This document shows positions 1-64,000 of a stretch of 64,000 bases of DNA, one piece after another. The stretch comes from a virus, in IMG/VR virus record IMGVR_UViG_3300009068_000001, positions 1 through 64,000 of that record; one strand, given 5' to 3'. How positions within the stretch are numbered: the first letter of the stretch is position 1; every line of letters starts with the position of its first letter. The notes beneath the pieces are model-generated. The model was given only the letters and a program-made list of their open reading frames with translations. It was not told where the DNA came from and did not search any database. The position numbers and the translations under genes are program-made.

Positions 1-2
1 GT

Positions 3-665
3 ACTCTTTATGACCGTGGTTATCGTATTCGATACGCCAACAAATTCAACAAGTCTAGCGATATACAGATAGTAATGCCGTGGATGAACAACCACCCATT
101 AATAACTATACATCCAGACAATACTAAAACATTATATTCACCAAGTACAGTCACAACACATTGGGGTGGTTCATGGACCCCATTACGTGCGTATAGTGTT
201 CGATTTACCATCTATAAATATACAGGCATTGAGGTTGTGCAACGCAACTATGCTTTTAAATTGTATGAACAAGATGCAAAGATAACTCCACCAAAAATAC
301 AAGGCTGTCGTAATTGTAGTCAAACTGGTTTTGTAGATGGTTGGTGTAATTCACTTGCTTGTTGGGATGTAGATAGTAAAACAAATAGTTGTCCTGCACA
401 TATGGAACTTAAACTATCAGAGGCAGAGATAGACCGTGGCAGACATATCCTGCCATGTGAACATGGAAGCCTTACAAGTCACGAAGTAAAGCGTGGTCAA
501 CAATGTTATTACTGTAATGGTACTAAAAAACGTGACTACGGAAGTAAACGAGTTTCTCTATCTTGGGATGGTTCGCCTATCAAGGTAGAGAATGGCAACA
601 TAGTAAGAAAACCACTAACCGATCTAGAAAGGATAGTAGCCGCTTATGCTGGACCTACATCTTAA
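3..665 (+). CDS. Hypothetical protein with Cys clusters; 5' end probably truncated by the window edge
   Basis: Frame of ORF 75..665 is open back to base 3 (TLYDRGYRIRYANKF...); CRNC, CYYC and other Cys motifs. Confidence 0.6.
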   Translation, partial: TLYDRGYRIRYANKFNKSSDIQIVMPWMNNHPLITIHPDNTKTLYSPSTVTTHWGGSWTPLRAYSVRFTIYKYTGIEVVQRNYAFKLYEQDAKITPPKIQGCRNCSQTGFVDGWCNSLACWDVDSKTNSCPAHMELKLSEAEIDRGRHILPCEHGSLTSHEVKRGQQCYYCNGTKKRDYGSKRVSLSWDGSPIKVENGNIVRKPLTDLERIVAAYAGPTS

Positions 666-1146
666 GTACGATCCAAACATCTCAGTAGCATCACACACAA
701 CTGCAGGAACAACCGAACCTGTAGTAGCTGCTGATTTACTCAAAGGTGGACACATCCCGGAGAACTTAGTATTAATCTCCGAGATATCTACCAACTTCAG
801 AGATGCAGTCATTAACAGACTAGTAACAACTAGTGACGGTGACGATGCAGAACGAGTAGTACAACTACTCTCTGCAGCAATCTCTTCTACTCCTGATGAA
901 ATGGTTAGCACCATTAAAACATACAGCGAGTACCTTGCCCCGCTCTCATTTGCATGGGGCGAAACTGTTCTGGCTACACGTACAGTATTACGTAATAAGC
1001 CAGGCAACTCCGGGAACTTCTTAGCAACCATTGCTGATGCATTGAATAAGAAGATGAACAGTGAAATGTTCAAGTCCCTCATCATGAACAGCACAGCCAG
1101 TGCTGAGCAGGTAGTAGAGCTTGAAAAAGCTCAAGGCAAATACTAG
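646..1146 (+). CDS. Hypothetical protein (166 aa)
   Basis: ORF overlapping the previous gene end, preceded by AAGGA; co-oriented with neighbours. Confidence 0.6.
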   Translation: MLDLHLKYDPNISVASHTTAGTTEPVVAADLLKGGHIPENLVLISEISTNFRDAVINRLVTTSDGDDAERVVQLLSAAISSTPDEMVSTIKTYSEYLAPLSFAWGETVLATRTVLRNKPGNSGNFLATIADALNKKMNSEMFKSLIMNSTASAEQVVELEKAQGKY

Positions 1147-1147
1147 C

Positions 1148-1159
1148 CCAACACAAACA
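1148..1159 (+). repeat. Dispersed 12-mer CCAACACAAACA, copy 1
   Basis: Exact match starting 2 nt after the TAG at 1144-1146. Confidence 0.85.
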
Positions 1160-1184
1160 AACCACACCCGAGAAAGGGTAACCA

Positions 1185-1481
1185 ATGTCCCAAGAGGATA
1201 AATTGGAAGTTGACGAATTACCGTCAAAAGAAGAAATACTACATGATATCAACGCATGTGGTAACTGTGGTATGAGAATCCAAGCACACCAAAAGTACTT
1301 GGAGATCTTCAACACCCGTCGTAAAAACTACGAGCATTACCACGAGTCATATCTTGGTTGCTACGAGTCTACAAGGGAAACCGGTCGAAGAGCAATCGTA
1401 GACCGTTGGCAAAAAAATATCAATTGGGATCAATATGATCTTGATGGTTCAGTTCGTATCTCAACCGGGTGGCAACTATAG
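1185..1481 (+). CDS. Hypothetical protein (98 aa, CGNC motif)
   Basis: ORF with GAAAGGG SD-like sequence upstream. Confidence 0.6.
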   Translation: MSQEDKLEVDELPSKEEILHDINACGNCGMRIQAHQKYLEIFNTRRKNYEHYHESYLGCYESTRETGRRAIVDRWQKNINWDQYDLDGSVRISTGWQL

Positions 1482-1717
1482 GCTAACGACTAGAGGCGGG
1501 AGTTCTTTTGAACGAAAACCTCATTCCGTTAGTTAGTTAAACACCCAATGTTTGGTTGGCCAAGCCCACCTCAAGCATACTTGATAAATTCAAGACCCGA
1601 ATAATTTACATGGCTCACGCAGTTAGTAGTACAAAGTAACTAGTTGTATGCGAGATGAGAAGACAAGGTGCGATGCAATCCAGTCCCTGTACGCAACGGG
1701 GGTAGGCCAACCAAACA
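1482..1717 (+). ncRNA. Candidate structured non-coding RNA or leader
   Basis: Largest intergenic gap seen; perfect 13-bp inverted repeat 1549-1561/1705-1717 enclosing three hairpins; a further hairpin domain at 1484-1539. Confidence 0.35.
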
Positions 1718-1736
1718 CTAAGAGGAAGGCAAACCT

Positions 1737-1973
1737 ATGTGTCACGAATGTGACGACGAAGGGATCGAACCTCAAGAGTTTACTCTTGACATGATTCCAG
1801 AAGAAGAGCGAGAAGAGTTCTTGGACTATGCAATTGATAAGTTCAAGAAAGTCATGGACAAAGCAAGTAAACATGACATATTGTTTGAGCTAATAACAGA
1901 ATGGCCTGCACAAAAGCAAGCCATGTTCACTTTCGCCACCATAATGGAAGACAGACTTCTAGGTGACGATTAA
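1737..1973 (+). CDS. Acidic hypothetical protein (78 aa)
   Basis: ORF with AGAGGAAGG SD; N-terminal CHEC. Confidence 0.7.
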   Translation: MCHECDDEGIEPQEFTLDMIPEEEREEFLDYAIDKFKKVMDKASKHDILFELITEWPAQKQAMFTFATIMEDRLLGDD

Positions 1974-1996
1974 ACCAAACAAGAGAAAGGTAACAA

Positions 1997-3406
1997 ATGG
2001 ACATAGCAATGTTCACTGAGTCATACAGTGAGGATCTTGATGGCAAGCGTCGTCAAGTTCTTCTTGTTCCACACGATAATAATATGCGTGTGTACTCTCG
2101 GTTAACGGATGGAACAAAGGGCCCCCACAATAAGTGGGAGGAAACTACTCTAACCGAACTGACAACTGAGATCTTTGACGAAGAGATATTGACACGCAGC
2201 CCTGTTGGTGTATATGTTACACCCGCAGATGAACGTGCAATTACTTCCAAGGGATACTCACCAGTGTTGGGCACCAAGGCATGCGACAAGCATTCCAAGG
2301 CTGACCTACCAGAAGATAAAACACCGGCAGTAGAAGTCATTTGTGGCCTCTACGAAAAAGTAAGTATAGGAGATGACTCATTGGAAACATACGTAACAGA
2401 TAACCGTGCTTCAACTAGCACGACAGTTCCATTGGTAGTTACTGTTCCAACACAAACAAACGAGGACGCTGCACCTGTTCAACAGTCCGCATCTCCATCG
2501 TTTGCTGTGTCATTAGCAACAGTTCCTCCAATTGAACTAGCTGAACGTTACATCCACCGTAAAGTCTATGGAGTTCAAGACTTCAAGACTTTTGATAAGG
2601 CTCGCAAGAACCATATCAATGTTCTTATCTACGGCCCAACAGGTCCAGGTAAGACTACAGCTGTTGAAGCGTGGGCCGCAGAACGTGGTCTTCGCATGGC
2701 AACAGTATCGGGTAACGCATCTATGGAATCTCGCCAATTATTCGGTGGCTTTATTCCTGACGGTGTTGGTGGCTATGGGTGGATTGATGGCCCAGTCACT
2801 GACGTAGTTCGCAACGGTGGTGTTCTATTGCTGGACGAGATGAACTTCATCAGTCCTAAAATCTACACCACTTTATATCCACTAACCGATGGTCGTCGTG
2901 CCATCACGCTATTGGACCACATGGGTGAAACAATTGTGGCTCACAAAGACTTAACAATCTTTGCAACCATGAACCCAGATTACATCGGCACCACACCGCT
3001 CAACTTTGCTATGCGTAACCGCTTTGACATTCAACTGTCATGGGATTACGATGACAACGTAGAGTCTCAACTGATTACATCTAAATCTTTGCTTCTTCTA
3101 GTAAAGCAATTGCGTGCTGAAGCAGCCAAGGGTCAGTATGAAACACCTATCTCAACTAACATGCTCATGGAAATCGAAGACTTCATCAAGGATGAAGATC
3201 TCGGCTATGTGTTTGCAGTTGAAAACTTCATTGCTCACTTCTCAGCAGACGAGCAAGCATCAGTGCGTTTGGTATTCCAGACACACGAATACAACATCAA
3301 GACTGACTTTGGTATCGAAATACCAGTTGAGTTAGAGAAGGAAGCAGATGTTGATATCGATACTCAGCTAGCACAGTGGGTATCAGCACAGTCCACCACA
3401 GTCTAA
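1997..3406 (+). CDS. MoxR/CbbQ/CobS-like AAA+ ATPase with N-terminal extension
   Basis: Walker A GPTGPGKT, Walker B LLLDEMN, sensor ATMNP, Arg finger RNRF. Confidence 0.9.
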   Translation: MDIAMFTESYSEDLDGKRRQVLLVPHDNNMRVYSRLTDGTKGPHNKWEETTLTELTTEIFDEEILTRSPVGVYVTPADERAITSKGYSPVLGTKACDKHSKADLPEDKTPAVEVICGLYEKVSIGDDSLETYVTDNRASTSTTVPLVVTVPTQTNEDAAPVQQSASPSFAVSLATVPPIELAERYIHRKVYGVQDFKTFDKARKNHINVLIYGPTGPGKTTAVEAWAAERGLRMATVSGNASMESRQLFGGFIPDGVGGYGWIDGPVTDVVRNGGVLLLDEMNFISPKIYTTLYPLTDGRRAITLLDHMGETIVAHKDLTIFATMNPDYIGTTPLNFAMRNRFDIQLSWDYDDNVESQLITSKSLLLLVKQLRAEAAKGQYETPISTNMLMEIEDFIKDEDLGYVFAVENFIAHFSADEQASVRLVFQTHEYNIKTDFGIEIPVELEKEADVDIDTQLAQWVSAQSTTV

Positions 3407-3415
3407 GGAGGTTAT

Positions 3416-5269
3416 ATGTTTCAAGAAGACCTAAATGAACAGTGGTATATGAAAGAGAAAGATGAGGAAACACAGCTACGTGCTGTAAGACTCAATGCTC
3501 TCTGTCGTGTGTACGAACAAGCTGACCGTGTTCTCTCTGGAGACCCGGTCATTATTAATGTAGTAGAGGATGGTCCAGCACCTGCGTGGTCTGACGGTCA
3601 ATCTATTACCTTTAATGCTAGTGAGATTGAGGAGATGGATCTTGAGACACTAACTCAAGTCAATGGCCTGAACTATCACGAGCTTGCTCATCATTTGTAC
3701 ACACCTCGTAAAGGTACTACGTTCATCAAGTGGGTTATGGAGAATGACTATCTTGAGTCTGCAAACATGTTGGAAGACCAACGTATCGAGACTTTGTTAG
3801 TTGCTCGCTATCCATCCATTGCACCGTATCTAACAGCCACAGTTGCTAGGTGGTTGTCAAGCACACCCGAAGAGGCTATAGGTAACTATATGCTAGTGCG
3901 TGGTCGTAGATACTTACCAATTGAAATCAGACAAGCATTCAGAGATATGTTTGCTAAGCCTGAACTCGTGCCAGTCATTGCAGATATTGTAGATCAATAT
4001 CGTGTGCTGGCATTCCCACGTGACTATGCCAAAGGTCAAGAGCTAATCAAACGTTGGAACGATGAGGTACTAGGAAAGCTAGACTTCCCTAAGATGCCTC
4101 AAGGTCCTAACGGATGTAGCTCACGTGATCCTGTAGGTAAAGGTCGTCCCGAACCTGGTAAGGCACAGGAGAGAGATGCACAACGTGCTACCGGTATGGG
4201 TAACGCTGAGTCTACAAGTATGCAGGCTAAGCCTAATCCAACTACCAACACAAACAAACCACCGCAACCACGCACAGCTGAAGAAGCTCTAGCAATTAGA
4301 GAGCAAGCACAGCAATCAGAACAAGGACAAGAACCTGGTGGATTACAACCTGGTACAGGTCATGTAGAAAGCGTAGGTGGAATACCTAACAACGTACAAG
4401 AACTGCTTGAGGATACCATCCAATCAGTGTTAGAACGTAAAGACGTTCAACAGGATGTTAAGACGAAGCAAAAAGTAATTGTAGGTGGCGATGGTAAGCA
4501 CGATGATGTAGTCAAGAAAGGCAAGTTCGATATAACTACCGTACCTGCTGAATCTATGGTGCTTTATCGTAAGTTTGCACGTGAACTACAACGTTTGCGT
4601 GATGACTGTGAACCTGCGTGGCATCGTGAAGAAGCCAGCGGTAAACTCAATGTTCAACGTGCAATTAGAGGCTGTGAGATTGATCAAGCCTTTGATCGTT
4701 GGGATGAGGGTAACGATGGTGCTGATGTAGAAGCCGTAATCATGGTGGATAGGTCAGGATCTATGTCTGGGGGACGAAATGATATGCATGCATCAATTGC
4801 ATGTTGGACTATCAAACGTGCTCTAGAACAAATCGGTGCACCGGTTACGGTGTACGCATTCGATGATAAGGCTGAGCTAGCTTATGGTCGTAATGAAATG
4901 GCAAGTAGAACACAATACAAGTTCATATATGGCAATGGTGGAACTAATCCATACTCCACATTGCTTGCTGCCGAACAGCTACTCATGTCTTCTCGTAAGA
5001 AAAACAAGATGCTGTTCATGATTACCGATGGTGCGTTTGATGAACATAAGAATGATGAAATCATTCAACGCATATCAAAGCGTGGCATCTTAACAGTCAT
5101 GACTTTAATCATGAGTGATAGAGACATGGAATACTACGAAGATCGTGGTATGGAAGAGAAAACTTGGCGACATGGTACTGAAGTCTATGGCCGTATTAAA
5201 ACAGCCAAAGACTTACTACCATTTGCTAAGTCTGTAGTAACCGGCGCCATCAAAAAACGTGGGCGCTAA
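3416..5269 (+). CDS. HExxH metallopeptidase-like plus VWA (MIDAS) protein, partner of the MoxR ATPase (CobT-like)
   Basis: HELAHH motif, LED.RIE; MIDAS DRSGSM, GGT, ITDG; GGAGG SD. Confidence 0.88.
   Translation: MFQEDLNEQWYMKEKDEETQLRAVRLNALCRVYEQADRVLSGDPVIINVVEDGPAPAWSDGQSITFNASEIEEMDLETLTQVNGLNYHELAHHLYTPRKGTTFIKWVMENDYLESANMLEDQRIETLLVARYPSIAPYLTATVARWLSSTPEEAIGNYMLVRGRRYLPIEIRQAFRDMFAKPELVPVIADIVDQYRVLAFPRDYAKGQELIKRWNDEVLGKLDFPKMPQGPNGCSSRDPVGKGRPEPGKAQERDAQRATGMGNAESTSMQAKPNPTTNTNKPPQPRTAEEALAIREQAQQSEQGQEPGGLQPGTGHVESVGGIPNNVQELLEDTIQSVLERKDVQQDVKTKQKVIVGGDGKHDDVVKKGKFDITTVPAESMVLYRKFARELQRLRDDCEPAWHREEASGKLNVQRAIRGCEIDQAFDRWDEGNDGADVEAVIMVDRSGSMSGGRNDMHASIACWTIKRALEQIGAPVTVYAFDDKAELAYGRNEMASRTQYKFIYGNGGTNPYSTLLAAEQLLMSSRKKNKMLFMITDGAFDEHKNDEIIQRISKRGILTVMTLIMSDRDMEYYEDRGMEEKTWRHGTEVYGRIKTAKDLLPFAKSVVTGAIKKRGR
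4245..4256 (+). repeat. Dispersed 12-mer CCAACACAAACA, copy 2 (intragenic, in a low-complexity linker)
   Basis: Exact match inside the VWA gene. Confidence 0.75.
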
Positions 5270-5281
5270 CCAACACAAACA
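5270..5281 (+). repeat. Dispersed 12-mer CCAACACAAACA, copy 3
   Basis: Exact match directly after TAA 5267-5269 and abutting the AAGGAG SD of the next gene. Confidence 0.85.
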
Positions 5282-5292
5282 AAGGAGAGCAA

Positions 5293-5484
5293 ATGCACGT
5301 CATATTCGACAGTCTCACTGAGACTTTGATAGGTCCCTTCAATGATTACGAGAGCGCCCAGATGTGGCTCTTGTATGCATCAGATGAAATAGCAGATGGT
5401 GGGGCTAACCTCACTATCGAATCTATCTCTGAACCAGAAGAATGGGCACAAGATAACCAAATCACAATGTCGGCACTAGTATGA
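5293..5484 (+). CDS. Hypothetical protein (63 aa)
   Basis: Strong AAGGAG SD. Confidence 0.7.
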   Translation: MHVIFDSLTETLIGPFNDYESAQMWLLYASDEIADGGANLTIESISEPEEWAQDNQITMSALV

Positions 5485-5615
5485 ACGCCGATGTTGTAGA
5501 TATTACAGCGTGGCGCAACAGAATCAAAGTACGTAAGCTTTTGTTAGACTATGAAGCTGATGACTTGATACCCATGATATTAGGTAATCATGGCCAAGAA
5601 GAAGAAGAAAGATAA
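5481..5615 (+). CDS. Small hypothetical protein (44 aa, MNADVVDITAW...), not in the ORF track
   Basis: ATGA overlap with the previous stop; fills the gap. Confidence 0.45.
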   Translation: MNADVVDITAWRNRIKVRKLLLDYEADDLIPMILGNHGQEEEER

Positions 5616-5778
5616 AAGCACCGTAACTCCATACGGAACACATACGTTCAAAAAAACAAAAACAAGAGCTGGTGGTTCCTTTATGAGAGTAGGTGGCAGA
5701 CGCAGAGTTCGTAGAGACAGATTAACAGCGGGTAAGTTCCCCGTAGTAACTACGCACATAAATAACAAGGAGGAGTAA
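5590..5778 (+). CDS. Small basic protein (62 aa)
   Basis: Lys/Arg-rich ORF, TAATG-coupled to the next gene. Confidence 0.5.
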   Translation: MAKKKKKDKSTVTPYGTHTFKKTKTRAGGSFMRVGGRRRVRRDRLTAGKFPVVTTHINNKEE

Positions 5779-6242
5779 TGGTTAACACATTCCTACCATG
5801 GCCAGATGAACAGAAAACAGCTAAATCCTTAGACAATAAGAGACTAGGTAAGCAACGTGTTGAAGCATTGCAAATACTTAGGGCCAACTTAGGTCTAACT
5901 AAGGGATGGCGCAATCACCCAGCAGCAGTTATGTGGCGTGGGCATGAAGGTGCTCTTGCTCAATATATCTGTGCAATGTGTGACGAATGGGAAGCACGTG
6001 GGTATACAGACAATGTGCGTGCCCAAGTACTAGAGTTGTGGAAGACTAATAACTTCCCCGACTCTTCGTTTAATCCACCCTGGTGGTGGGGTAAGCGACA
6101 GTTTCATCGTTCCCACAAATCTAATCTAAAGCGCAAAGATCCTGATTACTACAGTTTCAATGTGCCAGACGATCTGCCATACCGATGGCCTACACCAGAC
6201 GGTACCTTCCGTACAACAGTTAAAAAGGAGAAAAAGATATGA
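5778..6242 (+). CDS. Pyrimidine-dimer DNA glycosylase-like protein (MSMEG_6728/DenV-related family)
   Basis: TFLP...LDNKRLGKQRVEALQIL, GWRNHPA..MWRGHE, HRSHKSNL signatures. Confidence 0.75.
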   Translation: MVNTFLPWPDEQKTAKSLDNKRLGKQRVEALQILRANLGLTKGWRNHPAAVMWRGHEGALAQYICAMCDEWEARGYTDNVRAQVLELWKTNNFPDSSFNPPWWWGKRQFHRSHKSNLKRKDPDYYSFNVPDDLPYRWPTPDGTFRTTVKKEKKI

Positions 6243-6721
6243 TAGTGACACGCAAACAAGCCTGTGAATTAATCGCAGAGTCACTTAACAATGACATCGA
6301 GTTAACCGGTGAGAAACTGGAAGCAGTTATCTTAGCAGTTAACTCAGACCTACAAGTGCGTGACTGGCTTATGGGTCTACCTAACAGATGGTCGTTAGAT
6401 GAGGGAATCAAGTTCATGCAGTACATGTGTGTACATTCTCCCACTGAAGATCTAGTGCCATTTGTAACGTTGCAAGCTCTTTACTACTATGAGCTAGGCG
6501 ACACAGAAAAATCAACCAGTCTATTGAACTACGCACTACGCCTTGATAAAGAATACTCATTAGCACTGTTGTTGTTAAGAGTATTCAATGCAGGGTGGCC
6601 AGTTGAACAGTTCAAGGTAATGCGTAACGAACTCGATCCTAAGATCCTTGAGAATTGTTACGGACCAGAAGGGGCAACAACCATCAAAGAGAATGGAGAG
6701 CTACAGTATGTCAATGTATAA
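6239..6721 (+). CDS. DUF4192-like helical protein
   Basis: DLQVRD..M motif and C-terminal ALRLD.EYSLALLL pattern typical of actinobacterial DUF4192. Confidence 0.5.
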   Translation: MIVTRKQACELIAESLNNDIELTGEKLEAVILAVNSDLQVRDWLMGLPNRWSLDEGIKFMQYMCVHSPTEDLVPFVTLQALYYYELGDTEKSTSLLNYALRLDKEYSLALLLLRVFNAGWPVEQFKVMRNELDPKILENCYGPEGATTIKENGELQYVNV

Positions 6722-6902
6722 AGTAACAATACACGATCATATAATCTATGACTATATGATTGAAGCAGATAGCGTACAGGAAGCTATAGACAAAGCAGAG
6801 GACACCATCACCAATGATGAGTCTCACCTATGGCTAGAGGATGAGCAGGCTGGTTGGACAGAGATCGGATCCGTGTATAACGAAGACGGCGAAGAGATTT
6901 GA
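6708..6902 (+). CDS. Hypothetical protein (likely start ATG 6708)
   Basis: GGAGAG SD at 6695-6700. Confidence 0.6.
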   Translation: MSMYKVTIHDHIIYDYMIEADSVQEAIDKAEDTITNDESHLWLEDEQAGWTEIGSVYNEDGEEI

Positions 6903-6928
6903 CCCAACACAAACAATCCCGCTAGAAT
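6899..6928 (+). promoter_or_regulatory. Candidate housekeeping-sigma promoter TTGACC-N18-TAGAAT containing 12-mer copy 4
   Basis: -35 at 6899-6904, -10 at 6923-6928. Confidence 0.5.
6904..6915 (+). repeat. Dispersed 12-mer CCAACACAAACA, copy 4
   Basis: Exact match 2 nt after TGA 6900-6902. Confidence 0.85.
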
Positions 6929-6950
6929 GGAATATGACGAGAGGGGATAT

Positions 6951-7139
6951 ATGGAGTACGACCTACGTGTAACGTTCAGAGTCAAGCTCAAGAAATGGAG
7001 AGTAGACGACCAAAGTGATCCAACCAACAGGGAGTGGAGCTTAAAAGTCTACGATAGGAATCTAGGTGAATGGATTCACATCAACCATCTTAATAGACCT
7101 GGTGAGGAAGCTTATCTAGAATCAGTACAAGAAATGTAA
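6951..7139 (+). CDS. Hypothetical protein (likely start ATG 6951)
   Basis: GAGGGG SD precedes 6951. Confidence 0.55.
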   Translation: MEYDLRVTFRVKLKKWRVDDQSDPTNREWSLKVYDRNLGEWIHINHLNRPGEEAYLESVQEM

Positions 7140-7140
7140 A

Positions 7141-7163
7141 GCCCCGGGGCGCAATCCCGGGGC
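7141..7163 (+). terminator. GC-rich hairpin after a stop codon (terminator or stabiliser; weak U tract)
   Basis: GCCCCGGG / CCCGGGGC stem. Confidence 0.5.
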
Positions 7164-7225
7164 CTTGAGGGTGTGAACTCTGTTCTTTAAGAGCTAACAC
7201 CTGTAGCATACACCAAGAAGGAGAA

Positions 7226-7471
7226 ATGAACACAATGCTGTTCTCACAACTTAATATAAAGACCAAAGAGATAAGGAAACTTGTCTCTGCCCTGGAAACA
7301 GCTGGCCTGACGGTCACGATAACTCCAGGTAAACACCATGTAAAAGTGGTTAACCCCGAGACAAAGAAAGTGGTCTTCTTTGGACCGCAATCCTTAGGGG
7401 ATCGAAGAGCCGGTAAGAACATCCTGCGTGATCTAAAGCATGTAGGTTTCAACCAAGATATAAATCTATAA
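7226..7471 (+). CDS. HicA-like small protein (mRNA interferase fold)
   Basis: EIRKLVSALETAG...GKHHVKV...DRRAGKNILRDLKHVG pattern; AAGGAG SD. Confidence 0.55.
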   Translation: MNTMLFSQLNIKTKEIRKLVSALETAGLTVTITPGKHHVKVVNPETKKVVFFGPQSLGDRRAGKNILRDLKHVGFNQDINL

Positions 7472-7481
7472 GGAGAAACAA

Positions 7482-7769
7482 ATGGCTAAAATAACACGAA
7501 CACTAAACGCAGCACTAACCAAGAACACATCAGTAGAAAAAGGCGGAGCATGGTTGTTAACTATCACCGAAGGTGTTAGCGGCGCTATCTCCGAAGGTCC
7601 GGGCGTACACTCTGCATGGGCAAATCCATCAGCAGCTAAACGTTATCTAAAAGCATACGTAATCAATAACACACCACGTAAGTCCATCAAGATGGTTGTT
7701 GGTGCAACCAATGACGCAGGAAAACCTACACACCTATCAGGTGAGTTAAGTTGGAAGGCAGATGCATAA
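7482..7769 (+). CDS. Hypothetical protein (95 aa)
   Basis: AAGGAG SD. Confidence 0.7.
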   Translation: MAKITRTLNAALTKNTSVEKGGAWLLTITEGVSGAISEGPGVHSAWANPSAAKRYLKAYVINNTPRKSIKMVVGATNDAGKPTHLSGELSWKADA

Positions 7770-7903
7770 TGGATATGGAAACAGTAGAGCCGTTTAAAAC
7801 GGTAAATGACATAGTAAAAGAAATAAAAGAAGCAGAACAACTATCACTACTAGAAACAAAACAGTGTAGCTGCGGTCATTGCAGTTGCGGGGGAGAGGTA
7901 TAA
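7769..7903 (+). CDS. Small protein (44 aa) ending CSCGHCSCG, not in the ORF track
   Basis: TAATG coupling; stop abuts the next ATG. Confidence 0.55.
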   Translation: MDMETVEPFKTVNDIVKEIKEAEQLSLLETKQCSCGHCSCGGEV

Positions 7904-8113
7904 ATGCCAAAGTTCAGAGTAATGTTTAGTATGCAAAAAACTGGCACACTAATCTTTGATGCTGATACAGCAGAGGATGCCAAGGATATATATGAACAGC
8001 TTCTAGCTGGTGATACATATCCAGATGAGTTGGAGAGCCATGAAGATATAGAAGACTCTGACACTCAATACTTTGAGTTAACCGATAACTCAGGTCGTGT
8101 GTTAGCTAGTTAA
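7904..8113 (+). CDS. Acidic hypothetical protein (69 aa)
   Basis: GGAGAGG SD; last + strand gene before the terminator. Confidence 0.65.
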   Translation: MPKFRVMFSMQKTGTLIFDADTAEDAKDIYEQLLAGDTYPDELESHEDIEDSDTQYFELTDNSGRVLAS

Positions 8114-8124
8114 TTAGGACAAGC

Positions 8125-8159
8125 AAAAGGCCCCTCGCTCTTAATTGAGCGGGGGGCCT
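8125..8159. terminator. Terminator hairpin at a strand convergence
   Basis: AGGCCCCTCGCTC-ttaatt-GAGCGGGGGGCCT, with an A tract at 8125-8128. Confidence 0.75.
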
Positions 8160-8161
8160 AA

Positions 8162-8173
8162 TGTTTGTGTTGG
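8162..8173 (-). repeat. Dispersed 12-mer CCAACACAAACA, copy 5 (minus strand)
   Basis: TGTTTGTGTTGG on +, 6 nt downstream of the minus-strand stop at 8180-8182. Confidence 0.8.
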
Positions 8174-8179
8174 CCGTTT

Positions 8180-8326
8180 TTAGGCCTCGTCAGCAGGCTC
8201 ATCATCTGCGAGGTCTGCTTCTAGATCATCTAGATCCTCTTCATCAAGGTCTAGTTCATCAAAACCATCTTCAAAGTCTTCTTCGAAGTCTTCATCAAAT
8301 AGGTCTGGGTTCAACTCGTCTGACAT
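8180..8326 (-). CDS. Extremely acidic microprotein (48 aa), not in the ORF track
   Basis: MSDELNPDLFDEDFEEDFEDGFDELDLDEEDLDDLEADLADDEPADEA; AAGGAG SD right after the RNR stop. Confidence 0.75.
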   Translation of the reverse strand: MSDELNPDLFDEDFEEDFEDGFDELDLDEEDLDDLEADLADDEPADEA

Positions 8327-8334
8327 GTTTCTCC

Positions 8335-10368
8335 TTAGGCGTTGTTATCTCGTATTAGCTTCACTTCACAAGCGTCTGTGGTGCAATAGGCTTCACCTAC
8401 GGCATCAAACGCCATACCCTCATACACCCCTGCCAAATCAATTGGAAACAGTGTCATTCGGGATTCTTCGTATTCCTCAGCAGTACTCTGTGTGTACGGC
8501 ATTTGGGGATAAAGCGTATCATCCATGGCAAGGAATGACACAGTCTTTAATTGACCATCGTACATGTGTAGTACGGTGCCAATAGCTTCGGCTTCTTTCT
8601 TTGGATCAAAGGACACAGTTACAGATACAGAGTTATCTGACCAGTAACGTTGAGCAGTAGCAGCAAGTGCCATCTTCTCATAGATAGATACATCCTTTTC
8701 AGAACGCATTGCCTCTGATTTAATTGGGAAGTACACAACCGAGGTATTATCTGGGTCAGTACTTGATGGTTCGATGCGATAATTAGCCAACTTAAATAGT
8801 GGCAGCATAGGGTCATTGTTTGCAAATCTAATAGTTCGTAGGAAGTACTTGCCTCCTGGAGTCCAGTGTACTCCTGGTGATTCACCGGCAAGAATAGATA
8901 CAGTTCCAGATGGCTTTACAGTTGTCATCTTGATCGACTCACGGATACCTAACCATTCAGAGTAACTCTTGTCATAGTTAGTTACTACCGCATAGCCTTC
9001 ATCCATCCATGTGCGAAGAAGAGGGAGACCCTTTGTATCAGCAAAATTTGCGATACCGGAGATAGACGTACCAATGCGACGGTTGCGTTGCATGATAGCG
9101 TTGGTCTCCTCCCAGTGAGTTGGAATCAAAGTTACCGTTTTAGCATAGAGGTATGCAAATTTTAGGGTGCGTTTGAAATCATCTAGGTTGTCATGACGAT
9201 TGATGTATGTTTCAACCAAAGTACAGCATTCCATTGACTCCAAGGACTGTTCAGCGCAAGGGTTGTACCCAGCCGCTCTCCAGTCTTTGTTATTCTCAGG
9301 GTCAGATAGACGACCGTACTTACGGGTTACATCCATCCAGATAACTCCAGGTTCACCGTTGCGGGCAATACCCTCAATGATGGGAGTTAGGTCCTGACCT
9401 ACTGATACCTCAACAGAGTTGTTGGACATCCAGCCCCAACCAGGTGCGTCCGGATCATATGAGTTACGTTCTGGGAATGCTTCCGAATTCTTTAAGTTCA
9501 GAAAGTCTTTATCATCAATACGACCAATTAGTAGCTCAGCTGAGCGGCGAACGTTTCCGGAGACAACGCATACGCCAATCAAGTTTCCTAGATCTGCAAT
9601 ATCACGGCGAGTGAGTTTGTCACCTGCACGATTCCCAAAGATCTTAGTTATATGGCCGTGAAGTTTGATTAACGGTTCTGCTCCGGCTGCGGTTCCACCA
9701 AAGGTTTTAATCGGAGTGCCGGCTGGTCTAATTTGCGAGTAGTCGAATATAGGGCACTTCGTATCTGGTTTAAGGTAGCTATTGATGAGGGCGGCTGTTG
9801 ATTCAACCCAGCCTTCTCGGGTGTCGGGGATGACATATTCTTCTCCTTCTTGACAAGGGTAAATAGTAAAATCTTTGTCTGCCCCCTTATCATCAAAGCC
9901 AACTCCAACTCCCAGCATAGATGCCTCCATTAGGAAGGCAAACGGTTTAGCCGGATCAATCTTAGTCATAGCATTTGTAGATACGAAAGAGCAGTTCTGC
10001 AACGCTGCAGAGTTCTTTTGAACATTAACTAGTGGGGTGCCCATCATCCAAAGACCGCGTCCTGGTGGAGTCCACTTCAGGTTGAATAGTCGGTCGAAGC
10101 CCTCTTTGGCTGAAGTTGCGGCTTTTATATCTGACCAAGGTAGCCTTTGACTTTTAGCATGGTCTTTTTGTAGTGAGTACATGCCATTGATAACACGCTC
10201 ACATACATCTACCCAAGTCTCTTTGGTACCGTCCTCTTTAAGACGAGAGTATGTACGGAGGAAGGTAATCTCTCCTACTGAGTTACCGGCAGCATCTTGA
10301 TATCCCCATGGAACCTTCTTTGAGCGGTAAGCACTGACGAATTCTTCTGCTAGTTTAAACGAAAACAT
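8335..10368 (-). CDS. nrdJ: Class II (adenosylcobalamin-dependent) ribonucleoside-triphosphate reductase, monomeric RTPR type
   Basis: PPGRGLW, LQNC, NVRRSAE, YNPCAEQ, TVKPSGTVS, C-terminal CTTDAC. Confidence 0.93.
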   Translation of the reverse strand: MFSFKLAEEFVSAYRSKKVPWGYQDAAGNSVGEITFLRTYSRLKEDGTKETWVDVCERVINGMYSLQKDHAKSQRLPWSDIKAATSAKEGFDRLFNLKWTPPGRGLWMMGTPLVNVQKNSAALQNCSFVSTNAMTKIDPAKPFAFLMEASMLGVGVGFDDKGADKDFTIYPCQEGEEYVIPDTREGWVESTAALINSYLKPDTKCPIFDYSQIRPAGTPIKTFGGTAAGAEPLIKLHGHITKIFGNRAGDKLTRRDIADLGNLIGVCVVSGNVRRSAELLIGRIDDKDFLNLKNSEAFPERNSYDPDAPGWGWMSNNSVEVSVGQDLTPIIEGIARNGEPGVIWMDVTRKYGRLSDPENNKDWRAAGYNPCAEQSLESMECCTLVETYINRHDNLDDFKRTLKFAYLYAKTVTLIPTHWEETNAIMQRNRRIGTSISGIANFADTKGLPLLRTWMDEGYAVVTNYDKSYSEWLGIRESIKMTTVKPSGTVSILAGESPGVHWTPGGKYFLRTIRFANNDPMLPLFKLANYRIEPSSTDPDNTSVVYFPIKSEAMRSEKDVSIYEKMALAATAQRYWSDNSVSVTVSFDPKKEAEAIGTVLHMYDGQLKTVSFLAMDDTLYPQMPYTQSTAEEYEESRMTLFPIDLAGVYEGMAFDAVGEAYCTTDACEVKLIRDNNA

Positions 10369-10409
10369 TACATATCCTCTTTCTTATATATTCTCACTAT
10401 GATCAGGTA

Positions 10410-11888
10410 CTATCCCTCTAATTGGTCTTTGATTATTCTGCTGGCGTCTCCCTCAGATAAGCCGTTGTTGGGCAACTCTCTAAGAGTGTTGGCCCTGTCC
10501 CCGAATAGTGCGGACATGACTCCTCCGGAGCTTTGACGCTCCACAGTCATGCGAAGAACTTCTTTGTTCTCCTCTAATTTCTTAATTTCTCCTACGATCT
10601 TAAAGAGTCTATCAATCTCTTGACCCGTATTTGGGTCCGGGTATCCGCCGTTTAATTCCTCTGCAAATCTAGCAAAACCTACTCTAGCGGCCTGCATTTC
10701 GATAATTGCGTTCAATAATCCCTTTAGTTGGTCTTTAGTTTTAATCTCAACCGGGAGGCTGAAGGCACAAGAATTGTTAGGTTTGAATGCCGGACAGTTG
10801 CTTGCAACGAAGCACGTATTGCATTGACGGAAGGAAGTAGTGGTGCTATTTAAGACGGGAGCATCTCTAAGTATGTCCCGTCCATCAACATCTTTTTCAA
10901 AAACTGTCTTGGTTGTAACCCCAAAAACTGGTAGGGTTTGCATGTCTTCAGCCTTGCGGTTGGTCAAATCTTTCCGCACCTCAATACCTCTGTTATCAGG
11001 ACTGACCCCACGTGTTTCCGCAGAACCTGCACTATCTAATGGGTCACTGTTATCAGATAACATTGGCTTCCTTTGCTTGTCTAGGGATTTCTCGAGCTGC
11101 AGATAACTCCAGATAGCAAGGCGAGTAACCTCGTTACTATCGTCATTCATAATCTTGTCAAAGTCTAAGCCAGCCTTCTCGATGACCGCTTTGTAACGGG
11201 GACGAGCCTGGTCTTTTTGTTTTTTCTGGTAGCGCACTAGTCTAGTGCCATCCCAGACAATTGTCTCGCCTCTCATCATTGGACTTAGCCAAGAAAGGGT
11301 AGCAGCTGTGCTGACAGGTACTTGCCTCAAATTATCTGGCTTAGCACATGCGATTCCGTGAAACTGCAGGTCTGGGAACTGGCTCAAAAGGGCCTTAGAA
11401 CGGGCTGAGAGGCTAGTATCGTCCTCAATAGCCTCACCCAATATAGAAACGTTGGGATATTGTTCAGCAAGCGTGTACAGACCAGTATGGCCTGTTTGTG
11501 AGTGCCACACCATAGAGGCACGTTCTATGCCATAGTCTGCCCAAAAGGTACGACGCTGATGATTGATCCAATTAGATCCTAATACATCGGCATCTAACTC
11601 TGTGGCAAGGTGGATTCTATCCTCATTGAGAGTTACAAAGTCTTGATAGTCCGCGGCATATTCTTCCAGCTCTCGCTGTGTTAGATTCAGATCATTGATC
11701 TGATGGCCGCCTCCATCTACATAGATGAGTACATCTTCAGGAAACCTATCTTTAAATAGATAGTCCTTGGTCTTTGGAAGCCCACGTTTAACTAACCTAA
11801 AGTAGTTGACGCTTATGTGTTTTACTCCGGCGTTAGCCAGAAGAGTTCTGTGTGAGGGTACTTCTCCGCCCATGAAGACTATGTTCAT
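10410..11888 (-). CDS. TGT (tRNA-guanine transglycosylase)-like TIM-barrel domain fused to a Cys-rich C-terminal domain
   Basis: IYVDGGG (cf. DSGAF/DSGG), ELD, VWH, FHGIA, LSW..PMMRG; C-terminal CNTC-x5-CP-x7-C. Confidence 0.5.
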   Translation of the reverse strand: MNIVFMGGEVPSHRTLLANAGVKHISVNYFRLVKRGLPKTKDYLFKDRFPEDVLIYVDGGGHQINDLNLTQRELEEYAADYQDFVTLNEDRIHLATELDADVLGSNWINHQRRTFWADYGIERASMVWHSQTGHTGLYTLAEQYPNVSILGEAIEDDTSLSARSKALLSQFPDLQFHGIACAKPDNLRQVPVSTAATLSWLSPMMRGETIVWDGTRLVRYQKKQKDQARPRYKAVIEKAGLDFDKIMNDDSNEVTRLAIWSYLQLEKSLDKQRKPMLSDNSDPLDSAGSAETRGVSPDNRGIEVRKDLTNRKAEDMQTLPVFGVTTKTVFEKDVDGRDILRDAPVLNSTTTSFRQCNTCFVASNCPAFKPNNSCAFSLPVEIKTKDQLKGLLNAIIEMQAARVGFARFAEELNGGYPDPNTGQEIDRLFKIVGEIKKLEENKEVLRMTVERQSSGGVMSALFGDRANTLRELPNNGLSEGDASRIIKDQLEG

Positions 11889-12349
11889 TCGTAGCGCTTA
11901 ATCTGGCTTCCAAGATGGGCTTCAAGCAGGGCATCCCGTTGGCGGTCGATCTCGATCTTAAGGTCTTCCCAAGGTTTTACCATGCGGGTAGTACGTATAA
12001 ATTTAGGTTCAGCAAACATAAGGGTAGTTACGTTCTTAGATAAAGCATAGGCACAACGGTCAGCATCGGGATCTATGAACATTGCTACTTTGCCACGAGA
12101 TAGCGCTAGGTCAAGATGGCGGGCCCGCAAATCCTGGCCCTCAAAGAAGTGCCGGCTATCATATACATCTGCATAACCAACAATCATATTACTACGAAGC
12201 CAGTGCTCTGTCAATTCTTCAGATAGATCAGAACATATTACGACACGGTACTGTTCAGCAAGGATACGATAAAGACGAATACCCTCTAGAATTGGGTCTC
12301 CACCTTCAGTCTTCATTACGCCTTCAATTGAGATTAGCGCTGTAGCCAT
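11885..12349 (-). CDS. HAD-fold protein with degenerate motif I
   Basis: ALISIEGVM (cf. hhhDhDGVh), VVICSD, MFIDPD. Confidence 0.45.
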   Translation of the reverse strand: MATALISIEGVMKTEGGDPILEGIRLYRILAEQYRVVICSDLSEELTEHWLRSNMIVGYADVYDSRHFFEGQDLRARHLDLALSRGKVAMFIDPDADRCAYALSKNVTTLMFAEPKFIRTTRMVKPWEDLKIEIDRQRDALLEAHLGSQIKRYE

Positions 12350-12451
12350 TTAATCCTCCGGTGTGCTTTCTAGTATACAAATACAGTTACAATCGTCTTT
12401 TTCGCAAATTCCATAATCTAAAACGTGTTTACATTTTCTACAATTACCCAC
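12350..12451 (-). CDS. Cys-rich microprotein (33 aa, GTG start), not in the ORF track
   Basis: MGNCRKCKHVLDYGICEKDDCNCICILESTPED; exactly fills the gap, and its stop abuts the next ATG. Confidence 0.5.
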   Translation of the reverse strand: MGNCRKCKHVLDYGICEKDDCNCICILESTPED

Positions 12452-13358
12452 GCAATGTCCTACGGACTAGAGTCGCAGCATCTGGCAGCTCCACCCCGTA
12501 TGTTTGCTTCTGAGCCTCTGTGTCTATTGCATCTTTATGTTCTTTGATAGATCTTAGAGCCTGAATTACACCGGAACGTTTACCTGCTTGCCATCGATAG
12601 TTGTTAAAGTCGGCATAGCCTGATCCTACCGTACTAAATGCAATGTTGCGATTGTGGTGAATATCGTCATAGAAAGCAACCGCTTGCTCTGCTGCAAGGC
12701 GTAGCTTACGTTCTGCGTTTACACGATATGCTGGGTTAGAAGTACTACGTACTTCGTTTAAAGCATCAGAGTATTTACGAAGCATGTCTTGAGTCATGTC
12801 TTCATCTCGCATAGTTTTTTGTTCCCAAGCACGGCTATATGGTGGTTGAGGATTTTTATCTGGATATACAGTCCAAGTATCAGCTGTTAGATCGTAAGCT
12901 GCGTATGGATTGATATCACGGATATTTGACTGTGGATTTACATAGTATGTAAGTTCATAGCCTTCCCAATTACGGGTGTTAGGCATTAACTCGTCATGAA
13001 ATCCCTCATTAAATGTCTTAGAGATTTCCACATCAGAGTACCCGATGAACTCTGGATTACTCTGACGGAACTTGACGTAATCAATTCCAATCAAACAATC
13101 CAGGTCACCGGGATCTCTTGATGCTTCCCATTGAAACGAAACTCCGGATCCCGCAAGCCATGCATGTGTCCAAGTATGTGGCTCAGCATAGTGCTTAACC
13201 AAATGCTCAAAGAGCATAGTTAGAATTCCAGAGCGTACCCACTCATTGAGGTGGTCAGCTTGAAATAACTTCGGATCTAGGTCAGAAGAAGGCGCACTGA
13301 AGTAGGATGTAGCCCCAGGTGTAATGCTAGGTGCATCCCCATAATTGTTAAAATCCAT
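12444..13358 (-). CDS. Pol-beta superfamily nucleotidyltransferase
   Basis: hAGS-x12-GDLD motif (LAGSGVSFQWEASRDPGDLDCLIG); third acidic residue in YELTYYV. Confidence 0.7.
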   Translation of the reverse strand: MDFNNYGDAPSITPGATSYFSAPSSDLDPKLFQADHLNEWVRSGILTMLFEHLVKHYAEPHTWTHAWLAGSGVSFQWEASRDPGDLDCLIGIDYVKFRQSNPEFIGYSDVEISKTFNEGFHDELMPNTRNWEGYELTYYVNPQSNIRDINPYAAYDLTADTWTVYPDKNPQPPYSRAWEQKTMRDEDMTQDMLRKYSDALNEVRSTSNPAYRVNAERKLRLAAEQAVAFYDDIHHNRNIAFSTVGSGYADFNNYRWQAGKRSGVIQALRSIKEHKDAIDTEAQKQTYGVELPDAATLVRRTLRG

Positions 13359-13409
13359 GCGCTCATTCTCCCTCTTCTTAGTCGTTACGTCTCGGCTTGA
13401 GTGGAGCAG

Positions 13410-13697
13410 TTATGCGCTAGGTGTTGCTTCGTCTTCTGTTTTAGCCTTGCCAATTCCAGCCAAACGCAAAGTAACATACTCTGCTGCGGATTGTGCTTGT
13501 AAATCCATTAGGATTTCGGAGGCATAACGACGCACTTCTAGAAGTGTTGCGTCGCGGTCTACTGATAGAGCAAAGGCTTGCTTATTACGCTCAACGAATA
13601 CGTTTCCGTTTTCATCTACTAGTACTGCAAACCCAAAGTTAATCTTTGGTGCATCTGGAGTAAGTACTGGTGCTTCTGTAGTTTTTTCTTTTGACAT
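13410..13697 (-). CDS. Hypothetical protein (95 aa)
   Basis: ORF in a co-oriented run. Confidence 0.65.
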   Translation of the reverse strand: MSKEKTTEAPVLTPDAPKINFGFAVLVDENGNVFVERNKQAFALSVDRDATLLEVRRYASEILMDLQAQSAAEYVTLRLAGIGKAKTEDEATPSA

Positions 13698-13705
13698 GTC
13701 ATATC

Positions 13706-14287
13706 CTATTCGTATAGTCCGACTTTTTTACGGTTTTGTTCTACTACATAGGTCTTAGCAGGGCAGAAGTCGCAAAGGTAAACCTTTGTGCTAGCAGACT
13801 GTGCTGCGCTTTCCAAGCCTAATTCTTTACGGGCTTCAGCGGTGTTCTTAGGTATAAGGCGCTTACCTTCAATCTTCCAATCATAGCATCCTTCTACAGG
13901 ACGTAAGTGAAGATTAAAACATTTCATGGCATCATCAAAGAATGTTGCCTTAGTAGTATAGTAGTCTGGGTCAATATCTGCAAGTCCGCCACCCACTTTG
14001 TTGCGTAGGTTTTCAATTACTTGCTTACGTACCTCAGGACGTGAGTATAGTTTTACACCGATACTAGATAAGAAACCGGTGTGCTTAATTCCAGCAGACT
14101 CGTGACGATCCACTAACACTTGAAGTGTTACGTCGTCATCAGGGTTACCTTGAAAGTCAGGTAATTCCTCAATAGTCTTGCAGTTATAGCAATACAACAG
14201 ACGAATTTTAGGGCCTTCATCTTTAATCTCAGTATATGTGCCTTCATCGGCAGGATTATTACCCTGTCCAAGAATAGGAATACCCAT
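13706..14287 (-). CDS. Hypothetical Zn-binding protein
   Basis: CYNC and CDFC motifs; AAGGAG SD. Confidence 0.7.
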   Translation of the reverse strand: MGIPILGQGNNPADEGTYTEIKDEGPKIRLLYCYNCKTIEELPDFQGNPDDDVTLQVLVDRHESAGIKHTGFLSSIGVKLYSRPEVRKQVIENLRNKVGGGLADIDPDYYTTKATFFDDAMKCFNLHLRPVEGCYDWKIEGKRLIPKNTAEARKELGLESAAQSASTKVYLCDFCPAKTYVVEQNRKKVGLYE

Positions 14288-14342
14288 AGTGCTCTCCTTA
14301 ATCGGTCTCTTTTATTATTATATACGATTATTGGAGAGAATG

Positions 14343-15038
14343 CTAATTGTCGGGTTTCATTAACCCTTCAAATTCGTCAAAACTATTAGGGGTGCGAGTA
14401 GTTGGATTTCTACGTACTTCTTGGTCCGCAGCTTCAATCTCTTCATCTTGAGTCTTTGGTGCCCCACCAATTTTACGTTTTTTCAATAAAGCTACCGCGT
14501 CAAAAGAAGTTAAAGCTGGAAGATTACGTCCTCCACGTTCAATTGCATTATTTATGACCGGAGTTACATGATCTTCTGTTTGAATTTCAGCTTCTGGATC
14601 TGTAGCTTCTCGTGGATTACCTGGCCCACGAACAGGCATATGAATACCGGTACGAGCAAATATCTCAGCTGCGGCTTCACCGCGGGTGCGTTGACGAGTT
14701 ACACGATCTTCACCACGGATTTCTTCACCAAATTCAGGGCGAACTATCATCATAGTGTCTTTATCGTATAGGTCTGTATTAGGTTCAATTTTGGCCCAAT
14801 GCTGAGAGCAATAGTTCTTAGGTCCTTCTGCGTGCATTAATACACGACGAGATGCGTCTAGGCGGCATCCGCTTTTGCCACATTTAACAGGTTTATCTGC
14901 GTTTCTAACCTTGTGTTTTCTTTGTGTTTCAAATTCTGGTACAACAACTTCTCCAGCTACAACTTCTGTAGTCTGATGAATCTTTTGTTTACCGGCTAAT
15001 GTGCTGTCATCTTCTAAGTTAGCATCTTCTCTAGCCAT
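14343..15038 (-). CDS. Hypothetical protein with a C-x4-C...YCSQH Zn motif
   Basis: ORF track; co-oriented run. Confidence 0.6.
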   Translation of the reverse strand: MAREDANLEDDSTLAGKQKIHQTTEVVAGEVVVPEFETQRKHKVRNADKPVKCGKSGCRLDASRRVLMHAEGPKNYCSQHWAKIEPNTDLYDKDTMMIVRPEFGEEIRGEDRVTRQRTRGEAAAEIFARTGIHMPVRGPGNPREATDPEAEIQTEDHVTPVINNAIERGGRNLPALTSFDAVALLKKRKIGGAPKTQDEEIEAADQEVRRNPTTRTPNSFDEFEGLMKPDN

Positions 15039-15040
15039 AA

Positions 15041-15235
15041 TTATTTACCTTTGCGAACTTGTTCGGCATTCTTTCTAAGATCTTTGTTATCACGAATACC
15101 CATAGTACCGGTAGTATCGTCATCATCTTGGATCCCGCTAGCTTTTACTGCAGCTTCAATTTCAGCTGAGGATACAATGCCGGAACGACGCATATGTTGA
15201 GGACGAGCATTTTCTCTACGAGGTACATTATTCAT
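15041..15235 (-). CDS. Small hypothetical protein
   Basis: Tightly packed ORF. Confidence 0.55.
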   Translation of the reverse strand: MNNVPRRENARPQHMRRSGIVSSAEIEAAVKASGIQDDDDTTGTMGIRDNKDLRKNAEQVRKGK

Positions 15236-15596
15236 CGTGTTTAGCCATCAACTCTCTATTAGCCTTGTCTTCTTTAAACTTACCCATTGAAACAATTCTA
15301 GCGTCTTTACTGCCATCTGCTATACCGTCATTCAAATGATCTGTTCTATCTTTAGCCATCAAAGAATCTAAATGGGCATCAAATCTTTCTGCAACCTCTG
15401 GTGGCATCTTTTCATCATGCTCACTAGGTTCATCAGGCGTTACTTGTTCTGGACCTAAAACAGCGTCTAACATGTTGTTTTTGAACACACGTAAGCGACG
15501 CATTCCCATTCCTGGTAATTGCGTTACATTATTTTCAGGCTTTAAACCCCTGTGTGCTGGGTGATTAGGACCTGGTGTGCCCATGTCGTCGTCCAT
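15228..15596 (-). CDS. Hypothetical protein (122 aa)
   Basis: AAGGAG SD. Confidence 0.65.
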   Translation of the reverse strand: MDDDMGTPGPNHPAHRGLKPENNVTQLPGMGMRRLRVFKNNMLDAVLGPEQVTPDEPSEHDEKMPPEVAERFDAHLDSLMAKDRTDHLNDGIADGSKDARIVSMGKFKEDKANRELMAKHDE

Positions 15597-15608
15597 AATT
15601 ACTCCTTG

Positions 15609-15914
15609 TTAAATTGCGTCAATGCCTTTGCGACCAGGTTCTTGATTAGACCAATCAGCCCCACCAAAACCGCTTCCATAATGAAAACCTTTTGGAGATT
15701 TTTTTTCTGGTTCATTACTTGAATACAAATTCTTTGTATAAGGTTCGTACCCAGTATCACGCTTTGGGTTAGGCGTAGATGACTTAGGATCACTTGAAGG
15801 AGGCATTACACCAGTCTCACGTTTTGGTATAAAGCTAGACGCAGCGGCAGCACCATTACCTGCACGTGAAGCACTTACCTGTGTACGAGACCGTACAAAA
15901 CTTAAAAGACCCAT
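15609..15914 (-). CDS. Small disordered protein with the N-terminal FVRxRxQVxAxRA signature
   Basis: MGLLSFVRSRTQVSASRA. Confidence 0.65.
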   Translation of the reverse strand: MGLLSFVRSRTQVSASRAGNGAAAASSFIPKRETGVMPPSSDPKSSTPNPKRDTGYEPYTKNLYSSNEPEKKSPKGFHYGSGFGGADWSNQEPGRKGIDAI

Positions 15915-15915
15915 T

Positions 15916-16197
15916 TTAGTAGTTAGCGCCCATTTGATTATTAAATGTGTCGGCTACTGGCATTGGGGAGCGTGGCTTTGAAGATGCTGAATCACCAAGT
16001 GGGTTTACCTTTGCTGGTGCTTCTTGATCAATAAAGTCATAGTTCCAATATGGATGTAGTCCACGACGGTTAGCAAGAGTTAGATCCTCACCGCTACCTG
16101 CAGCTACTTCAGTGTTTGGGCGAACCTTACGGTACTTACCGTCTGTTGCGCCTTCTGTTAGTCCACCATTAAGTGAACGAGTTTCGTTAGTTGCCAT
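15916..16197 (-). CDS. Hypothetical protein (93 aa)
   Basis: AAGGA SD; packed. Confidence 0.65.
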   Translation of the reverse strand: MATNETRSLNGGLTEGATDGKYRKVRPNTEVAAGSGEDLTLANRRGLHPYWNYDFIDQEAPAKVNPLGDSASSKPRSPMPVADTFNNQMGANY

Positions 16198-16483
16198 TAT
16201 ATATGTCCTTTATTAGTGGTTTCTTTGTGTGGGGTTTTCTAAGGGTATCGGCAATATGTACGTTTTTTTCGTTTTGCATAAACGGCCGTGCAGGCGAATC
16301 TTCACCCAAACTTTTAGTACGATTTGATATAGACATCTCTGCCCCTAATATATTTACTTTAGACCAACCTGTAGCGTTACCTAAGGCTTTCATAGCAGCT
16401 TGATGTCCAGCAATACCTTGTTCCATTGCACGATCAGCTTTTACTTGCTTACGGGCACGAACAAATCTATCTAAAGCTTTCAT
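16187..16483 (-). CDS. Small protein with the N-terminal FVRxRxQVxAxRA signature (true start likely 16483)
   Basis: MKALDRFVRARKQVKADRA; ATG 1 nt after the upstream stop. Confidence 0.6.
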   Translation of the reverse strand: MKALDRFVRARKQVKADRAMEQGIAGHQAAMKALGNATGWSKVNILGAEMSISNRTKSLGEDSPARPFMQNEKNVHIADTLRKPHTKKPLIKDIYNGN

Positions 16484-16484
16484 T

Positions 16485-16733
16485 TTAATCGTCACCATAG
16501 CTTCGTAAACGATATTCATTTCCTGCCGGTGCTTTGCGCTCTTCATAATTTGAAGTTGTAGAGTTTACAGAGTCATAGTTCCCTAGTGGTTTAGGTTTCT
16601 TACGATCCATTAATTCTTTATTGCTTGGAGAACCAACTGTATGGGTTGGAGCATCCCAATCAGGTTGACCAGACTCTGTAGCACGAGAAGCGGTTACTTG
16701 CTTGCGTGGTCTTACGAACTTAGATAGTCCCAT
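16485..16733 (-). CDS. Small disordered protein with the N-terminal FVRxRxQVxAxRA signature
   Basis: MGLSKFVRPRKQVTASRA. Confidence 0.65.
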   Translation of the reverse strand: MGLSKFVRPRKQVTASRATESGQPDWDAPTHTVGSPSNKELMDRKKPKPLGNYDSVNSTTSNYEERKAPAGNEYRLRSYGDD

Positions 16734-16882
16734 TACTTTTTCGCCTTCTTCTTTGGAGTTTTTTTCTTGGCTTCTTTAGCCTTGAGTTCTTCTCTAATCT
16801 TATCTTCAGGCGTTTTAGCCTTAAGCTTTTGAACCTTATAGTCCATAGGTTTACCCTGCGGAGTAAGAATCTTTTTAGCCAT
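16733..16882 (-). CDS. Lys-rich microprotein (49 aa), not in the ORF track
   Basis: MAKKILTPQGKPMDYKVQKLKAKTPEDKIREELKAKEAKKKTPKKKAKK; AAGGAG SD; TAATG coupling. Confidence 0.65.
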   Translation of the reverse strand: MAKKILTPQGKPMDYKVQKLKAKTPEDKIREELKAKEAKKKTPKKKAKK

Positions 16883-16903
16883 AGTTATATTGTCTCCTTT
16901 ATT

Positions 16904-17101
16904 TTACTTTTTGTCAGGGTTATGGTACTTACGAACCCTTGGACGAATTACTTTTTTCCCTCTAGCATGACTGGTTTTCTGCCGTCTTTTGGTAGATGCC
17001 ATTCTAGATCCAGGCTCTAGGCTTGAAGATACGCCACCAGTCCAGGTGCCTGTGGATCTACGTTCCCAGCTATCTACTGAAGTAAACTGTTTGCCTTTCA
17101 T
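16904..17101 (-). CDS. Basic hypothetical protein (65 aa)
   Basis: ATGA overlap with the upstream gene. Confidence 0.55.
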   Translation of the reverse strand: MKGKQFTSVDSWERRSTGTWTGGVSSSLEPGSRMASTKRRQKTSHARGKKVIRPRVRKYHNPDKK

Positions 17102-17328
17102 GAGTTCATGAACCCCTTTGCATGTTTTTCATACCTTGCATTTCTGCAGTTAGGGCAAAGTTCTCCCCCGGCATACATAACTTCAAGAGGTGTCATCATA
17201 TGACCACACTTAGGGCAAATACGACTACCTTCATAGACAGTTTCAATGTTAATCTCATCCACAGTTGCATCCTCCAGAGGTATCTCTAAGACTGCTGCAA
17301 CCTCTACATACACCTGAAGAGACCGCAT
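17098..17328 (-). CDS. Small Zn-ribbon protein (start uncertain)
   Basis: CPKC...CPNC. Confidence 0.6.
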   Translation of the reverse strand: MRSLQVYVEVAAVLEIPLEDATVDEINIETVYEGSRICPKCGHMMTPLEVMYAGGELCPNCRNARYEKHAKGFMNS

Positions 17329-17491
17329 TAATATGATGTTCGGTTATATTTCTAGTTCCTTTAAGACTTTTTATATATCCCAGTTTACCTGAATCCATCC
17401 AACGCCCAATAGTTTTAGGGTTTACGCTAAAAAGCGTAGCAACTTCAGATGGTTTATATATTTTTGTAAAAGATTCAGGATTTTCACTCAT
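17255..17491 (-). CDS. BldC-like MerR/Xis-type helix-turn-helix regulator with a Cys tail
   Basis: YKPSEVATLFSVNPKTIGRWMDSGKLGYIKSLKGTR resembles BldC LTPAEVATMFRVDPKTVTRWAKAGKL...TLGGHR. Confidence 0.7.
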   Translation of the reverse strand: MSENPESFTKIYKPSEVATLFSVNPKTIGRWMDSGKLGYIKSLKGTRNITEHHINAVSSGVCRGCSSLRDTSGGCNCG

Positions 17492-17850
17492 TACCACACA
17501 CTCTCTGATACGTTTCGAGCTGTTCCAGAGTAGGAACCCTTTTCTTGGGTAAAGTCTACACGATTTGGTTGGAATTCATTATTTACATCCATAACATCTA
17601 GTATGCCTAGCTCACGTGTACGGTATCCGTAACGTGGTGGAAACATATTGACTTGTGGAAGTGGTGGCCTAACAATGTCTGGAATTAATTGGGCCGGCAT
17701 AGTTACAGATTTAAGTGCACGGGCCATGAAAGCTTCTTGAGCGTTAGCAAAAGGACCCATGTAATCATAGCGAAGTAATGATGGTTCTGGATCTTCGCTT
17801 ACAATCCCACGACCTTTACTATGGTCATATACACCATCTTGATTCATCAT
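17491..17850 (-). CDS. Hypothetical protein (119 aa)
   Basis: TAATG coupling on both sides. Confidence 0.65.
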   Translation of the reverse strand: MMNQDGVYDHSKGRGIVSEDPEPSLLRYDYMGPFANAQEAFMARALKSVTMPAQLIPDIVRPPLPQVNMFPPRYGYRTRELGILDVMDVNNEFQPNRVDFTQEKGSYSGTARNVSESVW

Positions 17851-18581
17851 TAGCGGCCTCGTCGTGGTCTGTTAGGATCTAAAAAGTCTGTGGTGTCAGG
17901 AGCTGTACTTTCTACAGGCTTCATCTGACCAAACTTAATTGGGTTTGCTACATTTGATCCTAATCCGGTAATTCTACCTTGCAGGTCACCAGTAGCTGGA
18001 TCATCTTCACTCTGGTATCGAACTCCATATACTAAACGAGTATGAATATCTTTGTTACCTGGGTGAGGTTGATTTTCTAGATTGCCTGGATTTAAACCTT
18101 GCTTGCGTTGTTCATCTAAACCGCGCAAAGCGTTTTGATGTCTTTCGTTCCAAAGTTTATATCTTGCTCCAAAAGCTAACTGTTCACCAGTTTTCTTTTC
18201 AGGAGGTAAATGTGCGCCTGATTTAATTGCAAAGTGATTAACAATATCTTTCATTGAAAAATATACACGAACAGATTGTGGTGCCGAACCACTCTTTTTG
18301 TCAACATAGTGAGGTACTTCTTGGTACGCAGCTTCTTTAAAATTAGGTTCATGTGATATACCTAGATGCGGAGCTACATCGTGTGTAGTTAAAAACGGAA
18401 TACCTTCTCGGTCTAAAGGACGTGGTGTAGCACGGGTTGTTTCTGTATTTGGTTCAACAGGAGTTACAGGACCATAACCTCGTTCGCCTGGTCTAGGGTC
18501 TTGTGGTCTTTCTACAGGCTTAGAAGACTGTCCTTCAATAGCTGCCCATGGGGGCATAGGAACACCTCTGCGACGTGTCAT
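17850..18581 (-). CDS. Pro-rich hypothetical protein (243 aa)
   Basis: TAATG coupling. Confidence 0.65.
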   Translation of the reverse strand: MTRRRGVPMPPWAAIEGQSSKPVERPQDPRPGERGYGPVTPVEPNTETTRATPRPLDREGIPFLTTHDVAPHLGISHEPNFKEAAYQEVPHYVDKKSGSAPQSVRVYFSMKDIVNHFAIKSGAHLPPEKKTGEQLAFGARYKLWNERHQNALRGLDEQRKQGLNPGNLENQPHPGNKDIHTRLVYGVRYQSEDDPATGDLQGRITGLGSNVANPIKFGQMKPVESTAPDTTDFLDPNRPRRGR

Positions 18582-18853
18582 TAATCGTTGCCCCCTAAAC
18601 TATCATTATGCATTTTCATAGATTCTTTGAAATGTGAATCACGTCCAAGTTCAGTTTCTTGATCTTGAAGCATACCGGCGCTACACTCTGTGCATTCAGC
18701 ACCATGACCCATATTATTAGAAAACTTACTTACTCCTGTAGGGGTAAGCTTAGTTAATCTTTTTCCAACAGCATGTGCTGCTTTCCAATTCCATTCAGAA
18801 TCATGAGATCCTGTATCTTTTTCTTGATCGTAAAAATCTGACACTATACCCAC
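18581..18853 (-). CDS. Hypothetical protein (90 aa)
   Basis: Packed ORF. Confidence 0.55.
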   Translation of the reverse strand: MGIVSDFYDQEKDTGSHDSEWNWKAAHAVGKRLTKLTPTGVSKFSNNMGHGAECTECSAGMLQDQETELGRDSHFKESMKMHNDSLGGND

Positions 18854-19389
18854 CTTGGTTTTAAGTGAGCAAATAGTGCTCCGGTACGAGGATTAAATTC
18901 TGCAGGTACATTTGCTGATACATCAGCCTTGCCATCATTAACAAGATGAGGTGCTGGAGCTAAGGCTAGTTGAGGAGCGTTACGCACACCCATCATTACT
19001 AGTGTGCCTTCATTCTCTATAGGCTTATAGATCTTAGGATTTAAACGACGATCTGGTTCTAAATTCTCTGGCCACATGTATGATCCTGGATCAATACGTT
19101 CGCCTTTGTGAACACCTCGTTGGTATGCACGTTGGTTCTGTCGGTTTTTTAATGAGTCAAGAACTGTGTCGGACATTGCATAAGGCTTTCCCTTATCATC
19201 ACGACGTGATCGAATAGTTCCAAGATAACCGTCTGGGTATTCTGCTTGAGGTGCACGACCTACACCCATACGTGCAAAGTCCATACCACTTCGTGGTACT
19301 ACGGGCGTGCCTCCACCACCGGTGGTTGTATAAGCACCGATGTAACCGCTGGCTCCGAGATACTGCCAGTTATTATGGGATTGAGGCAT
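18844..19389 (-). CDS. Hypothetical protein (181 aa), first gene after the terminator
   Basis: ORF track. Confidence 0.7.
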   Translation of the reverse strand: MPQSHNNWQYLGASGYIGAYTTTGGGGTPVVPRSGMDFARMGVGRAPQAEYPDGYLGTIRSRRDDKGKPYAMSDTVLDSLKNRQNQRAYQRGVHKGERIDPGSYMWPENLEPDRRLNPKIYKPIENEGTLVMMGVRNAPQLALAPAPHLVNDGKADVSANVPAEFNPRTGALFAHLKPRWV

Positions 19390-19412
19390 GGTTACATAAT
19401 ACTACTAAAAGC

Positions 19413-19439
19413 AAAAGGCCGGGGTGTGTATCCCCGGCC
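19413..19439 (-). terminator. Rho-independent terminator
   Basis: GGCCGGGG/CCCCGGCC stem followed by TTTT on the minus strand. Confidence 0.75.
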
Positions 19440-19454
19440 GATTACATTTAATGC

Positions 19455-19649
19455 TTACTTAGAGGCACCAATTCCAATTGATGTGTCCTTTGGATTTAAC
19501 GCCTTGGCTAGTGGGCCAACGAGACCGGCAATGAATGCATTAAGCAGGGTCTTTGGGTCTGTGATCCCGCTCATGTAAAGAGCGGCTACAGCTGCTGCTG
19601 AGGCACGAAGATACGAACCAAACGCGGCCTGTAATGTCTTGATATCCAT
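19455..19649 (-). CDS. Putative holin (two hydrophobic segments)
   Basis: SYLRASAAAVAALY..., LNPKD tail; AAGGAG SD. Confidence 0.55.
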   Translation of the reverse strand: MDIKTLQAAFGSYLRASAAAVAALYMSGITDPKTLLNAFIAGLVGPLAKALNPKDTSIGIGASK

Positions 19650-19715
19650 GTTACTCCTTTAGTATAAACCCTTTTGGGGGCTTATAACTATTCTATAGGA
19701 TAACTAAGGAGTTGT

Positions 19716-19985
19716 CTACTTGGCGGTATCGTCCAAGTGTTGCTCAAAACGTCCCTCGAGCTTAGCAACTTTTTCACCAATAATAATCTGTTCTCCGCGT
19801 AGTTCTTTAAGCATAGGAATAATTTCTAAGTTAATCTTATCGTGTATTGATGAGCCACCGTTAGGGCGCAATTCAGAAAGAAAACTTTTCATCCATGTAC
19901 GCATAATCCAAGAGCCTATGACTCCTATAAATGCTGCTGTTGCTGTAAATCCTGCAAGTGTTGTTGCCCAGTCGGCAGCGGTCAT
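19716..19985 (-). CDS. Lysis-associated membrane protein (TM helix, ELRPNGGSS, coiled coil)
   Basis: N-terminal TM; PNGGSS motif common next to actinophage lysis genes. Confidence 0.6.
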   Translation of the reverse strand: MTAADWATTLAGFTATAAFIGVIGSWIMRTWMKSFLSELRPNGGSSIHDKINLEIIPMLKELRGEQIIIGEKVAKLEGRFEQHLDDTAK

Positions 19986-20069
19986 GTCATCTCCGAGAGT
20001 AGAAGTAATAGTGGTAAGTATGCCGACAAAAATACACCACGTAATGTTAAACTATGTAAATTATTAACT

Positions 20070-22619
20070 ATGTACATTCATAGAAAGGTCCATGAAATAA
20101 GAAAACTACGACTAATCGTAGAACTATTTCTTGCATCAATCCTCTATTTATATGTTACACAAGCCGTTGCATACGCAGAAGAACCAGTAACACCAGAACA
20201 GGTGGCAATTTCGCCTGCCTCAGATACCTCTACAGCTACCGTCAGCTTGCCAGCAGCTTTAGCATCGGCTATTGCCACGGTAGACACAGCCACAGCTACA
20301 GTAACTACTGCTGTAGCAGCTGCTGAAACTGCTGTAACTACAATTGTTAACACCCCAGCTAAAGTTGAAGTTGTACAAGCTAGCCCAGTAGTTGTTGCCG
20401 CGGTAGAGTCTGCAACAGCTGCAGTACAGGTTGCTAACACAGCTATCCAAGCAGCTGACTCAGCTACAGCAGTTGCAGCTACAGCAATTCAAGCTGTAGA
20501 TTCTCAGACTGCAGTAGTTGCTACAGCAACTACGAACTTAGAGAGTTCTACTGCAACTCTATCTACAGCTACAGCCGCTGTAGACTCACAAACAGCTGTA
20601 GTGGCTACAGCTACAACTAATCTTACAAATGCTCAAAATACCTTGACCCAGCTTCAGAATACGCCATCAGATAGTAAGACCTACACAACTGCTGGTTATG
20701 TAGCACCTGTTGCTCCAGAAACTCCAACAGTAACTACAACAACTCTTCCAGCTATGTATGATGGCGCAACAAAAATTCAAACACCTTTTGATATTAAGAT
20801 GGGCAACACTGTATACGAAGGTCAAGGATCAGCTAGCCAGATTTATGTAACCTCAAAGGCAACTATTACCTTTGGTACAGGCGACTTTAATTGGTGGGAT
20901 TTTCCTAATGGACCAAGCATTTCTGTCTTTGGATCAGATTTTCAAAGCGCTGGACCTAACGCTGGTATAACAGTAAGCACAACTCAAACTACCCTTGCTG
21001 TGGATTGGGATCTCCATCGTTTTGGAGATCCTGGAAGCCCACTTACAAATGTCAACTGGACTATGACTGTCAACCCTACTTCAGGGGAATGGACTGGTGT
21101 AGCAACCGTTGCAGGCAATACTACCAACCTTTGGAATGGCCCACGTATTGGTGTTCGTGAAACTGCAGGAACTGCAGTAAAGCCTATGACAAACGTAACT
21201 AATACTGAACTAACATCTCAAATTGAAAGCCAGACAGCCGTAGTTGCTGATAAGACTGTGGTTAAAACAACAGCGGTTGCAACCCTCACCACTCTTACTG
21301 AAGCTAAAACTACAGCGCAAACGGCTGTAACTACTGATACTCAAATTAAGGCTGAAGCAGTCTCTCTATTAACACAGTTAACTGACACAGCTACCGCTAC
21401 GGTAGCTACAGCTGTTGAGCTAGCTAATACTGCAGATACTAAGGCTAATGAAGCTAAAGCAGCTTTGGAATCAGCCGTAACAGTTATTACTCAAGTTGTA
21501 GCGGCTATAGTTCCACCAGTGGTCCCTGCGCCCACCCCGGCTCCAGAACCTCAACCTGCTCCTCAGCCTCAACCAGTGCCAGTCGAGCCAACACCTCAGC
21601 CCGTTCCTCCAACACCTGAGCCACAGCCTGCACCGGAACCAGCCCCTGAACCAACTCCGCAGCCAGACCCAACACCCGTACCTGTTGCTGAGCCAACTCC
21701 AGAACCTGTTCCTGAGCTTCCTGTAGAACCCGAACCACCTGTTGCAATCCCTGATCCTGAACCGACACCTATTGACCCACCCACAGAAGAGCCATTACCA
21801 CCCACAGAAGACCCACAACCGCCGGTAGCGCCCGAAGAGCCAACCGTAACGCCCGAGGAGCCTCCTGTGGCACCTGAGCCACCTGTGGAACCAGAACCAG
21901 CACCAGAGACACCAGAGCCAGAGCCACAAAATCCGATAGAAGAACCATCACAACCTCCTGTAGTAGAACCTATTCCTAGTCTATCAGATTCTGTGGATAA
22001 TGCGCTATCCGATGGAAAGATCACAGCATCCGACGCAGCAGCTGTTATGGAGTCTTTAAACGCTGATGGAAAGGTTACTGCTGAAGAAGTTTCTAATCTA
22101 GTTGATGCTTTAAAAGAAGACGGTAAGTTAAGCGAGGCTGAAAAAGATTTGGTTGCTACCGCTCTTATTGAGTCTGTTGCTCCTGGAGAAACTCTTACCA
22201 AAGAGCAAATTCAAGATGCAGGCATTGCATACCAAGATTTACCTCCTGAGACTCCTGTTGAGGTTAGGCAGGATGAAAACGGTAATGAAGTTATAATTAC
22301 GGCAGACGTAGCTGCGGCTCTAGTTCTTCTAGAGAACCCATCTGAATTAATTGGTACAATATTTAGTGACCCAGGTCAAGCCCTCCAAGCCCTAGGAAGT
22401 ATAGGTGCGGATATGAGCGTAGAAGAACGTGAAGAAGCAGAGAAGATGGTCGTTGCTGCTGTCATTGCAGGTAATGCTGCAATCAATGCAGTAGGAGCGG
22501 CAGCATCGGCTGCTGGTGGAGCTACCAGAAGTGGTGGCGGTACTGGTGGCGGTGGTGGAAGTTCTGGTGGTGGAGGCTCATCAGGAGAAACTAAAGGCGT
22601 TAGGAGACGTAAACCTTGA
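20070..22619 (+). CDS. Large secreted or surface protein: signal peptide, Ala/Thr/Val coiled region, beta domain, Pro/Glu rod, DGK repeats, Gly-rich basic tail
   Basis: AVAYA|EE cleavage-like site; VDSQTAVVATATTNL x2; PEP repeats ~21510-21980. Confidence 0.75.
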   Translation: MYIHRKVHEIRKLRLIVELFLASILYLYVTQAVAYAEEPVTPEQVAISPASDTSTATVSLPAALASAIATVDTATATVTTAVAAAETAVTTIVNTPAKVEVVQASPVVVAAVESATAAVQVANTAIQAADSATAVAATAIQAVDSQTAVVATATTNLESSTATLSTATAAVDSQTAVVATATTNLTNAQNTLTQLQNTPSDSKTYTTAGYVAPVAPETPTVTTTTLPAMYDGATKIQTPFDIKMGNTVYEGQGSASQIYVTSKATITFGTGDFNWWDFPNGPSISVFGSDFQSAGPNAGITVSTTQTTLAVDWDLHRFGDPGSPLTNVNWTMTVNPTSGEWTGVATVAGNTTNLWNGPRIGVRETAGTAVKPMTNVTNTELTSQIESQTAVVADKTVVKTTAVATLTTLTEAKTTAQTAVTTDTQIKAEAVSLLTQLTDTATATVATAVELANTADTKANEAKAALESAVTVITQVVAAIVPPVVPAPTPAPEPQPAPQPQPVPVEPTPQPVPPTPEPQPAPEPAPEPTPQPDPTPVPVAEPTPEPVPELPVEPEPPVAIPDPEPTPIDPPTEEPLPPTEDPQPPVAPEEPTVTPEEPPVAPEPPVEPEPAPETPEPEPQNPIEEPSQPPVVEPIPSLSDSVDNALSDGKITASDAAAVMESLNADGKVTAEEVSNLVDALKEDGKLSEAEKDLVATALIESVAPGETLTKEQIQDAGIAYQDLPPETPVEVRQDENGNEVIITADVAAALVLLENPSELIGTIFSDPGQALQALGSIGADMSVEEREEAEKMVVAAVIAGNAAINAVGAAASAAGGATRSGGGTGGGGGSSGGGGSSGETKGVRRRKP

Positions 22620-22789
22620 AAAAAGTATTCACAGACATGGTTGATCAACTATGGACATTGTTAGGCATGTTTATTGCCTGGGTTGTTCTAGACGGATCAG
22701 CTAAGACCATTGTTGGTTATGCAATCATCGGAACACTATTTGCTTGGGCGATCACCTATCCAATTCGTAACCCAAAGGATGAAGAATGA
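22616..22789 (+). CDS. Small two-TM membrane protein (57 aa, TTG start), not in the ORF track
   Basis: LKKVFTDMVDQLWTLLGMFIAWVVLDGSAKTIVGYAIIGTLFAWAITYPIRNPKDEE; AGGAG SD; overlaps both neighbours. Confidence 0.7.
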   Translation: MKKVFTDMVDQLWTLLGMFIAWVVLDGSAKTIVGYAIIGTLFAWAITYPIRNPKDEE

Positions 22790-23160
22790 AATCAGGACTA
22801 AAAATGTTTGGCAATATTCTACTTCGCATCGTTGCTGTATTTGCAGCTAGCGGTCTAGGAGTAATTGGTGCTGGCTCTATTGCCGGTATCTCAGTACTAA
22901 AGGCTGTAACAGTAGCTGGCCTTACAGCAGTTGCAGCAGTAGTAGAAAAGCTAGCTCGTGGCTTCATGAACGATGGCAAGCTATCACTAGACGAAATCAA
23001 TTCAGCATTTGCAGCAGTTGATGTCAATTCTAAGACAGCAGCAGACCTACAAGTTGAAGCTAACCAGACAGGTATTGCAGTAACTATTGCACCAACTGTT
23101 GGAAAGCCAGATGGACAAGTTCCAGCAGAGCATCCGGTAGATGAGGAATGGGATAAGTAA
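22786..23160 (+). CDS. Membrane protein, holin candidate
   Basis: Two hydrophobic segments plus DGKLSLDEI; directly upstream of the endolysin. Confidence 0.6.
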   Translation: MKSGLKMFGNILLRIVAVFAASGLGVIGAGSIAGISVLKAVTVAGLTAVAAVVEKLARGFMNDGKLSLDEINSAFAAVDVNSKTAADLQVEANQTGIAVTIAPTVGKPDGQVPAEHPVDEEWDK

Positions 23161-23708
23161 TGGCAGACAAAGGTACAGCAGCTAAACTTATTGAAGTTGC
23201 TACAGCAGAATTAGGAACTATTGAAGGTCCTAAAGATAATGAAACAAAGTATGGTGCTTACACAAAGGCTAATTTTCAGCCATGGTGTGGGTCTTTCGTA
23301 AACTGGTGCGCTAACGAAGCCGGTGTAAAGGTACCTAATACCGTTTACACACCTGGTGGAGCAGCAGCGTTTAAGAAAGCTAACTCATGGCTTGATGCAG
23401 ATATTGCTGATCCAGATGCTGGAGATATCGCATACTTTGATTTCCCTTCAGATGGCGTAGACCGTATCTCTCACGTTGGAATTGTTATTAAGGACAACGG
23501 TGATGGAACTGTTTGGTGCATCGAAGGAAACACAAGCCCAGATGATAAGGGCTCACAACGTAATGGTGGTCAGGTTTCTAAGAAGCTTCGTGCTTACAAG
23601 AAAAATCCTAAGAAGGTTATGATTTCAATCGTAGGCTTTGGTCGCCCTAAGTTTGGTGCAGCACCAGCAGCACCGGTAGCGGCTAAGTGCCCTACTTGCG
23701 GTAAGTAA
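23160..23708 (+). CDS. CHAP-domain endolysin
   Basis: PWCGSFV catalytic Cys, SHVGIV His, IEGNT. Confidence 0.85.
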   Translation: MADKGTAAKLIEVATAELGTIEGPKDNETKYGAYTKANFQPWCGSFVNWCANEAGVKVPNTVYTPGGAAAFKKANSWLDADIADPDAGDIAYFDFPSDGVDRISHVGIVIKDNGDGTVWCIEGNTSPDDKGSQRNGGQVSKKLRAYKKNPKKVMISIVGFGRPKFGAAPAAPVAAKCPTCGK

Positions 23709-23800
23709 TGTATTACCTTACTCACTTTACATTTCAAGGAACATTCATAGTAACGCTAGTCGTTACTACTGTTCTTGGTATGTGGTGGGCAGAGCGTTAA
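23708..23800 (+). CDS. Hydrophobic micropeptide (30 aa), not in the ORF track
   Basis: MYYLTHFTFQGTFIVTLVVTTVLGMWWAER; TAATG coupling. Confidence 0.45.
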   Translation: MYYLTHFTFQGTFIVTLVVTTVLGMWWAER

Positions 23801-23809
23801 AAACTAAAT

Positions 23810-23841
23810 AAAAAAGCCCCCTAGTGATAGGGGGCTTTTTT
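23810..23841. terminator. Bidirectional Rho-independent terminator
   Basis: AAAAAAGCCCCCTA-gtga-TAGGGGGCTTTTTT at a strand convergence. Confidence 0.9.
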
Positions 23842-23880
23842 ATTGGCCTGGTGACTATAGCACTGTTGTTACACGGTAAA

Positions 23881-25050
23881 CTATAGCGGAGTGCCAAACT
23901 TATCTACTGTAGAGTGGATCTCTTGACCACGATACATTGTCTTACCTTTGTGGATATGAACTTGATCAAAATGGAAGCTGTCGTCATCTCCGTCTTTAAA
24001 GAAGATAACGCTTACACCCTGTTGCCAGTTCTCAAAATACTGAAGAGCCTGCCCCTTAACATCAACACCACCCTTAACCGATGGTACAGCCCCATCCACT
24101 CGGCAGAGGCATCCAGGCGAGAATGATACGCTTTTAATGGACTGATCCCGATCAAAGACAGTTTTGCTCTGTTGTTCCATACGATGTGTATGACCAAAGA
24201 GGGTGGAAATATTTGGATTAGAATTCGCATATTGAGCAGCTGTAGAACCAGATGCGTTAGCCCTATCACCATGCATAGCACGAAGGCGCTTATTAATCCA
24301 ATGTGCAGCAGCTGGGTAACCATCAATAAACTCCACTCCTAGTTCATCACAACGCAATAAATTTTGTAAACTTAATACCGGCCATGAATCCGGCATGTTT
24401 GCTACCTTTATACCGTAAGCAGCAGCAGCGTTGTTATTAACGAAACGAGTGAGACGCTTATCATGATTACCTTCAAGAAGAATAATTCTTGCATCCACCC
24501 CGGCATTAGCACGCTGCTCAGCAAGGAAACGATGGCCACGATTAATAGCAAGTTGGGCAGTGTGTGCAAAGTTTTGCTCCTGTTCATAAGTACCGTACAT
24601 AGGTAAGTCTAGGAAGTCTCCTAGGTTAATAACTTGGGCCACTGGGTGACCGTGATCGAGTCCAACGATTTGTAAAGCAACGTCCATTGCAGCTTCGTCA
24701 TGAAACGGATCTAGACTACCATCTTCGTAGCGACGGTAACCAATTTGTGGATCTGGTAATGCAACTGCTACTTTCCAGCCACTGCTTATCAAAGCAGGGG
24801 TCGGGGTAGTTTTTGGATTAATGACTACTGGATCTGCTGGCTGTACTGGTTGCCAAGTAGGTCCTTCACTCCACTTAGGAGAGAGAATAATTTTAGTATC
24901 ATCGGGATTAGTAGAAAGACTTACCTTACTAATCTTACCGATATCTTCAGGACTTAGGCCATTAGCCTTAAGTAACTTATCAATAGAACTTAAGCCACTA
25001 GATGCAGCAGCTTCTTCTTTAGCGGTATTATATGCATCATTTAGCGACAT
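23881..25050 (-). CDS. Calcineurin-like metallophosphoesterase
   Basis: DPQ, GDFLD, GNHD, HGD, GHTH motifs. Confidence 0.85.
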   Translation of the reverse strand: MSLNDAYNTAKEEAAASSGLSSIDKLLKANGLSPEDIGKISKVSLSTNPDDTKIILSPKWSEGPTWQPVQPADPVVINPKTTPTPALISSGWKVAVALPDPQIGYRRYEDGSLDPFHDEAAMDVALQIVGLDHGHPVAQVINLGDFLDLPMYGTYEQEQNFAHTAQLAINRGHRFLAEQRANAGVDARIILLEGNHDKRLTRFVNNNAAAAYGIKVANMPDSWPVLSLQNLLRCDELGVEFIDGYPAAAHWINKRLRAMHGDRANASGSTAAQYANSNPNISTLFGHTHRMEQQSKTVFDRDQSIKSVSFSPGCLCRVDGAVPSVKGGVDVKGQALQYFENWQQGVSVIFFKDGDDDSFHFDQVHIHKGKTMYRGQEIHSTVDKFGTPL

Positions 25051-25280
25051 GAACAGTTCCCATTTCTGTGCTCTTTAAGAGACGTTAGACCGAAAGTTGC
25101 ACCAGCATTTTTGTAAAGAGTATGAAGACTGCGTGTACTAAAGTCTTCATCATTTAAAGATTCTTCAAAGGCTTTGTGGTCTGATTCAACCATGAGTACA
25201 GCCCATTGACCTACAACACACTTACCTATAACGAAAGTGTTCTCTTCTTTTGCCTTTACATACAAAGCATCTAAACTCAT
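25041..25280 (-). CDS. Small protein with a C-terminal H-x4-CxC motif
   Basis: GGAGG SD; overlaps the phosphoesterase start. Confidence 0.65.
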   Translation of the reverse strand: MSLDALYVKAKEENTFVIGKCVVGQWAVLMVESDHKAFEESLNDEDFSTRSLHTLYKNAGATFGLTSLKEHRNGNCSCR

Positions 25281-25295
25281 TGCGCCCTCCAGCTA

Positions 25296-25327
25296 ATAAT
25301 AGGGCCTTAGTTAAAAGGCCCTATTAT
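25296..25327. promoter_or_regulatory. Perfect 13-bp inverted repeat overlapping a minus-strand TATAAT
   Basis: ATAATAGGGCCTT-agttaa-AAGGCCCTATTAT. Confidence 0.5.
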
Positions 25328-25340
25328 AATTGTATACGAC

Positions 25341-25694
25341 TTAGTAGGAAGTTTCAATTCCTTGTGTCCAAGAGTCCTTCTGACGAACGACTGATGGTGA
25401 AACAATGCGACCGTTAGCCTGAGTCATACCGGCTTCTGGAGCAGTTTGCTTCATGTATGTTGCCTTGATTGAGTAAGCAGCACCCTTACGTTCTCCTGCG
25501 TACGGCTCGTTAACACGGTTAACTTTTGTGCCTGCGGCATATGGATCTCCGGCTGCTGTGTTCTTTTTAGGAACAAGTGTGCCAGCTTCTGGTGATGCTG
25601 ATGGTGAAGTAAACTTACGTCCTTCACTACCCATTGTCTTGCGACCTTGGGTGTTTCCTGCGGTAACCGCAGCGTCTAATTCTGACTTTGCCAT
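25341..25694 (-). CDS. Hypothetical protein (117 aa)
   Basis: ORF track. Confidence 0.65.
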   Translation of the reverse strand: MAKSELDAAVTAGNTQGRKTMGSEGRKFTSPSASPEAGTLVPKKNTAAGDPYAAGTKVNRVNEPYAGERKGAAYSIKATYMKQTAPEAGMTQANGRIVSPSVVRQKDSWTQGIETSY

Positions 25695-25724
25695 TATGGT
25701 ACCTATCTGTTAGAGAGCTCTATG

Positions 25725-26006
25725 TTAATTGACCGAGATAGTAAATACAATTGCGGAGATAGATCCGTCTCTTGACTCCACGGTTGTAAAACCTGGGCGA
25801 CAAGTTAGATCTAGTCCTCTAGGGGCTACGTATCCTCTAGCGATGGCTATTGCTTTTACTGCTTGGTTTACTGCTGAGGCTCCTACTGCACGTAGCTTGA
25901 TCTGTGGAGATTCATATAGCGCATGTGCGATAGCTGAGCCAACGGATTGTGCATTAGATCCAGCGCTTACACGCAGGAACTTTTCTTCTGTATCTTTTTC
26001 ATTCAC
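25725..26006 (-). CDS. spoVS: SpoVS family protein (Alba-like fold)
   Basis: LRVSAGSNAQSVGSAIA...AVGASAVNQAVKAIAIARGYVAPRGLDLTCRPGF...ISAIVF closely follows the SpoVS consensus. Confidence 0.88.
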   Translation of the reverse strand: MNEKDTEEKFLRVSAGSNAQSVGSAIAHALYESPQIKLRAVGASAVNQAVKAIAIARGYVAPRGLDLTCRPGFTTVESRDGSISAIVFTISVN

Positions 26007-26051
26007 GAGTTGTAGTCCTTAAGGTATGTGCCCACCTAGGGAAACTATACC

Positions 26052-26408
26052 TTAAGCTGTCTCTACAGGGTCACCATAACCTGCGGCTCTTAAAAGATTT
26101 ACAAAGTCTTCTAGTCTAAGTATGGTCACCCACTCCCCTATAGAAGCCTCTCCTTGCCCGTTTAAGCGCAGTACAGCTACGGGTAGGTCTTTCCCATTAG
26201 ACCTATCTTTAAGCTGCTTAATAACCGTGCTAGGGCTGAAATCCTTACGTGCTTTTACTTCCCAGTCAATACCAACAGTACCGGTAACATCAGTTCCAGG
26301 CCTACCAGCACCAGTGGATTCCGCAAACGGAAACCCATGCTCAACAAGATACTCTGCCACAACTTTTTGTGACCTGTAACCACGATGTTTCCTACTCTGA
26401 CTTGGCAT
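26052..26408 (-). CDS. Holliday junction resolvase-like PD-(D/E)xK nuclease
   Basis: G.DV....WEVKARK; W.....LEDF. Confidence 0.7.
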   Translation of the reverse strand: MPSQSRKHRGYRSQKVVAEYLVEHGFPFAESTGAGRPGTDVTGTVGIDWEVKARKDFSPSTVIKQLKDRSNGKDLPVAVLRLNGQGEASIGEWVTILRLEDFVNLLRAAGYGDPVETA

Positions 26409-26940
26409 AACTGGACATCCTTGTTTTAATTAAGATTTCTAAATCATCTACGGTAGAGTTATTAACAAAAATTTGGTCTACTGGGTATCCATCCATTTGG
26501 GTCTCTGAGATATGTCCATTGACTGGGTCTACACCAAGTCTTTTAATTCTCCAGATTTGCCCACCTGTAAACTTAATCTCATCCGCTTCGTTTTCAAAAC
26601 GGACATCGGCAATAACATAGTTACCTTCAGGAGTTATATCTTTTAGGGCTTGTTTAACCCAAAAGTCTTCCCCAAACAACTTACGAGCAGCAACCCCGGT
26701 AGTTTGAAGAAGTCTACGAATATGTGGAGATTTCTTAGCCTCTTCCCAACCATCACGATCTACCTTAGCCTTTACAAATAAAGGCTCACCAACAATAGAG
26801 TCATACATAGGGTTGGCCTCATAAAGAAGCTCACGGATCTTATCAGCAAAAGCAACACGAGTAAACCCGTAGCGTTCTACTAAAACATTTGCAACAGTGT
26901 CCTTACCGGATTGTGCATAACCTGTTAGTCCTATGATCAT
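26392..26940 (-). CDS. Deoxynucleoside monophosphate kinase
   Basis: GLTGYAQSGKDT, FADKIR, RRLLQ, ADVRFENE, HISE. Confidence 0.85.
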   Translation of the reverse strand: MIIGLTGYAQSGKDTVANVLVERYGFTRVAFADKIRELLYEANPMYDSIVGEPLFVKAKVDRDGWEEAKKSPHIRRLLQTTGVAARKLFGEDFWVKQALKDITPEGNYVIADVRFENEADEIKFTGGQIWRIKRLGVDPVNGHISETQMDGYPVDQIFVNNSTVDDLEILIKTRMSSYAKSE

Positions 26941-27035
26941 TACTTTACCTTTCTTATTGCCTTAACAATAATCACAATAATTGTGAGTATTGGAACCCAA
27001 AATACTATAGATGCCAGTATCGCTAATGATTCCAT
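26940..27035 (-). CDS. TM micropeptide (31 aa), not in the ORF track
   Basis: MESLAILASIVFWVPILTIIVIIVKAIRKVK; GAGG SD; TAATG coupling. Confidence 0.5.
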   Translation of the reverse strand: MESLAILASIVFWVPILTIIVIIVKAIRKVK

Positions 27036-27185
27036 TTATTCCTCAAAACTAACTGGGGCATCTCCCCAAGAAGTTGGGGTATGCGCTTGCTTATCATCAT
27101 CCATAGCACCACATTCTGTGCAAGTAACTTGACCATCAAGATCTAATTGAAAATTACATCCATATTTGGTGCACAAAGGGCTCAT
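27036..27185 (-). CDS. Small Cys protein (49 aa), not in the ORF track
   Basis: MSPLCTKYGC...CTECG; packed. Confidence 0.5.
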   Translation of the reverse strand: MSPLCTKYGCNFQLDLDGQVTCTECGAMDDDKQAHTPTSWGDAPVSFEE

Positions 27186-27343
27186 AGTGCACCCCTTACA
27201 GTTAGTATAGAATCTACGTAAGCTTTACGTATATCTTTTGGCATATGGGATTGGCCTTCTACTTCAGGATAGTTTTGTTTTGCAGCAAAGTACAACGCCT
27301 CTAACTCCAGCGCTACTTTCTCTCTAATCTCTGCTTCGGTCAT
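27182..27343 (-). CDS. Small hypothetical protein (53 aa), not in the ORF track
   Basis: MTEAEIREKVALELE...; GGAGG SD; ATGA overlaps. Confidence 0.55.
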   Translation of the reverse strand: MTEAEIREKVALELEALYFAAKQNYPEVEGQSHMPKDIRKAYVDSILTVRGAL

Positions 27344-27822
27344 GTGTTGAACCTCCGTGTTCTGGCTCTCATTCCCCCACCATCTGAAGTACGACGTGTA
27401 AGCTCACGAGATACAAGCTGTGAGTCTCTCTCAACATTGAGAGTTCTAGTCTCAATCAATTTACGAAAAGCATACTTAACATCTGCCTCATGCTGAAGCT
27501 CTTGAATATCTGAACTATCTGCAATCTGCGCTTTTATAAGTGCAACACGATCACCCTTAGCTCCAGTCCAATGCTTGAGCATTGCCTTAGCCTCTGCGTT
27601 ATCTAGGTTGCGTTGTGCTTCACGCTCATTGATAATAGCAATAGCCTGGGCACCGGCAAGGTGATCATTCCATTGTGTAAACTGAACAAACAGATCCATA
27701 AGACCTTCGTCGTCTAGTTCAGTAATATCACGAGGCAACATAGGAATATCTACCTCTGGCTTAGGTGTTAATGAGAACCCAAGTTCATTTACTGCTGCAA
27801 GAACATCTCTACTAATACTCAT
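27340..27822 (-). CDS. Coiled-coil protein, possibly a UvsY-like recombination mediator (start likely 27822)
   Basis: All-helical, located in the RecA/exonuclease block; function inferred from context. Confidence 0.4.
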   Translation of the reverse strand: MSISRDVLAAVNELGFSLTPKPEVDIPMLPRDITELDDEGLMDLFVQFTQWNDHLAGAQAIAIINEREAQRNLDNAEAKAMLKHWTGAKGDRVALIKAQIADSSDIQELQHEADVKYAFRKLIETRTLNVERDSQLVSRELTRRTSDGGGMRARTRRFNT

Positions 27823-28682
27823 TTTGCCTCCTGAAATGGTGCACAACGCTTACACCCTGTAGCAGGATCAATACTGCACATAGGTGGTCGCTTGTTCTCT
27901 GCTGCCCATGCTATATCTAAAGCCTTATCAAAAATCTCTTTGGTAAACTCTGGGTTGTAAGCTACAACAAATTCTTTGTAGTCTTGGTTGGCTTTAAGTT
28001 CATAAATAAATACAATCTCTTTAGGCGCTACTTCTAGTAAGCCTTCTTCAACCATTAAGTGGCATAGGTGCAGGTATACCTGTCCTTGAAGTTGATGCAT
28101 ACGAAAAGGAGTCTTAACTTGTTTCCAAGCCTGTTCTATATCTCCGTTAGCTTGCTGAAGAATTGCTGGTGCTTCAAAGCGTAAGGTTCCTGAACCAATA
28201 GACTTAATTTCAATAAGGCAATCATCGCCTATTCCTTTAATCCAACCATCAGCGTGGCCACGCATCATATGCTTGTCACTACGTAGCGGTACTTCTTTAT
28301 ACTGAACACTCTTGTGTATGTCTTTAGAGACAGCCCAAGAAGTGCCAGTAGAATCTCCCCACATACCGTAAAGAACACCCATTTCTTTAAACCAGTCTTG
28401 CCACTTAGCATGGATGATGTGGCCTTCTGCAAAAATAGATGCAAGGCGGGCTGTTGTTTTATCGCGTGTCTCTGTATAGTTACCAGTAACAGCGTGGTAT
28501 TGTGCTAGTGCACACCAGTCTTCTTTAATAATATCCGAAGGGTGAATGTAACTCATGTCACGATCATCAAACGGTTTAGACAAGACGTGACGTTCTAATG
28601 CACCCATTAAACGAGTTTCTCTCTTACTCGTACTAAGGAATGCTTTTAAATCTTTGCTGGCGATAGTCTTAGGTTTTGCCAT
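27819..28682 (-). CDS. Cas4/RecB-like PD-(D/E)xK exonuclease (start likely 28682)
   Basis: HPS..C, GHIIH, GHADG, IEIKS, QGQVY, C-terminal C..C cluster. Confidence 0.8.
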   Translation of the reverse strand: MAKPKTIASKDLKAFLSTSKRETRLMGALERHVLSKPFDDRDMSYIHPSDIIKEDWCALAQYHAVTGNYTETRDKTTARLASIFAEGHIIHAKWQDWFKEMGVLYGMWGDSTGTSWAVSKDIHKSVQYKEVPLRSDKHMMRGHADGWIKGIGDDCLIEIKSIGSGTLRFEAPAILQQANGDIEQAWKQVKTPFRMHQLQGQVYLHLCHLMVEEGLLEVAPKEIVFIYELKANQDYKEFVVAYNPEFTKEIFDKALDIAWAAENKRPPMCSIDPATGCKRCAPFQEAK

Positions 28683-29001
28683 ACTTTCTGCCCTCTTTCT
28701 CCAACCACTCAATAAGAGTGAGCCCCTGTTTCTCATACTTGCGCTGAGCTGCATTGCGTTCTCTGTGCGACATGCCACCAAAGATTCCGTGTAACTCATT
28801 ATTCATTATAGCCTCCTTTAGACACTCTTGTCTAACCGGGCATTCTGGCTTACCATCTGTACCCCAACAGATAGATTTAGCCTTGTCAGCTATAGGCTTG
28901 TATAAAGCTTTGTCTCGTGGTGGAAAAAATATTTCTGTATCTTCTCCTTGACACTTTGCTTCATATCTCCAAGTCCAGCTGGGGTCATCGCTGTAACGCA
29001 C
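28669..29001 (-). CDS. whiB: WhiB family Fe-S transcription factor
   Basis: W...AKC, IFFP, AKSIC..CPVRQECL, GIFGG.S..ER. Confidence 0.9.
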   Translation of the reverse strand: MRYSDDPSWTWRYEAKCQGEDTEIFFPPRDKALYKPIADKAKSICWGTDGKPECPVRQECLKEAIMNNELHGIFGGMSHRERNAAQRKYEKQGLTLIEWLEKEGRKYGKT

Positions 29002-29321
29002 TAGTCACCTCTTATAGAATTACGTAATTCAAAAAAATCCTCCTCTAAAAGAACGACGTAATTCTCACCATCAAGGTGAAGCCCTAGAACCGGAGTACGG
29101 CTATCTAGTATTGCTTCCTTTGTAATCTTTTGAAGTACCTCTGACTTAATAGTCACTGACTTCTTACCAGTCCACTTATGTTCGATAAGAAGATCGTCAC
29201 TTCTGACGTCTCCTTTACGAGACCAAAATGCACCGGAGGCGGCACTGCGCTTACCACCTGCTATTTTTTCTAAACGTTTTTCATGCTTTAAAGATTGTTT
29301 TTGTCCTTCACTCTTCATCAA
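29001..29321 (-). CDS. Small PD-(D/E)xK nuclease, resolvase-like
   Basis: HE.R...SGA...KGDV...LIEHKWT. Confidence 0.7.
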   Translation of the reverse strand: MMKSEGQKQSLKHEKRLEKIAGGKRSAASGAFWSRKGDVRSDDLLIEHKWTGKKSVTIKSEVLQKITKEAILDSRTPVLGLHLDGENYVVLLEEDFFELRNSIRGD

Positions 29322-30369
29322 TTGCTTCGATCATAAGAGCTGGGCCTGCCTTTAATGTGTCCATTACAGCGTGGCTGATCTCATCTCTTAACTCTACTTC
29401 TTCTCGAAGAGAATCAATCAATGCTTGAGCACCTTGCCACTTACGTTCACCGTAGTACATCCAACCACCACGACGGTCTACAATACCATTAAGAATAGAT
29501 AATGCCACAATCTCTTTGCCGGTGTCAAATCCACCTGCATCAATTGCCCCACCATCTGCAAAGTAAAAATCTAGATATGCCGTTTGCTGCGGTGGGAAGG
29601 TCTTGTTCTTAATGGTTCTAACGCGGATAGTCTGTCCAACGCGGCGCTTATCTTGTCCAGTGCCAACTTCAAGCCAGTCATCACGTTTAACTTCTGCTCT
29701 AATACTATAGGCATAGTCTTTTCCAAGACCACCTGGGGTGGTACGTGGGTCTCCATGCATAACTCCAATTTTCATTCTATATTGATTAATCATAATTCCT
29801 AGTACTGGGCGCTCTGCCTCTACCATATCACGCTTTGTAGCTGATGCTACTTTTCTGAAGAATTTGTTCGTGATGAGGGCCCCACGTCCCACAGTGAATT
29901 CTTCCATGTGCTTTTCGTCTTCCGCTGAAGGAACGAGAGCGGGGAGAGAATCAACAACAACCATGTCAACAGCCTTACTTTCCATGAATTGGATAACGGC
30001 ATCGAATGCATCCTCCATACTATTAGTTTCTACAAGAATAACACGCTGGGTATCTACCCCACAAAGCTCAGCATACTTTGCGTCAAACGCTTCTGCAGCA
30101 ATCCATACTGCAGTAAAGTCAGGGTTTAGTTTTTGATTAGCACCGATAGTCTTAAGAGCTAACGCTGTCTTACCATGTGAAGCCTCACCAACTAATTCTA
30201 CCCAATGGTTCATAGGCCAGCCACCACCAAGTACAACATCAAGTGTTAGAGACCCGGTAGTAATACGCTCTGCTAATCGAACCTTATCTGCAGTTACAAC
30301 TGTACCTGCACCAAGCTTCTTATTAATGTTTGCTACAACCTTAAGTGCTTCTGAATTGATAACCGCCAT
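29308..30369 (-). CDS. recA: RecA/UvsX recombinase
   Basis: TGSLTLDVVLGGG, GEASHGKT, VVVDSL.AL, INQ.R.KIG, TTPGG, KNK. Confidence 0.95.
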   Translation of the reverse strand: MAVINSEALKVVANINKKLGAGTVVTADKVRLAERITTGSLTLDVVLGGGWPMNHWVELVGEASHGKTALALKTIGANQKLNPDFTAVWIAAEAFDAKYAELCGVDTQRVILVETNSMEDAFDAVIQFMESKAVDMVVVDSLPALVPSAEDEKHMEEFTVGRGALITNKFFRKVASATKRDMVEAERPVLGIMINQYRMKIGVMHGDPRTTPGGLGKDYAYSIRAEVKRDDWLEVGTGQDKRRVGQTIRVRTIKNKTFPPQQTAYLDFYFADGGAIDAGGFDTGKEIVALSILNGIVDRRGGWMYYGERKWQGAQALIDSLREEVELRDEISHAVMDTLKAGPALMIEAIDEE

Positions 30370-30758
30370 TATTCTAGTCTCCCTACGATTGTTGTTGGAT
30401 TAAACCCGCCACTTTGTCCTACTTGTTTTGATGCTACTACAGGACCACTACCGGTACCAGTTCCAGATAATCCAGAACCTTGTTGAACAATAGGATACCC
30501 ACAGTCGTAGCAACGCATGCGTCCACCACCGGGTGAAGACATATAATTTCCTGAATAACATGCTGGACAACGATCAGCACTTCTTGCACTCTGTGCCTTA
30601 GTAACTAACTGATCTTGATTAGGGTCATAGTTTACTTGTACGTTAGGAGCACCAGGAGTTGCTCTATACACATTACCAGCTGGGGGAGCTGTAGCCGGAG
30701 TAGGCGTACTGTTTGGAGCACCACCTAATTTATTTGCCCACCAATTACTACTCATCAT
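30369..30758 (-). CDS. Zn-ribbon hypothetical protein
   Basis: CPAC...CYDC. Confidence 0.65.
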   Translation of the reverse strand: MMSSNWWANKLGGAPNSTPTPATAPPAGNVYRATPGAPNVQVNYDPNQDQLVTKAQSARSADRCPACYSGNYMSSPGGGRMRCYDCGYPIVQQGSGLSGTGTGSGPVVASKQVGQSGGFNPTTIVGRLE

Positions 30759-31182
30759 CCACCGCCAATGACTTTATCAGTCCTAGATTTAATAACGTTG
30801 ACACACAAGATACTGAAGAAGACAACGCGACAAGCCTAAACAGCCTGGTTAATTGCTCTACATCTTCTACGCCAAGTTTTCCTAACTCGTTGTAATCTTC
30901 TTCCTCGTCCTCAATCATATAAGCTGAAGCAGCAATCTTGGCTGTAATATCAGCATGTGAGTCTATAAAAGGAAGCAATGTTGAAAATCTTTCTAAACGT
31001 TTTTGACTTTCACGCTCTTCCATTTCTGCCACGTCATCAGAAATAGGAGGTAAGCCCATAGCGTATGCAATCTTTTCTGCAGGCATGAGCATAGTGTCAT
31101 AGATAACTTGTCGTATTAAAACAGGCAGGGTAGGATGATCAATCTTTATACGTTTTGCCTTAGGCTTCTTATTCCAAAACAT
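30748..31182 (-). CDS. Hypothetical protein (144 aa)
   Basis: TAATG coupling to polA. Confidence 0.65.
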   Translation of the reverse strand: MFWNKKPKAKRIKIDHPTLPVLIRQVIYDTMLMPAEKIAYAMGLPPISDDVAEMEERESQKRLERFSTLLPFIDSHADITAKIAASAYMIEDEEEDYNELGKLGVEDVEQLTRLFRLVALSSSVSCVSTLLNLGLIKSLAVDDE

Positions 31183-33158
31183 TATTTAGCTTCTCCCCAA
31201 CGTTGCACGGTTTTTACATCTGCGATCATTGGGATATTAAGAGCCTTAATACCTTCCATAGCTTCACGAATAGCTGCTGCTGTTTCTTCAGCTAAATGAT
31301 CTGGAGTAACAGTTACCAATTCATCGTGAATAGTCAAGATTAAACTTGACTCGGCCGGGATCAACTTATGTGCTCTAATCATAGCAAGCTTTATGAGATC
31401 TGCCGAAGACCCCTGGATCACGGTGTTAAAAGCCTGACGTTCTGCTCTAGAACGTTGCCACATAACGTTTGATCGTAGGTCAGGAATATACCTGCGACGG
31501 TTTAAATAGGTCAATGCATAAGGCACTGGGCCACGTTTACGGCTGTCAGCAATGACTTGCTTCTTGTACTTAGCTACAGAGGGGAACTTGGCCATAAAAG
31601 CATCAAGTAAGTTTCTAGCCTCATTGACAGACACTCCAATAGACTCAGCAATTTTGTCTGGGCCTACACCGTACATCATTGCTAACACTAGAGTCTTAGC
31701 TGCATCACGAGACACACCTACGGTATTACCGATAGTTGTATAGATATCTACGCCTTCAAGATAAGAAGTGCACATAATTCTATCACCACTAAAGGATGCT
31801 AAAACACGTGGCTCAATCTGTGAGTAGTCGGCTACAACAAGTTTGCTACCCTCGGGGGCAACAAAGAGATTGCGAATAGCCTTACCATTAAATGTACGAG
31901 GGTTAGGTACATTCTGCAAGTTAGGGTTACGACTAGAGAAACGCCCAGTCTCTGCACCGTACTGAATAAAGTCTGTGTGGATCCTGCCATTGAGTAGCAA
32001 ACTTTTCTTTGCAACAATCTTAGACTTACCCAAGAGTGTACGAGTTATATCTCCACCCATGTAAGGTATAACATAGGTTGTTAGTAACTTGTTAAGGTCA
32101 GAGTAGTTTAACATCTCGTCTACCAAAGCATCCTTACCAGCAAACATCTTTAGCGCAGGTTCTGCTACAGAGAAGTCAGAAACTGTAGGGTCAGACCCAG
32201 CCTCAATACGTTTCTCACCGGCAGGCGTTAACACCTTAGGTTTAAGGCCACGACCACCTTCTGTCTTCTTAGAAAATAAAAGTTTTTGCTTTTCAGGAAC
32301 ACTATTAATATTAAATGCTTTTCCAGCAAACTTATAGATGTTAGCCTTGGTGGTTTCTAGTTGAAGCTCTAAGCTTTCTTTAAGCTTTTCTAACTCGTTG
32401 ACATCAATATCCGCACCACGAAGTTCCATAGTACAGATCACTTCAAGTACATCCATCTCTAGGGTAAACAAGCCACGAAGATTGTCAGTGTCTAAGTTAC
32501 CAGAATACTTATTCCAAAGCTTCCAAGTCCACTCAGCATCAAGACCTGCGTACGTTGCAACCTCGTCAAAAGAATAAACCTCTACTTCTTTACCCACACC
32601 CTTGACCATGTGATAGCCAAACTCACGCTTCAAGCAATCATCAAGACCAAGATTAAGTCGATCCTGTGTATTAAGAATAAACGCAGCGTTGAGGGTACAT
32701 GCATACGGCTGCGCTGGAAGTGCACCAAGATACTTGGTGACACTTTGTAAATCAAACTTTAGGTTGTGCCCAATCTTAACCTTGTCACCAAAGAACAATG
32801 GCTTTAGGGCTTTGAATACTTCTCCTGGGGTTAGTTGTTCCGGAGCCTCAGTAAAAATCTTTGTAGCCTTACGCTCATCTTTGCTGTAATCAGACGCACG
32901 AATAGGTAAACCCTTAATAATTCTATCCTGTGCAGAGGGGAGCAATGGATATTCTGTACGAACATAGTCTCCGTTTGGATGGCCCATTGGAATAACATCC
33001 ACACGGCCTTCAGTGGCCAGTGCGATCCAAGTGATTATGTTCTGACGCGGATCACCCCGATGATCCCCTACAGTTTCCACGTCAAAGACAAAGGCGTCCT
33101 GTTCACTGTAATAGGAAACAAGATCCTTTAACTTATCTTCTGTGGTAATAATATTCAT
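31182..33158 (-). CDS. polA: Family A DNA polymerase with 3'-5' exonuclease domain (no 5'-3' exonuclease)
   Basis: FDVET, HNLKFD, YAGLDA; TGRFSS.NPNLQN, DYSQIE, R..AK....YG, NTVIQG, IHDE. Confidence 0.95.
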   Translation of the reverse strand: MNIITTEDKLKDLVSYYSEQDAFVFDVETVGDHRGDPRQNIITWIALATEGRVDVIPMGHPNGDYVRTEYPLLPSAQDRIIKGLPIRASDYSKDERKATKIFTEAPEQLTPGEVFKALKPLFFGDKVKIGHNLKFDLQSVTKYLGALPAQPYACTLNAAFILNTQDRLNLGLDDCLKREFGYHMVKGVGKEVEVYSFDEVATYAGLDAEWTWKLWNKYSGNLDTDNLRGLFTLEMDVLEVICTMELRGADIDVNELEKLKESLELQLETTKANIYKFAGKAFNINSVPEKQKLLFSKKTEGGRGLKPKVLTPAGEKRIEAGSDPTVSDFSVAEPALKMFAGKDALVDEMLNYSDLNKLLTTYVIPYMGGDITRTLLGKSKIVAKKSLLLNGRIHTDFIQYGAETGRFSSRNPNLQNVPNPRTFNGKAIRNLFVAPEGSKLVVADYSQIEPRVLASFSGDRIMCTSYLEGVDIYTTIGNTVGVSRDAAKTLVLAMMYGVGPDKIAESIGVSVNEARNLLDAFMAKFPSVAKYKKQVIADSRKRGPVPYALTYLNRRRYIPDLRSNVMWQRSRAERQAFNTVIQGSSADLIKLAMIRAHKLIPAESSLILTIHDELVTVTPDHLAEETAAAIREAMEGIKALNIPMIADVKTVQRWGEAK

Positions 33159-33176
33159 TGCTCTCCTCTGATGGAA

Positions 33177-33213
33177 GAGGGGCCCGTGAGAAAGGAGTTA
33201 GACCGGGCCCCTC
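33177..33213 (-). promoter_or_regulatory. 10-bp GC hairpin upstream of polA with an anti-SD sequence in its loop
   Basis: GAGGGGCCCG/CGGGCCCCTC; minus-strand loop contains CTCCTTT. Confidence 0.5.
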
Positions 33214-33229
33214 AAGTTAATGGGGTTGA

Positions 33230-33922
33230 CTAGTTGCTTGCTGCAATTTCACGAGCAATCTCTGCAAGTTCTGCCTTAGTGGACATGTGGAGAGAGTCTT
33301 GTCCAAGAGGTTTCATTGTTTTGATTAACTCAGCAGCTGCAATAGGATCAATTTCCCATTCATCAGCAAGGTCACGTTCCTTAACAGGAACGATAGAGTA
33401 AGAAGTCTTGGTGCCCTGACCAGACTTACTTACCGCCCAATATAGGTCGGGACGATTTAGTGGACCAGTCTTTGCATTAGAAGCAAGCTTCTCAAGTTGA
33501 CCACATAAACGAACCCCGACAATCATTAGTTGGAGTTGTGGGTCTTCATCTGAAAGGTTGAGAACAGTAAACGCAAACTTTTGGTCTGGCTTACTACCCA
33601 CTGCAATTAGTGGATCGTCTTCACCGATACTAATGAACGACTTTTTACCTGGACGATTAATCCAGTGCTGCATGAACACCATTGGTTCGTCCGAGATGAA
33701 TTTGATTAGTTGAACATCTTCGTCAAAACGGAAATCCGTTGCGAAGGTTTTTGTTGACTTGGCAACAGCTTTCTTGGCTGCACCCCAACCTGATTGAATA
33801 ACAGATGAGTGTGAAGGAACTTCGTTCTCATCTTCCTCAACGAACAGGTTTTCCTCAACTACTGGAGCTGAGTATGAATCTACGTTAGGTAGATCTTTTT
33901 GTATTTTTAATGAAGCGCTCAT
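33230..33922 (-). CDS. Single-stranded DNA-binding protein, gp32-like (start likely 33922)
   Basis: IKF...P...QHW, K.G.GTKT.Y pattern; position next to polA. Confidence 0.55.
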   Translation of the reverse strand: MSASLKIQKDLPNVDSYSAPVVEENLFVEEDENEVPSHSSVIQSGWGAAKKAVAKSTKTFATDFRFDEDVQLIKFISDEPMVFMQHWINRPGKKSFISIGEDDPLIAVGSKPDQKFAFTVLNLSDEDPQLQLMIVGVRLCGQLEKLASNAKTGPLNRPDLYWAVSKSGQGTKTSYSIVPVKERDLADEWEIDPIAAAELIKTMKPLGQDSLHMSTKAELAEIAREIAASN

Positions 33923-33980
33923 GGCTTCCTCTCTTTTACTTGGCTGATAGCTGAGACCCAAGGGTCTTTACGCTAGGTGG

Positions 33981-34448
33981 TTAGTTAGTTTCTTGATCGT
34001 GAATCGCTTTCCAAGACTCTGCCAATTCAATTGACATATCCGGGTAGCGATTCCAATCAATTCTCGGAGCCTCTAAGAGACCTCGAGAGTTGAAGATCTT
34101 AACAGTTGACTCAATCATTGCTTTGGAATACATCCGCCATCCTGGCTTCTTTACTCCGTCTACGATGATTGACTTTAAGCGATAGGGTGCACGTGGTATA
34201 TAACCTTTTCGTTCCCAAAGCCGTAGAGTAACTATCGGTCTTCCTAGTGCTTGGCACAATGACCCGGCACTATATAATTCTACCACGTTTCCGTTAGGTA
34301 GTTTTTTAACCTGAGGACTTGCGTCCCAGGAACCTGTTTCTTTTACTTTCTTTGGCTTAGCATTTGGATCTACAGGGCGACGCTTCTTCTTAGATCCTGG
34401 ATAGAAATCATCCAAGCCACTAAAGAACTTGTCTACCTTGTCTTCCAT
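33981..34448 (-). CDS. MerR-like helix-turn-helix DNA-binding protein
   Basis: YSAGSLCQALGR...TLRLWERKGYIP...WRMYS. Confidence 0.7.
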   Translation of the reverse strand: MEDKVDKFFSGLDDFYPGSKKKRRPVDPNAKPKKVKETGSWDASPQVKKLPNGNVVELYSAGSLCQALGRPIVTLRLWERKGYIPRAPYRLKSIIVDGVKKPGWRMYSKAMIESTVKIFNSRGLLEAPRIDWNRYPDMSIELAESWKAIHDQETN

Positions 34449-34450
34449 AA

Positions 34451-34885
34451 TTAAGCCTTGCTAGTAAGGAATGCGTACGATACTTTCTTTGGGAACATCT
34501 TATCCACTTCTTCTTCTGTGATAAGACCTTCGTATAGACATGCCATAACTTCATCTTCTTTGAGTACAGGCATCATAACAAAACAACGATCGAACAATCC
34601 TTTTTCTTTAAGGAGTTCTGTAGCAGTACTTTCATCTAAAGATTGAGATACCTTGCGTTGGCGTTGGAGAGATGTGAATCCGTCAACTTCGTGGGGAAGA
34701 CGGAGCCACAGGTTTCCCTTTTCGTCAGGCTCGCCTATGATATCAACTAACTCTGACAAGTCTGCTTTGATGGTATCTCGTTGCTTGCTCATGTCGTCAA
34801 TGCGACTACGTAAGGATATAAATTCTGAGACCTTCGGCATAAAACCAGGGTCTTGTGGATCTTGACGTTCAATAACAGTTGGCAT
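34451..34885 (-). CDS. Hypothetical protein (144 aa, N-terminal coiled coil)
   Basis: AGGAGG SD. Confidence 0.7.
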   Translation of the reverse strand: MPTVIERQDPQDPGFMPKVSEFISLRSRIDDMSKQRDTIKADLSELVDIIGEPDEKGNLWLRLPHEVDGFTSLQRQRKVSQSLDESTATELLKEKGLFDRCFVMMPVLKEDEVMACLYEGLITEEEVDKMFPKKVSYAFLTSKA

Positions 34886-34918
34886 ATTTCCTCCTGTTAT
34901 TATTCTATAGGCTAATCC

Positions 34919-35071
34919 TTAGGAATGCAAATCGCCAACATAGGCCTTGAGCGCCTCAATAATCACGTCTGTAACGGTGCGCTCTTCAATGGCAGCCTTA
35001 TCCTTCACAGCAGTCCAGAGGTCGTTAGACACACGGATAGTGCGAGTCGGGGTCTTAGGTGCGTTAGGCAT
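34919..35071 (-). CDS. Ribbon-helix-helix DNA-binding protein (50 aa), not in the ORF track
   Basis: MPNAPKTPTRTIRVSNDLWTAVKDKAAIEERTVTDVIIEALKAYV. Confidence 0.75.
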   Translation of the reverse strand: MPNAPKTPTRTIRVSNDLWTAVKDKAAIEERTVTDVIIEALKAYVGDLHS

Positions 35072-35080
35072 AGTCATAGT

Positions 35081-36637
35081 TTAGACCGAAACCGCTTCTA
35101 GGAAAGCCCTAAGTGTTCCCGCAGTTAAGGTTACACCACCCTCTGTATTGATACCTTCACCATCAATAATTGCGTTAGCTACAGCCATCTTCTGTACCAA
35201 CATAGAGTGCTGACGTTCTTCAATTGATCCGTCCATAATAAAGTCTTGTATTACTATTGAGGGCCATGTGCTGGATGCTCTTCTGATTCGTCCATTACGT
35301 TGAAGTGCGAGTCCTGCGTTCCACGGAAGATCATAGTTAATAAGAAGATTAGCTTGAGGTAGATCAACACCATAGCCCCCAGCGTCAGAGCTGACAAGGA
35401 TGCGAACTTCGGGACTCGTCTGGAACTTGACTTTTGATTCTTCTTTTTCTTTAGCATTCATTGCTCCTGTATACGGGGATGACTTATAGTTAAGCGCATC
35501 TCTAATTAAAGTAACCATGTGAACATAGCTTGTAAAGATAACTACTTTGTTTCTTTCATCTTGTTCTAGAAAGTTATCAACGTATTCTTTGAGTGCGGAT
35601 AGCTTTGGTGTCTGCTTTAGTTTATCAAGCTTGCCCGCCTCTTGCAACTGTCCTGCGTAGCCTGACGTAGCCGATGACACACGCACCAGTTCGTGGTGGT
35701 CACAGAGCATACGAAGCGCTGTCAACTTAGACATTACCTTGCCCTTGAGTGCGTCCATTACATCGTTGGAGTGCTCCCCAGCGTAGTGGCTGAACAGATC
35801 AAAGGATGAGCCAAAGGATTCCATAGCATCATCTAAGTCTTTTAATAGTTCTCTTGCAATCTCTTTATACAGTAGGGCACCGGCACGATCAAACTCTACC
35901 AAAATCGGCTCCGCAAAAATTGTATCGGGCAGGTAGGGTGCAACGTCTGCATCTGTCTGTCTCTTGCGTACTGTTGAGGTTGCGAGGGTTTTGCTGAGGG
36001 TAATTAAATTACGGTAACGTTCTACGCCACCAAAGCGGTTGCGTACAATAAAGGTTTGATCAAATAAATCAAAACGACCTAGGATCTTTGAGTCTACAAA
36101 CTGCATAATACTGTAGAGCTCTTCCGGTTTACCGTTTTCAATAGGTGTTCCGGTTAATGCAAATTTAATTGGGCTTGCTAATTTTTTGACGTGCTTAGAT
36201 CTTTTGGATCTGAAACTTTTAATGGCGGTTGCTTCGTCGCAGACAATGAATCCCGTAGGGAGTTGTCGTATATACTCCCAGTCGTTAACAGCTTGCTCGT
36301 AGTTAATAATGACGTAATCAACGAGTGTATGCCCCCAGTCGAATGCCTCTGCATATTGTTCTGCTCGTTGTTTCGGCGTGCCATCAATGACCAAAGGTGT
36401 TGAAGATCCATCAGTAAACTTCCTAATCTGTTCTGCCCATTGATACTTCAATGATGATAAGCAGATAACTATACCAGGTTCTGTAATCTTTCCTTCATCT
36501 CTTAATTCTTCAATAGCAGCAATAGTTAAAACTGTTTTACCCAGTCCAAGGTCATAGGCAACAAGCATCTTCTTGCGGTCTACCATGGCCTCTACAGCCT
36601 CTACCTGGTAAGGCAGAAGTGTTCCGGTAAAACTCAT
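35081..36637 (-). CDS. SNF2-family helicase
   Basis: LLPYQ, DLGLGKT, DEA, LTGTP.EN, YDLPWN, QRNGRIRR. Confidence 0.9.
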   Translation of the reverse strand: MSFTGTLLPYQVEAVEAMVDRKKMLVAYDLGLGKTVLTIAAIEELRDEGKITEPGIVICLSSLKYQWAEQIRKFTDGSSTPLVIDGTPKQRAEQYAEAFDWGHTLVDYVIINYEQAVNDWEYIRQLPTGFIVCDEATAIKSFRSKRSKHVKKLASPIKFALTGTPIENGKPEELYSIMQFVDSKILGRFDLFDQTFIVRNRFGGVERYRNLITLSKTLATSTVRKRQTDADVAPYLPDTIFAEPILVEFDRAGALLYKEIARELLKDLDDAMESFGSSFDLFSHYAGEHSNDVMDALKGKVMSKLTALRMLCDHHELVRVSSATSGYAGQLQEAGKLDKLKQTPKLSALKEYVDNFLEQDERNKVVIFTSYVHMVTLIRDALNYKSSPYTGAMNAKEKEESKVKFQTSPEVRILVSSDAGGYGVDLPQANLLINYDLPWNAGLALQRNGRIRRASSTWPSIVIQDFIMDGSIEERQHSMLVQKMAVANAIIDGEGINTEGGVTLTAGTLRAFLEAVSV

Positions 36638-37101
36638 GTAGATACCTCTTCAGTTAAAGTATTAGATAGTCTTTTTACAGAGTTGCAAACTTTACAGGTG
36701 ATAGAAATATCTTCGCCAGCATGGCGAGTACGTCGGCTACTTATGTGAGTTAAAGATTCAGCGCCAAATAAAGGGTGCCCATTTACACAGAATGTTGGGT
36801 CTAAGTTTAGTTTTCTTTTCTGAGTATTTTCTGCAATGGTTGCCTGTCTAAGGTGGTCAGGATTACAACAGTTCCTTACCATACAAAGATGGTCTACAAC
36901 TAGTCCGTCTACAATCTTTTCTTTTAATACGGACATAGTTAGGCGGTGTACTAAATAGAGCGTACCCTTAATATTAAATCGACCATATCCGTCATCAATT
37001 TTTCCAGTCCAAAGCCAACATGAATCAGTCTTATTGACTTTATCCCAAAAATGTTCTGGTAACTCTTCAATAGAGTTATAATCTAAAGATGGTTTAGCCA
37101 T
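36634..37101 (-). CDS. Free-standing HNH endonuclease (homing-type)
   Basis: CWLWTG...GYG...HR...DHLC....CCNPDHL...T..EN; C-terminal C..GH. Confidence 0.85.
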   Translation of the reverse strand: MAKPSLDYNSIEELPEHFWDKVNKTDSCWLWTGKIDDGYGRFNIKGTLYLVHRLTMSVLKEKIVDGLVVDHLCMVRNCCNPDHLRQATIAENTQKRKLNLDPTFCVNGHPLFGAESLTHISSRRTRHAGEDISITCKVCNSVKRLSNTLTEEVST

Positions 37102-38069
37102 TATATAAAAGCCCTTTCTCCAAAGACAGAATGCTTTGCACCCTCTATACCAAGTATAACCTGCTCTTCAGGCATGTCGCCAATATCTTTATACTCGCCC
37201 CCGTACTTAAAGAAGAAACACTCCAAGCCTTCTTTCTTAGTACGAGCAAGCATATCTCTAGAAGCTTTCTCTCCTGCTGGATCAATCATAGGATTATCAA
37301 ATGCAATGATTAGTTTATCTGCACGGCGCATGAGATCTACTTGATCCTGGCTAATAGAGGCACCAAAGGTTGAGACACCGCCTTGAATTCCCAATGATGA
37401 TAGTTTTACTACGTCTAGTGGAGACTCAACTATGATCATAGTGCCACTGCTCCACACATCAAGACCGAATAAAGTTTTAGACTTCTGTACTCCAGTTGGG
37501 CGGTTGCGGAAGTATCGGTTGACTTGCCCCTTCTCTTGCCAGCCCATAAGTTTATTGTTTTGTGGGTTACGGATAGGTGTGATCCAACCCTGTTGCTTAG
37601 TATCCCATTTGACTGTGTGCTTTGCACAAGCCTCTGCTGTCAAACTTCTTGCATCTAATGCCCACTGTGGTGGCACGTCAAATACCGCAAGCCTAGCCTC
37701 ACTCATCTCAATCAAAGGTTGTACTGGGATGTAAGTGTTCTTAGCTTCTTCTAACTGCTTTGCTATGAGTTCAAAGTTAACCTCAATGTTCTGACGCAAC
37801 CAATCTTTGGCTGCTTCAAAATCAATACGACCCCACTGAGTTTCAAACTCGTTAATCTCTGCAACAAGAGTGAGCAGAGTGCCCCGGTATCCACACGAAA
37901 AGCAGTGGTGGACACCGGTCTCTACATTCATTGACCATGAGGGACGAGAGTCTGGACGACCAGTACGTTCTAAGTGCATAGGACATAGACCAAGCAACTC
38001 ATCGTTGCGCTGGTCTACTTCAATGCCAAGTCTTAGTAGTACAGACTCTACGTCGCCCTCACGGTACAT
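37101..38069 (-). CDS. DNA primase (CHC2 Zn finger plus TOPRIM; start likely 38069)
   Basis: CPMH...CFSC; IVESPLD, FD, KDIGD. Confidence 0.85.
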   Translation of the reverse strand: MYREGDVESVLLRLGIEVDQRNDELLGLCPMHLERTGRPDSRPSWSMNVETGVHHCFSCGYRGTLLTLVAEINEFETQWGRIDFEAAKDWLRQNIEVNFELIAKQLEEAKNTYIPVQPLIEMSEARLAVFDVPPQWALDARSLTAEACAKHTVKWDTKQQGWITPIRNPQNNKLMGWQEKGQVNRYFRNRPTGVQKSKTLFGLDVWSSGTMIIVESPLDVVKLSSLGIQGGVSTFGASISQDQVDLMRRADKLIIAFDNPMIDPAGEKASRDMLARTKKEGLECFFFKYGGEYKDIGDMPEEQVILGIEGAKHSVFGERAFI

Positions 38070-38070
38070 G

Positions 38071-38289
38071 TTAGTCCTCTTCTTCGTACTCTGCTTTTGG
38101 TCGGTCATCCATCATTACGTAATCTTCCGGCATATCTGGCAAAGTTGGTGCGGTAGCTTTAGTACCACACTCTGCACACTCCATGTCTAAGAAGTACATT
38201 GAGATTTCATAGTCCTGGAACATAGCCTTAACGTCCCAAAGTGTTGACCCGCAAGGACAAACGTGAGTTGGTTCTCCACGTACATCCAT
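38071..38289 (-). CDS. Small Zn-ribbon protein
   Basis: CPCG...CAEC. Confidence 0.65.
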   Translation of the reverse strand: MDVRGEPTHVCPCGSTLWDVKAMFQDYEISMYFLDMECAECGTKATAPTLPDMPEDYVMMDDRPKAEYEEED

Positions 38290-38309
38290 TGCATTTGTGT
38301 AATCAGGTT

Positions 38310-38561
38310 TTAGATCGCTGATGTTTTTAATAGTCGTTTCCTTTCCTGCGGTGTTGTTCCTGCCCAGATGCCCTCTAGGTTTGGGATCTGTAGTGCGTAT
38401 TTAAAACAATCTTCTTTAATCCAACAGTCGTCACAAATCTTTTTTGCTCTTTGTACAGCCTTGTGATTTGTATACTTCTCCGGAAAAAAGATATCTGGGT
38501 TTGCTCCAGCGCATAGCTGAGTTCCGTTAAAAGGGTTTGATTGGAGTGCCAAAGGTTCCAT
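38310..38561 (-). CDS. whiB: Second WhiB family protein (start likely 38561)
   Basis: LC...PDIFFP...AKKICDDC..KEDC..YA...GIWAGTTPQER. Confidence 0.85.
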   Translation of the reverse strand: MEPLALQSNPFNGTQLCAGANPDIFFPEKYTNHKAVQRAKKICDDCWIKEDCFKYALQIPNLEGIWAGTTPQERKRLLKTSAI

Positions 38562-39771
38562 ACTCTTCAAACTTCCCTTCTTCCCAGTCCCATAGAAGAT
38601 CGCTTGTTGCTGGGCCAGAGTTACGGCTTGCAACAATACGAAGTTCACGAGATGAATCATCTTCTTCATCTTGACGTTGCAAACCAAGAATCACATCTGA
38701 GTCTTGGAAGAACGAGGATGAATACCCAATCGCATCTGCAGATACCTGGCGCTTCTTCATCTTCCAAAGAAGAACCTGAGTGGACACCACAATTGGAATG
38801 TTAGCTTTTTGTGCCAGACGTTTTAGGTTACGTGTAATGCTTGTCAAAGCTTGTGGAGTATTAGATTCACCGCTAGCTTCATCAACCATAAGATAGACAC
38901 CATCAACAAAAACAATGTCAGGCTTAATCTTTTCAATTTTTGCTGCCAATCCTGTAACTGTCATAGCAGAGGTACTATCGGTTAGATAGAACTTCTGCAT
39001 AGTCTCCATACGTTCTAGGGTTTCTTTGTAGCGACGCTCTTCATCTAGGTTTAGGTTTCCTCTAACCAGACGAGAGTGTGCAATCTTGGCACGCATTGCA
39101 TCGTGACGATGTTGCTGCTCAATGTTGCTCATCTCAAATGACTGGAACATAGGAACGTGACCATCTTCGTGCACGTTGACTGCAATCTGCATAGCAAGAA
39201 CAGACTTACCAGTCTTAGGTGGAGCAATGATTGTAATAAGCTGACCATTTTGCAAACCAGCAGTAGCCTCATCAATAGTTCTAAACCCTGTGCGGTAACC
39301 AAGTAGCGCACCGTCACGAGTCTTAATATCTAAGTACTCCTGGAAACGTTTGTCTGGATCCTTGGTAAGATCCACGTCGCTAGACTGTGCAGCACCTTCA
39401 TCATAGATAGTTGCAACTCCAGAGCTCATCTCTGCAATAGCGCCGTCGTGATTACCAGAAGCAATCATCTCAGCAGCGGTCTGAACTACCTCAATAGTTT
39501 TTTGACGTCTACGATACTCAACTAATTGATCTACAAGGTACTCTAAAGAATCATCTACAGCAAGTAAACGATAGGTGGGGAAGTTATCTTTAACAGTTAC
39601 TGCACTAGGGATCTCTTGGTAACGAGTCCAATGGGTGCGGATAAACTTCCAGACAGCACGGTTCTCATCTACAAAGAACCAACTATCTTCTACACCTTTT
39701 TCTAGGGCAGAGATAATTTCTCGAGTCCTTACGACCCGAGATATTAATCTCTCTTCATTATCTGCTGCCAC
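38527..39771 (-). CDS. dnaB: DnaB-like replicative helicase
   Basis: TGF..ID..T.G, APPKTGKS, SFEM, VFVDG, QDSD, RN. Confidence 0.9.
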   Translation of the reverse strand: MAADNEERLISRVVRTREIISALEKGVEDSWFFVDENRAVWKFIRTHWTRYQEIPSAVTVKDNFPTYRLLAVDDSLEYLVDQLVEYRRRQKTIEVVQTAAEMIASGNHDGAIAEMSSGVATIYDEGAAQSSDVDLTKDPDKRFQEYLDIKTRDGALLGYRTGFRTIDEATAGLQNGQLITIIAPPKTGKSVLAMQIAVNVHEDGHVPMFQSFEMSNIEQQHRHDAMRAKIAHSRLVRGNLNLDEERRYKETLERMETMQKFYLTDSTSAMTVTGLAAKIEKIKPDIVFVDGVYLMVDEASGESNTPQALTSITRNLKRLAQKANIPIVVSTQVLLWKMKKRQVSADAIGYSSSFFQDSDVILGLQRQDEEDDSSRELRIVASRNSGPATSDLLWDWEEGKFEEYGTFGTPIKPF

Positions 39772-40174
39772 CGGCTGCCCCCATATCTAAATACCAATGC
39801 CCATAACGTAGCCCACGTTCGGGTATATCAATCACATGCTTTAACTCTGGCCTGTATGGTAACTCTGCAACAAGATCTGCAGGAACCCTGTAAGCTTTTG
39901 AATAGTTAAAAGGATTAGTTCCAAGATTATCTAGATCTTCAAGAACCTCATCCATTTCTTTTTGAGAAAACCCGTACCCTACTAATTCTAACGTGTATGA
40001 ATATGTTTCTGCAAATCGCCAGAATAAAGAGAGCGACTGTCTATTGTACGTAGTTTCTTCACCACTGACCGCCACACCAAATACTTTCTTAAAGGTTGGT
40101 CTACGATCAAGGATACAATCCAAAGTAACCACAACCCGCATAGGAGTTTCATTTGATATATCGCCCCCGCGCAT
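39758..40174 (-). CDS. Hypothetical protein, possibly a degenerate HAD fold
   Basis: VVVTLDCIL...VID...RYG. Confidence 0.5.
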   Translation of the reverse strand: MRGGDISNETPMRVVVTLDCILDRRPTFKKVFGVAVSGEETTYNRQSLSLFWRFAETYSYTLELVGYGFSQKEMDEVLEDLDNLGTNPFNYSKAYRVPADLVAELPYRPELKHVIDIPERGLRYGHWYLDMGAAGGSR

Positions 40175-40176
40175 TG

Positions 40177-40476
40177 TTATAGTACTTCGATCTTGCCGTA
40201 CTTCAATAGAAAGTCCCTAAACATAATGGGATCTAAACTTGCAATTGCAGCATCCTGTTGCGGAGCTTTGCTAGATATTTCTACAGGATATACTCCAAAG
40301 TTGTTTTTCATTTTCTCTGAAACATATCTAGTATGCTTGCACATGCTTCGGGTGTTAAACCCTTCACAATTACAGCGCAACTTTTTGTTATCTATATTGA
40401 TCCAGACTTCATGAGGTCCAGAGTCAGACAAAAATAACTGCGTAACTTGCCATGTACTCATAGTAGTTTCCTTCAT
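40177..40476 (-). CDS. SWIM zinc-finger protein
   Basis: CNC-x8-CKH. Confidence 0.7.
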   Translation of the reverse strand: MKETTMSTWQVTQLFLSDSGPHEVWINIDNKKLRCNCEGFNTRSMCKHTRYVSEKMKNNFGVYPVEISSKAPQQDAAIASLDPIMFRDFLLKYGKIEVL

Positions 40477-41150
40477 GCTCGTCTGTCCCCCTGTTGCGCT
40501 TCTACTTCAATTGGTATGAACGCTTCCATAGCAAAGCTTCCCATAGGTGAACCATAAACACTTCCCCAATTCTCAAGAGGAACGTTTGTAGTTACAATCG
40601 TTGGAAGCCCTGCGTTAAATCTTGAACGTAATAATGCATCAAATGTATTCTCTGCCCAACCCGATGCCGTTCTATATTCCTTACCGATATCATCTAGAAC
40701 AAAAACTCTTACATTATTCATTCTATCCGAGTCCCCGTATATGCCGTCAAGTTGGATCTGAGTTGCCTCATCCTCATCAGAGAACTGAGACTTCTGAAGC
40801 CTCAAAAGCTTTGGATAATCCATGAACCCGCCTATGCGGTTTGGGTATCCTCCAGGTATACCTAAGACCTCTGCTGGAATACCCCTAATAAGGCTTTGCA
40901 GGGCCGTAGAAGCCATTGTAGTCTTTCCGTGACCTGGATTACCCACCAGCATGATTCCAAGCCCACAGGACGGAGATCCGGCCTTTTGAATGATCTCACC
41001 ATTGATAACTCTGGCTACCCATTTCTTGACTGATTCAAGAGCGGGTGTGGGATCTAAATCTGAAAACTCCTTGCCAATTGTTTTCATTGGAAGACCGGCG
41101 TGTACGATTTGTTTGCGGATACTTGGGGCTTCTTTAGACAAGTCGTACAT
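40473..41150 (-). CDS. DnaC/IstB-like AAA ATPase (helicase loader)
   Basis: GNPGHGKT, VLDDIGKE, R.....PTIVTTN. Confidence 0.85.
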   Translation of the reverse strand: MYDLSKEAPSIRKQIVHAGLPMKTIGKEFSDLDPTPALESVKKWVARVINGEIIQKAGSPSCGLGIMLVGNPGHGKTTMASTALQSLIRGIPAEVLGIPGGYPNRIGGFMDYPKLLRLQKSQFSDEDEATQIQLDGIYGDSDRMNNVRVFVLDDIGKEYRTASGWAENTFDALLRSRFNAGLPTIVTTNVPLENWGSVYGSPMGSFAMEAFIPIEVEAQQGDRRA

Positions 41151-42058
41151 TATTCCCCCTCTAGTAGTCGCATCATTTTTTCTTGGTGTGCTTTAAATTT
41201 ATCTGTTGAATATGTTGGTTGCTCTGGCTTCTTAACAATTCCCTGAATCGTTGGGTAGTATGAAAAGAATCTTTGCCATAGTGGCTTACCGATACCAAGA
41301 TCATTTAGGTTACGAGGATCTGCAAAGAACATCCGCATAGCCTTTAGAACTTCATATCGCTGTGTGCCTTCTCCAACCTGTTTATTAATCCAAGTGGCAA
41401 GATACTTGTTGTTAACTTGACTGGATGTATTTGGTGCAGCCTTCTCAACTAGGTCATAGAACTCTGCGATTAAGTCTGTGGTAGACCAAAGCTCCTCTGG
41501 AGTATTGATTCTATCTTTGCTGTCACGCTGAGCCTTTACAGGCTTCTTGTACTTAGCGTTTAGGCGGGCCTGGCGATCTTCAAGCTTACCGATAGTTCCG
41601 GTGGCAGGTTCTTCTTGGCCTCGCTTTGCCTTAGGAGTTTCTTCATCTCCATCAAGATTCCAAACCATCTCTTCTCCTTCTTGGGGCGCAGCCCCTATAG
41701 TTAAAGATACGTTAGTATCTTTAACTATATTAGTACTAGTAGTTATATCACTAGTAACTATATAGTTGTCTATGTATAGGTGCCCTGAAAAGCCGTTGTC
41801 GGTAGAAAACAGCTTTTTAGCCTCTTCTGTAAATTTCAGACGGGCAATCCACTGGCCGTTATTCTGTACCCGGACAGACTTAACGTACTTAAGGTCCTTC
41901 AATTCATTGATTGCAGACTGAAGCGCATCCCTACCCTCAGAGAAATCTTTGGTGCTTCGCAATTCGTCAGCAGAAATAACCCTACCCTTTTCAACAAAGT
42001 AATAGAAAAGTGATCTGGCTCGTAAAGATAATCTTGGGTTAACAATTGGTCGTAGCAT
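41150..42058 (-). CDS. Replication initiator-like protein (N-terminal winged HTH)
   Basis: LSLRARSL...EGRDALQSAINELKDLKYV; immediately upstream of the DnaC-like gene. Confidence 0.6.
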   Translation of the reverse strand: MLRPIVNPRLSLRARSLFYYFVEKGRVISADELRSTKDFSEGRDALQSAINELKDLKYVKSVRVQNNGQWIARLKFTEEAKKLFSTDNGFSGHLYIDNYIVTSDITTSTNIVKDTNVSLTIGAAPQEGEEMVWNLDGDEETPKAKRGQEEPATGTIGKLEDRQARLNAKYKKPVKAQRDSKDRINTPEELWSTTDLIAEFYDLVEKAAPNTSSQVNNKYLATWINKQVGEGTQRYEVLKAMRMFFADPRNLNDLGIGKPLWQRFFSYYPTIQGIVKKPEQPTYSTDKFKAHQEKMMRLLEGE

Positions 42059-42089
42059 ATTTACCCTTCCCTCTTTATCTATACTAGCG

Positions 42090-42359
42090 TTAATCCACCC
42101 TGTTTGGCAAACCGCGTCCTTGACGTGGGGAGATGCCTACTAGTATTTGCTCTGTGGCAAGAGATATGGTAAGGCTTACAAATGTAGCGGCTAAGGTATA
42201 GACAACTAGATATAGTGGTTTAGTATTTAAATTAAGGCATGCAAGTAAACTGACTATTAAAGCTAACAGTCCTCGCCATTTACCCAACTGTTTGATTAAG
42301 CTTTCTACAGCAGTCAATATACACGCTGTAGCTAATCCTGCAATAAGTACTATGCCCAT
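42090..42359 (-). CDS. Small multi-TM membrane protein
   Basis: Three hydrophobic segments. Confidence 0.6.
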   Translation of the reverse strand: MGIVLIAGLATACILTAVESLIKQLGKWRGLLALIVSLLACLNLNTKPLYLVVYTLAATFVSLTISLATEQILVGISPRQGRGLPNRVD

Positions 42360-42368
42360 AGATCTATT

Positions 42369-45300
42369 CTATTCTCTAAAGACAACTCTGTCAATGTCGA
42401 AGGCCTGGCCTGCAACATAAGTTGTGGGGCTAAAGGTAATGCTTACGATTGCGTAGGCCGCACCTGTAATAGAGCTGACTGGGAATGAGTTTCCAACGTA
42501 TGCCCAACGCTCTGTATGAGTTATGGTTGCAGTTTGAGTTCTAGCTGCTGTGGTTATAACAGCGTTGTTTGCACCAGTAGAATCTTTTGAGTTGGTTGTC
42601 TTATTATTAGTAAGGTTATCTTGATAGACAACAATTACGTTATCATTAAGGTCATAGTAATCAACCACCAATGAGTAACTACCAAGTGAGTCAGAGTTAA
42701 CTGGTCTTACTGCAATTGAAGAATAGTACCCAGCATCTGGATTAAGATAGATCTTTCCAGTTTTAAGACCAAAAGGTTTTGCAGAACTTGAACCGGCTGT
42801 TGTAACCCGGCAGTAACCTTGACCGTGAGTTACGTTATCTGCAAGCAAAGTACCAGCCGCAATCTTACGAGCCAAAGTTGAATTAACTGCAATCCAACCA
42901 TTTAAATTAGTTTCAAAAGAAGAAGCAGGTATTTTTGCCCCAGGAAGATCCTCATAAGTTGCAGAATCAAGGCCAGCATTAATACCCCAGTTTGCACCAA
43001 TAGGCATAAAGTTACCAAGAGTGTCATAAAGACGGCTAATTTTTGTATTGTAGTTTGAGAAGTAGCTACTCTTTCCTCCACCAACACTTTGCACTTTGCC
43101 TGCCCAAATAGTTTTACCTGAGGTTATTGGGTTAGATATAGCAAAGGTAGATCCTAAAGTAGTATCTAAGTATTGGTTTATTACTCTACCATATTCTGCA
43201 TGTACACCATCAATATGGAAGTATGTAGATGTTGATCCAACAGTATTTGCAATAGATACTGTAAATGGAACCGTAGTCTGTCCAGCAGTTAGTTGAACTA
43301 CTGTATGAATTCTTTTCCAGTCAGCAGATTCAGCAGTATTAATAGTAAAGGTATTAGTTCCTAAAGTATACGTAGCCGCTGCTTTACGTACATACATAGA
43401 TATAATAAAATCTTCTCCACCTATTGCTGCAAATCCTAGGTGCGCTATCCCGCTTAAAGATCCAGTAGAGCTATAGGTTAACTTTCCAAAGTAAGTTCCA
43501 TACTTTGGTCCCAAGCCTCCTGTATCTGAAGTAATACGGGTAAGTGTTCCACTACCCGCAGTCCAATCTGTAGTATTAAGTTCAAATCCAGAGTTACTGA
43601 CGTAGTTATATACTTCTTTTATTTCCCACTTACAGTCAGCAGGAGCATAGTACTTTTGAGTTACTGGATTAGTAATAGCTTCTCCCCCATCACCAGAGAA
43701 GAAAGTATCTACAACAGAAGATTTTTCAAGAATACCGCCATCTAACCAATAGTTATCTCCAGCAACGTTATCTGTAGAATAAAAACTTACTTTAACTAAC
43801 GGGTTTCCTGCGTCTTTAGAAAATGGTGGGGTAATACCAGCAACATATACTTGAGTTGGCACTGTAGTTGATAAAGTAAAAGGGTCGCTATCTACAAAAT
43901 AAGTGTCGGTACTATAGTATTGTCCGTCAACATCTGAAAGAACTGCTGATTGCAATTCTTTGGTAGATTGATTAGAAAATTCTAATCTTACTTTCATAGT
44001 TCTAGCAGCAGAACCTAAAATATAGGCGCTAGCTATGATCTCTTGACCAGGTTCTATAGCAACCCAATCAGAGATAAATCCAGCAGTACCTGTTGCGGTA
44101 GACGTTAATTTTCCTACCTTAGTTCCATGAACAAGAGCTGCTGTAGTAACGCTGTCTTGGCTTAAAGAGCCATTTAAAGCTGTCCAAGAACTTAACCCGT
44201 ATTCCATTTCTGGGTTAAAGAAATAGTTTTCTTTTTCTCCACCTACATTTACATAAATTTTACGGGCGTCTTCATACATAAAACTATGCTCTGGCTCAGC
44301 AAATTGAAACATATCAAAATAAACTATATTTGAGGTTGCAGCTGAAGGGGTTACAGTTAAAGTAATTTTAGCAAACTTAGCAGTTAAAGGAGAAAGTTTT
44401 CCATTTCTTCCTGAATCTGAAAGACTTACAAATTCTGCAAAAGAGGTAGTTGTTGTAAGTACTGTTCCAGCAGAAGTAGACCCAAGAGAAATACCAAATT
44501 GATCGTACCAAGTAATAACGGCAGAAACATTTGTTGCTACTGCAGTACGTCTAGCGTATCCCGAAAACACATAGCGTGTCCCCCCTGAAATAGGAATACC
44601 ATTAGTTTTAATATCCAGACCAGAAGCTGGCAAAGACATTGTTATTGCGGTTGTAGCCGCAGTTACTAACTTTCCTATTCCTTGAGATCTTACTGGGGAT
44701 GTTAAATCAGTAAAAGGAGTTGGAGCAGAAATGCCTGCCAAGCTATAAGTAGTAGAGGTTAAAGTACCACTAGAAACACCCCAACGTCCAATAGATTCTT
44801 CAAAAGAAGAATCATTATAATCTAACAACATGTTGTGACCAAGAGAATACTGAGCTTTCCAGTGAGTAAGCGCTGTTGTATAAATTGTTAAGCCCAAAGA
44901 AGTTCCTTTGTATGAGTTAACAATGTTGCCTGTAGCAGCAATAGAACGATTATAAACATCGCCCAAAGCAGCCTCATACTGAAGACCTAAACTTGTAGTC
45001 TTTGCATTTAAAAGAGAACTAGGGGTGTAAAATGGGTCTAAAGAGTTTGCTAAAATGCTTCCCTGTACTCTCATATAATCGTACATAAAAGAAAAAACAC
45101 CTAGAGTAGTTACTAAGCTATTAGTATCAGCGTTTGACAACCCTTCACCAACATTATCTACAGGGTTAAGCCAAGCTTTGGGTAACCAATTACTTATTTT
45201 AGCTAAAGAAGTTTTATTTCCAACTAATATGGCGTACGAAGTTCCGCAAAATTTCCATCCTGAACCATTAAATAACCAAATAGAGTAAGAAACTTCTAAG

Positions 45301-45593
45301 TCTTCTACATCAGTAATCGTGTCTGTAAAACTTGTTTTAATAGTTGAGTAGGTTCCACCATCAAGAATAATGCCGTTAGTGGGATCATCTAAACTTCCTG
45401 AATAACTTTTAACTAAGACCCAGTGTGTAGGGCCTGGATCATTAGGGTCTGGGACGATAGGGTCCCAGACAACTTTAATTTTTTGATAGTCGTTTGAAGA
45501 CGCAAAAATATTAGAGTTATAGTAAACACTTACTACAGAAGTTACGCCGTAACGTACTCCTGAACCGTATCGTCTAGTACCATACTTTGCCAT
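42369..45593 (-). CDS. Baseplate wedge/tail protein (gpI-like region) with several carbohydrate-binding-like beta-sandwich domains
   Basis: Follows baseplate J; YKGT..G motif; repeated N..FE....W domains. Confidence 0.7.
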   Translation of the reverse strand: MAKYGTRRYGSGVRYGVTSVVSVYYNSNIFASSNDYQKIKVVWDPIVPDPNDPGPTHWVLVKSYSGSLDDPTNGIILDGGTYSTIKTSFTDTITDVEDLEVSYSIWLFNGSGWKFCGTSYAILVGNKTSLAKISNWLPKAWLNPVDNVGEGLSNADTNSLVTTLGVFSFMYDYMRVQGSILANSLDPFYTPSSLLNAKTTSLGLQYEAALGDVYNRSIAATGNIVNSYKGTSLGLTIYTTALTHWKAQYSLGHNMLLDYNDSSFEESIGRWGVSSGTLTSTTYSLAGISAPTPFTDLTSPVRSQGIGKLVTAATTAITMSLPASGLDIKTNGIPISGGTRYVFSGYARRTAVATNVSAVITWYDQFGISLGSTSAGTVLTTTTSFAEFVSLSDSGRNGKLSPLTAKFAKITLTVTPSAATSNIVYFDMFQFAEPEHSFMYEDARKIYVNVGGEKENYFFNPEMEYGLSSWTALNGSLSQDSVTTAALVHGTKVGKLTSTATGTAGFISDWVAIEPGQEIIASAYILGSAARTMKVRLEFSNQSTKELQSAVLSDVDGQYYSTDTYFVDSDPFTLSTTVPTQVYVAGITPPFSKDAGNPLVKVSFYSTDNVAGDNYWLDGGILEKSSVVDTFFSGDGGEAITNPVTQKYYAPADCKWEIKEVYNYVSNSGFELNTTDWTAGSGTLTRITSDTGGLGPKYGTYFGKLTYSSTGSLSGIAHLGFAAIGGEDFIISMYVRKAAATYTLGTNTFTINTAESADWKRIHTVVQLTAGQTTVPFTVSIANTVGSTSTYFHIDGVHAEYGRVINQYLDTTLGSTFAISNPITSGKTIWAGKVQSVGGGKSSYFSNYNTKISRLYDTLGNFMPIGANWGINAGLDSATYEDLPGAKIPASSFETNLNGWIAVNSTLARKIAAGTLLADNVTHGQGYCRVTTAGSSSAKPFGLKTGKIYLNPDAGYYSSIAVRPVNSDSLGSYSLVVDYYDLNDNVIVVYQDNLTNNKTTNSKDSTGANNAVITTAARTQTATITHTERWAYVGNSFPVSSITGAAYAIVSITFSPTTYVAGQAFDIDRVVFRE

Positions 45594-45596
45594 TTA

Positions 45597-47345
45597 TTAA
45601 ATTCCACCAGTAACTGTAGTCACTAAGCTAGTAGAAAGCAGGTATGGAATTTCATTTGCAGCAAGAGAAAGAGTTGCAAGAGATCCAGAACCATCTTTAG
45701 AAAGCTGGGTAACTGTAGCAGAGACTACGCCAGGAACATTTTGAATTGCGGCGGTAATAGTAGAGAGTGGAATTGTTCTTCCAAAGGTGTTTTTATCATA
45801 GTAGAACAAGCCAGTTTCCCCAAGCATTGCTTGATAGATACCTAGTTTTACATCTGAATTTTTCCATGCCGAATCTGCTGTAACGGTTGCAGATAAGTAT
45901 ATTGGAACATAGGTTGGTGGAAGAACGGTTAGGGTTGTTCCTGCCATGATTTTATCGGCCATATAACTTTGAATAGCATAGGAAAGATTAGTCCATGCTG
46001 AAGTAGGTGTTAATGAGATAGCTAAACCACCAGATACATATGCTGTAGTAAGCGTGCTAGCTACGGTAAAAGTTACTGTTGAAGGTACTGCAGTAACTAC
46101 AACGTTTTGTAAATTATACGCTACAGGATTAACACCAGAAATATTAAGAGTGTTTCCAATAGCAAATCCGTGGTCTACGTCAGTAGCAAAAGTTACTGCT
46201 GTACCTGTTGTGGCAATACCTACAATGTTTGCTTGAGGATATCCTGTGGCAGCTTGACCGTCGTTTAGTGGTTGAGCATAAAGGTTTACGTTAGTGTAAA
46301 CACTTGATGCAGCGCTAGCTTTTCCTACGCCTTCTGCAAGAGTAGCTAGATAGGCAAAGTCGTCTACAGTTACCGCCCTACGTCTAGTTAAAACTGCAGC
46401 TTTAATTTTGTTTTTAATATCTGTTAGTGTGTCTCCATCAGCACCGCCTGTTGCAGTGGCGTTATTGGAAACAGTAAAATAAGAGGTAATTTGTGGATCA
46501 ACGTTTCCAGGAAAGAAAGTAAGTTCAGTAATAGAAAGGGACTTAATATTTCCAGCCGAACCAACGCTTACCTTATAAGTTGCACTAATAAGCTGGCCGC
46601 TTGGTGGAATAGCACCGTTGACATTATCACCAAATACAATATCAACTGTTCCATCTTCATTTGGTGACGTAGTAAATACTTTATCATTTGGTCCAGATTC
46701 AAATAAATTATCTACATAAGTCCAGTTACCAAAAGCAACACCTTGACCTACGTAAACTGTAATTGAATTGTTTACAAGACCTGGTTCAGGAACAGTAAAC
46801 GTTTGATTAGATCTACCATCTGACGATCCAATATTAGCTGGCAAAGCAATATTGTATGTGCTATCAATTAAGTCTGGCTTGTCAGTGTTTACTGTTTTTC
46901 CTTCTTGACACGGAAGAGTAATTGCTGTACCCGGAGCTACTGCTGTAGCTGAGGTAGTAGTTTCAAAATATACTTCAGAGTAAGCACCAAAAGAAAGGGG
47001 AGCCATAACTTGAGTTCCAATTGGAATATCAATTGTGTTACTACTAATATTAGTGAAGGTAACATTTACTGTTGCTGGAGTTGGACCAGAGATTACATAG
47101 TCATACAGCTTAGCAAAAGATAACAAAGTCTTACGTTGAATAGCAGTATCAATAGTAGTCTCATTTGCAATACGGTCTAGGTAGTGAGACATAATGTCTC
47201 CCATATAAGCAAATGTTTCAACCAGTACGTGGCCTAAATCAGAGTAGTCAGTAGGGTCCCAAGTAGTATTAGTACGTTCTTTGATTAGATCAATAAGGTC
47301 TGCTTTTAATGCAGCAAAATCTCTAGATGTATAGTCAATTTGCAT
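45597..47345 (-). CDS. Baseplate J-like wedge protein
   Basis: IDYTSRDF, D.G..L.E.FAY.GD, FGD...G.IP, A.GG.D, RAVT..D. Confidence 0.9.
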   Translation of the reverse strand: MQIDYTSRDFAALKADLIDLIKERTNTTWDPTDYSDLGHVLVETFAYMGDIMSHYLDRIANETTIDTAIQRKTLLSFAKLYDYVISGPTPATVNVTFTNISSNTIDIPIGTQVMAPLSFGAYSEVYFETTTSATAVAPGTAITLPCQEGKTVNTDKPDLIDSTYNIALPANIGSSDGRSNQTFTVPEPGLVNNSITVYVGQGVAFGNWTYVDNLFESGPNDKVFTTSPNEDGTVDIVFGDNVNGAIPPSGQLISATYKVSVGSAGNIKSLSITELTFFPGNVDPQITSYFTVSNNATATGGADGDTLTDIKNKIKAAVLTRRRAVTVDDFAYLATLAEGVGKASAASSVYTNVNLYAQPLNDGQAATGYPQANIVGIATTGTAVTFATDVDHGFAIGNTLNISGVNPVAYNLQNVVVTAVPSTVTFTVASTLTTAYVSGGLAISLTPTSAWTNLSYAIQSYMADKIMAGTTLTVLPPTYVPIYLSATVTADSAWKNSDVKLGIYQAMLGETGLFYYDKNTFGRTIPLSTITAAIQNVPGVVSATVTQLSKDGSGSLATLSLAANEIPYLLSTSLVTTVTGGI

Positions 47346-47349
47346 TATC

Positions 47350-47745
47350 TTAATACCCCGCTGTCGTGGTTCCGTTGTAGTTAATGGTGCCTGTGTTAAT
47401 ACTTAGAGAAGTAAGTGTATCATCTGGTAGCTTTAGAGACACGATTACGTTTTCTGTACCGTCATTGTTTTCCCCAGAAAACTCCACAGAGGTTACGCTA
47501 ACCTGTGGGATCCACTTTGCAACGGCTTCTGAGATAGCGATTGGAATAGCAATTCTTGCGTCGCTGTCGTTTTCAAAAAGGCTTCTACTCCAGTCAACCC
47601 CATACTTTGGTTCCATAGGGCGTTGACCAACATAGTAAGACAAAAGGGTTAGAACTTTATCTAAGTAAATTTTAGTAGGTGATTCTGTGTATTGAGGCAC
47701 TCCAGAAGGGCTTATAGTGTAAGGAAAGCTGAGAGCTTTGCTCAT
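47350..47745 (-). CDS. gp25-like baseplate wedge subunit (start likely 47745)
   Basis: LSFPY, GQRPMEPKYG, W.P.V. Confidence 0.8.
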   Translation of the reverse strand: MSKALSFPYTISPSGVPQYTESPTKIYLDKVLTLLSYYVGQRPMEPKYGVDWSRSLFENDSDARIAIPIAISEAVAKWIPQVSVTSVEFSGENNDGTENVIVSLKLPDDTLTSLSINTGTINYNGTTTAGY

Positions 47746-48338
47746 GATTGTACTCCTATCCATACTGGGTAATCAGGATCTCCGGCAATAAACATAACCC
47801 AAACTAACTGGTTTATAGCAGGAAAAGTGCGGTGAAAAGTATGCTCCGGAGTTTTAAGACTAGTAGATGAACTAGTAGTTCCGGGTGCACTAAGACCACT
47901 AGCAGTAGTATATGTGCTAGTCTCTAAAGTGTCTGTAGTAGCCGTAGGAGAAGATGTAACAACATTATCAGTAACCATTGTTTTAGTTGTAACATGCGGG
48001 TGATTTAATTGACCTCCCCCACTTTTAGCCACAACTGTAAGCGCAGGAATTGTAACAGACCCGCCTTGCGGATCAGATGCTGTTGTTGCTGTTGTAGTTA
48101 GCAAAGCTGCAATTTGAGATGCGGTATGTGGTTGATGATCTGGATGATAAGATGAGGATGTAATTGGTAGACAAGCCGGAGCCCAGTTATGAGACTCAAG
48201 TCCAGTAGGACCATAAACTAATACTTGAATTCTATTTTTCTTTAAAGGATCTTTAACACTGGTTACCTGTCCAGAATAGAGACCGTAAAAACGAGGACGA
48301 CCTTGTGGATCCATCATATACTCAAAATCATTACTCAT
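47742..48338 (-). CDS. Baseplate spike (gp5/gpV OB-fold) with an internal His/Thr-rich insertion
   Basis: G.V...KDPLKKNRIQV, WAPAC.P, VWVMF..GDPDYPVWIG. Confidence 0.8.
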   Translation of the reverse strand: MSNDFEYMMDPQGRPRFYGLYSGQVTSVKDPLKKNRIQVLVYGPTGLESHNWAPACLPITSSSYHPDHQPHTASQIAALLTTTATTASDPQGGSVTIPALTVVAKSGGGQLNHPHVTTKTMVTDNVVTSSPTATTDTLETSTYTTASGLSAPGTTSSSTSLKTPEHTFHRTFPAINQLVWVMFIAGDPDYPVWIGVQS

Positions 48339-48949
48339 CTTAGTACCTTTCCACTAGTAGTAGCAGACCATTGTACCGTGTTTTTTATTCCATCTAGATT
48401 TGGAGAAGACGCTTTAAATGCTGTAGTACCAGTAACTTTAGGTACCGTAACTTTAGATAAATTTTGAATTGCAGTTTTAGAAGTAACCCCATATTTTGGG
48501 CTAAGAGTAGAAGCGTTTGGACTAAGGCTATACTCAGTAAGTTTAGCGGGAGGGACAGTTAAAGACTGTCCAGCAAAATCGTTTTGAACGTCTCTGGTAT
48601 CAGATCGGTTTATAGCATCTGGGTCTACATCCCCTATAACGTCTGTACCCACCTCAACACTCATTAAGTATTTGGCTACGCTTCCCCCAAAAATATGCTC
48701 AATTGAAATAACTGTCCAGTAACCAGACATTCCATTTGGAAGACCATCTAAATAAATAGGGTCATAAGGACGTAAAGTGGCATGCCCTACAATAGTTATT
48801 TTTGCTCTATGCTGATACTTGTAAGTTTCACTATAGGCTTGAGCTATTCTTTTAGAGTTAGTTAAATCTGTAATAACCTCATGTGGGTGATGCGTTTTAA
48901 ATTTAGCAGTTTGTTTTCCACCAGAACCAGCGCTAGAAAAATTAGTCAT
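48335..48949 (-). CDS. Baseplate hub (gpD/gp27-like), C-terminal half
   Basis: VG...LRP...I.L.G....SGYW.V..IEH motif. Confidence 0.65.
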   Translation of the reverse strand: MTNFSSAGSGGKQTAKFKTHHPHEVITDLTNSKRIAQAYSETYKYQHRAKITIVGHATLRPYDPIYLDGLPNGMSGYWTVISIEHIFGGSVAKYLMSVEVGTDVIGDVDPDAINRSDTRDVQNDFAGQSLTVPPAKLTEYSLSPNASTLSPKYGVTSKTAIQNLSKVTVPKVTGTTAFKASSPNLDGIKNTVQWSATTSGKVLR

Positions 48950-49818
48950 TATATAGCCAACTTTTTTGCAAAATAAGATTTGTTTGGTATAACAACGCCA
49001 GAGTTTCCTTTTGGTGGAACAACATGGGCGTGGGTAGCTTTAACAGCAGCACCAGTATTAGTGTTAACTCCGCTTACAACTCTATCTATACGTGATGAAT
49101 TTTCTGGTGCATGATCAGAAATTATTGGTTCAAAGGATAAAATAGTACCTGTCATACGAAGGGCTGCAGGTACTACACCGCCAACTTGATTGTCGACATA
49201 GTTAAAATAAGGGGCAGAGTTTTTTTTACTTTGATAAATTTTATCTTTAGAAACAAAAATTATAGTAGTGTTTTCAGCTCTTAAAGCAAAACCATTTTGT
49301 TTAGCTAAACTTTTACACAGCTGCCAATCACTTTGACCTGATTGAGATACCTGTGCACGAACTCTAGGATCTCTTTGAGTTACCGCAGCCATACTATATT
49401 TTTTAGCAATCTTAGAAACAACTTGATCTGCTGTTACATTTTTATATATTTTTTGATCGGTATTTTTTAAAACCCAAGAAGCTCCCACACATACTACGTC
49501 GGTGTTACCTCCTTGAAGAGAATGATCTTGACGTATGTGGTATATATAACCGTTCCAAGTAGACTTTAATTTTCCTGACCTAAAGGTAAAAATAACAGGG
49601 TCGCCTGAAACAATAGATTCTTTTTTATTAGCCGGCTTTCCTTTATAGTGAAGCACTAAACGGTCGTGCTCATTGGGGTCTTGAAGAAGTTCAGCACCTA
49701 TCAATACAAGTTCCATGTCAGGAGCTTTAGGGAACGAAGCATCAAACTCACTGTCTTTTGCATTAGAGCTCCATACAAAATTCTTTTGATCTGGAGTACG
49801 TGAATAACTAGTTGCCAT
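48949..49818 (-). CDS. Baseplate hub (gpD/gp27-like), N-terminal half
   Basis: TADQVV.KIA, Q.GQSDWQL...LAKQNG motif. Confidence 0.7.
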   Translation of the reverse strand: MATSYSRTPDQKNFVWSSNAKDSEFDASFPKAPDMELVLIGAELLQDPNEHDRLVLHYKGKPANKKESIVSGDPVIFTFRSGKLKSTWNGYIYHIRQDHSLQGGNTDVVCVGASWVLKNTDQKIYKNVTADQVVSKIAKKYSMAAVTQRDPRVRAQVSQSGQSDWQLCKSLAKQNGFALRAENTTIIFVSKDKIYQSKKNSAPYFNYVDNQVGGVVPAALRMTGTILSFEPIISDHAPENSSRIDRVVSGVNTNTGAAVKATHAHVVPPKGNSGVVIPNKSYFAKKLAI

Positions 49819-50089
49819 AAGGAACTCTTAAAATAGTGCCTTCTGTAATATCAAATGGGTCTTGAATTTCTGGATTAATTTCCATAATCTCCCACCAATA
49901 TTTAGCTCCAACGCCAAAAACTTCAGAAAGATTAGAAAGGCTATCTCCGTCTTTCCAAGTATAAGAAACATAGTTAACTGTTTGATTATCAGCAAAATTT
50001 CTAAATACAGAAATTACATACTCACCTGTATATTTAGCTTCAGTTTGAGTTAACGATCCATCATAATATCTAGAAACTCTTTCAATCAT
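49808..50089 (-). CDS. LysM-like/tail X baseplate protein
   Basis: SRY; Y...DGDSL..L......WW.I...NP.I.DP.....G..LR.P. Confidence 0.8.
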   Translation of the reverse strand: MIERVSRYYDGSLTQTEAKYTGEYVISVFRNFADNQTVNYVSYTWKDGDSLSNLSEVFGVGAKYWWEIMEINPEIQDPFDITEGTILRVPYGN

Positions 50090-51861
50090 GCGGGTGCCTT
50101 TCCAGTAGTTTTTAAGTATTCTTTAGTAGCTGCAACAGAAACTTTATCGCCAAACGCAGTCTTTTCATTCCAAAGAGCTGGGTAACGAGCAAAGGAAATG
50201 CTAACAGTACTGAGCATAGGAACCATATTTAAATCAAACATTGCATGGTTTACACTAAAACTAGCAACAGATCCGTAATACCGTAGGTTTTCATTTAGTA
50301 CTAGCCAACAAGGAACACCTGTAGTATATCCAAAGTCAGAAGTAAAACCTTTATAACTACTATTAAAGAGTAAAGAATCTTTTAAAGGATCTCCATTTAA
50401 AACACGATACAAAAATTCAATATCGTATTCTGTTCCACGATTTAAAATGCCTGCTCTTTCTATAGGATCAAGCGTTCTTCCATAAATTTTATCTTCAGCT
50501 ATTTTAGGGTTTTGTAAACGTAAGTACTTTAAATCAGGAATACGGTTAATATAAACCTCAAAGCTAACAACAGAATTACCACTTAGTAAAGTAGCAGGAT
50601 CACTCGAACCCATTGTCCAATCTACAGAATTATTAGAAGAACTTTGATACCCAAATTTTTCAGGATTGTACATAAATCTAAATCCCCATTGATTTGTAGA
50701 ACCCTTAGAAGACACTAGTTCTTTTAATTTATCTGGGTTTTTATTTAAAATATCTGCACTGTTTATATCTTGAAAAATTCTTCCTCGTTCACCATCAGCA
50801 AAAGCTGGAAGCTCAGCAATAAACTTATCATTTTTTGCGTGTGTTATTCTTTCACCATGTGAGATTCCTCTTGCGTCACGGTGTGGAGGTGGGTTCCACC
50901 TAACATCTCCTTTAGGAGGAGTAACTGTTGTAATATCTTTTAAACCGTTACCGCTATCTGAAGTATCACTACATGTAGCATTTGACTTAGCAGCAATCAT
51001 TGGATCAGTTACATTTTTCTTAGTCCAAGCAGCTAACTTCTTTTTGTCAGCTAAAACGTCGGCACTCGGAGTACCTTTTGATTGAATTTGATCTCCATTT
51101 TTTGTACAAGTAAAGTGCTCTTGATTTCCTCTACCACCGAACTGTGCGGTTTTAAAGTTTACAACAAAGTGCCATAATCCACCATTACATTTATCCCAAA
51201 CATAGTTACTTAAAACACTTATTTGATTCTGTGCCAAAATAGTATTTTTTTGCATAACCGGTGATTCACCGTATTGAGATTTTATGTATTCTTGGATAGC
51301 AACAAAAGGAAAGACAGGTGCAGTGACTACAGTAGTCCAAGTAATGCTAGGAACTACGTTTCCTGTAGTACCCCAGTTTATTTTATTACTTGCTATTGTT
51401 GTCCAGTTAGGACTAGCATCGCTCTTCCATTGGATTGCTACTGTAGGCGTAGCAATTACCTGTCCGTTTGTAGCCCCAGCTTTACGACTAAAACTTACTT
51501 TTTGATGTGACTTATCATTTATAATTTTACCTTGCGAAACATAGGCAGTTTGATCGGCAGCCGCATTTGCACTAGCAGTTACACTTATAGTTAACCCATT
51601 TGCTAACCCATTATCTTCATTGCTACCCGCATTTGGAGAAACAATTGTTCCAGTGTAGGTACCGTCAGATCCTGTAGCAACCCAAGTAGCAAAGTTATTA
51701 ATCGTAGTAGCATAGATATCAACTAAATAATATACATAGTATTTAGTATTTGTTTTGTGATTAGCTGCAGTAATTTTTGTATTTTTTACTAGATAATCAG
51801 CAGTAATAGTAGAGCTCTCGTCTTGATAGCGACGAACGTTTGCATAGTAATAGGTAGCCAT
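50086..51861 (-). CDS. Tail tube initiator-like baseplate protein with a variable N-terminal domain
   Basis: C-terminal GFRFMYNP...G...S..V.H.MF...MVP....V.ISF; synteny after the tape measure gene. Confidence 0.6.
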   Translation of the reverse strand: MATYYYANVRRYQDESSTITADYLVKNTKITAANHKTNTKYYVYYLVDIYATTINNFATWVATGSDGTYTGTIVSPNAGSNEDNGLANGLTISVTASANAAADQTAYVSQGKIINDKSHQKVSFSRKAGATNGQVIATPTVAIQWKSDASPNWTTIASNKINWGTTGNVVPSITWTTVVTAPVFPFVAIQEYIKSQYGESPVMQKNTILAQNQISVLSNYVWDKCNGGLWHFVVNFKTAQFGGRGNQEHFTCTKNGDQIQSKGTPSADVLADKKKLAAWTKKNVTDPMIAAKSNATCSDTSDSGNGLKDITTVTPPKGDVRWNPPPHRDARGISHGERITHAKNDKFIAELPAFADGERGRIFQDINSADILNKNPDKLKELVSSKGSTNQWGFRFMYNPEKFGYQSSSNNSVDWTMGSSDPATLLSGNSVVSFEVYINRIPDLKYLRLQNPKIAEDKIYGRTLDPIERAGILNRGTEYDIEFLYRVLNGDPLKDSLLFNSSYKGFTSDFGYTTGVPCWLVLNENLRYYGSVASFSVNHAMFDLNMVPMLSTVSISFARYPALWNEKTAFGDKVSVAATKEYLKTTGKAPA

Positions 51862-54233
51862 TAAAGGGCACTTCCAATCTGCTTAAGAATATCACTGTCT
51901 TTAAGTTTCTTGCCAATCATTCTTACTAAACGATCTGCTTCTTGTACAGTTCCCTGAGTGATTTGTACATCCATTTTGAGGTTAATAACAACGTTGCGAG
52001 AATGACTTGATGAACTTCCTACACCAACATTCATTCCTGCTGAAGGACCACCAAGATCCTCGTTAAAACCTGCGCTAGTTAGTGAAGCACTAAGAGCCGG
52101 ACTAGATAGTTGAGAGGCAGATTTACCTAATTTATTTTGTGTAGCTTTTTTAGCCGACCACATAGAGTCTGAAGAAATAGCTGCAGGCCCAGCTACTACA
52201 GCTGCACCTGAAGATATAGGACCAGATGGAGCACCACTTAAGTATGGTGCTGGATCAACCTTAACACCTTTTTCATTAAGAATTTCAAAGTGAAGGTGTG
52301 GACCGGTAGAGTTACCCGCACCAGGAGCACCAGCTTTACCGCCAGACTTACCAACAGTTTGTCCAGGAACAACTTCCTGTCCTCTAGAAACACCAATTTG
52401 AGACAAGTGGCCGTAACGAGATGCTGTGCCATCCTCATGTTTTACTTCAATCCAATTTCCATAACCATTAGCATCATTACCAATAGTACTTACAACACCG
52501 TTGGTAACAGCGGTTAAGTTACTTCCTACGGGGGTTCCAAAGTCTATACCTTTGTGATTAGAAGAAATTCCCGGATGGGCAGAGTTATCACGTGGACCAA
52601 ATGGAGAAGTGATTGGGGTTGCTTTTGGAACAGGGTATAAGAAAGCTGATGCTTCACCATCGTTAGGGCCACCAACTCCTAGGTTACCGTGATCATTTGG
52701 ACCACCAGAACCAAAGAATCCTGCAATGCCTCCGATAATAGATCCAGCAACAATACTTAAACCTAATGTTTCAGGAGCAAACATTGCTCCAATTGCAGCT
52801 CCTGTAGCAGCGCCAGCACCTGCAGCGGCAAGTGTACTGCCCCCACGTGTAACGCTTTTAGAAGCTCCTACTTTTTTACCTAAAGCTTTTCCGCCCTTAC
52901 CAACACCATAACCTACAGCACCTGCACCTAAACCTGCACCTGCTACTGTTGCACCGGCTGCTAATCCTCCAGCTAATCCTGCACCTTTACCAAGAAGTCC
53001 AGCAACACCTCCGCCACCCAGTAATCTACTTAACAATGCAAACTGTATAAGAGTTGATGCGGCACCTGCTAGTGCGCCTGTAAATTGAGCAATAACTCCT
53101 CCCATGTTTCCTGCATTAGGAAGAGTCTGTAAAATTCCTTTAAGGGTCATTAATCCGTCATTAACAGGGCCAAGAGCATCTGCCATTTTACTGTACGCAT
53201 CATTAAGAGCGGCAGTAGTACGAAGGGATGCATCATAACCACCAACTAAACCTTGTTCAGTTGCAGCAAGTTTTTTATTTTCACTAGAGTTAAATCTAAA
53301 ATTAGCACGAATAGGTGAGCTTTGATCTACACCCATTGCGTTAAGAATCTTGTTAGGGTCTTTCATTTGACCTGCTGTAAGAGCTTTGCCATTGGATGCA
53401 CGTGCAAGAATACCTGACTGAATCATCTGCATCAGCTGAGGATCGCCACCAGTAATTTGTTGAATGGTTGCGTAACCCTTACTTCCAGGGTTTAATACAA
53501 GAGCAGCCTGTTGTTTTGTAATCTTTTGACCACGATACAAGAAACTATAAACATCATTAATAATTTGATTAGGCGGTTTTAAGTTACCTTGACGGTCACG
53601 AATTTGAATCCCAGCACGTAAGAAACTCATGCCGTTCATGCCTGCCACACTTGCAGCAGCAGATTCATTGCTCATGCCAGACATGGCGCTTAATCCGCCA
53701 ATTTGACTCATGATATTTTTAGAACTTAATGAGCTAGCTGTATAACCACCTTGATACATTAAGTTCATTGCAGCCATGGTTGGACCCATAGCGCTTGTTG
53801 CTCCACCACCTACCTGGCGGTTAGCCTGCATAATTGCTTGACGTGAGGACATTCCGCTAAGACCTGCATAAGTATCTGCACCCATACGCTGCGTGACAGC
53901 AGCCATAGTATTAGGTGCCATCTTCATGTATGTGCTAGCGCCAAATGCAGCTACGCCAATACCTATTCCAACTTTTTCAGCACGTGTAAATGAACCAAGA
54001 CCAAGACGTCCAGCGCCTGGTCTGTCAGAACTCATCTTACTTGTAGCAGCTTCAGTGTCTTTAATAGCCTTAGACCACTCTTCAACCATTTGGTCTACAA
54101 GTTTTTTAGCTTCTTTAAAGTACTTAATAAAGTTTTTAGGTAGGCCATCAAAGTCTACTTGATCCGACATAGATGCAAAACCGGTTGACTCAGCATCAGA
54201 AGGGTTTTCCATATTTCCAAACGCCTCTGCCAT
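51861..54233 (-). CDS. Tape measure protein with a C-terminal M23 peptidase
   Basis: Ala/Gly-rich helical body; HKGID, YGHL, GPHLHFE. Confidence 0.88.
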   Translation of the reverse strand: MAEAFGNMENPSDAESTGFASMSDQVDFDGLPKNFIKYFKEAKKLVDQMVEEWSKAIKDTEAATSKMSSDRPGAGRLGLGSFTRAEKVGIGIGVAAFGASTYMKMAPNTMAAVTQRMGADTYAGLSGMSSRQAIMQANRQVGGGATSAMGPTMAAMNLMYQGGYTASSLSSKNIMSQIGGLSAMSGMSNESAAASVAGMNGMSFLRAGIQIRDRQGNLKPPNQIINDVYSFLYRGQKITKQQAALVLNPGSKGYATIQQITGGDPQLMQMIQSGILARASNGKALTAGQMKDPNKILNAMGVDQSSPIRANFRFNSSENKKLAATEQGLVGGYDASLRTTAALNDAYSKMADALGPVNDGLMTLKGILQTLPNAGNMGGVIAQFTGALAGAASTLIQFALLSRLLGGGGVAGLLGKGAGLAGGLAAGATVAGAGLGAGAVGYGVGKGGKALGKKVGASKSVTRGGSTLAAAGAGAATGAAIGAMFAPETLGLSIVAGSIIGGIAGFFGSGGPNDHGNLGVGGPNDGEASAFLYPVPKATPITSPFGPRDNSAHPGISSNHKGIDFGTPVGSNLTAVTNGVVSTIGNDANGYGNWIEVKHEDGTASRYGHLSQIGVSRGQEVVPGQTVGKSGGKAGAPGAGNSTGPHLHFEILNEKGVKVDPAPYLSGAPSGPISSGAAVVAGPAAISSDSMWSAKKATQNKLGKSASQLSSPALSASLTSAGFNEDLGGPSAGMNVGVGSSSSHSRNVVINLKMDVQITQGTVQEADRLVRMIGKKLKDSDILKQIGSAL

Positions 54234-54238
54234 TTACA

Positions 54239-54391
54239 TCACCGCCTTATTCTAGCCGTAGCTCTTTCTAGCCAATTTATACGTTCTCTCATGCTGAGAT
54301 TACGTACCTCGTGTAGGGTCCACCCCGGATAGTTCTGGACTATTAAGTCCTGCATATCCATAAGTAGTTCGTAATCAACCTCGTTAGCGAA
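54239..54391 (-). CDS. Tail assembly chaperone extension (likely reached by +1 frameshift; alternative ATG at 54361)
   Basis: FANEVDYELLMDMQDLIVQNYPGWTLHEVRNLSMRERINWLERATARIRR; GW...E...L...ER..W typical of G-T extensions. Confidence 0.65.
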   Translation of the reverse strand, partial: FANEVDYELLMDMQDLIVQNYPGWTLHEVRNLSMRERINWLERATARIRR

Positions 54392-55214
54392 ACAACTCCG
54401 CTAAAGTTAGCGGAAGCGGTACCTCCGCGCCGCAAGACTGACAAGGGACTTTAATTTCACTGAGTTGTGGGCCTGGGTTGCGGTTTGTAATCTCCTGAAG
54501 AATTTCTCTACGGTCTTTTAATCCTAGTTTGCGAACGTCGTCCATTCCCAAAACTGGCATACCGTTGATAGATTCAATACAGTTTTTCAAAAGAATTGTA
54601 TCCAATTCTGCTGAAGTTTTGTTGGTAGCAGTTACAATAGCTTTTTGAGTACTGCCTGTAGGCAGAGTAACTACTACTTCTCCAACCTTACACTTAACTG
54701 TAAAAGTATGTTCCCCATCAAGTTTCTTGAGTGGTACATCCTTAGACAGATCTATTTCAAAAGTCTGTTCAAAGCTACAACTAGGGCATTCTCCAGGTCC
54801 TAATTTAATATCAGAACCAAAGGTAGCCTTTCTAATTGCCAGTAATAATAGCTCACGGTCACCTGCATAGAGAGCATCTAGCGTCTCTTTGTCAGCTGGT
54901 TGATCACCAATCTTTACTGTTGCTCTTTCAAGAATTGTTAAAAGAGCTTTACCTGGATCGGTAATCTTAGAGATAATCTCTTCGTCTAATCCAGTTAATT
55001 CTCTAATTTCAGCGGTAGAAATAAAACCTTTAATTGGATCTAAAAATCCACCTAATAGTTCTACATCTGTATCAGGCGGTGGCGTAGTATTTACCTTGGG
55101 AGTATTACTAGCCACCACCGGATCAGAAGGTTTCATAGCTTTATTAGCTAATTCATTTGCTAAAGCTGGGTTGATTGCTGCATTTATAGCGGTATCTGTA
55201 GTCATATTATTCAC
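54384..55214 (-). CDS. Tail assembly chaperone (T4 gp26-like Zn motifs)
   Basis: RELTG.DEE, GDR..LLL.IR..T.G, CPSC, CQSC; located between tube and tape measure genes. Confidence 0.75.
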   Translation of the reverse strand: MNNMTTDTAINAAINPALANELANKAMKPSDPVVASNTPKVNTTPPPDTDVELLGGFLDPIKGFISTAEIRELTGLDEEIISKITDPGKALLTILERATVKIGDQPADKETLDALYAGDRELLLLAIRKATFGSDIKLGPGECPSCSFEQTFEIDLSKDVPLKKLDGEHTFTVKCKVGEVVVTLPTGSTQKAIVTATNKTSAELDTILLKNCIESINGMPVLGMDDVRKLGLKDRREILQEITNRNPGPQLSEIKVPCQSCGAEVPLPLTLAELFR

Positions 55215-55225
55215 CTTTAATTAGT

Positions 55226-55858
55226 TTATTTACCAGCAGTTAATGAAATTTCCGCAGCAGTATTAGCTAGTGTGTAATCTGTTGCGTATGCTACATCAAA
55301 TCCTTCGTGTACTAAAGACATTTCTTCTACCATAAGGGTATTAGCTCCTGCATCTAGATTGCTATAGGATAGTGATGAGATCCAAGCGTTGTAAACCTTA
55401 AAGCGAAGTGAGGTATGTTGAGAACTAGCAACAGTTGCTTGAACCTGTGGAGTACCTCCACCTGTACTTGCTTGAGGATTTGGATGGCTAAGAACTTGAA
55501 TATCAATGTCGCAACGAAATCCCGCACCTACACCTTGACTAATTGAAGGTGTAATTACTGAGAAAAGGCGCTTCATCCATAGGGCATTTGAGTTCTGTCC
55601 TAGCATTACTCCCTTAGAAAGAGTAATTGGGGTGAATGCTGATTGACCAGGGATCTGGTGAACGTTAGTATTGTATCCACCTTCACGATAGGCAATAGGC
55701 TCCGTTGTTACGCTCAACCCTGATAGGGAAACAAATCCCAGTGTTGCTGGCTTTGCGGCATCGGTCCATTCAGCTGTTGGTTTAAATGTAACTAAGAATC
55801 TAAAATTACGGACTGGATCCGTCATCAAAGTACTTAGTGGATTTGTATAGGCTGCCAT
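55226..55858 (-). CDS. Tail tube protein (T4 gp19-like)
   Basis: DP.RNFRF, YREGG, PITLSKG, NAW, EE..L.HEG. Confidence 0.92.
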   Translation of the reverse strand: MAAYTNPLSTLMTDPVRNFRFLVTFKPTAEWTDAAKPATLGFVSLSGLSVTTEPIAYREGGYNTNVHQIPGQSAFTPITLSKGVMLGQNSNALWMKRLFSVITPSISQGVGAGFRCDIDIQVLSHPNPQASTGGGTPQVQATVASSQHTSLRFKVYNAWISSLSYSNLDAGANTLMVEEMSLVHEGFDVAYATDYTLANTAAEISLTAGK

Positions 55859-55872
55859 TTTTTATATCTCCT

Positions 55873-57657
55873 TTACGCTGTAGCGTTTCCGGTTAGTTGT
55901 CCAATTTTAATGACAACGAACTCTGCTGGGTATTCAAGAGCAACGCCTATTTCAATGTTAACTCTACCGGCTTGAATTTCGGTAAAGGGATTGTTAGTAT
56001 CATTGCATCGCACATAGAATGCTTGACTTGGGTTTGTTCCACGTAAACCACCAGCTGTCCAATAAGCAAGTAGGAAGCTGTTTAGTGTAGTGTTAATTTG
56101 AGACCAAAGATTTGCATCATTATTCTCAAAAAGAGCAAACGATGTTAGATCATTCATAGACTTCTCAATGTAAATCAAAGAGCGTCGAAGATTGATATAA
56201 CGATTATTAGGTGTATTATCAATAGTACGACCGCCCATGATAACAATGCCTGCACCAGGAACCTGACGAATAGCATTAATAGGGTCTACGCTTGTATTGA
56301 TAGTGTCTAGCTCAGCGTTAGTAAATAGGTGCTCAGTAGCTAAGGCAAGAGCCATAACATTTTGAAGACCTGCTGGAGTCTTAGATGGGCCACGGCTTGC
56401 ATCTGTAGCAAGGTACTGACCAACAACACCAGCGCCTGGAGCTTGTAGGCGAGTTACGCCAACGCTCTTAGTTGCATCTGGGATGCTATACCATGGGTAG
56501 TAAGCTGCAGCAATGTTTCCTGCGGTACTTCCAGCAAAGATAGCTGTTGTAGCTGTAACTTGATCTTGTGCTGCAGAAACTGATAGTCCAGAAGGAGTAT
56601 CAATAACAGCAAAGCAATCTGTACGACCAGCAGCATAGATTACAGCATCGCCGTGAATCTGTGCAGTTAGTGTACCAGATGCAGCATATGGAGCATCAGG
56701 TGCGTAAATAACCAATGGGTTAATTACAGAATCAAATGTAGTCCAAGCTGTTGAGTAATCTGTACGACCAGGGGTTCCACCGTCAGCACCACCTGCAAGT
56801 GATGTAGGAGAAACAAGTACTCCAGGAGACTTAGTAGCATCAAAACCTGCTGTAAGAACTGTAATAACAGAGCTAGGATTAGAGTTAATAATTGAACGCA
56901 CAAAGTTTCTGTCTGTAGAAGACATGCTTAGATCAGAATAAGATTCTACCAAGCTAGTTACAGAAGTTCCACTAGTTGTGGTTGTCTGGTAGACCTCTAG
57001 ACCAAAACGGCTAGCAGATCCTGCAGCTACAATCTTAACTGCGTAGTTGCTAGACCAAGATCCTGGGCTAACTGCGTTGACAGTAAATACTGGTGCAGAA
57101 GCTACAGTAGTTACTACAGTAGCTGTAGCAGATGCGCCGGTTACGGCAGTACCTGTAGCAGCGCTTGTAACAGTAAACTGTGAGCCTGAACGAGTTGCAA
57201 TAACTACGTTAGTTAAGTTAAATGCTGTTGTTGAAAGACCAGTAATAGATACGGTTTGTCCAGCAGCAAAAGTATTTGTAGCTGTGTAAGTAATTGTGCC
57301 AGAGGCTGCAGAAGCTGCAGTTACGGTAGCAGTAGCGGTGGTTGTAGTTCCTGTACCATCGTTAATTACTAGAGCACCTACAGCAGAACCTGTTGCAATA
57401 ACACGCTTTACATATAGGTCACGGCCGCCATTAGCAAAAAAGTTATAGGCAGCCCAAGTGGTTGGGTATGAGTCGTTTAATCCACCAAAAGCTTTAACAA
57501 AATCTGTCCAAGTACTTACTAGTACAGGGGCAGTTGTGTTGCCTTTAGGAAGAGCTCCAGCAAATGCGCCAACAGCGTTTGCAGTATTTGCAGGCTGTAC
57601 AGCTTGTTGCAGAGCTACTTCTTGGATATAGACTCCGGGACGGGCAAAGTTTGCCAT
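55873..57657 (-). CDS. Contractile tail sheath protein
   Basis: RPGVYIQE, FFANGG, YYPW, K.PAG, G.RT, RYIN.RR, FE.N, PAEFV. Confidence 0.95.
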   Translation of the reverse strand: MANFARPGVYIQEVALQQAVQPANTANAVGAFAGALPKGNTTAPVLVSTWTDFVKAFGGLNDSYPTTWAAYNFFANGGRDLYVKRVIATGSAVGALVINDGTGTTTTATATVTAASAASGTITYTATNTFAAGQTVSITGLSTTAFNLTNVVIATRSGSQFTVTSAATGTAVTGASATATVVTTVASAPVFTVNAVSPGSWSSNYAVKIVAAGSASRFGLEVYQTTTTSGTSVTSLVESYSDLSMSSTDRNFVRSIINSNPSSVITVLTAGFDATKSPGVLVSPTSLAGGADGGTPGRTDYSTAWTTFDSVINPLVIYAPDAPYAASGTLTAQIHGDAVIYAAGRTDCFAVIDTPSGLSVSAAQDQVTATTAIFAGSTAGNIAAAYYPWYSIPDATKSVGVTRLQAPGAGVVGQYLATDASRGPSKTPAGLQNVMALALATEHLFTNAELDTINTSVDPINAIRQVPGAGIVIMGGRTIDNTPNNRYINLRRSLIYIEKSMNDLTSFALFENNDANLWSQINTTLNSFLLAYWTAGGLRGTNPSQAFYVRCNDTNNPFTEIQAGRVNIEIGVALEYPAEFVVIKIGQLTGNATA

Positions 57658-57706
57658 TCGGGGTTACTCCTTCGGTTAGGTTGTTGTCTTAGGTAGGCCG
57701 GATTAT

Positions 57707-58318
57707 TTACGGTGTTGTGGTAAAAGGTACATTTTGAGAGAGGATTGATGGATTTACATCCGTTACCTGATACACAGCGGTGAATTGATCAACGAATAGT
57801 TCAGAGCTTATACGGATGTTATAGACATTGCTAAAGAGGCGTTTGCCACCTTCAGTAGTATCTCTTTTTGAGAACCCCAACATATCCAAACGACGGTTAG
57901 TACCGTCTTGAGGAATGGGTAGTTGCCCAAATCTAAATGGTAGTCTACCAGGTGCAAACAACTTTGCCATAATCTGACGATCATGGCGAGGCTGACGGGA
58001 CCAGGTTGAGACTTGGTAGATTAAATCTACAGGGATAGGAAAGTTAACTTGCTGATTAATAGAGCCGTCTTCATTAAGATTAGGTGTGGTGCCTTCTGGT
58101 GTATAGGTTAAATCAACCCAACCTCTATGAGCACGCTCTGTATCTTCACGAACGCCTACTAAGTCTAGGGTAATATAGGGGTAGCTCTGTTGACGGATAT
58201 CTTTATCTGGTTGTCCATAATAGACAGCAACAGGGCGGGCAGAATTACCACCATCTGAAACGGTGATACCTTGAAGTAGCGTCTTTAGCGCTTCGTCTTC
58301 ATTAATAATAAATGGCAT
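57707..58318 (-). CDS. Tail terminator/completion protein
   Basis: YPYIT..., P.PVDL.YQ; directly upstream of the sheath gene. Confidence 0.6.
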   Translation of the reverse strand: MPFIINEDEALKTLLQGITVSDGGNSARPVAVYYGQPDKDIRQQSYPYITLDLVGVREDTERAHRGWVDLTYTPEGTTPNLNEDGSINQQVNFPIPVDLIYQVSTWSRQPRHDRQIMAKLFAPGRLPFRFGQLPIPQDGTNRRLDMLGFSKRDTTEGGKRLFSNVYNIRISSELFVDQFTAVYQVTDVNPSILSQNVPFTTTP

Positions 58319-58587
58319 TATCTAGCCCCCAATACAAATGTTCGTAGAGCTGGGGCAGGAGGAGCATCTTGAGTGCCGTACTCTAATGTGAGTACAGATT
58401 CTTCAAGGCTCTTTGGGTATGAGATGGAGTGAGACTTACCATCATGAGAAACCATAAGGTTATTTGCAACTTCTTCTGGCCAGCCATATGAAGAGGCATG
58501 GCTACGAAGGTTCTTTGTATATTCTTTTACTGCTTGCTTCTCTGCAGCAATGATTATGGAGTTTAAGGTTTTTTTGAAACTAGCCAC
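58318..58587 (-). CDS. Neck/tail completion-like protein
   Basis: LEYGT...P.PALR motif. Confidence 0.5.
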   Translation of the reverse strand: MASFKKTLNSIIIAAEKQAVKEYTKNLRSHASSYGWPEEVANNLMVSHDGKSHSISYPKSLEESVLTLEYGTQDAPPAPALRTFVLGAR

Positions 58588-58741
58588 GGTTACGGAGCCA
58601 ATTCGTTAGCAAATACCCTGCAGCAAAACCAAGAACGATTTTCTTACCACCGTTTTGATTAAGGCTGGCTAAGCCACGAACAAACTCCTGTTTATCGGCA
58701 TCAGTCTCTTCACGAGCAAGCCGATTAGCTAAATTAATCAT
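58580..58741 (-). CDS. Small hypothetical protein (53 aa), not in the ORF track
   Basis: MINLANRLAREETDADKQEFVRG...; GGAGG SD. Confidence 0.6.
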   Translation of the reverse strand: MINLANRLAREETDADKQEFVRGLASLNQNGGKKIVLGFAAGYLLTNWLRNRG

Positions 58742-58817
58742 AATTCCTCCATAGGAAGATGCAGGGTGTTACAAGCAGGGTTCCGGATTACTCCGGCGTC
58801 ATTAGTAATCATAAACG

Positions 58818-58838
58818 AAAAAACCCCCTTGCGGGGGC
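58818..58838 (-). terminator. Rho-independent terminator
   Basis: Minus strand CCCCC-GCAA-GGGGG-TTTTTT. Confidence 0.75.
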
Positions 58839-58844
58839 TAATCG

Positions 58845-59009
58845 TTACTTCTTTTTCTTTGCCTTACATGCCTTGCACTTGCCACAAGTACAGGCTTTGC
58901 CTTTAACCTTCTTGGCTAGCTTGGCATCGTTCTTTTCGTCCTGCTTTTCAAACTTTTTCTTTTGAGCCGGGGTCATGCCCTTTTCAAACTTCTTGTCATC
59001 ATGAGCCAT
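58845..59009 (-). CDS. Lys-rich Cys microprotein (54 aa), not in the ORF track
   Basis: MAHDDKKFEKGMTPAQKKKFEKQDEKNDAKLAKKVKGKACTCGKCKACKAKKKK. Confidence 0.7.
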   Translation of the reverse strand: MAHDDKKFEKGMTPAQKKKFEKQDEKNDAKLAKKVKGKACTCGKCKACKAKKKK

Positions 59010-59152
59010 TACATGCCCTTCTTTCTTACTGCGCTAGTCTTCTTAGCCTTACCCTTTGAGTCAGACTTTTTAGCAAACTTCTTATTAGCAGCCGCTAGGG
59101 TCTTCATGCCGTGCTTGTCTTTAGGCTTCATGCAGCCACAGGTAGCACACAT
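59009..59152 (-). CDS. Lys-rich Cys microprotein (47 aa), not in the ORF track
   Basis: MCATCGCMKPKDKHGMKTLAAANKKFAKKSDSKGKAKKTSAVRKKGM. Confidence 0.7.
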   Translation of the reverse strand: MCATCGCMKPKDKHGMKTLAAANKKFAKKSDSKGKAKKTSAVRKKGM

Positions 59153-59328
59153 TACTTTTTCTTCTTTGCACGAAGGGCAGCGAAGTCAGAGCTTTCTAGC
59201 TTGCCATCTTTGTCCATATCAAGCTTCTTCTGCTTTGGAGACATTTTTTTTGTAGTCTTCTTAGCGCCCTTCTTGCAGGCACCCTTACATCCCGGCTTTG
59301 AACAGCCGCATCCACATGACTTACACAT
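59152..59328 (-). CDS. Lys-rich Cys microprotein with an EF-hand-like loop (58 aa), not in the ORF track
   Basis: MCKSCGCGCSKPGCKGACKKGAKKTTKKMSPKQKKLDMDKDGKLESSDFAALRAKKKK. Confidence 0.7.
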   Translation of the reverse strand: MCKSCGCGCSKPGCKGACKKGAKKTTKKMSPKQKKLDMDKDGKLESSDFAALRAKKKK

Positions 59329-59534
59329 TATTTCTTACCTTTCGTATGGGGGTTCTTCTTATGCCATTCTTTAGTTGCCTTGACGCCTTCTTTAATCGTC
59401 TTAGCTCCGGCCTTTTTTGTTAGGTTAATCTTATCCCACTTAGGGTCATTTTTTCCCGCATGGTCAACGATAACATCACCTTGTTTGTTCTTCTTAACTA
59501 CGTGGACTTTGCCACTAACCTTTAACTTTGCCAT
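59328..59534 (-). CDS. Basic small protein (68 aa; start likely 59534)
   Basis: MAKLKVSGKVHVVKKNK...; AGGGG SD. Confidence 0.65.
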   Translation of the reverse strand: MAKLKVSGKVHVVKKNKQGDVIVDHAGKNDPKWDKINLTKKAGAKTIKEGVKATKEWHKKNPHTKGKK

Positions 59535-59541
59535 TTTACCC

Positions 59542-60123
59542 CTATAGTGAAGTCTGATCAAAGGCAGAATACCCAGCATAGTGCTGGAACTGCGAATCAT
59601 TGACAAGCTCTTCGGCGTTGACTTGCTCACAGGATACCTGTAACAAGGTGTATTTGTCTTTGATTATACCTCTAGGAGATACCTGTGTAGGTGAAAAGAC
59701 TTCATTTCTAAAGACAATTCGATCACGTAGGTAAGCATCTGGGTTGATCTCTACAGTTGAAAGCTCACGACGATTAGCCGCATTTCCACCATAGAAATTT
59801 AAATGGTTCTCAATAACGTCAACGTTAATGGTTACAGTTAAGATATCGGTGTTATAAAAACCGCGGTCGTTCTGTACTGTAGCACCCTGCTCTAGGTGAG
59901 CATTAACTACGGGAATAGTAAATGGGCTGAGCCACTTACGACCTCCACCAATAACTGAAGATCCTACATCATAGATAGGATCTACTGCAGTATTAACTGG
60001 ATCAAAGATCCACCAGTCTACAAATGTACCTACGGTTTGAACAAGCTCAACGTTAGTTCCCGATGCGCTGGAACCACGTTCGTAGGAGATATTAAATCTG
60101 CCCTCACGTTGATCCCCACGCAT
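59542..60123 (-). CDS. Putative head-tail joining (closure) protein
   Basis: Position and beta-rich pattern (DRIVFRNEVF); function inferred. Confidence 0.5.
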   Translation of the reverse strand: MRGDQREGRFNISYERGSSASGTNVELVQTVGTFVDWWIFDPVNTAVDPIYDVGSSVIGGGRKWLSPFTIPVVNAHLEQGATVQNDRGFYNTDILTVTINVDVIENHLNFYGGNAANRRELSTVEINPDAYLRDRIVFRNEVFSPTQVSPRGIIKDKYTLLQVSCEQVNAEELVNDSQFQHYAGYSAFDQTSL

Positions 60124-60125
60124 AA

Positions 60126-60353
60126 TTAAGCTCCTACAATTGGAGGAGTAAAAGACTTAGTTGTTTTGTTGTATGTCCAACCCGGGTAGATATCACTATT
60201 AGTGTCATTCTTGATATCTGTAATATCTACAATAGTAGGTTCACTTAAAAGAATTGCGGCTAGACGATCATGAGTATGTAAAATATCCACTACCTGCCCA
60301 TCAATAATAAAAGCAATTTTATTAAATGGAATTTCGGATGCGTTTCCGGTCAT
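60126..60353 (-). CDS. Small fibre-associated protein
   Basis: AFIIDGQVV...GWTY....F.PP pattern of small fibre-assembly-like proteins. Confidence 0.55.
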   Translation of the reverse strand: MTGNASEIPFNKIAFIIDGQVVDILHTHDRLAAILLSEPTIVDITDIKNDTNSDIYPGWTYNKTTKSFTPPIVGA

Positions 60354-60595
60354 TCTGTCTCCTTAAATGATACTTGCATTACGCCCCACTTACCAAGTGG
60401 ACACGAGGCATTAGGAAGCTTTGTCTTTAGATTCATCATACATCCGCACTCTTTGCACTGGTTAGTTAATTTAATTAACTGAGGGCATTCAAGGCAAATA
60501 TTAAATCTTTGTTCTGCTATCTCTGTTTCTACTCGACCTAGGTTCTTATTGAATAAGTCCCACGGGCGTGCAGGTCTTTCAAATGGATCAGCCAT
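60350..60595 (-). CDS. Small Cys-cluster protein (CxxC...CxxCGC...CPxxKW)
   Basis: ICLECP...QCKECGC...SCPLGKW. Confidence 0.7.
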   Translation of the reverse strand: MADPFERPARPWDLFNKNLGRVETEIAEQRFNICLECPQLIKLTNQCKECGCMMNLKTKLPNASCPLGKWGVMQVSFKETE

Positions 60596-60604
60596 ATTGT
60601 AGTC

Positions 60605-61972
60605 CTAACCAGATATTTTAAAATTGTCTACTGTAGATCCCTGGCCAAATGGGCTAGAGGTCTTAATAATACCATAATTGTTTGCTTTTGCAGGCGAGGT
60701 TGCAGTATGTGTACCAGAGGTTAATAGTCCCGTAAAGTCAGAATTTGAGTAGGCCTGATAACTTAGTACATTTCCTTGAGTATTTAAACGAAGAGCCCCA
60801 ACTGAGCCACTTACGCTTATATCTCCAGTAAGGTTTGTGATAGTTCCACCCACTGAACGAATTAGTTTTATATAATAGTTATTGGTAATTGACCCGCAAG
60901 TTTGGCAACCACCGCCGTATTGATCACAATTAGGGTAAGTTCCACCACCGTAGCAAGTAGACCCGGTATAGTAATATGCAACTCCGCAGTCAGGATTTGC
61001 ACAACTATAGCAAGTAGTTGTTCCGGCTGTTGTAACTGTACAAACACCTGTTGATTGGTTAGCTGTACCGCCGCTTGGGCAACTATAGTAACCAGTACCA
61101 AACGATGTAACGTAGCAACGACCGCCACTTTCAGTACCACTACTACAAGTACAAGTAGTAACTCCACCTGTAGGTATATAGCAGCTGTAGTTACCTGGGT
61201 GACCACTTTCTCCCTCAGGACATTCGTAACAGTATGATCCAGTGCCACCTGAGTAACAATCAGATGTGCTATAACAATTATAGTTGGTTGGGTCATTAAC
61301 TTGAGTTTGACTACATCTACGACCATAAATAACAGCAGAGCCTATATATTTCCAACCACTTACACTTGTTGTACAGTTAGCAGCACCAACATCAGTTACA
61401 GTTGTTCCACCTGGAACATAAGTTCCTTGATAGGTACTAGTACCTCCGCCAGAAGTAGTAGAGCCGCAATAATAACAACTAGTGCAGGTATTATAAACTG
61501 GTACTGGATAAGTATCGCAGTGGCCATTACAGTAACAGTTACATGAATAGGTAGTATTTACTTGGGTTTGAAAAGAAACTAAAGCATACCAGTTATTAGC
61601 ATCGACTACCCAAGCAGCAACACCGGTACCATTACTAACACCGGCTCCTACAGTAACATCGCTAACACCGTAAGCTACGGTAGCAATAGCGTTTGAACTT
61701 GCGGCAGTATCTGATTGAGCAGCAGATCCATTGGCGTACCAAGTACCTGTAACGTTAGTCCAGGTCTCTCCGCTATCTGCTGTACCTAAAACACCTGAAA
61801 CTGAGCGGTTAAAAGAGTCTGTAATTGGACCAAGAAACCAACGTACCCAAGTAGTAGCGTCTGTTTTTAACCAAGCGCTCTTAGCAAGGCCCCAAGAATT
61901 GGAGCTTGTTTTTACTTGAACGTCAGTTACGCTACCCCAGTTGCTGGCATCTAATTTTATTTTGGCAGGCAT
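60605..61972 (-). CDS. Fibre/adhesin: ConA-like beta-sandwich interrupted by a 26-Cys insert
   Basis: DSFNRS...LG..D.G..W, VVDANNW [insert] IKL...VDNF. Confidence 0.65.
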   Translation of the reverse strand: MPAKIKLDASNWGSVTDVQVKTSSNSWGLAKSAWLKTDATTWVRWFLGPITDSFNRSVSGVLGTADSGETWTNVTGTWYANGSAAQSDTAASSNAIATVAYGVSDVTVGAGVSNGTGVAAWVVDANNWYALVSFQTQVNTTYSCNCYCNGHCDTYPVPVYNTCTSCYYCGSTTSGGGTSTYQGTYVPGGTTVTDVGAANCTTSVSGWKYIGSAVIYGRRCSQTQVNDPTNYNCYSTSDCYSGGTGSYCYECPEGESGHPGNYSCYIPTGGVTTCTCSSGTESGGRCYVTSFGTGYYSCPSGGTANQSTGVCTVTTAGTTTCYSCANPDCGVAYYYTGSTCYGGGTYPNCDQYGGGCQTCGSITNNYYIKLIRSVGGTITNLTGDISVSGSVGALRLNTQGNVLSYQAYSNSDFTGLLTSGTHTATSPAKANNYGIIKTSSPFGQGSTVDNFKISG

Positions 61973-62904
61973 TATGCGTAGACAATCCAGATATCCCCGA
62001 CGTTGCCGTCGCTGCTTATTGGTGCTACAGTTCTTGTATAAACGTTTCGGACAACTCCTGAGCCAAGGGCTGCAGTAGTAACTGTTCCATTACTTTGACC
62101 AACATAAGATGTTACTGGTGCTACCCAAGTAGCAGTTGTGCCGTTGCTTGTTAAAACGGTTCCATTGGCGCCTATGCCGAGTCTAGATACAGCTCCAGCT
62201 CCTGACCCAAGGATAAGGTCTCCGGCCGTTGTAACGGTCGCTAGAGGGATTTTAGAGGTATCTGTAGGCACACCCCAGACAACTGAACCAGCACTTACAA
62301 TAAGTGATTGACCGTTAGATCCAATACCTAGGCGAGTAACTGTTGCGTTACCAGATCCCAGAATAAGATCTCCCGCAGTTGTAATTGTAGCTAGGGGAAT
62401 CTTAGATGCCGCAGCTGTGGTATTTGAACTAATTGATGTAGTAAGAGTTGTGTAATCAGAACTACCTACATAGAGAACGTTAGATGTAGCAACCTTAGGC
62501 AAACCAGCTGCGTCTAAGTTAAAACCAAGTACGCTTGCGTATGAGTAAGCTTCGATAAGATTAAGACTTGTAGCTCCAGCACGAAGGGTTAAGCCCTTGT
62601 TGTTAGTGGTAGTGATTGTGCTTCCACCAGAAATTAGTGGGTAAGGAGCTCCAGATACACCAGAGATAAGACCAGCCTCAATATTAGCAATACGATCATA
62701 AACAGTTCCCCAAGTAGTTGCTTGAGAGAATGAGCCAGACCATGTAGAGGTAAGAGGGTTTTGCGATGTAGCAGCGCTACCTAGTACCGCCTCAATCTGC
62801 TTAACTTCCTCTTGGAGGGAGTTAACGTTGTCCGCAATAACAGTGTTGACAAGGTCTTGCTGAGCGGTATAGTTTCTTACGCTATTGGGAAATACTGCTG
62901 CCAT
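61972..62904 (-). CDS. Fibre/collar protein with an internal tandem duplication
   Basis: SKIPLAT(I/V)TTAGDLILGSG...RLGIG.NG..L x2; terminal G..GDIW. Confidence 0.7.
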   Translation of the reverse strand: MAAVFPNSVRNYTAQQDLVNTVIADNVNSLQEEVKQIEAVLGSAATSQNPLTSTWSGSFSQATTWGTVYDRIANIEAGLISGVSGAPYPLISGGSTITTTNNKGLTLRAGATSLNLIEAYSYASVLGFNLDAAGLPKVATSNVLYVGSSDYTTLTTSISSNTTAAASKIPLATITTAGDLILGSGNATVTRLGIGSNGQSLIVSAGSVVWGVPTDTSKIPLATVTTAGDLILGSGAGAVSRLGIGANGTVLTSNGTTATWVAPVTSYVGQSNGTVTTAALGSGVVRNVYTRTVAPISSDGNVGDIWIVYA

Positions 62905-62971
62905 GTTTAAATCCTAACGTCTATTATGTATTGTAGTTTACCAGCTAAGACAGCTCTTGTCTCTGGGTTTA

Positions 62972-63967
62972 CTAAAGTGCGTATCGAATAACTACTAGTC
63001 CTGGTCCACCAGCTGTGTGATAATTTGGCTTACACACACCTGGAATATAATATTGATTGGTACTTTGAGGTGCGTTTGGAGCCTCAGCATAGTAAGAAAC
63101 ATCATTACCTGTAGTAGTTGTACCTGAAGTTACTCCGCCGACATATCCTGCACCACCGCCCCCAGCTGAAGAGTAGTAATCACTTCCACCACCGCCACCA
63201 TAGAAACCAGCTCCACCGCCACCGCCACCATAAGTGCCGTTATTAGACATAGAGCTCCCGTCTCCTCCGCCACCAAAACCACCTAGTTGACGGGTGTTTC
63301 CAGAAGGAGATCCATACCCACCGTATAGTGCGCCTCCAGCTTGGCCATCACCATAGCCACCACCAGTGTCAGGACCAAAAGCACCACCAGCAGATTGAGT
63401 TCCTCCATAGCCACCTACACGTCCAGTACCAATAGGTCCTCCACGATTATCGCTATAACCACGGTTACCTGTAGTACCGCCACCTGCACCACCGTTAGCA
63501 GCAGAGCCGCTACCTCCAGAACCACCACCACCGCCAGCTGCAATAATTAAAGCACGTGCTTGACCTGTGGCATCAAATGTAACTGTAGAGCTTCCTGAGA
63601 ATACGCCGCTTAATCCTCCGCCACCCCCAGCATACCCTGCTATGTTAGAGCCTTTAGATCCGCCGCCTCCTACAATAACTGCGTAGTCTTGAGCAGAAGC
63701 AATAGTTAAAGTACCTGTTGAATACCCGCCAGAACCACCGGAAGATTGATCACCACCACCGCCAGCTGCACCCCAGCAAAAAATTTCTACTGTTATTGGC
63801 TTTCCTACAGAAAACGTAGCTTGACCAACAGTAGAGAAAGTATGTATGCGATATCCATTTGCTACAGTAATTGTTCCACCAGTAACGGGTGCGCTAAGAT
63901 GATCCCAAGACAAAGATCGTTTTGTTCCTGATGCAGAACTTGATGTTGATAGATTACGAATTCCCAT
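62972..63967 (-). CDS. Glycine-rich fibre/adhesin protein
   Basis: TGG......Y.IHTF, WGAAGGGG, poly-Gly runs, G.G.V.IRY end. Confidence 0.75.
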   Translation of the reverse strand: MGIRNLSTSSSASGTKRSLSWDHLSAPVTGGTITVANGYRIHTFSTVGQATFSVGKPITVEIFCWGAAGGGGDQSSGGSGGYSTGTLTIASAQDYAVIVGGGGSKGSNIAGYAGGGGGLSGVFSGSSTVTFDATGQARALIIAAGGGGGSGGSGSAANGGAGGGTTGNRGYSDNRGGPIGTGRVGGYGGTQSAGGAFGPDTGGGYGDGQAGGALYGGYGSPSGNTRQLGGFGGGGDGSSMSNNGTYGGGGGGAGFYGGGGGSDYYSSAGGGGAGYVGGVTSGTTTTGNDVSYYAEAPNAPQSTNQYYIPGVCKPNYHTAGGPGLVVIRYAL

Positions 63968-64000
63968 TAGAATGTCACCGAACCTGTTCCAGCAGTAAAT
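63967..64000 (-). CDS. 3' end of an upstream Gly-rich fibre-type gene (truncated)
   Basis: ...FTAGTGSVTF-stop, TAATG-coupled. Confidence 0.5.
   Translation of the reverse strand, partial: FTAGTGSVTF

Follow-up and report, generated by a model that had tools for sequence, protein, structure and literature searches.

In the early polycistronic message of phage T7, RNase III hairpins (R0.3, R0.5, R1.1, and others) are found one per junction, each as a self-contained hairpin that lies behind a stop codon, ahead of the following ribosome-binding site, and spans about two helix turns with an internal loop. A second group of such structures consists of ribosomal-protein leaders (L10, S15, and L20) and phage operators (T4 gp32 and RegA). 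They are irregular hairpins with conserved internal loops placed immediately upstream of a ribosome-binding site, and their stems covary and their loops are conserved. A third system, 6S RNA (RF00013 and related models), is an extended hairpin of 150–200 nt with a closing stem, internal loops, a large single-stranded central bubble, and a terminal stem. In addition, IMG/VR was mined for phage RNAs in a 2023 survey, which arrived at 8,495 predicted candidates (PMC10690425). That study shares its data source and approach with ours and also reports phage motifs directly upstream of specific genes; its main text makes no mention of CobS, CobT, cobaltochelatase, or a rod motif.

The element described here, from IMG/VR record IMGVR_UViG_3300009068_000001, has something in common with each of these systems. 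Sequence comparison indicates that its core (positions 1549–1717) is a single extended hairpin, hereafter the rod, with about 49 bp and conserved internal loops, and is not multi-branched. The RNA measures about 170 nt in this phage and 146–176 nt among homologues. Like the T7 sites, the rod is a self-contained intergenic hairpin, set in an early-type message between the stop codon of one gene and the ribosome-binding site of the next, and its base consists of about two helix turns, P1 (13–15 bp) and P2 (5–6 bp), split by a small asymmetric AA/A loop. Unlike the T7 hairpins, which recur at several junctions, it is present in one copy per genome; it is also about three times longer and carries many sequence-conserved loops beyond the base. 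With the ribosomal-protein leaders and phage operators it shares the position, the irregular shape, the covarying stems, and the conserved loops, but it holds no Shine-Dalgarno sequence within the structure and bears no resemblance to E. coli 23S rRNA. Indeed, as a mimic of the 23S rRNA GTPase centre it was rejected, the local alignment scores against E. coli rrlH being those of shuffled sequences. The size and the extended hairpin recall 6S RNA; however, the rod gives no Rfam hit, is embedded in an operon beside a start codon, and lacks a large central bubble, its centre being broken up by covarying CC/GG and UUU/GAA pairings.

The whole stretch of DNA analysed (64,000 nt; hereafter the window) gave no match to Rfam 15 at gathering thresholds, and positions 1400–1800 gave none at E values up to 10. 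The rod thus matches no described Rfam 15 family, and as to its kind it is a structured phage leader or non-coding RNA. ARAGORN found 0 tRNA or tmRNA genes in the window. Other identities were considered and rejected. A retron msr-msd is contradicted, since the 99.8-kb genome yields no RVT_1 match and the G behind the AA loop that would have to serve as the branch point is not invariant, being A in one homologue (L012). For a Y RNA/Ro60 module, no TROVE signal was found, and the VWA protein at 3416–5269 matches only VWA/CobT, weakly. A tRNA-like 3′ end (GCCAACCA) fails in L015 and L048, where the stem core is CCAGCC.

Genomic setting and neighbouring genes

The record is 99,805 bp long and the window is its first 64 kb. 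Position 1 is arbitrary, because 123 bases are repeated at both ends of the record. A rightward gene block extends from about 94.7 kb past the junction of the record's two ends as far as 8 kb; among public phage records, none has DNA similarity to the first 8 kb. The genes that matter here are as follows.

1185–1481, + strand: 98-aa protein with an invariant C-x2-C...H...C pattern
1737–1973, + strand: 78-aa acidic protein with the N-terminus MCHECDDE
1997–3406, + strand: AAA_5/CobS-like ATPase
3416–5269, + strand: VWA protein, weakly CobT-like
8335–10368, − strand: B12-dependent ribonucleotide reductase NrdJ

The order is thus a small MCHEC(D/G)D gene followed by the CobS-like and CobT-like genes. 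The gap of 1482–1736 between the first two genes, which the initial annotation had pointed out in an otherwise packed genome, is non-coding: the frame of the upstream gene contains stops there, and neither this frame nor that of ORF 1737 reaches into the gap. Read-through of the upstream stop codon was rejected for the same frame being full of stops.

In the upstream protein C25, C28, H53, and C59 are invariant (CGNCG...H...GC) and the middle part is basic. From this pattern it may be a small zinc-binding, nucleic-acid-binding protein. It has no family match, and its structure model (pLDDT 49) is too poor for use. The downstream MCHECDDE protein belongs to no annotated family; about 160 related protein clusters are found in public metagenomes. 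It is predicted to form three helices behind a disordered CxxC N-terminus (pLDDT 81), and this model has no significant match in the PDB.

Fold of the rod and the folded strand

The initial annotation placed a perfect 13-bp stem at 1549–1561/1705–1717 as the closing stem of a multi-branch domain. The stem is present exactly so, and it is the sole long-range inverted repeat (seed of at least 11, within 300 nt) in the 64-kb window; the five other inverted repeats are short-loop hairpins or palindromes. The branches, by contrast, did not survive. Comparative folding pairs the 5′ half with the 3′ half as one rod, and RNAalifold on 11 type-A members likewise gives one rod and no multi-branch domain. 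Among the proposed inner stems, TCAAG/CTTGA (1571–1584) is paired in only 52–64% of cells. TCCCTGT/ACGGGGG has no real covariation and breaks exactly at changes in the G-run, which are compensated in the competing P2 (1564–1570 with 1698–1703). The apical helix near 1619–1647 was borne out, since it covaries within the close (type A) relatives. Two further local hairpins were tried and given up: GAU-GCA-AUC (1673–1680) loses to the long-range P3 helix, and GGUUGGCU/AGCCAACC beside the 5′ arm is lost when the arm changes. The parts of the element are as follows.

1481–1534, + strand: optional upstream module (U-domain), a three-tier hairpin
1549–1561, + strand: P1, 5′ arm of the closing stem, a perfect 13 bp with 1705–1717
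1562–1563, + strand: internal loop IL1, AA on the 5′ side and A1704 on the 3′ side, invariant in 23 sequences
1564–1570, + strand: P2, 5′ strand GCC(C)ACC with bulged A1568, pairing with 1698–1703
1575–1591, + strand: P3 (RNAalifold, type A), 5′ strands GCA (1575–1577), ACU (1579–1581), GAU (1583–1585), and UC (1590–1591)
1592–1613, + strand: 5′ side of the central region (AAGACCCGAAUAAUUUACAUGG), small internal loops and short helices
1614–1654, + strand: P4, apical stem-loop, with compensatory changes at all 8 apical pairs
1655–1697, + strand: 3′ strands of the central region and P3, with conserved GUGCG, AGUCCCUG, and GCA words
1698–1703, + strand: P2, 3′ strand GGGGGU, pairing with 1564–1570
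1705–1717, + strand: P1, 3′ arm, pairing with 1549–1561
1718–1739, + strand: spacer with the Shine-Dalgarno sequence AGAGGAAGG (1721–1729) and the start codon of the MCHECDDE ORF (1737–1973)

The base of the rod was tested on a plain, unfitted MAFFT alignment of 23 members. Across P1 and P2, 96.7% of cells are paired, 14 of the 20 pairs are changed on both sides, and 62 cells are compensatory. None of 500 shuffles matched this, and controls in which the pairing was slid gave 20–50%. The interior pairs of type A are paired in 95.8% of cells with 23 compensatory cells (slid controls, 28–43%). For the whole rod in 27 members, 93.9% of 1,239 cells are paired against 26–40% in slid controls, and compensatory changes occur at 42 of the 49 pairs, in 216 cells. 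This last alignment was fitted to the model and is biased toward it, and the model was derived from the same sequences as those counted; the unfitted tests agree with it.

P1 is 12–15 bp long in nearly all homologues, the exception being L054 with 9 bp and a mismatch, and it shows compensatory changes at 12 of 14 pairs in the 27 sequences. Its core is invariant in the first 23 members and is rewritten with compensation in L072 and L073, from GGTTGGCT/AGCCAACC to GGCTAACT/AGTTAGTC. P2 follows the pattern 5′-GCC(N)-A-CC with 5′-GG-(N)-GGU. C-to-U changes on its 5′ strand are matched one-for-one by G-to-A changes on its 3′ strand, so that three pairs covary perfectly (C-G to U-A, in 3, 5, and 2 sequences respectively); the first pair is kept as G-U in 23 of the 27 members. 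The 3′ partners of the P3 strands are UGU (1688–1690), AGU (1682–1684), AUC (1678–1680), and GA (1672–1673). This region contains a conserved CAUACU, which pairs with AGU-CCC-UG. GAU/AUC, where five pair combinations occur, and UC/GA covary strongly, and the helix covaries in type B too. In the central region, CC (1597–1598) pairs with GG (1667–1668) and UUU (1605–1607) with GAA (1659–1661), and the conserved words are YWAGAC in the 5′ strand and GUGCGG in the 3′ strand. P4 consists of CUC (1614–1616) with GAG (1652–1654), CGCA (1618–1621) with 1645–1650, and UUAGU (1623–1627) with ACUAG (1639–1643). Type A has the loop sequence AGUACNAAGUAA (1628–1638), for which types B and C have AGUGUAA.

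The stems are thus variable, and the loops and bulges of the basal two thirds are conserved: the AA/A loop, the bulged A in P2, the C after P2, CAUACU, YWAGAC, GUGCGG, AGUCCCUG, and GCA. In most members the basal loop (1562–1566 with 1701–1705) reads 5′-CUAAG/5′-UAAG, which we take to resemble one strand arrangement of the 11-nt GAAA-tetraloop receptor (CCUAAG/UAUGG). The U-A pair in this loop is replaced by C-G in 6 members, and this speaks for ordinary Watson-Crick pairing.

The separate upstream domain around GTTC/GAAC, which had also been proposed from the sequence, proved to be real. Its outer stem (1481–1488/1527–1534) and middle stem (GAGG 1493–1496/CCTC 1519–1522) covary, with compensatory change at most (about 6) of the 7 outer-stem pairs and at 3 of 3 middle-stem pairs in the 9 homologues; the inner stem is GTTC 1502–1505/GAAC 1510–1513, flanked by conserved CGGGAG and GAAAAC on either side. 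This U-domain is absent from L004, L005, L012, L014, L015, L036, and L048, and apparently from L006, where no fold is predicted for a gap of 24 nt. In its absence, the distance from the upstream stop codon to P1 is 3–24 nt (3–10 nt in seven). In the divergent L054 (2283–2310), L055, L058, and L059, a simple hairpin TTTGRTA...TAYCAAA followed by ATAG takes its place.

The initial annotation had proposed a structured + strand RNA outside the Rfam families, with G-U pairs as the guide to the strand, and both points are supported. The helices hold 62 G-U against 16 A-C pairs, and several G-U pairs are conserved at fixed places, where the opposite strand has mismatches. Because G-U outnumber A-C and conserved G-U would mismatch on the other strand, the folded strand is judged to be the + strand, that of the genes, with which single-stranded DNA of the same polarity is formally compatible. 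Energy alone says little, since the single-sequence fold scores better against shuffles on the − strand (z −4.38) than on the + strand (z −2.56); the minimum free energies are alike for both strands and do not favour the + strand.

Homologues, linkage, and exchange of the interior

Homologues were sought through the neighbouring proteins and through DNA patterns made from the conserved stem, in viral and metagenome contigs. At least 27 distinct copies were found, all in uncultured freshwater phage contigs; the metagenome contig scan gave at least 5 loci. No copy was found with two patterns in 185,579 prokaryote species genomes (one genome per species). A covariance model built from the 11 closest (type-A) members detects a single copy per genome, in the 99.8-kb record and in five full-length relatives alike.

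All 27 copies lie directly upstream of a homologue of the MCHEC protein, and the distance from the end of P1 to the AUG is 17–25 nt (median 19, 23 members measured). The downstream gene is the same in all members. The upstream gene is that of the CCHC protein in most; in L054, L055, L058, and L059 it encodes an unrelated protein of about 165 aa. At one locus (L088, 1453–1722), the small protein is represented by a distant homologue without the MCHEC N-terminus; there is no rod RNA there, and a strong terminator-like hairpin precedes the gene in its place.

A promoter and terminator scan of 1000–2200 gave no hit within or beside the element, the nearest ones (1855–1902 and 2036–2057) being inside the downstream genes. 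Contigs from three metatranscriptome studies bridge the upstream ORF to the element and the element to ORF 1737, which hints weakly at co-transcription, as carry-over of DNA is possible and transcript ends are invisible in such contigs. In one RNA library, the contig with the element has the highest depth, 14.4 against 2.4–7.3, a weak signal, and in some runs parts of the stretch have no cover, from which nothing follows. The Shine-Dalgarno sequence is not sequestered by any conserved alternative pairing.

The interior of the rod falls into discrete types. That of type A is 82–86% identical between phages whose flanks are only 61–72% identical. Conversely, L012 and L014 have flanks that are 98.8% identical and interiors that match no better than chance. 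On comparison of L012:3596–3741 with L014:3575–3742, identity stops at GGTTGG in the 5′ arm and resumes at the CCAACC core in the 3′ arm. Because identity breaks at the P1 core, the interior is judged to be swapped as a cassette by recombination within the element's own closing stem. This exchange could be ordinary phage mosaicism on a conserved anchor, or it could reflect selection for diversity.

Possible modes of action

Our preferred reading, held tentatively at a little less than even odds, is that the rod is a leader acting in cis, probably recognised by a protein, through which the downstream genes are controlled at the level of processing, stability, or translation. The + strand RNA would be transcribed within a rightward, early-type polycistronic message, and the rod would serve in cis as a 5′ leader for the MCHEC(D/G)D gene and the CobS-like and CobT-like genes behind it. 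With its base about 19 nt before the start codon, it would stand at the edge of the ribosome-binding site, where a protein that recognises the conserved loops, encoded by the phage or supplied by the host (RNase III, for example), could set cutting, protection, or translation of the message at this junction. The long outer P1, free in sequence, may clamp the core in its folded state even when ribosomes terminate 3–10 nt upstream in forms that lack the U-domain, a role suggested by the size of the ribosome footprint. We favour a cis leader because the placement at the edge of the ribosome-binding site is fixed, because the downstream gene is constant and the upstream gene variable, because there is a single copy with no independent transcription signals, and because conservation is concentrated in the loops. 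However, several observations go against it. The Shine-Dalgarno sequence is free, which leaves no simple on/off switch in evidence; 49 bp with conserved loops make a structure more complex than the known RNase III sites and the majority of operators; and the minimum free energy gives the + strand no advantage over the − strand. Tight gene spacing would be seen with any insertion in a compact phage genome, and the cassette-wise exchange of the interior is at least as easily reconciled with an RNA that acts in trans or in a conflict.

A stable trans-acting non-coding RNA is appreciably less probable than the cis leader. Processing of the stalk, for example by RNase III, would release a rod of about 150–170 nt that sequesters a host or phage protein, as 6S RNA binds RNA polymerase and Y RNA binds Ro60, or that acts as a decoy for host defence, and the interior would hold exchangeable specificity cassettes. 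This reading explains the cassette behaviour better than the cis leader does, both the type-A interiors that are closer than their flanks and the L012/L014 replacement with breakpoints at the P1 core. The 6S-like shape and size, the conserved loops, which suggest protein contacts, and, weakly, the depth of the element's contig in one RNA library also fit. On the other hand, neither 6S nor Y RNA nor any further Rfam model is matched at an E value as lax as 10, the short central helices covary where 6S RNA has its bubble, and the neighbouring weakly CobT-like VWA protein carries no TROVE/Ro60 signal. The element also has no promoter or terminator of its own, and the RNA-library contigs continue from it into the downstream ORF. 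A little less probable again is a trans-acting protein sponge or decoy in conflict between phage and host or between phages, in which the basal loops would dock a conserved partner and the interior types would be swapped by recombination within the closing stem.

Two further readings are improbable, to about the same degree. One is a riboswitch-like leader that tunes the CobS/CobT-like genes, for which the ligand could be cobalamin or a related metabolite. The phage does carry the B12-dependent reductase NrdJ (8335–10368), the gene set that the rod immediately precedes encodes CobS-like and CobT-like proteins, the internal loops of the rod contain invariant nucleotides, and P2 and the TCCCTG/CGGGGG hairpin compete for one G-run. 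But no cobalamin or other riboswitch model was matched, there is no junction-type aptamer, and a closing stem of 13–15 perfect pairs (about −20 kcal/mol) is far too stable for switching. The ribosome-binding site is free and no terminator follows the rod, so that an expression platform with mutually exclusive pairing of either is not seen. The other is a DNA-level element, an imperfect palindrome of 170 bp that would fold in single-stranded DNA as a recombination or priming site (compare integron attC and single-strand initiation signals), the RNA fold being incidental. The whole element does form an imperfect inverted repeat, its two strands are matched in folding energy, and the cassette breakpoints lie in the conserved stem core. 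Against this, the strand asymmetry of wobble pairs with fixed, conserved G-U fits RNA best, with + strand single-stranded DNA as a formal alternative. The element is in a single copy, co-oriented with the genes and tightly fitted between stop codon and ribosome-binding site; no integrase or replication-initiator family was found among the neighbours scanned, and the stem core, as read from the sequence, does not fit the attC core GTTRRRY.

The last reading concerns a repeated 12-mer, CCAACACAAACA. It occurs exactly at 98208, 99491, 1148, 2447, 4245, 5270, and 6904 on the + strand and at 8162 on the − strand, and nowhere else in the genome. These eight sites are 1.0–1.8 kb apart, and seven are on the sense strand of one rightward block of about 11 kb. 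The − strand site lies at the 3′ end of the converging leftward operon, where, in 8125–8165 (−), it has the last small gene on one side and, on the other, a GC-rich hairpin carrying a T-run (GGCCCC...GGGGCCTTTTG). The 12-mer keeps its position in all relatives, its sequence being exact or with one substitution at some sites, and it is kept within two ORFs in different frames (PTQT in the ATPase gene and TNTN in the VWA gene). The initial annotation noticed that the 3′ arm of P1 resembles this word and supposed that the 5′ arm, once released, could base-pair in trans to the copies of CCAACACAAACA found where genes adjoin. The likeness is present in this phage and is not conserved among the relatives; it may be a relic of a 12-mer that formerly stood at this junction.

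The supposed pairing fared worse. In this phage and 9 others of the 23 members, the 5′ arm could form 11 bp with one bulge with the 12-mer, at a predicted −12 kcal/mol, but in the other 13 members the match is lost and the duplex falls to −4 to −8. Within P1, its own partner holds the same arm at −19 to −25 kcal/mol. The 12-mer differs at some sites by no more than a single base; the P1 arms, in contrast, change freely and with compensation, 19 different arm pairs occurring among the homologues. In L072 and L073, where the P1 core has become GGCTAACT/AGTTAGTC, no complementarity to the 12-mer is left and the 12-mer is unchanged or one base off. A circuit of small RNA and target sites that depends on complementarity would have kept it across relatives, so this reading is contradicted by the comparison and is the least probable of all.

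Freshwater actinobacterial phages are abundant and uncultured, and the control of their genes is almost unexplored. The rod is a large RNA with unusually strong comparative support, and it is tied to one gene set, that of a small Cys protein and the CobS-like/CobT-like ATPase and VWA proteins. The comparison does away with an attractive but mistaken connection of this RNA to the region's conserved 12-base word, and it provides a clean natural example of RNA cassette exchange between near-identical genomes. If the rod should be a sponge or decoy, it would represent an RNA specificity cassette system not described before. In the control of freshwater phage genes, the rod RNA gives a concrete handle toward an RNA-binding regulator or a processing step.

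Follow-up and report, generated by a model that had tools for sequence, protein, structure and literature searches.

A short basic N-terminal head shared by an undescribed, locus-bound family of small, predicted disordered proteins in freshwater phages

Three small genes, here called A, B and C, lie on the minus strand in the first 64 kb (the window, that is, the whole stretch of DNA that was analysed) of a virus record that is 99,805 bp long and has direct terminal repeats. They form part of a minus-strand run that encodes, in order, a 65-aa basic protein, a 49-aa lysine-rich protein, A, B, the protein MATN93, C, a 122-aa protein and p64. This run is set in a backbone that the phage shares with 42 related loci, which were gathered through the conserved neighbour p119 (41-95% identity); the backbone consists of p181, p119, a zinc ribbon protein, the basic 65-aa protein, slot 1, MATN93, slot 2, Cys193, p95, p304, p154 and DpdA. 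The features of the region are the following.

16904..17101, minus strand: 65-aa very basic protein, an upstream neighbour conserved in relatives
16733..16882, minus strand: 49-aa lysine-rich protein, directly upstream of slot 1
16485..16733, minus strand: gene A, 82 aa, with head MGLSKFVRPRKQVTASRA, tail islands PSNKELMDRKKP and C-terminal YRxxSYGDD
16680..16733, minus strand: head of A, codons 1-18
16187..16483, minus strand: gene B, 98 aa, with head MKALDRFVRARKQVKADRA, then a conserved GIAGHQAAMKAL segment and a fast-evolving tail
16427..16483, minus strand: head of B, codons 1-19
15916..16197, minus strand: MATN93, 93 aa, a conserved backbone gene between the two hypervariable slots (dN/dS 0.07), assigned to no family
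15609..15914, minus strand: gene C, 101 aa, with head MGLLSFVRSRTQVSASRA, islands GAAAASSF and of the PKRExG type, and C-terminal GRKGIDAI
15861..15914, minus strand: head of C, codons 1-18
15041..15235, minus strand: p64, 64 aa, a probable fourth member with a second (VPRRE-type) head, assigned by regex and by eye

The run around A, B and C is tightly packed, its stops and starts overlapping or lying 1-12 bases apart; the start of gene A overlaps the stop of the upstream lysine-rich gene by a single base (TAATG). The longest open reading frame in the frame of gene B begins at 16546, with a Met at 16483, which is the likely start, since the orthologue in locus L009, which has no A gene upstream, still begins MKALD. 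The p304 protein of the backbone is nucleotidyltransferase-like (atlas 0.98), and the DpdA-like and RNR genes come next. A GC hairpin with a T-run is found 5' of p181 and another one 3' of RNR, an arrangement that fits a single non-structural transcription unit with A, B and C inside it. Sigma-70-like sites were not enriched (16, versus 23.7 in shuffles), and a search for an intergenic word shared at promoters found none. With four backbone neighbours as queries, no sequence of the PDB matched below E 0.3. The atlas returned no reading for Cys193 (0.88), and A, B and C themselves had no matches in PHROGs, Pfam or PADLOC.

The phage is contractile-tailed, with sheath, tube and baseplate genes at 45-58 kb, replication genes at 27-41 kb, the RNR and DpdA-like genes at 8.3-11.9 kb, and terminase, an SPP1-type portal, a scaffold-like gene and the major capsid protein at 77-84 kb. 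The GC content of the window is 36-47%. The nearest cultured relatives are BRock-like Streptomyces phages, with a capsid identity of 72-73%, and the genome carries a WhiB gene (PF02467, 45.4 bits); whiB serves as an actinophage marker in freshwater metagenomes (PMC10914622). The host of this uncultured freshwater phage is probably an actinobacterium. The genome also encodes a peptidase of the HslV/proteasome family (phrog_1040, E 2.6e-24; PF00227, 28.9 bits).

A preliminary description of this DNA had reported that three otherwise unrelated proteins begin with the signature FVRxRxQVxAxRA, and all three N-termini are present in the sequence as quoted. Six-frame scans gave three copies of the strict motif for the window and the same number for the complete genome, every copy being the N-terminus of one of the small minus-strand genes A, B and C, and relaxed patterns rendered no further copies. 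When the back-translated pattern was compared with all IMG/VR contigs, three loci were found, one of which is a true N-terminal copy in a syntenic relative, the other two being chance matches, located internally or in reading frames riddled with stops. In 596 Gb of cellular genomes the pattern matched 33 loci, a number that by our estimate is about the chance expectation for a pattern of ~35 bits; at 24 of them the translation has the peptide motif, and the remaining nine match the degenerate DNA pattern and not the peptide regex. None of the 24 is N-terminal, so that cellular homologues or prophage copies were rejected. The N-terminal motif shared by A, B and C is far beyond chance.

An iterated HMM of the head detected 19 genes below E 1e-3, three of them in this genome and 16 in 10 of the 42 related loci (L005-L013 and L019), with 1-3 copies per locus; the motif is thus present in relatives. 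The 16 genes represent 15 distinct sequences, those of L010 and L011 being identical, and weak, degenerate forms of the head were seen in L018 and L045. Across the 42 loci the motif genes are confined to slots 1 and 2, whose content differs between phages. In the full contigs of relatives (43-89 kb) all nine profile matches fall within ~1 kb at this locus, in five of five contigs. Streptomyces phage LuckySocke keeps the backbone and has no motif genes, the equivalent region being occupied by secreted cell-wall hydrolases, which indicates that the slots are general plasticity zones.

A wider search with a profile of the 18-residue motif, which the preliminary description had proposed, was carried out with 18 N-termini against 1.84 billion protein cluster representatives. 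It gave 84 matches at E <= 1e-3, 23 of them at E <= 1e-10. One of the 84 (P0070), a 716-aa repeat protein with an internal match, was treated as false. The 83 true representatives are proteins of 46-205 aa (median 92), and the motif is N-terminal in all of them; Met is residue 1 in 73, the other ten bearing an upstream extension from gene calling. No Pfam domain was found among the 83. A cluster look-up of ten sequences found nine, all metagenomic, with one member labelled 'hypothetical protein', and the exact 98-aa sequence of B was absent from the cluster collection. Literature searches on the capsid targeting sequence (CTS) and internal proteins, on freshwater actinophages and on BRock found no description of the head family. 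A, B and C are members of an undescribed family of small phage proteins, intrinsically disordered by prediction, that is bound to one locus.

The only element common to the whole family is a basic N-terminal head of 18 residues with the consensus M-G-[LI]-x-[SKN]-[FY]-[VI]-R-x-R-K-x-V-x-A-x-R-A. Among the 83 representatives, R8 and R10 are arginine in every case, at positions where the anchoring regex admitted only R or K, and conservation is nearly as high at V13 (82), R17 (82), A15 (81), A18 (77) and K11 (73), with F or Y at position 6 in 70. The net charge of the head is +3 to +5. A set of conserved aromatic, aliphatic and small residues accompanying the arginines would suit a specific protein interface better than a role of mere charge.

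Several observations show that selection on the head acts at the amino-acid level. The arginine at position 8 is encoded by five different codons, and V7, A18 and Q12 by two or three each, while the dominant codons at R10, V13, A15 and R17 are those preferred by the genome. Between paralogue heads, 3-8 of the 7-15 identical residues are encoded by synonymous codons. The dN/dS of the head is 0.10-0.37 in six of seven orthologue pairs (0.10-0.18 for the head of B), the remaining pair, C versus its L013 counterpart, having a value of 1.04. A cause at the nucleotide level, such as RNA structure or recent gene conversion, was rejected because synonymous codons vary at conserved residues and follow the preference of the genome.

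In the AF2 models of A and B the head is the part predicted with most confidence, at a moderate pLDDT of 72-77. Residues 2-37 of B are modelled as one helix (pLDDT ~75), and the head of A, which contains Pro9, is modelled as coil, so that the conformation of the head would vary between members. Heads of paralogues within a genome are 0.60 identical, those of different types from different genomes 0.57, and those of orthologues 0.71; concerted evolution or co-variation of heads within genomes was not significant (permutation p ~0.2).

Beyond the head the proteins differ. Alignment of the subfamily profiles with hhalign covered columns 1-25 for A versus B (probability 98.5%), columns 1-19 for C versus B (95.8%) and columns 1-22 for C versus A (97.7%), and nothing beyond them in any of the three comparisons, so that full-length homology by plain duplication was not found. 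The tails of the 83 representatives, which span 28-187 aa, fall into at least 15 classes unlinked by BLASTP. The earlier statement that the sequences diverge completely after the head thus applies to paralogues, but not to orthologues, whose tails keep conserved islands. That the tails look disordered, as had also been stated, agrees with the AF2 models obtained with subfamily alignments, in which pTM is 0.23 for B and 0.18 for A and the predicted pLDDT of the tails is 52-66.

In close orthologues the dN/dS of the tail is 0.23-0.28 for A and 0.11 for C, and in more distant pairs of A and C it is 0.55-0.69; the value for backbone genes is 0.06-0.07. The tails of A and C are clearly under purifying selection. 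The tail of B has a dN/dS of 0.56, and its fast evolution implies that not every tail need carry a function. Each subtype has its own islands, namely PSNxELM and a C-terminal [YLT]GDD in A, PKRExG and a C-terminal ID[AR]I in C, and GIAGH in B; the C-terminal [YLT]GDD is found in six tails and ID[AR]I in five. Other short modules cross the subtypes at frequencies well above those in shuffled sequences, with G.GH[VIA] in 18 tails against an expectation of 0.42, [IV]P[AG]GSK in seven tails against 0.01, and [DG]RHKPT in four against 0.

A second type of head was also detected. The p64 protein (15235..15041) begins MNNVPRRE and was not detected by the profile of the first, FVR-type head; judged from its sequence, it is likely a fourth, diverged family member in the window. 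In more distant relatives the slots hold small proteins with a VPRRE-like basic start, which together with p64 make up 18 unique proteins. Between the FVR-headed protein of L010 and a protein of L034 there is 57% identity from residue 19 through the C-terminus (E 1e-35), the heads lying outside the aligned part, and FVR-headed P0053 is 45% identical over 191 residues to a protein of L030 (E 2e-41), in an alignment where the VPRRE-type start pairs weakly with the second half of the FVR head. These two pairs indicate that the FVR and VPRRE heads are positional equivalents. Within the close clade the head is thus the conserved part, whereas in comparisons across clades it is more variable than the tail, as would fit an interface that tracks a partner. 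A third candidate pair, L018 versus L020, was rejected as too weak, with only a C-terminal YDQEKDK match (E 5e-5).

The reading that we prefer, with a probability of roughly 0.4, is that the head is a docking peptide that folds upon binding to a common protein partner, and that the tails, built of linear motifs, make the proteins adaptors or effectors. Through the head, all paralogues would be linked to the same single protein of the infected cell, of host or phage origin. The tails would be chains of short linear motifs through which each paralogue gets a different second contact, and A, B and C would constitute a set of interchangeable adaptors or effectors expressed together with the DNA-metabolism genes of the phage. 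We infer that the head binds, that its partner is the same for all paralogues, and that the motifs in the tails act as binding sites. The negative result of the test for co-evolution of heads within genomes (0.60 versus 0.57, p ~0.2) weakens this docking reading, as does the fast evolution of the tail of B. The genome moreover has FVR heads (A, B and C) next to a VPRRE head (p64), so that a single address per phage is too simple.

If the head is such a portable docking tag, it would provide an experimental handle on abundant, uncultured lake phages, since a single peptide could retrieve the shared partner, and the tails would list further host functions that the phage touches. It would also mean that the reshuffling of short linear motifs along disordered chains is a mode of evolution open to phages as it is to eukaryotic viruses, one that domain-based annotation misses completely, as none of the 83 members matches Pfam. 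Disordered proteins of eukaryotic viruses of the adenovirus E1A type carry short, shuffled, independently conserved motifs, and the tails described here resemble them in being predicted disordered chains with shuffled short motifs. We know of no tandem families with a common N-terminal tag in that linear-motif-rich class of eukaryotic viruses, and no description of an E1A-like class in phages was found in the literature searches on CTS and internal proteins, freshwater actinophages and BRock.

It can also be the case, although we consider it unlikely, that the head anchors the proteins to nucleic acid, as an R/K-rich arm that binds DNA or RNA of the phage or the host and from which the disordered tails act. 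The models for this are the N-terminal arginine-rich motif of lambdoid N proteins and histone-H1-like tails. The charge of the head, with its three invariant arginines and K11, fits such an arm equally well, the adjoining 49-aa and 65-aa proteins are lysine-rich and very basic, respectively, and the operon runs on into genes of DNA modification and nucleotide metabolism. Lambdoid N antiterminators are small, disordered, non-structural proteins in which an N-terminal basic motif anchors the protein and the remaining chain carries short binding segments, and the present family, small, non-structural, predicted disordered and with a basic N-terminal element, is like lambda N in these respects. 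The heads have, however, fewer arginines than classical arginine-rich motifs, and V13, A15, A18 and the aromatic residue at position 6 are strictly conserved, so that, unlike in lambdoid N, hydrophobic and small residues are fixed within the basic element. Moreover, no repeated genomic word that could be a multi-copy RNA or DNA target was found, in what was a weak test, nor was a cognate hairpin, and instead of one regulator there are three to four paralogues per genome (three FVR copies plus p64 here, and 1-3 copies in relatives).

Unlikely as well is a more far-reaching reading, in which the head would be an address label that delivers shuffled, disordered 'mimicry' effectors to one hub, with the FVR and VPRRE heads being lineage-specific and marking switches of specificity. 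The hub could be the virion interior, in which case unfolded proteins would be ejected with the DNA into the next host, or a central host machine. If true, it would be a bacteriophage counterpart, of modular tag-plus-tail design, to the hijacking by linear motifs that is practised by eukaryotic viruses.

That the genes are an ordinary, old family of paralogues, in which function resides in the first 18-35 residues (for instance as a small inhibitory peptide) and the tails are extensions under weak constraint that drift has made unrecognisable, is in our opinion also unlikely, even though part of the data agrees with it. The heads follow their own gene lineages, as orthologue heads (0.71) are more alike than paralogue heads (0.57-0.60), the genes are in tandem and bound to the locus, some B-type members are as short as 46-47 aa, and the tail of B, with its dN/dS of 0.56, evolves fast. 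Drifting tails would not be expected, however, to show the purifying selection found in A and C (0.11-0.28), to keep subtype-specific terminal motifs ([YLT]GDD in six tails, ID[AR]I in five) or to have short modules in common across several subtypes. Between clades, moreover, the tail is better conserved than the head, which is the opposite of what a head-only function predicts. Should they be ordinary paralogues, the analysis would still yield a new and cleanly defined protein family that annotation can use.

The preliminary description had viewed the head as a portable addressing peptide that loads variable cargo into the capsid or docks it on a common host target. The modular tag is borne out to the extent that one short peptide, itself under selection, precedes at least 15 unlinked classes of tail and that two head types are found on orthologous tails. 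The term cargo is misleading, since the tails are predicted disordered chains of short motifs and not folded payloads, and none of the 83 proteins has a known domain. The capsid as the address is not supported by the data, and it is quite unlikely, in our estimate, that the head serves to bring the proteins into the prohead, or to packaged DNA, for ejection into the next host.

In favour of it, the locus is hypervariable, the tag is strictly N-terminal and disordered basic chains would easily traverse a tail channel. Nevertheless, no prohead protease family was found among the 104 ORFs scanned, in which the only peptidase-type matches are the HslV-like protein, a tail protein with an M23 domain and the endolysin, although a very divergent protease is possible. 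The capsid protein has no delta domain, as it aligns from residue 19 to a family profile of 356 positions, and between the portal and capsid genes there is only a scaffold-like gene (257 aa, assigned from its position alone). The cleavage site of the T4 prohead protease is of the L/I-x-E type; here no invariant acidic or cleavage-type residue ends the head, position 20 being E in 48 of 83 and the C type being without it. The motif is carried by no gene of the head module, and A, B and C lie ~60 kb away from that module; their operon is non-structural and includes nucleotidyltransferase-like, DpdA and RNR genes.

The comparison with T4 points in both directions. The internal proteins of T-even phages form a very varied group in which only the CTS is conserved (PMC3012670), and the likeness to the present family extends to an N-terminal peptide as the sole shared element of diverse small proteins encoded in variable loci (PMC3012670). 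The T4 proteins that bear the CTS include folded inhibitors (PMC3012670), whereas none of the 83 representatives has an enzyme or other known domain; the bodies of the latter are predicted disordered motif chains, and the phage described here, unlike T4, has neither a recognisable prohead protease nor a cleavage-type end to the head. In P1 DarB the N-terminal 30 residues are sufficient for capsid targeting (PMC9024508), so that a stretch of ~30 residues acts there as a portable address, as the head would do here. DarB is, unlike the family of small, predicted disordered proteins described here, a single enzyme of 250 kDa. The missing protease and cleavage site leave room for uncleaved packaging of the DarB kind (PMC9024508).

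A design with a common N-terminal tag and a variable body is thus known from T4, P1 and encapsulins, and what is new here are the bodies, predicted to be fully disordered mosaics of motifs, and the two flavours of head. In encapsulin systems a short terminal cargo-loading peptide of otherwise unrelated proteins docks them to one partner. Encapsulin cargos are folded enzymes with a dedicated shell, whereas the only shell here is the phage capsid. The 18-residue tag might find a use in targeting foreign proteins in phage systems of actinobacteria, in the way that the signals of T4 and P1 are employed.

A role in processing or turnover is very improbable, be it with the head as a degron at the N-terminus, recognised by an AAA+ protease of the host or by the HslV-like peptidase of the phage, or with the head as a modification leader. 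It is true that the head is strictly N-terminal, that the genome encodes an HslV/proteasome-family peptidase and that precursors of modified peptides likewise combine a conserved leader with a variable rest. However, Pfam, PHROGs and PADLOC revealed no modifying enzyme at the locus, the tails of 28-187 aa, unlike those of RiPP precursors, are not short Cys/Ser/Thr-rich cores, and the HslV-like gene lies 75 kb away with nothing that ties it to the family. A secretion signal or membrane anchor was rejected, since none of 87 proteins has a 19-residue window with a Kyte-Doolittle value of at least 1.6. A 12-residue window with a value of at least 1.5 was seen in three of the 87, in two of them within mis-called upstream extensions and in the third at the C-terminus.

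About ten backbone proteins encoded in window positions 12444-19389 are conserved throughout the 42 related phage loci and are partly conserved in the BRock-like Streptomyces phages, and many of them have a low content of hydrophobic residues. These proteins, including p181, p119, MATN93, Cys193 and p95, gave no match in Pfam, PHROG or PADLOC, and a PDB search carried out with four of them was likewise negative. Among them, a nucleotidyltransferase-like reading was obtained for p304 only. In the cultured relative LuckySocke, the equivalent of slot 2, one of the two hypervariable sites flanking MATN93, contains the following:

L049:7848-8965 (Streptomyces phage LuckySocke), two genes for secreted cell-wall hydrolases

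One hydrolase is an NlpC/P60-like 'peptidase', and the other, as judged by eye, is Rpf-like in appearance, with LysM. The presence of these genes shows that the slot is open to unrelated accessory genes.

A short module is found at the start of the following gene:

window 18581-18853, minus strand, p90, whose N-terminus starts ...FYDQEKD

The FYDQEKD module at the p90 N-terminus is the C-terminus of family members in the related loci L018 and L020 and in the representatives P0012 and P0067 from other phages; from this sequence match, the reuse of short modules in the p181-to-RNR operon thus seems to extend beyond the family. The best-conserved tail element of the family is a composite module of ca. 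22 residues, GxGHVxV-IPAGSKPxTxKNSD, which has no known match and is common to members of different subtypes. It lies near the C-terminus in P0041, P0049, P0068, P0065, P0054 and others, all carriers being proteins of relatives and none of the window.

The head is incomplete in one gene of a related locus:

L008:6246-6437, B-type gene without the first half of the head, its frame retaining ...SSRATEQGIAGHKAAMDAL...

Only positions 14-32 of the head profile matched this gene, a natural head-truncated variant of the B type that could be used for comparison.

Outside the window, two further genes of the phage lie near each other:

L048:11658-12227 (genome 91658-92227), minus strand, HslV/proteasome-family peptidase (phrog_1040, E 2.6e-24; PF00227)
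L048:13261-13761, Hsp20 small heat-shock protein (phrog_432, E 3.6e-32)

No prohead protease was recognisable in this phage, which encodes both the HslV-like peptidase and Hsp20.

In the window, two predicted ORFs overlap by 74 bases:

window 17098-17328, zinc-ribbon ORF, 76 aa, putative start
window 17255-17497, HTH_17/MerR-like ORF, 80 aa, putative GTG start

Some relatives carry a shorter zinc-ribbon gene, and the others carry both genes. The operon leader contains one further element:

window 19407-19439, minus strand, GC hairpin (8 bp, perfect) with a T-run after it

This hairpin precedes the start of p181 by ca. 30 bases and is part of the leader of the long operon that runs from p181 to RNR. 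Its candidate functions are those of attenuator, processing site and bidirectional terminator.
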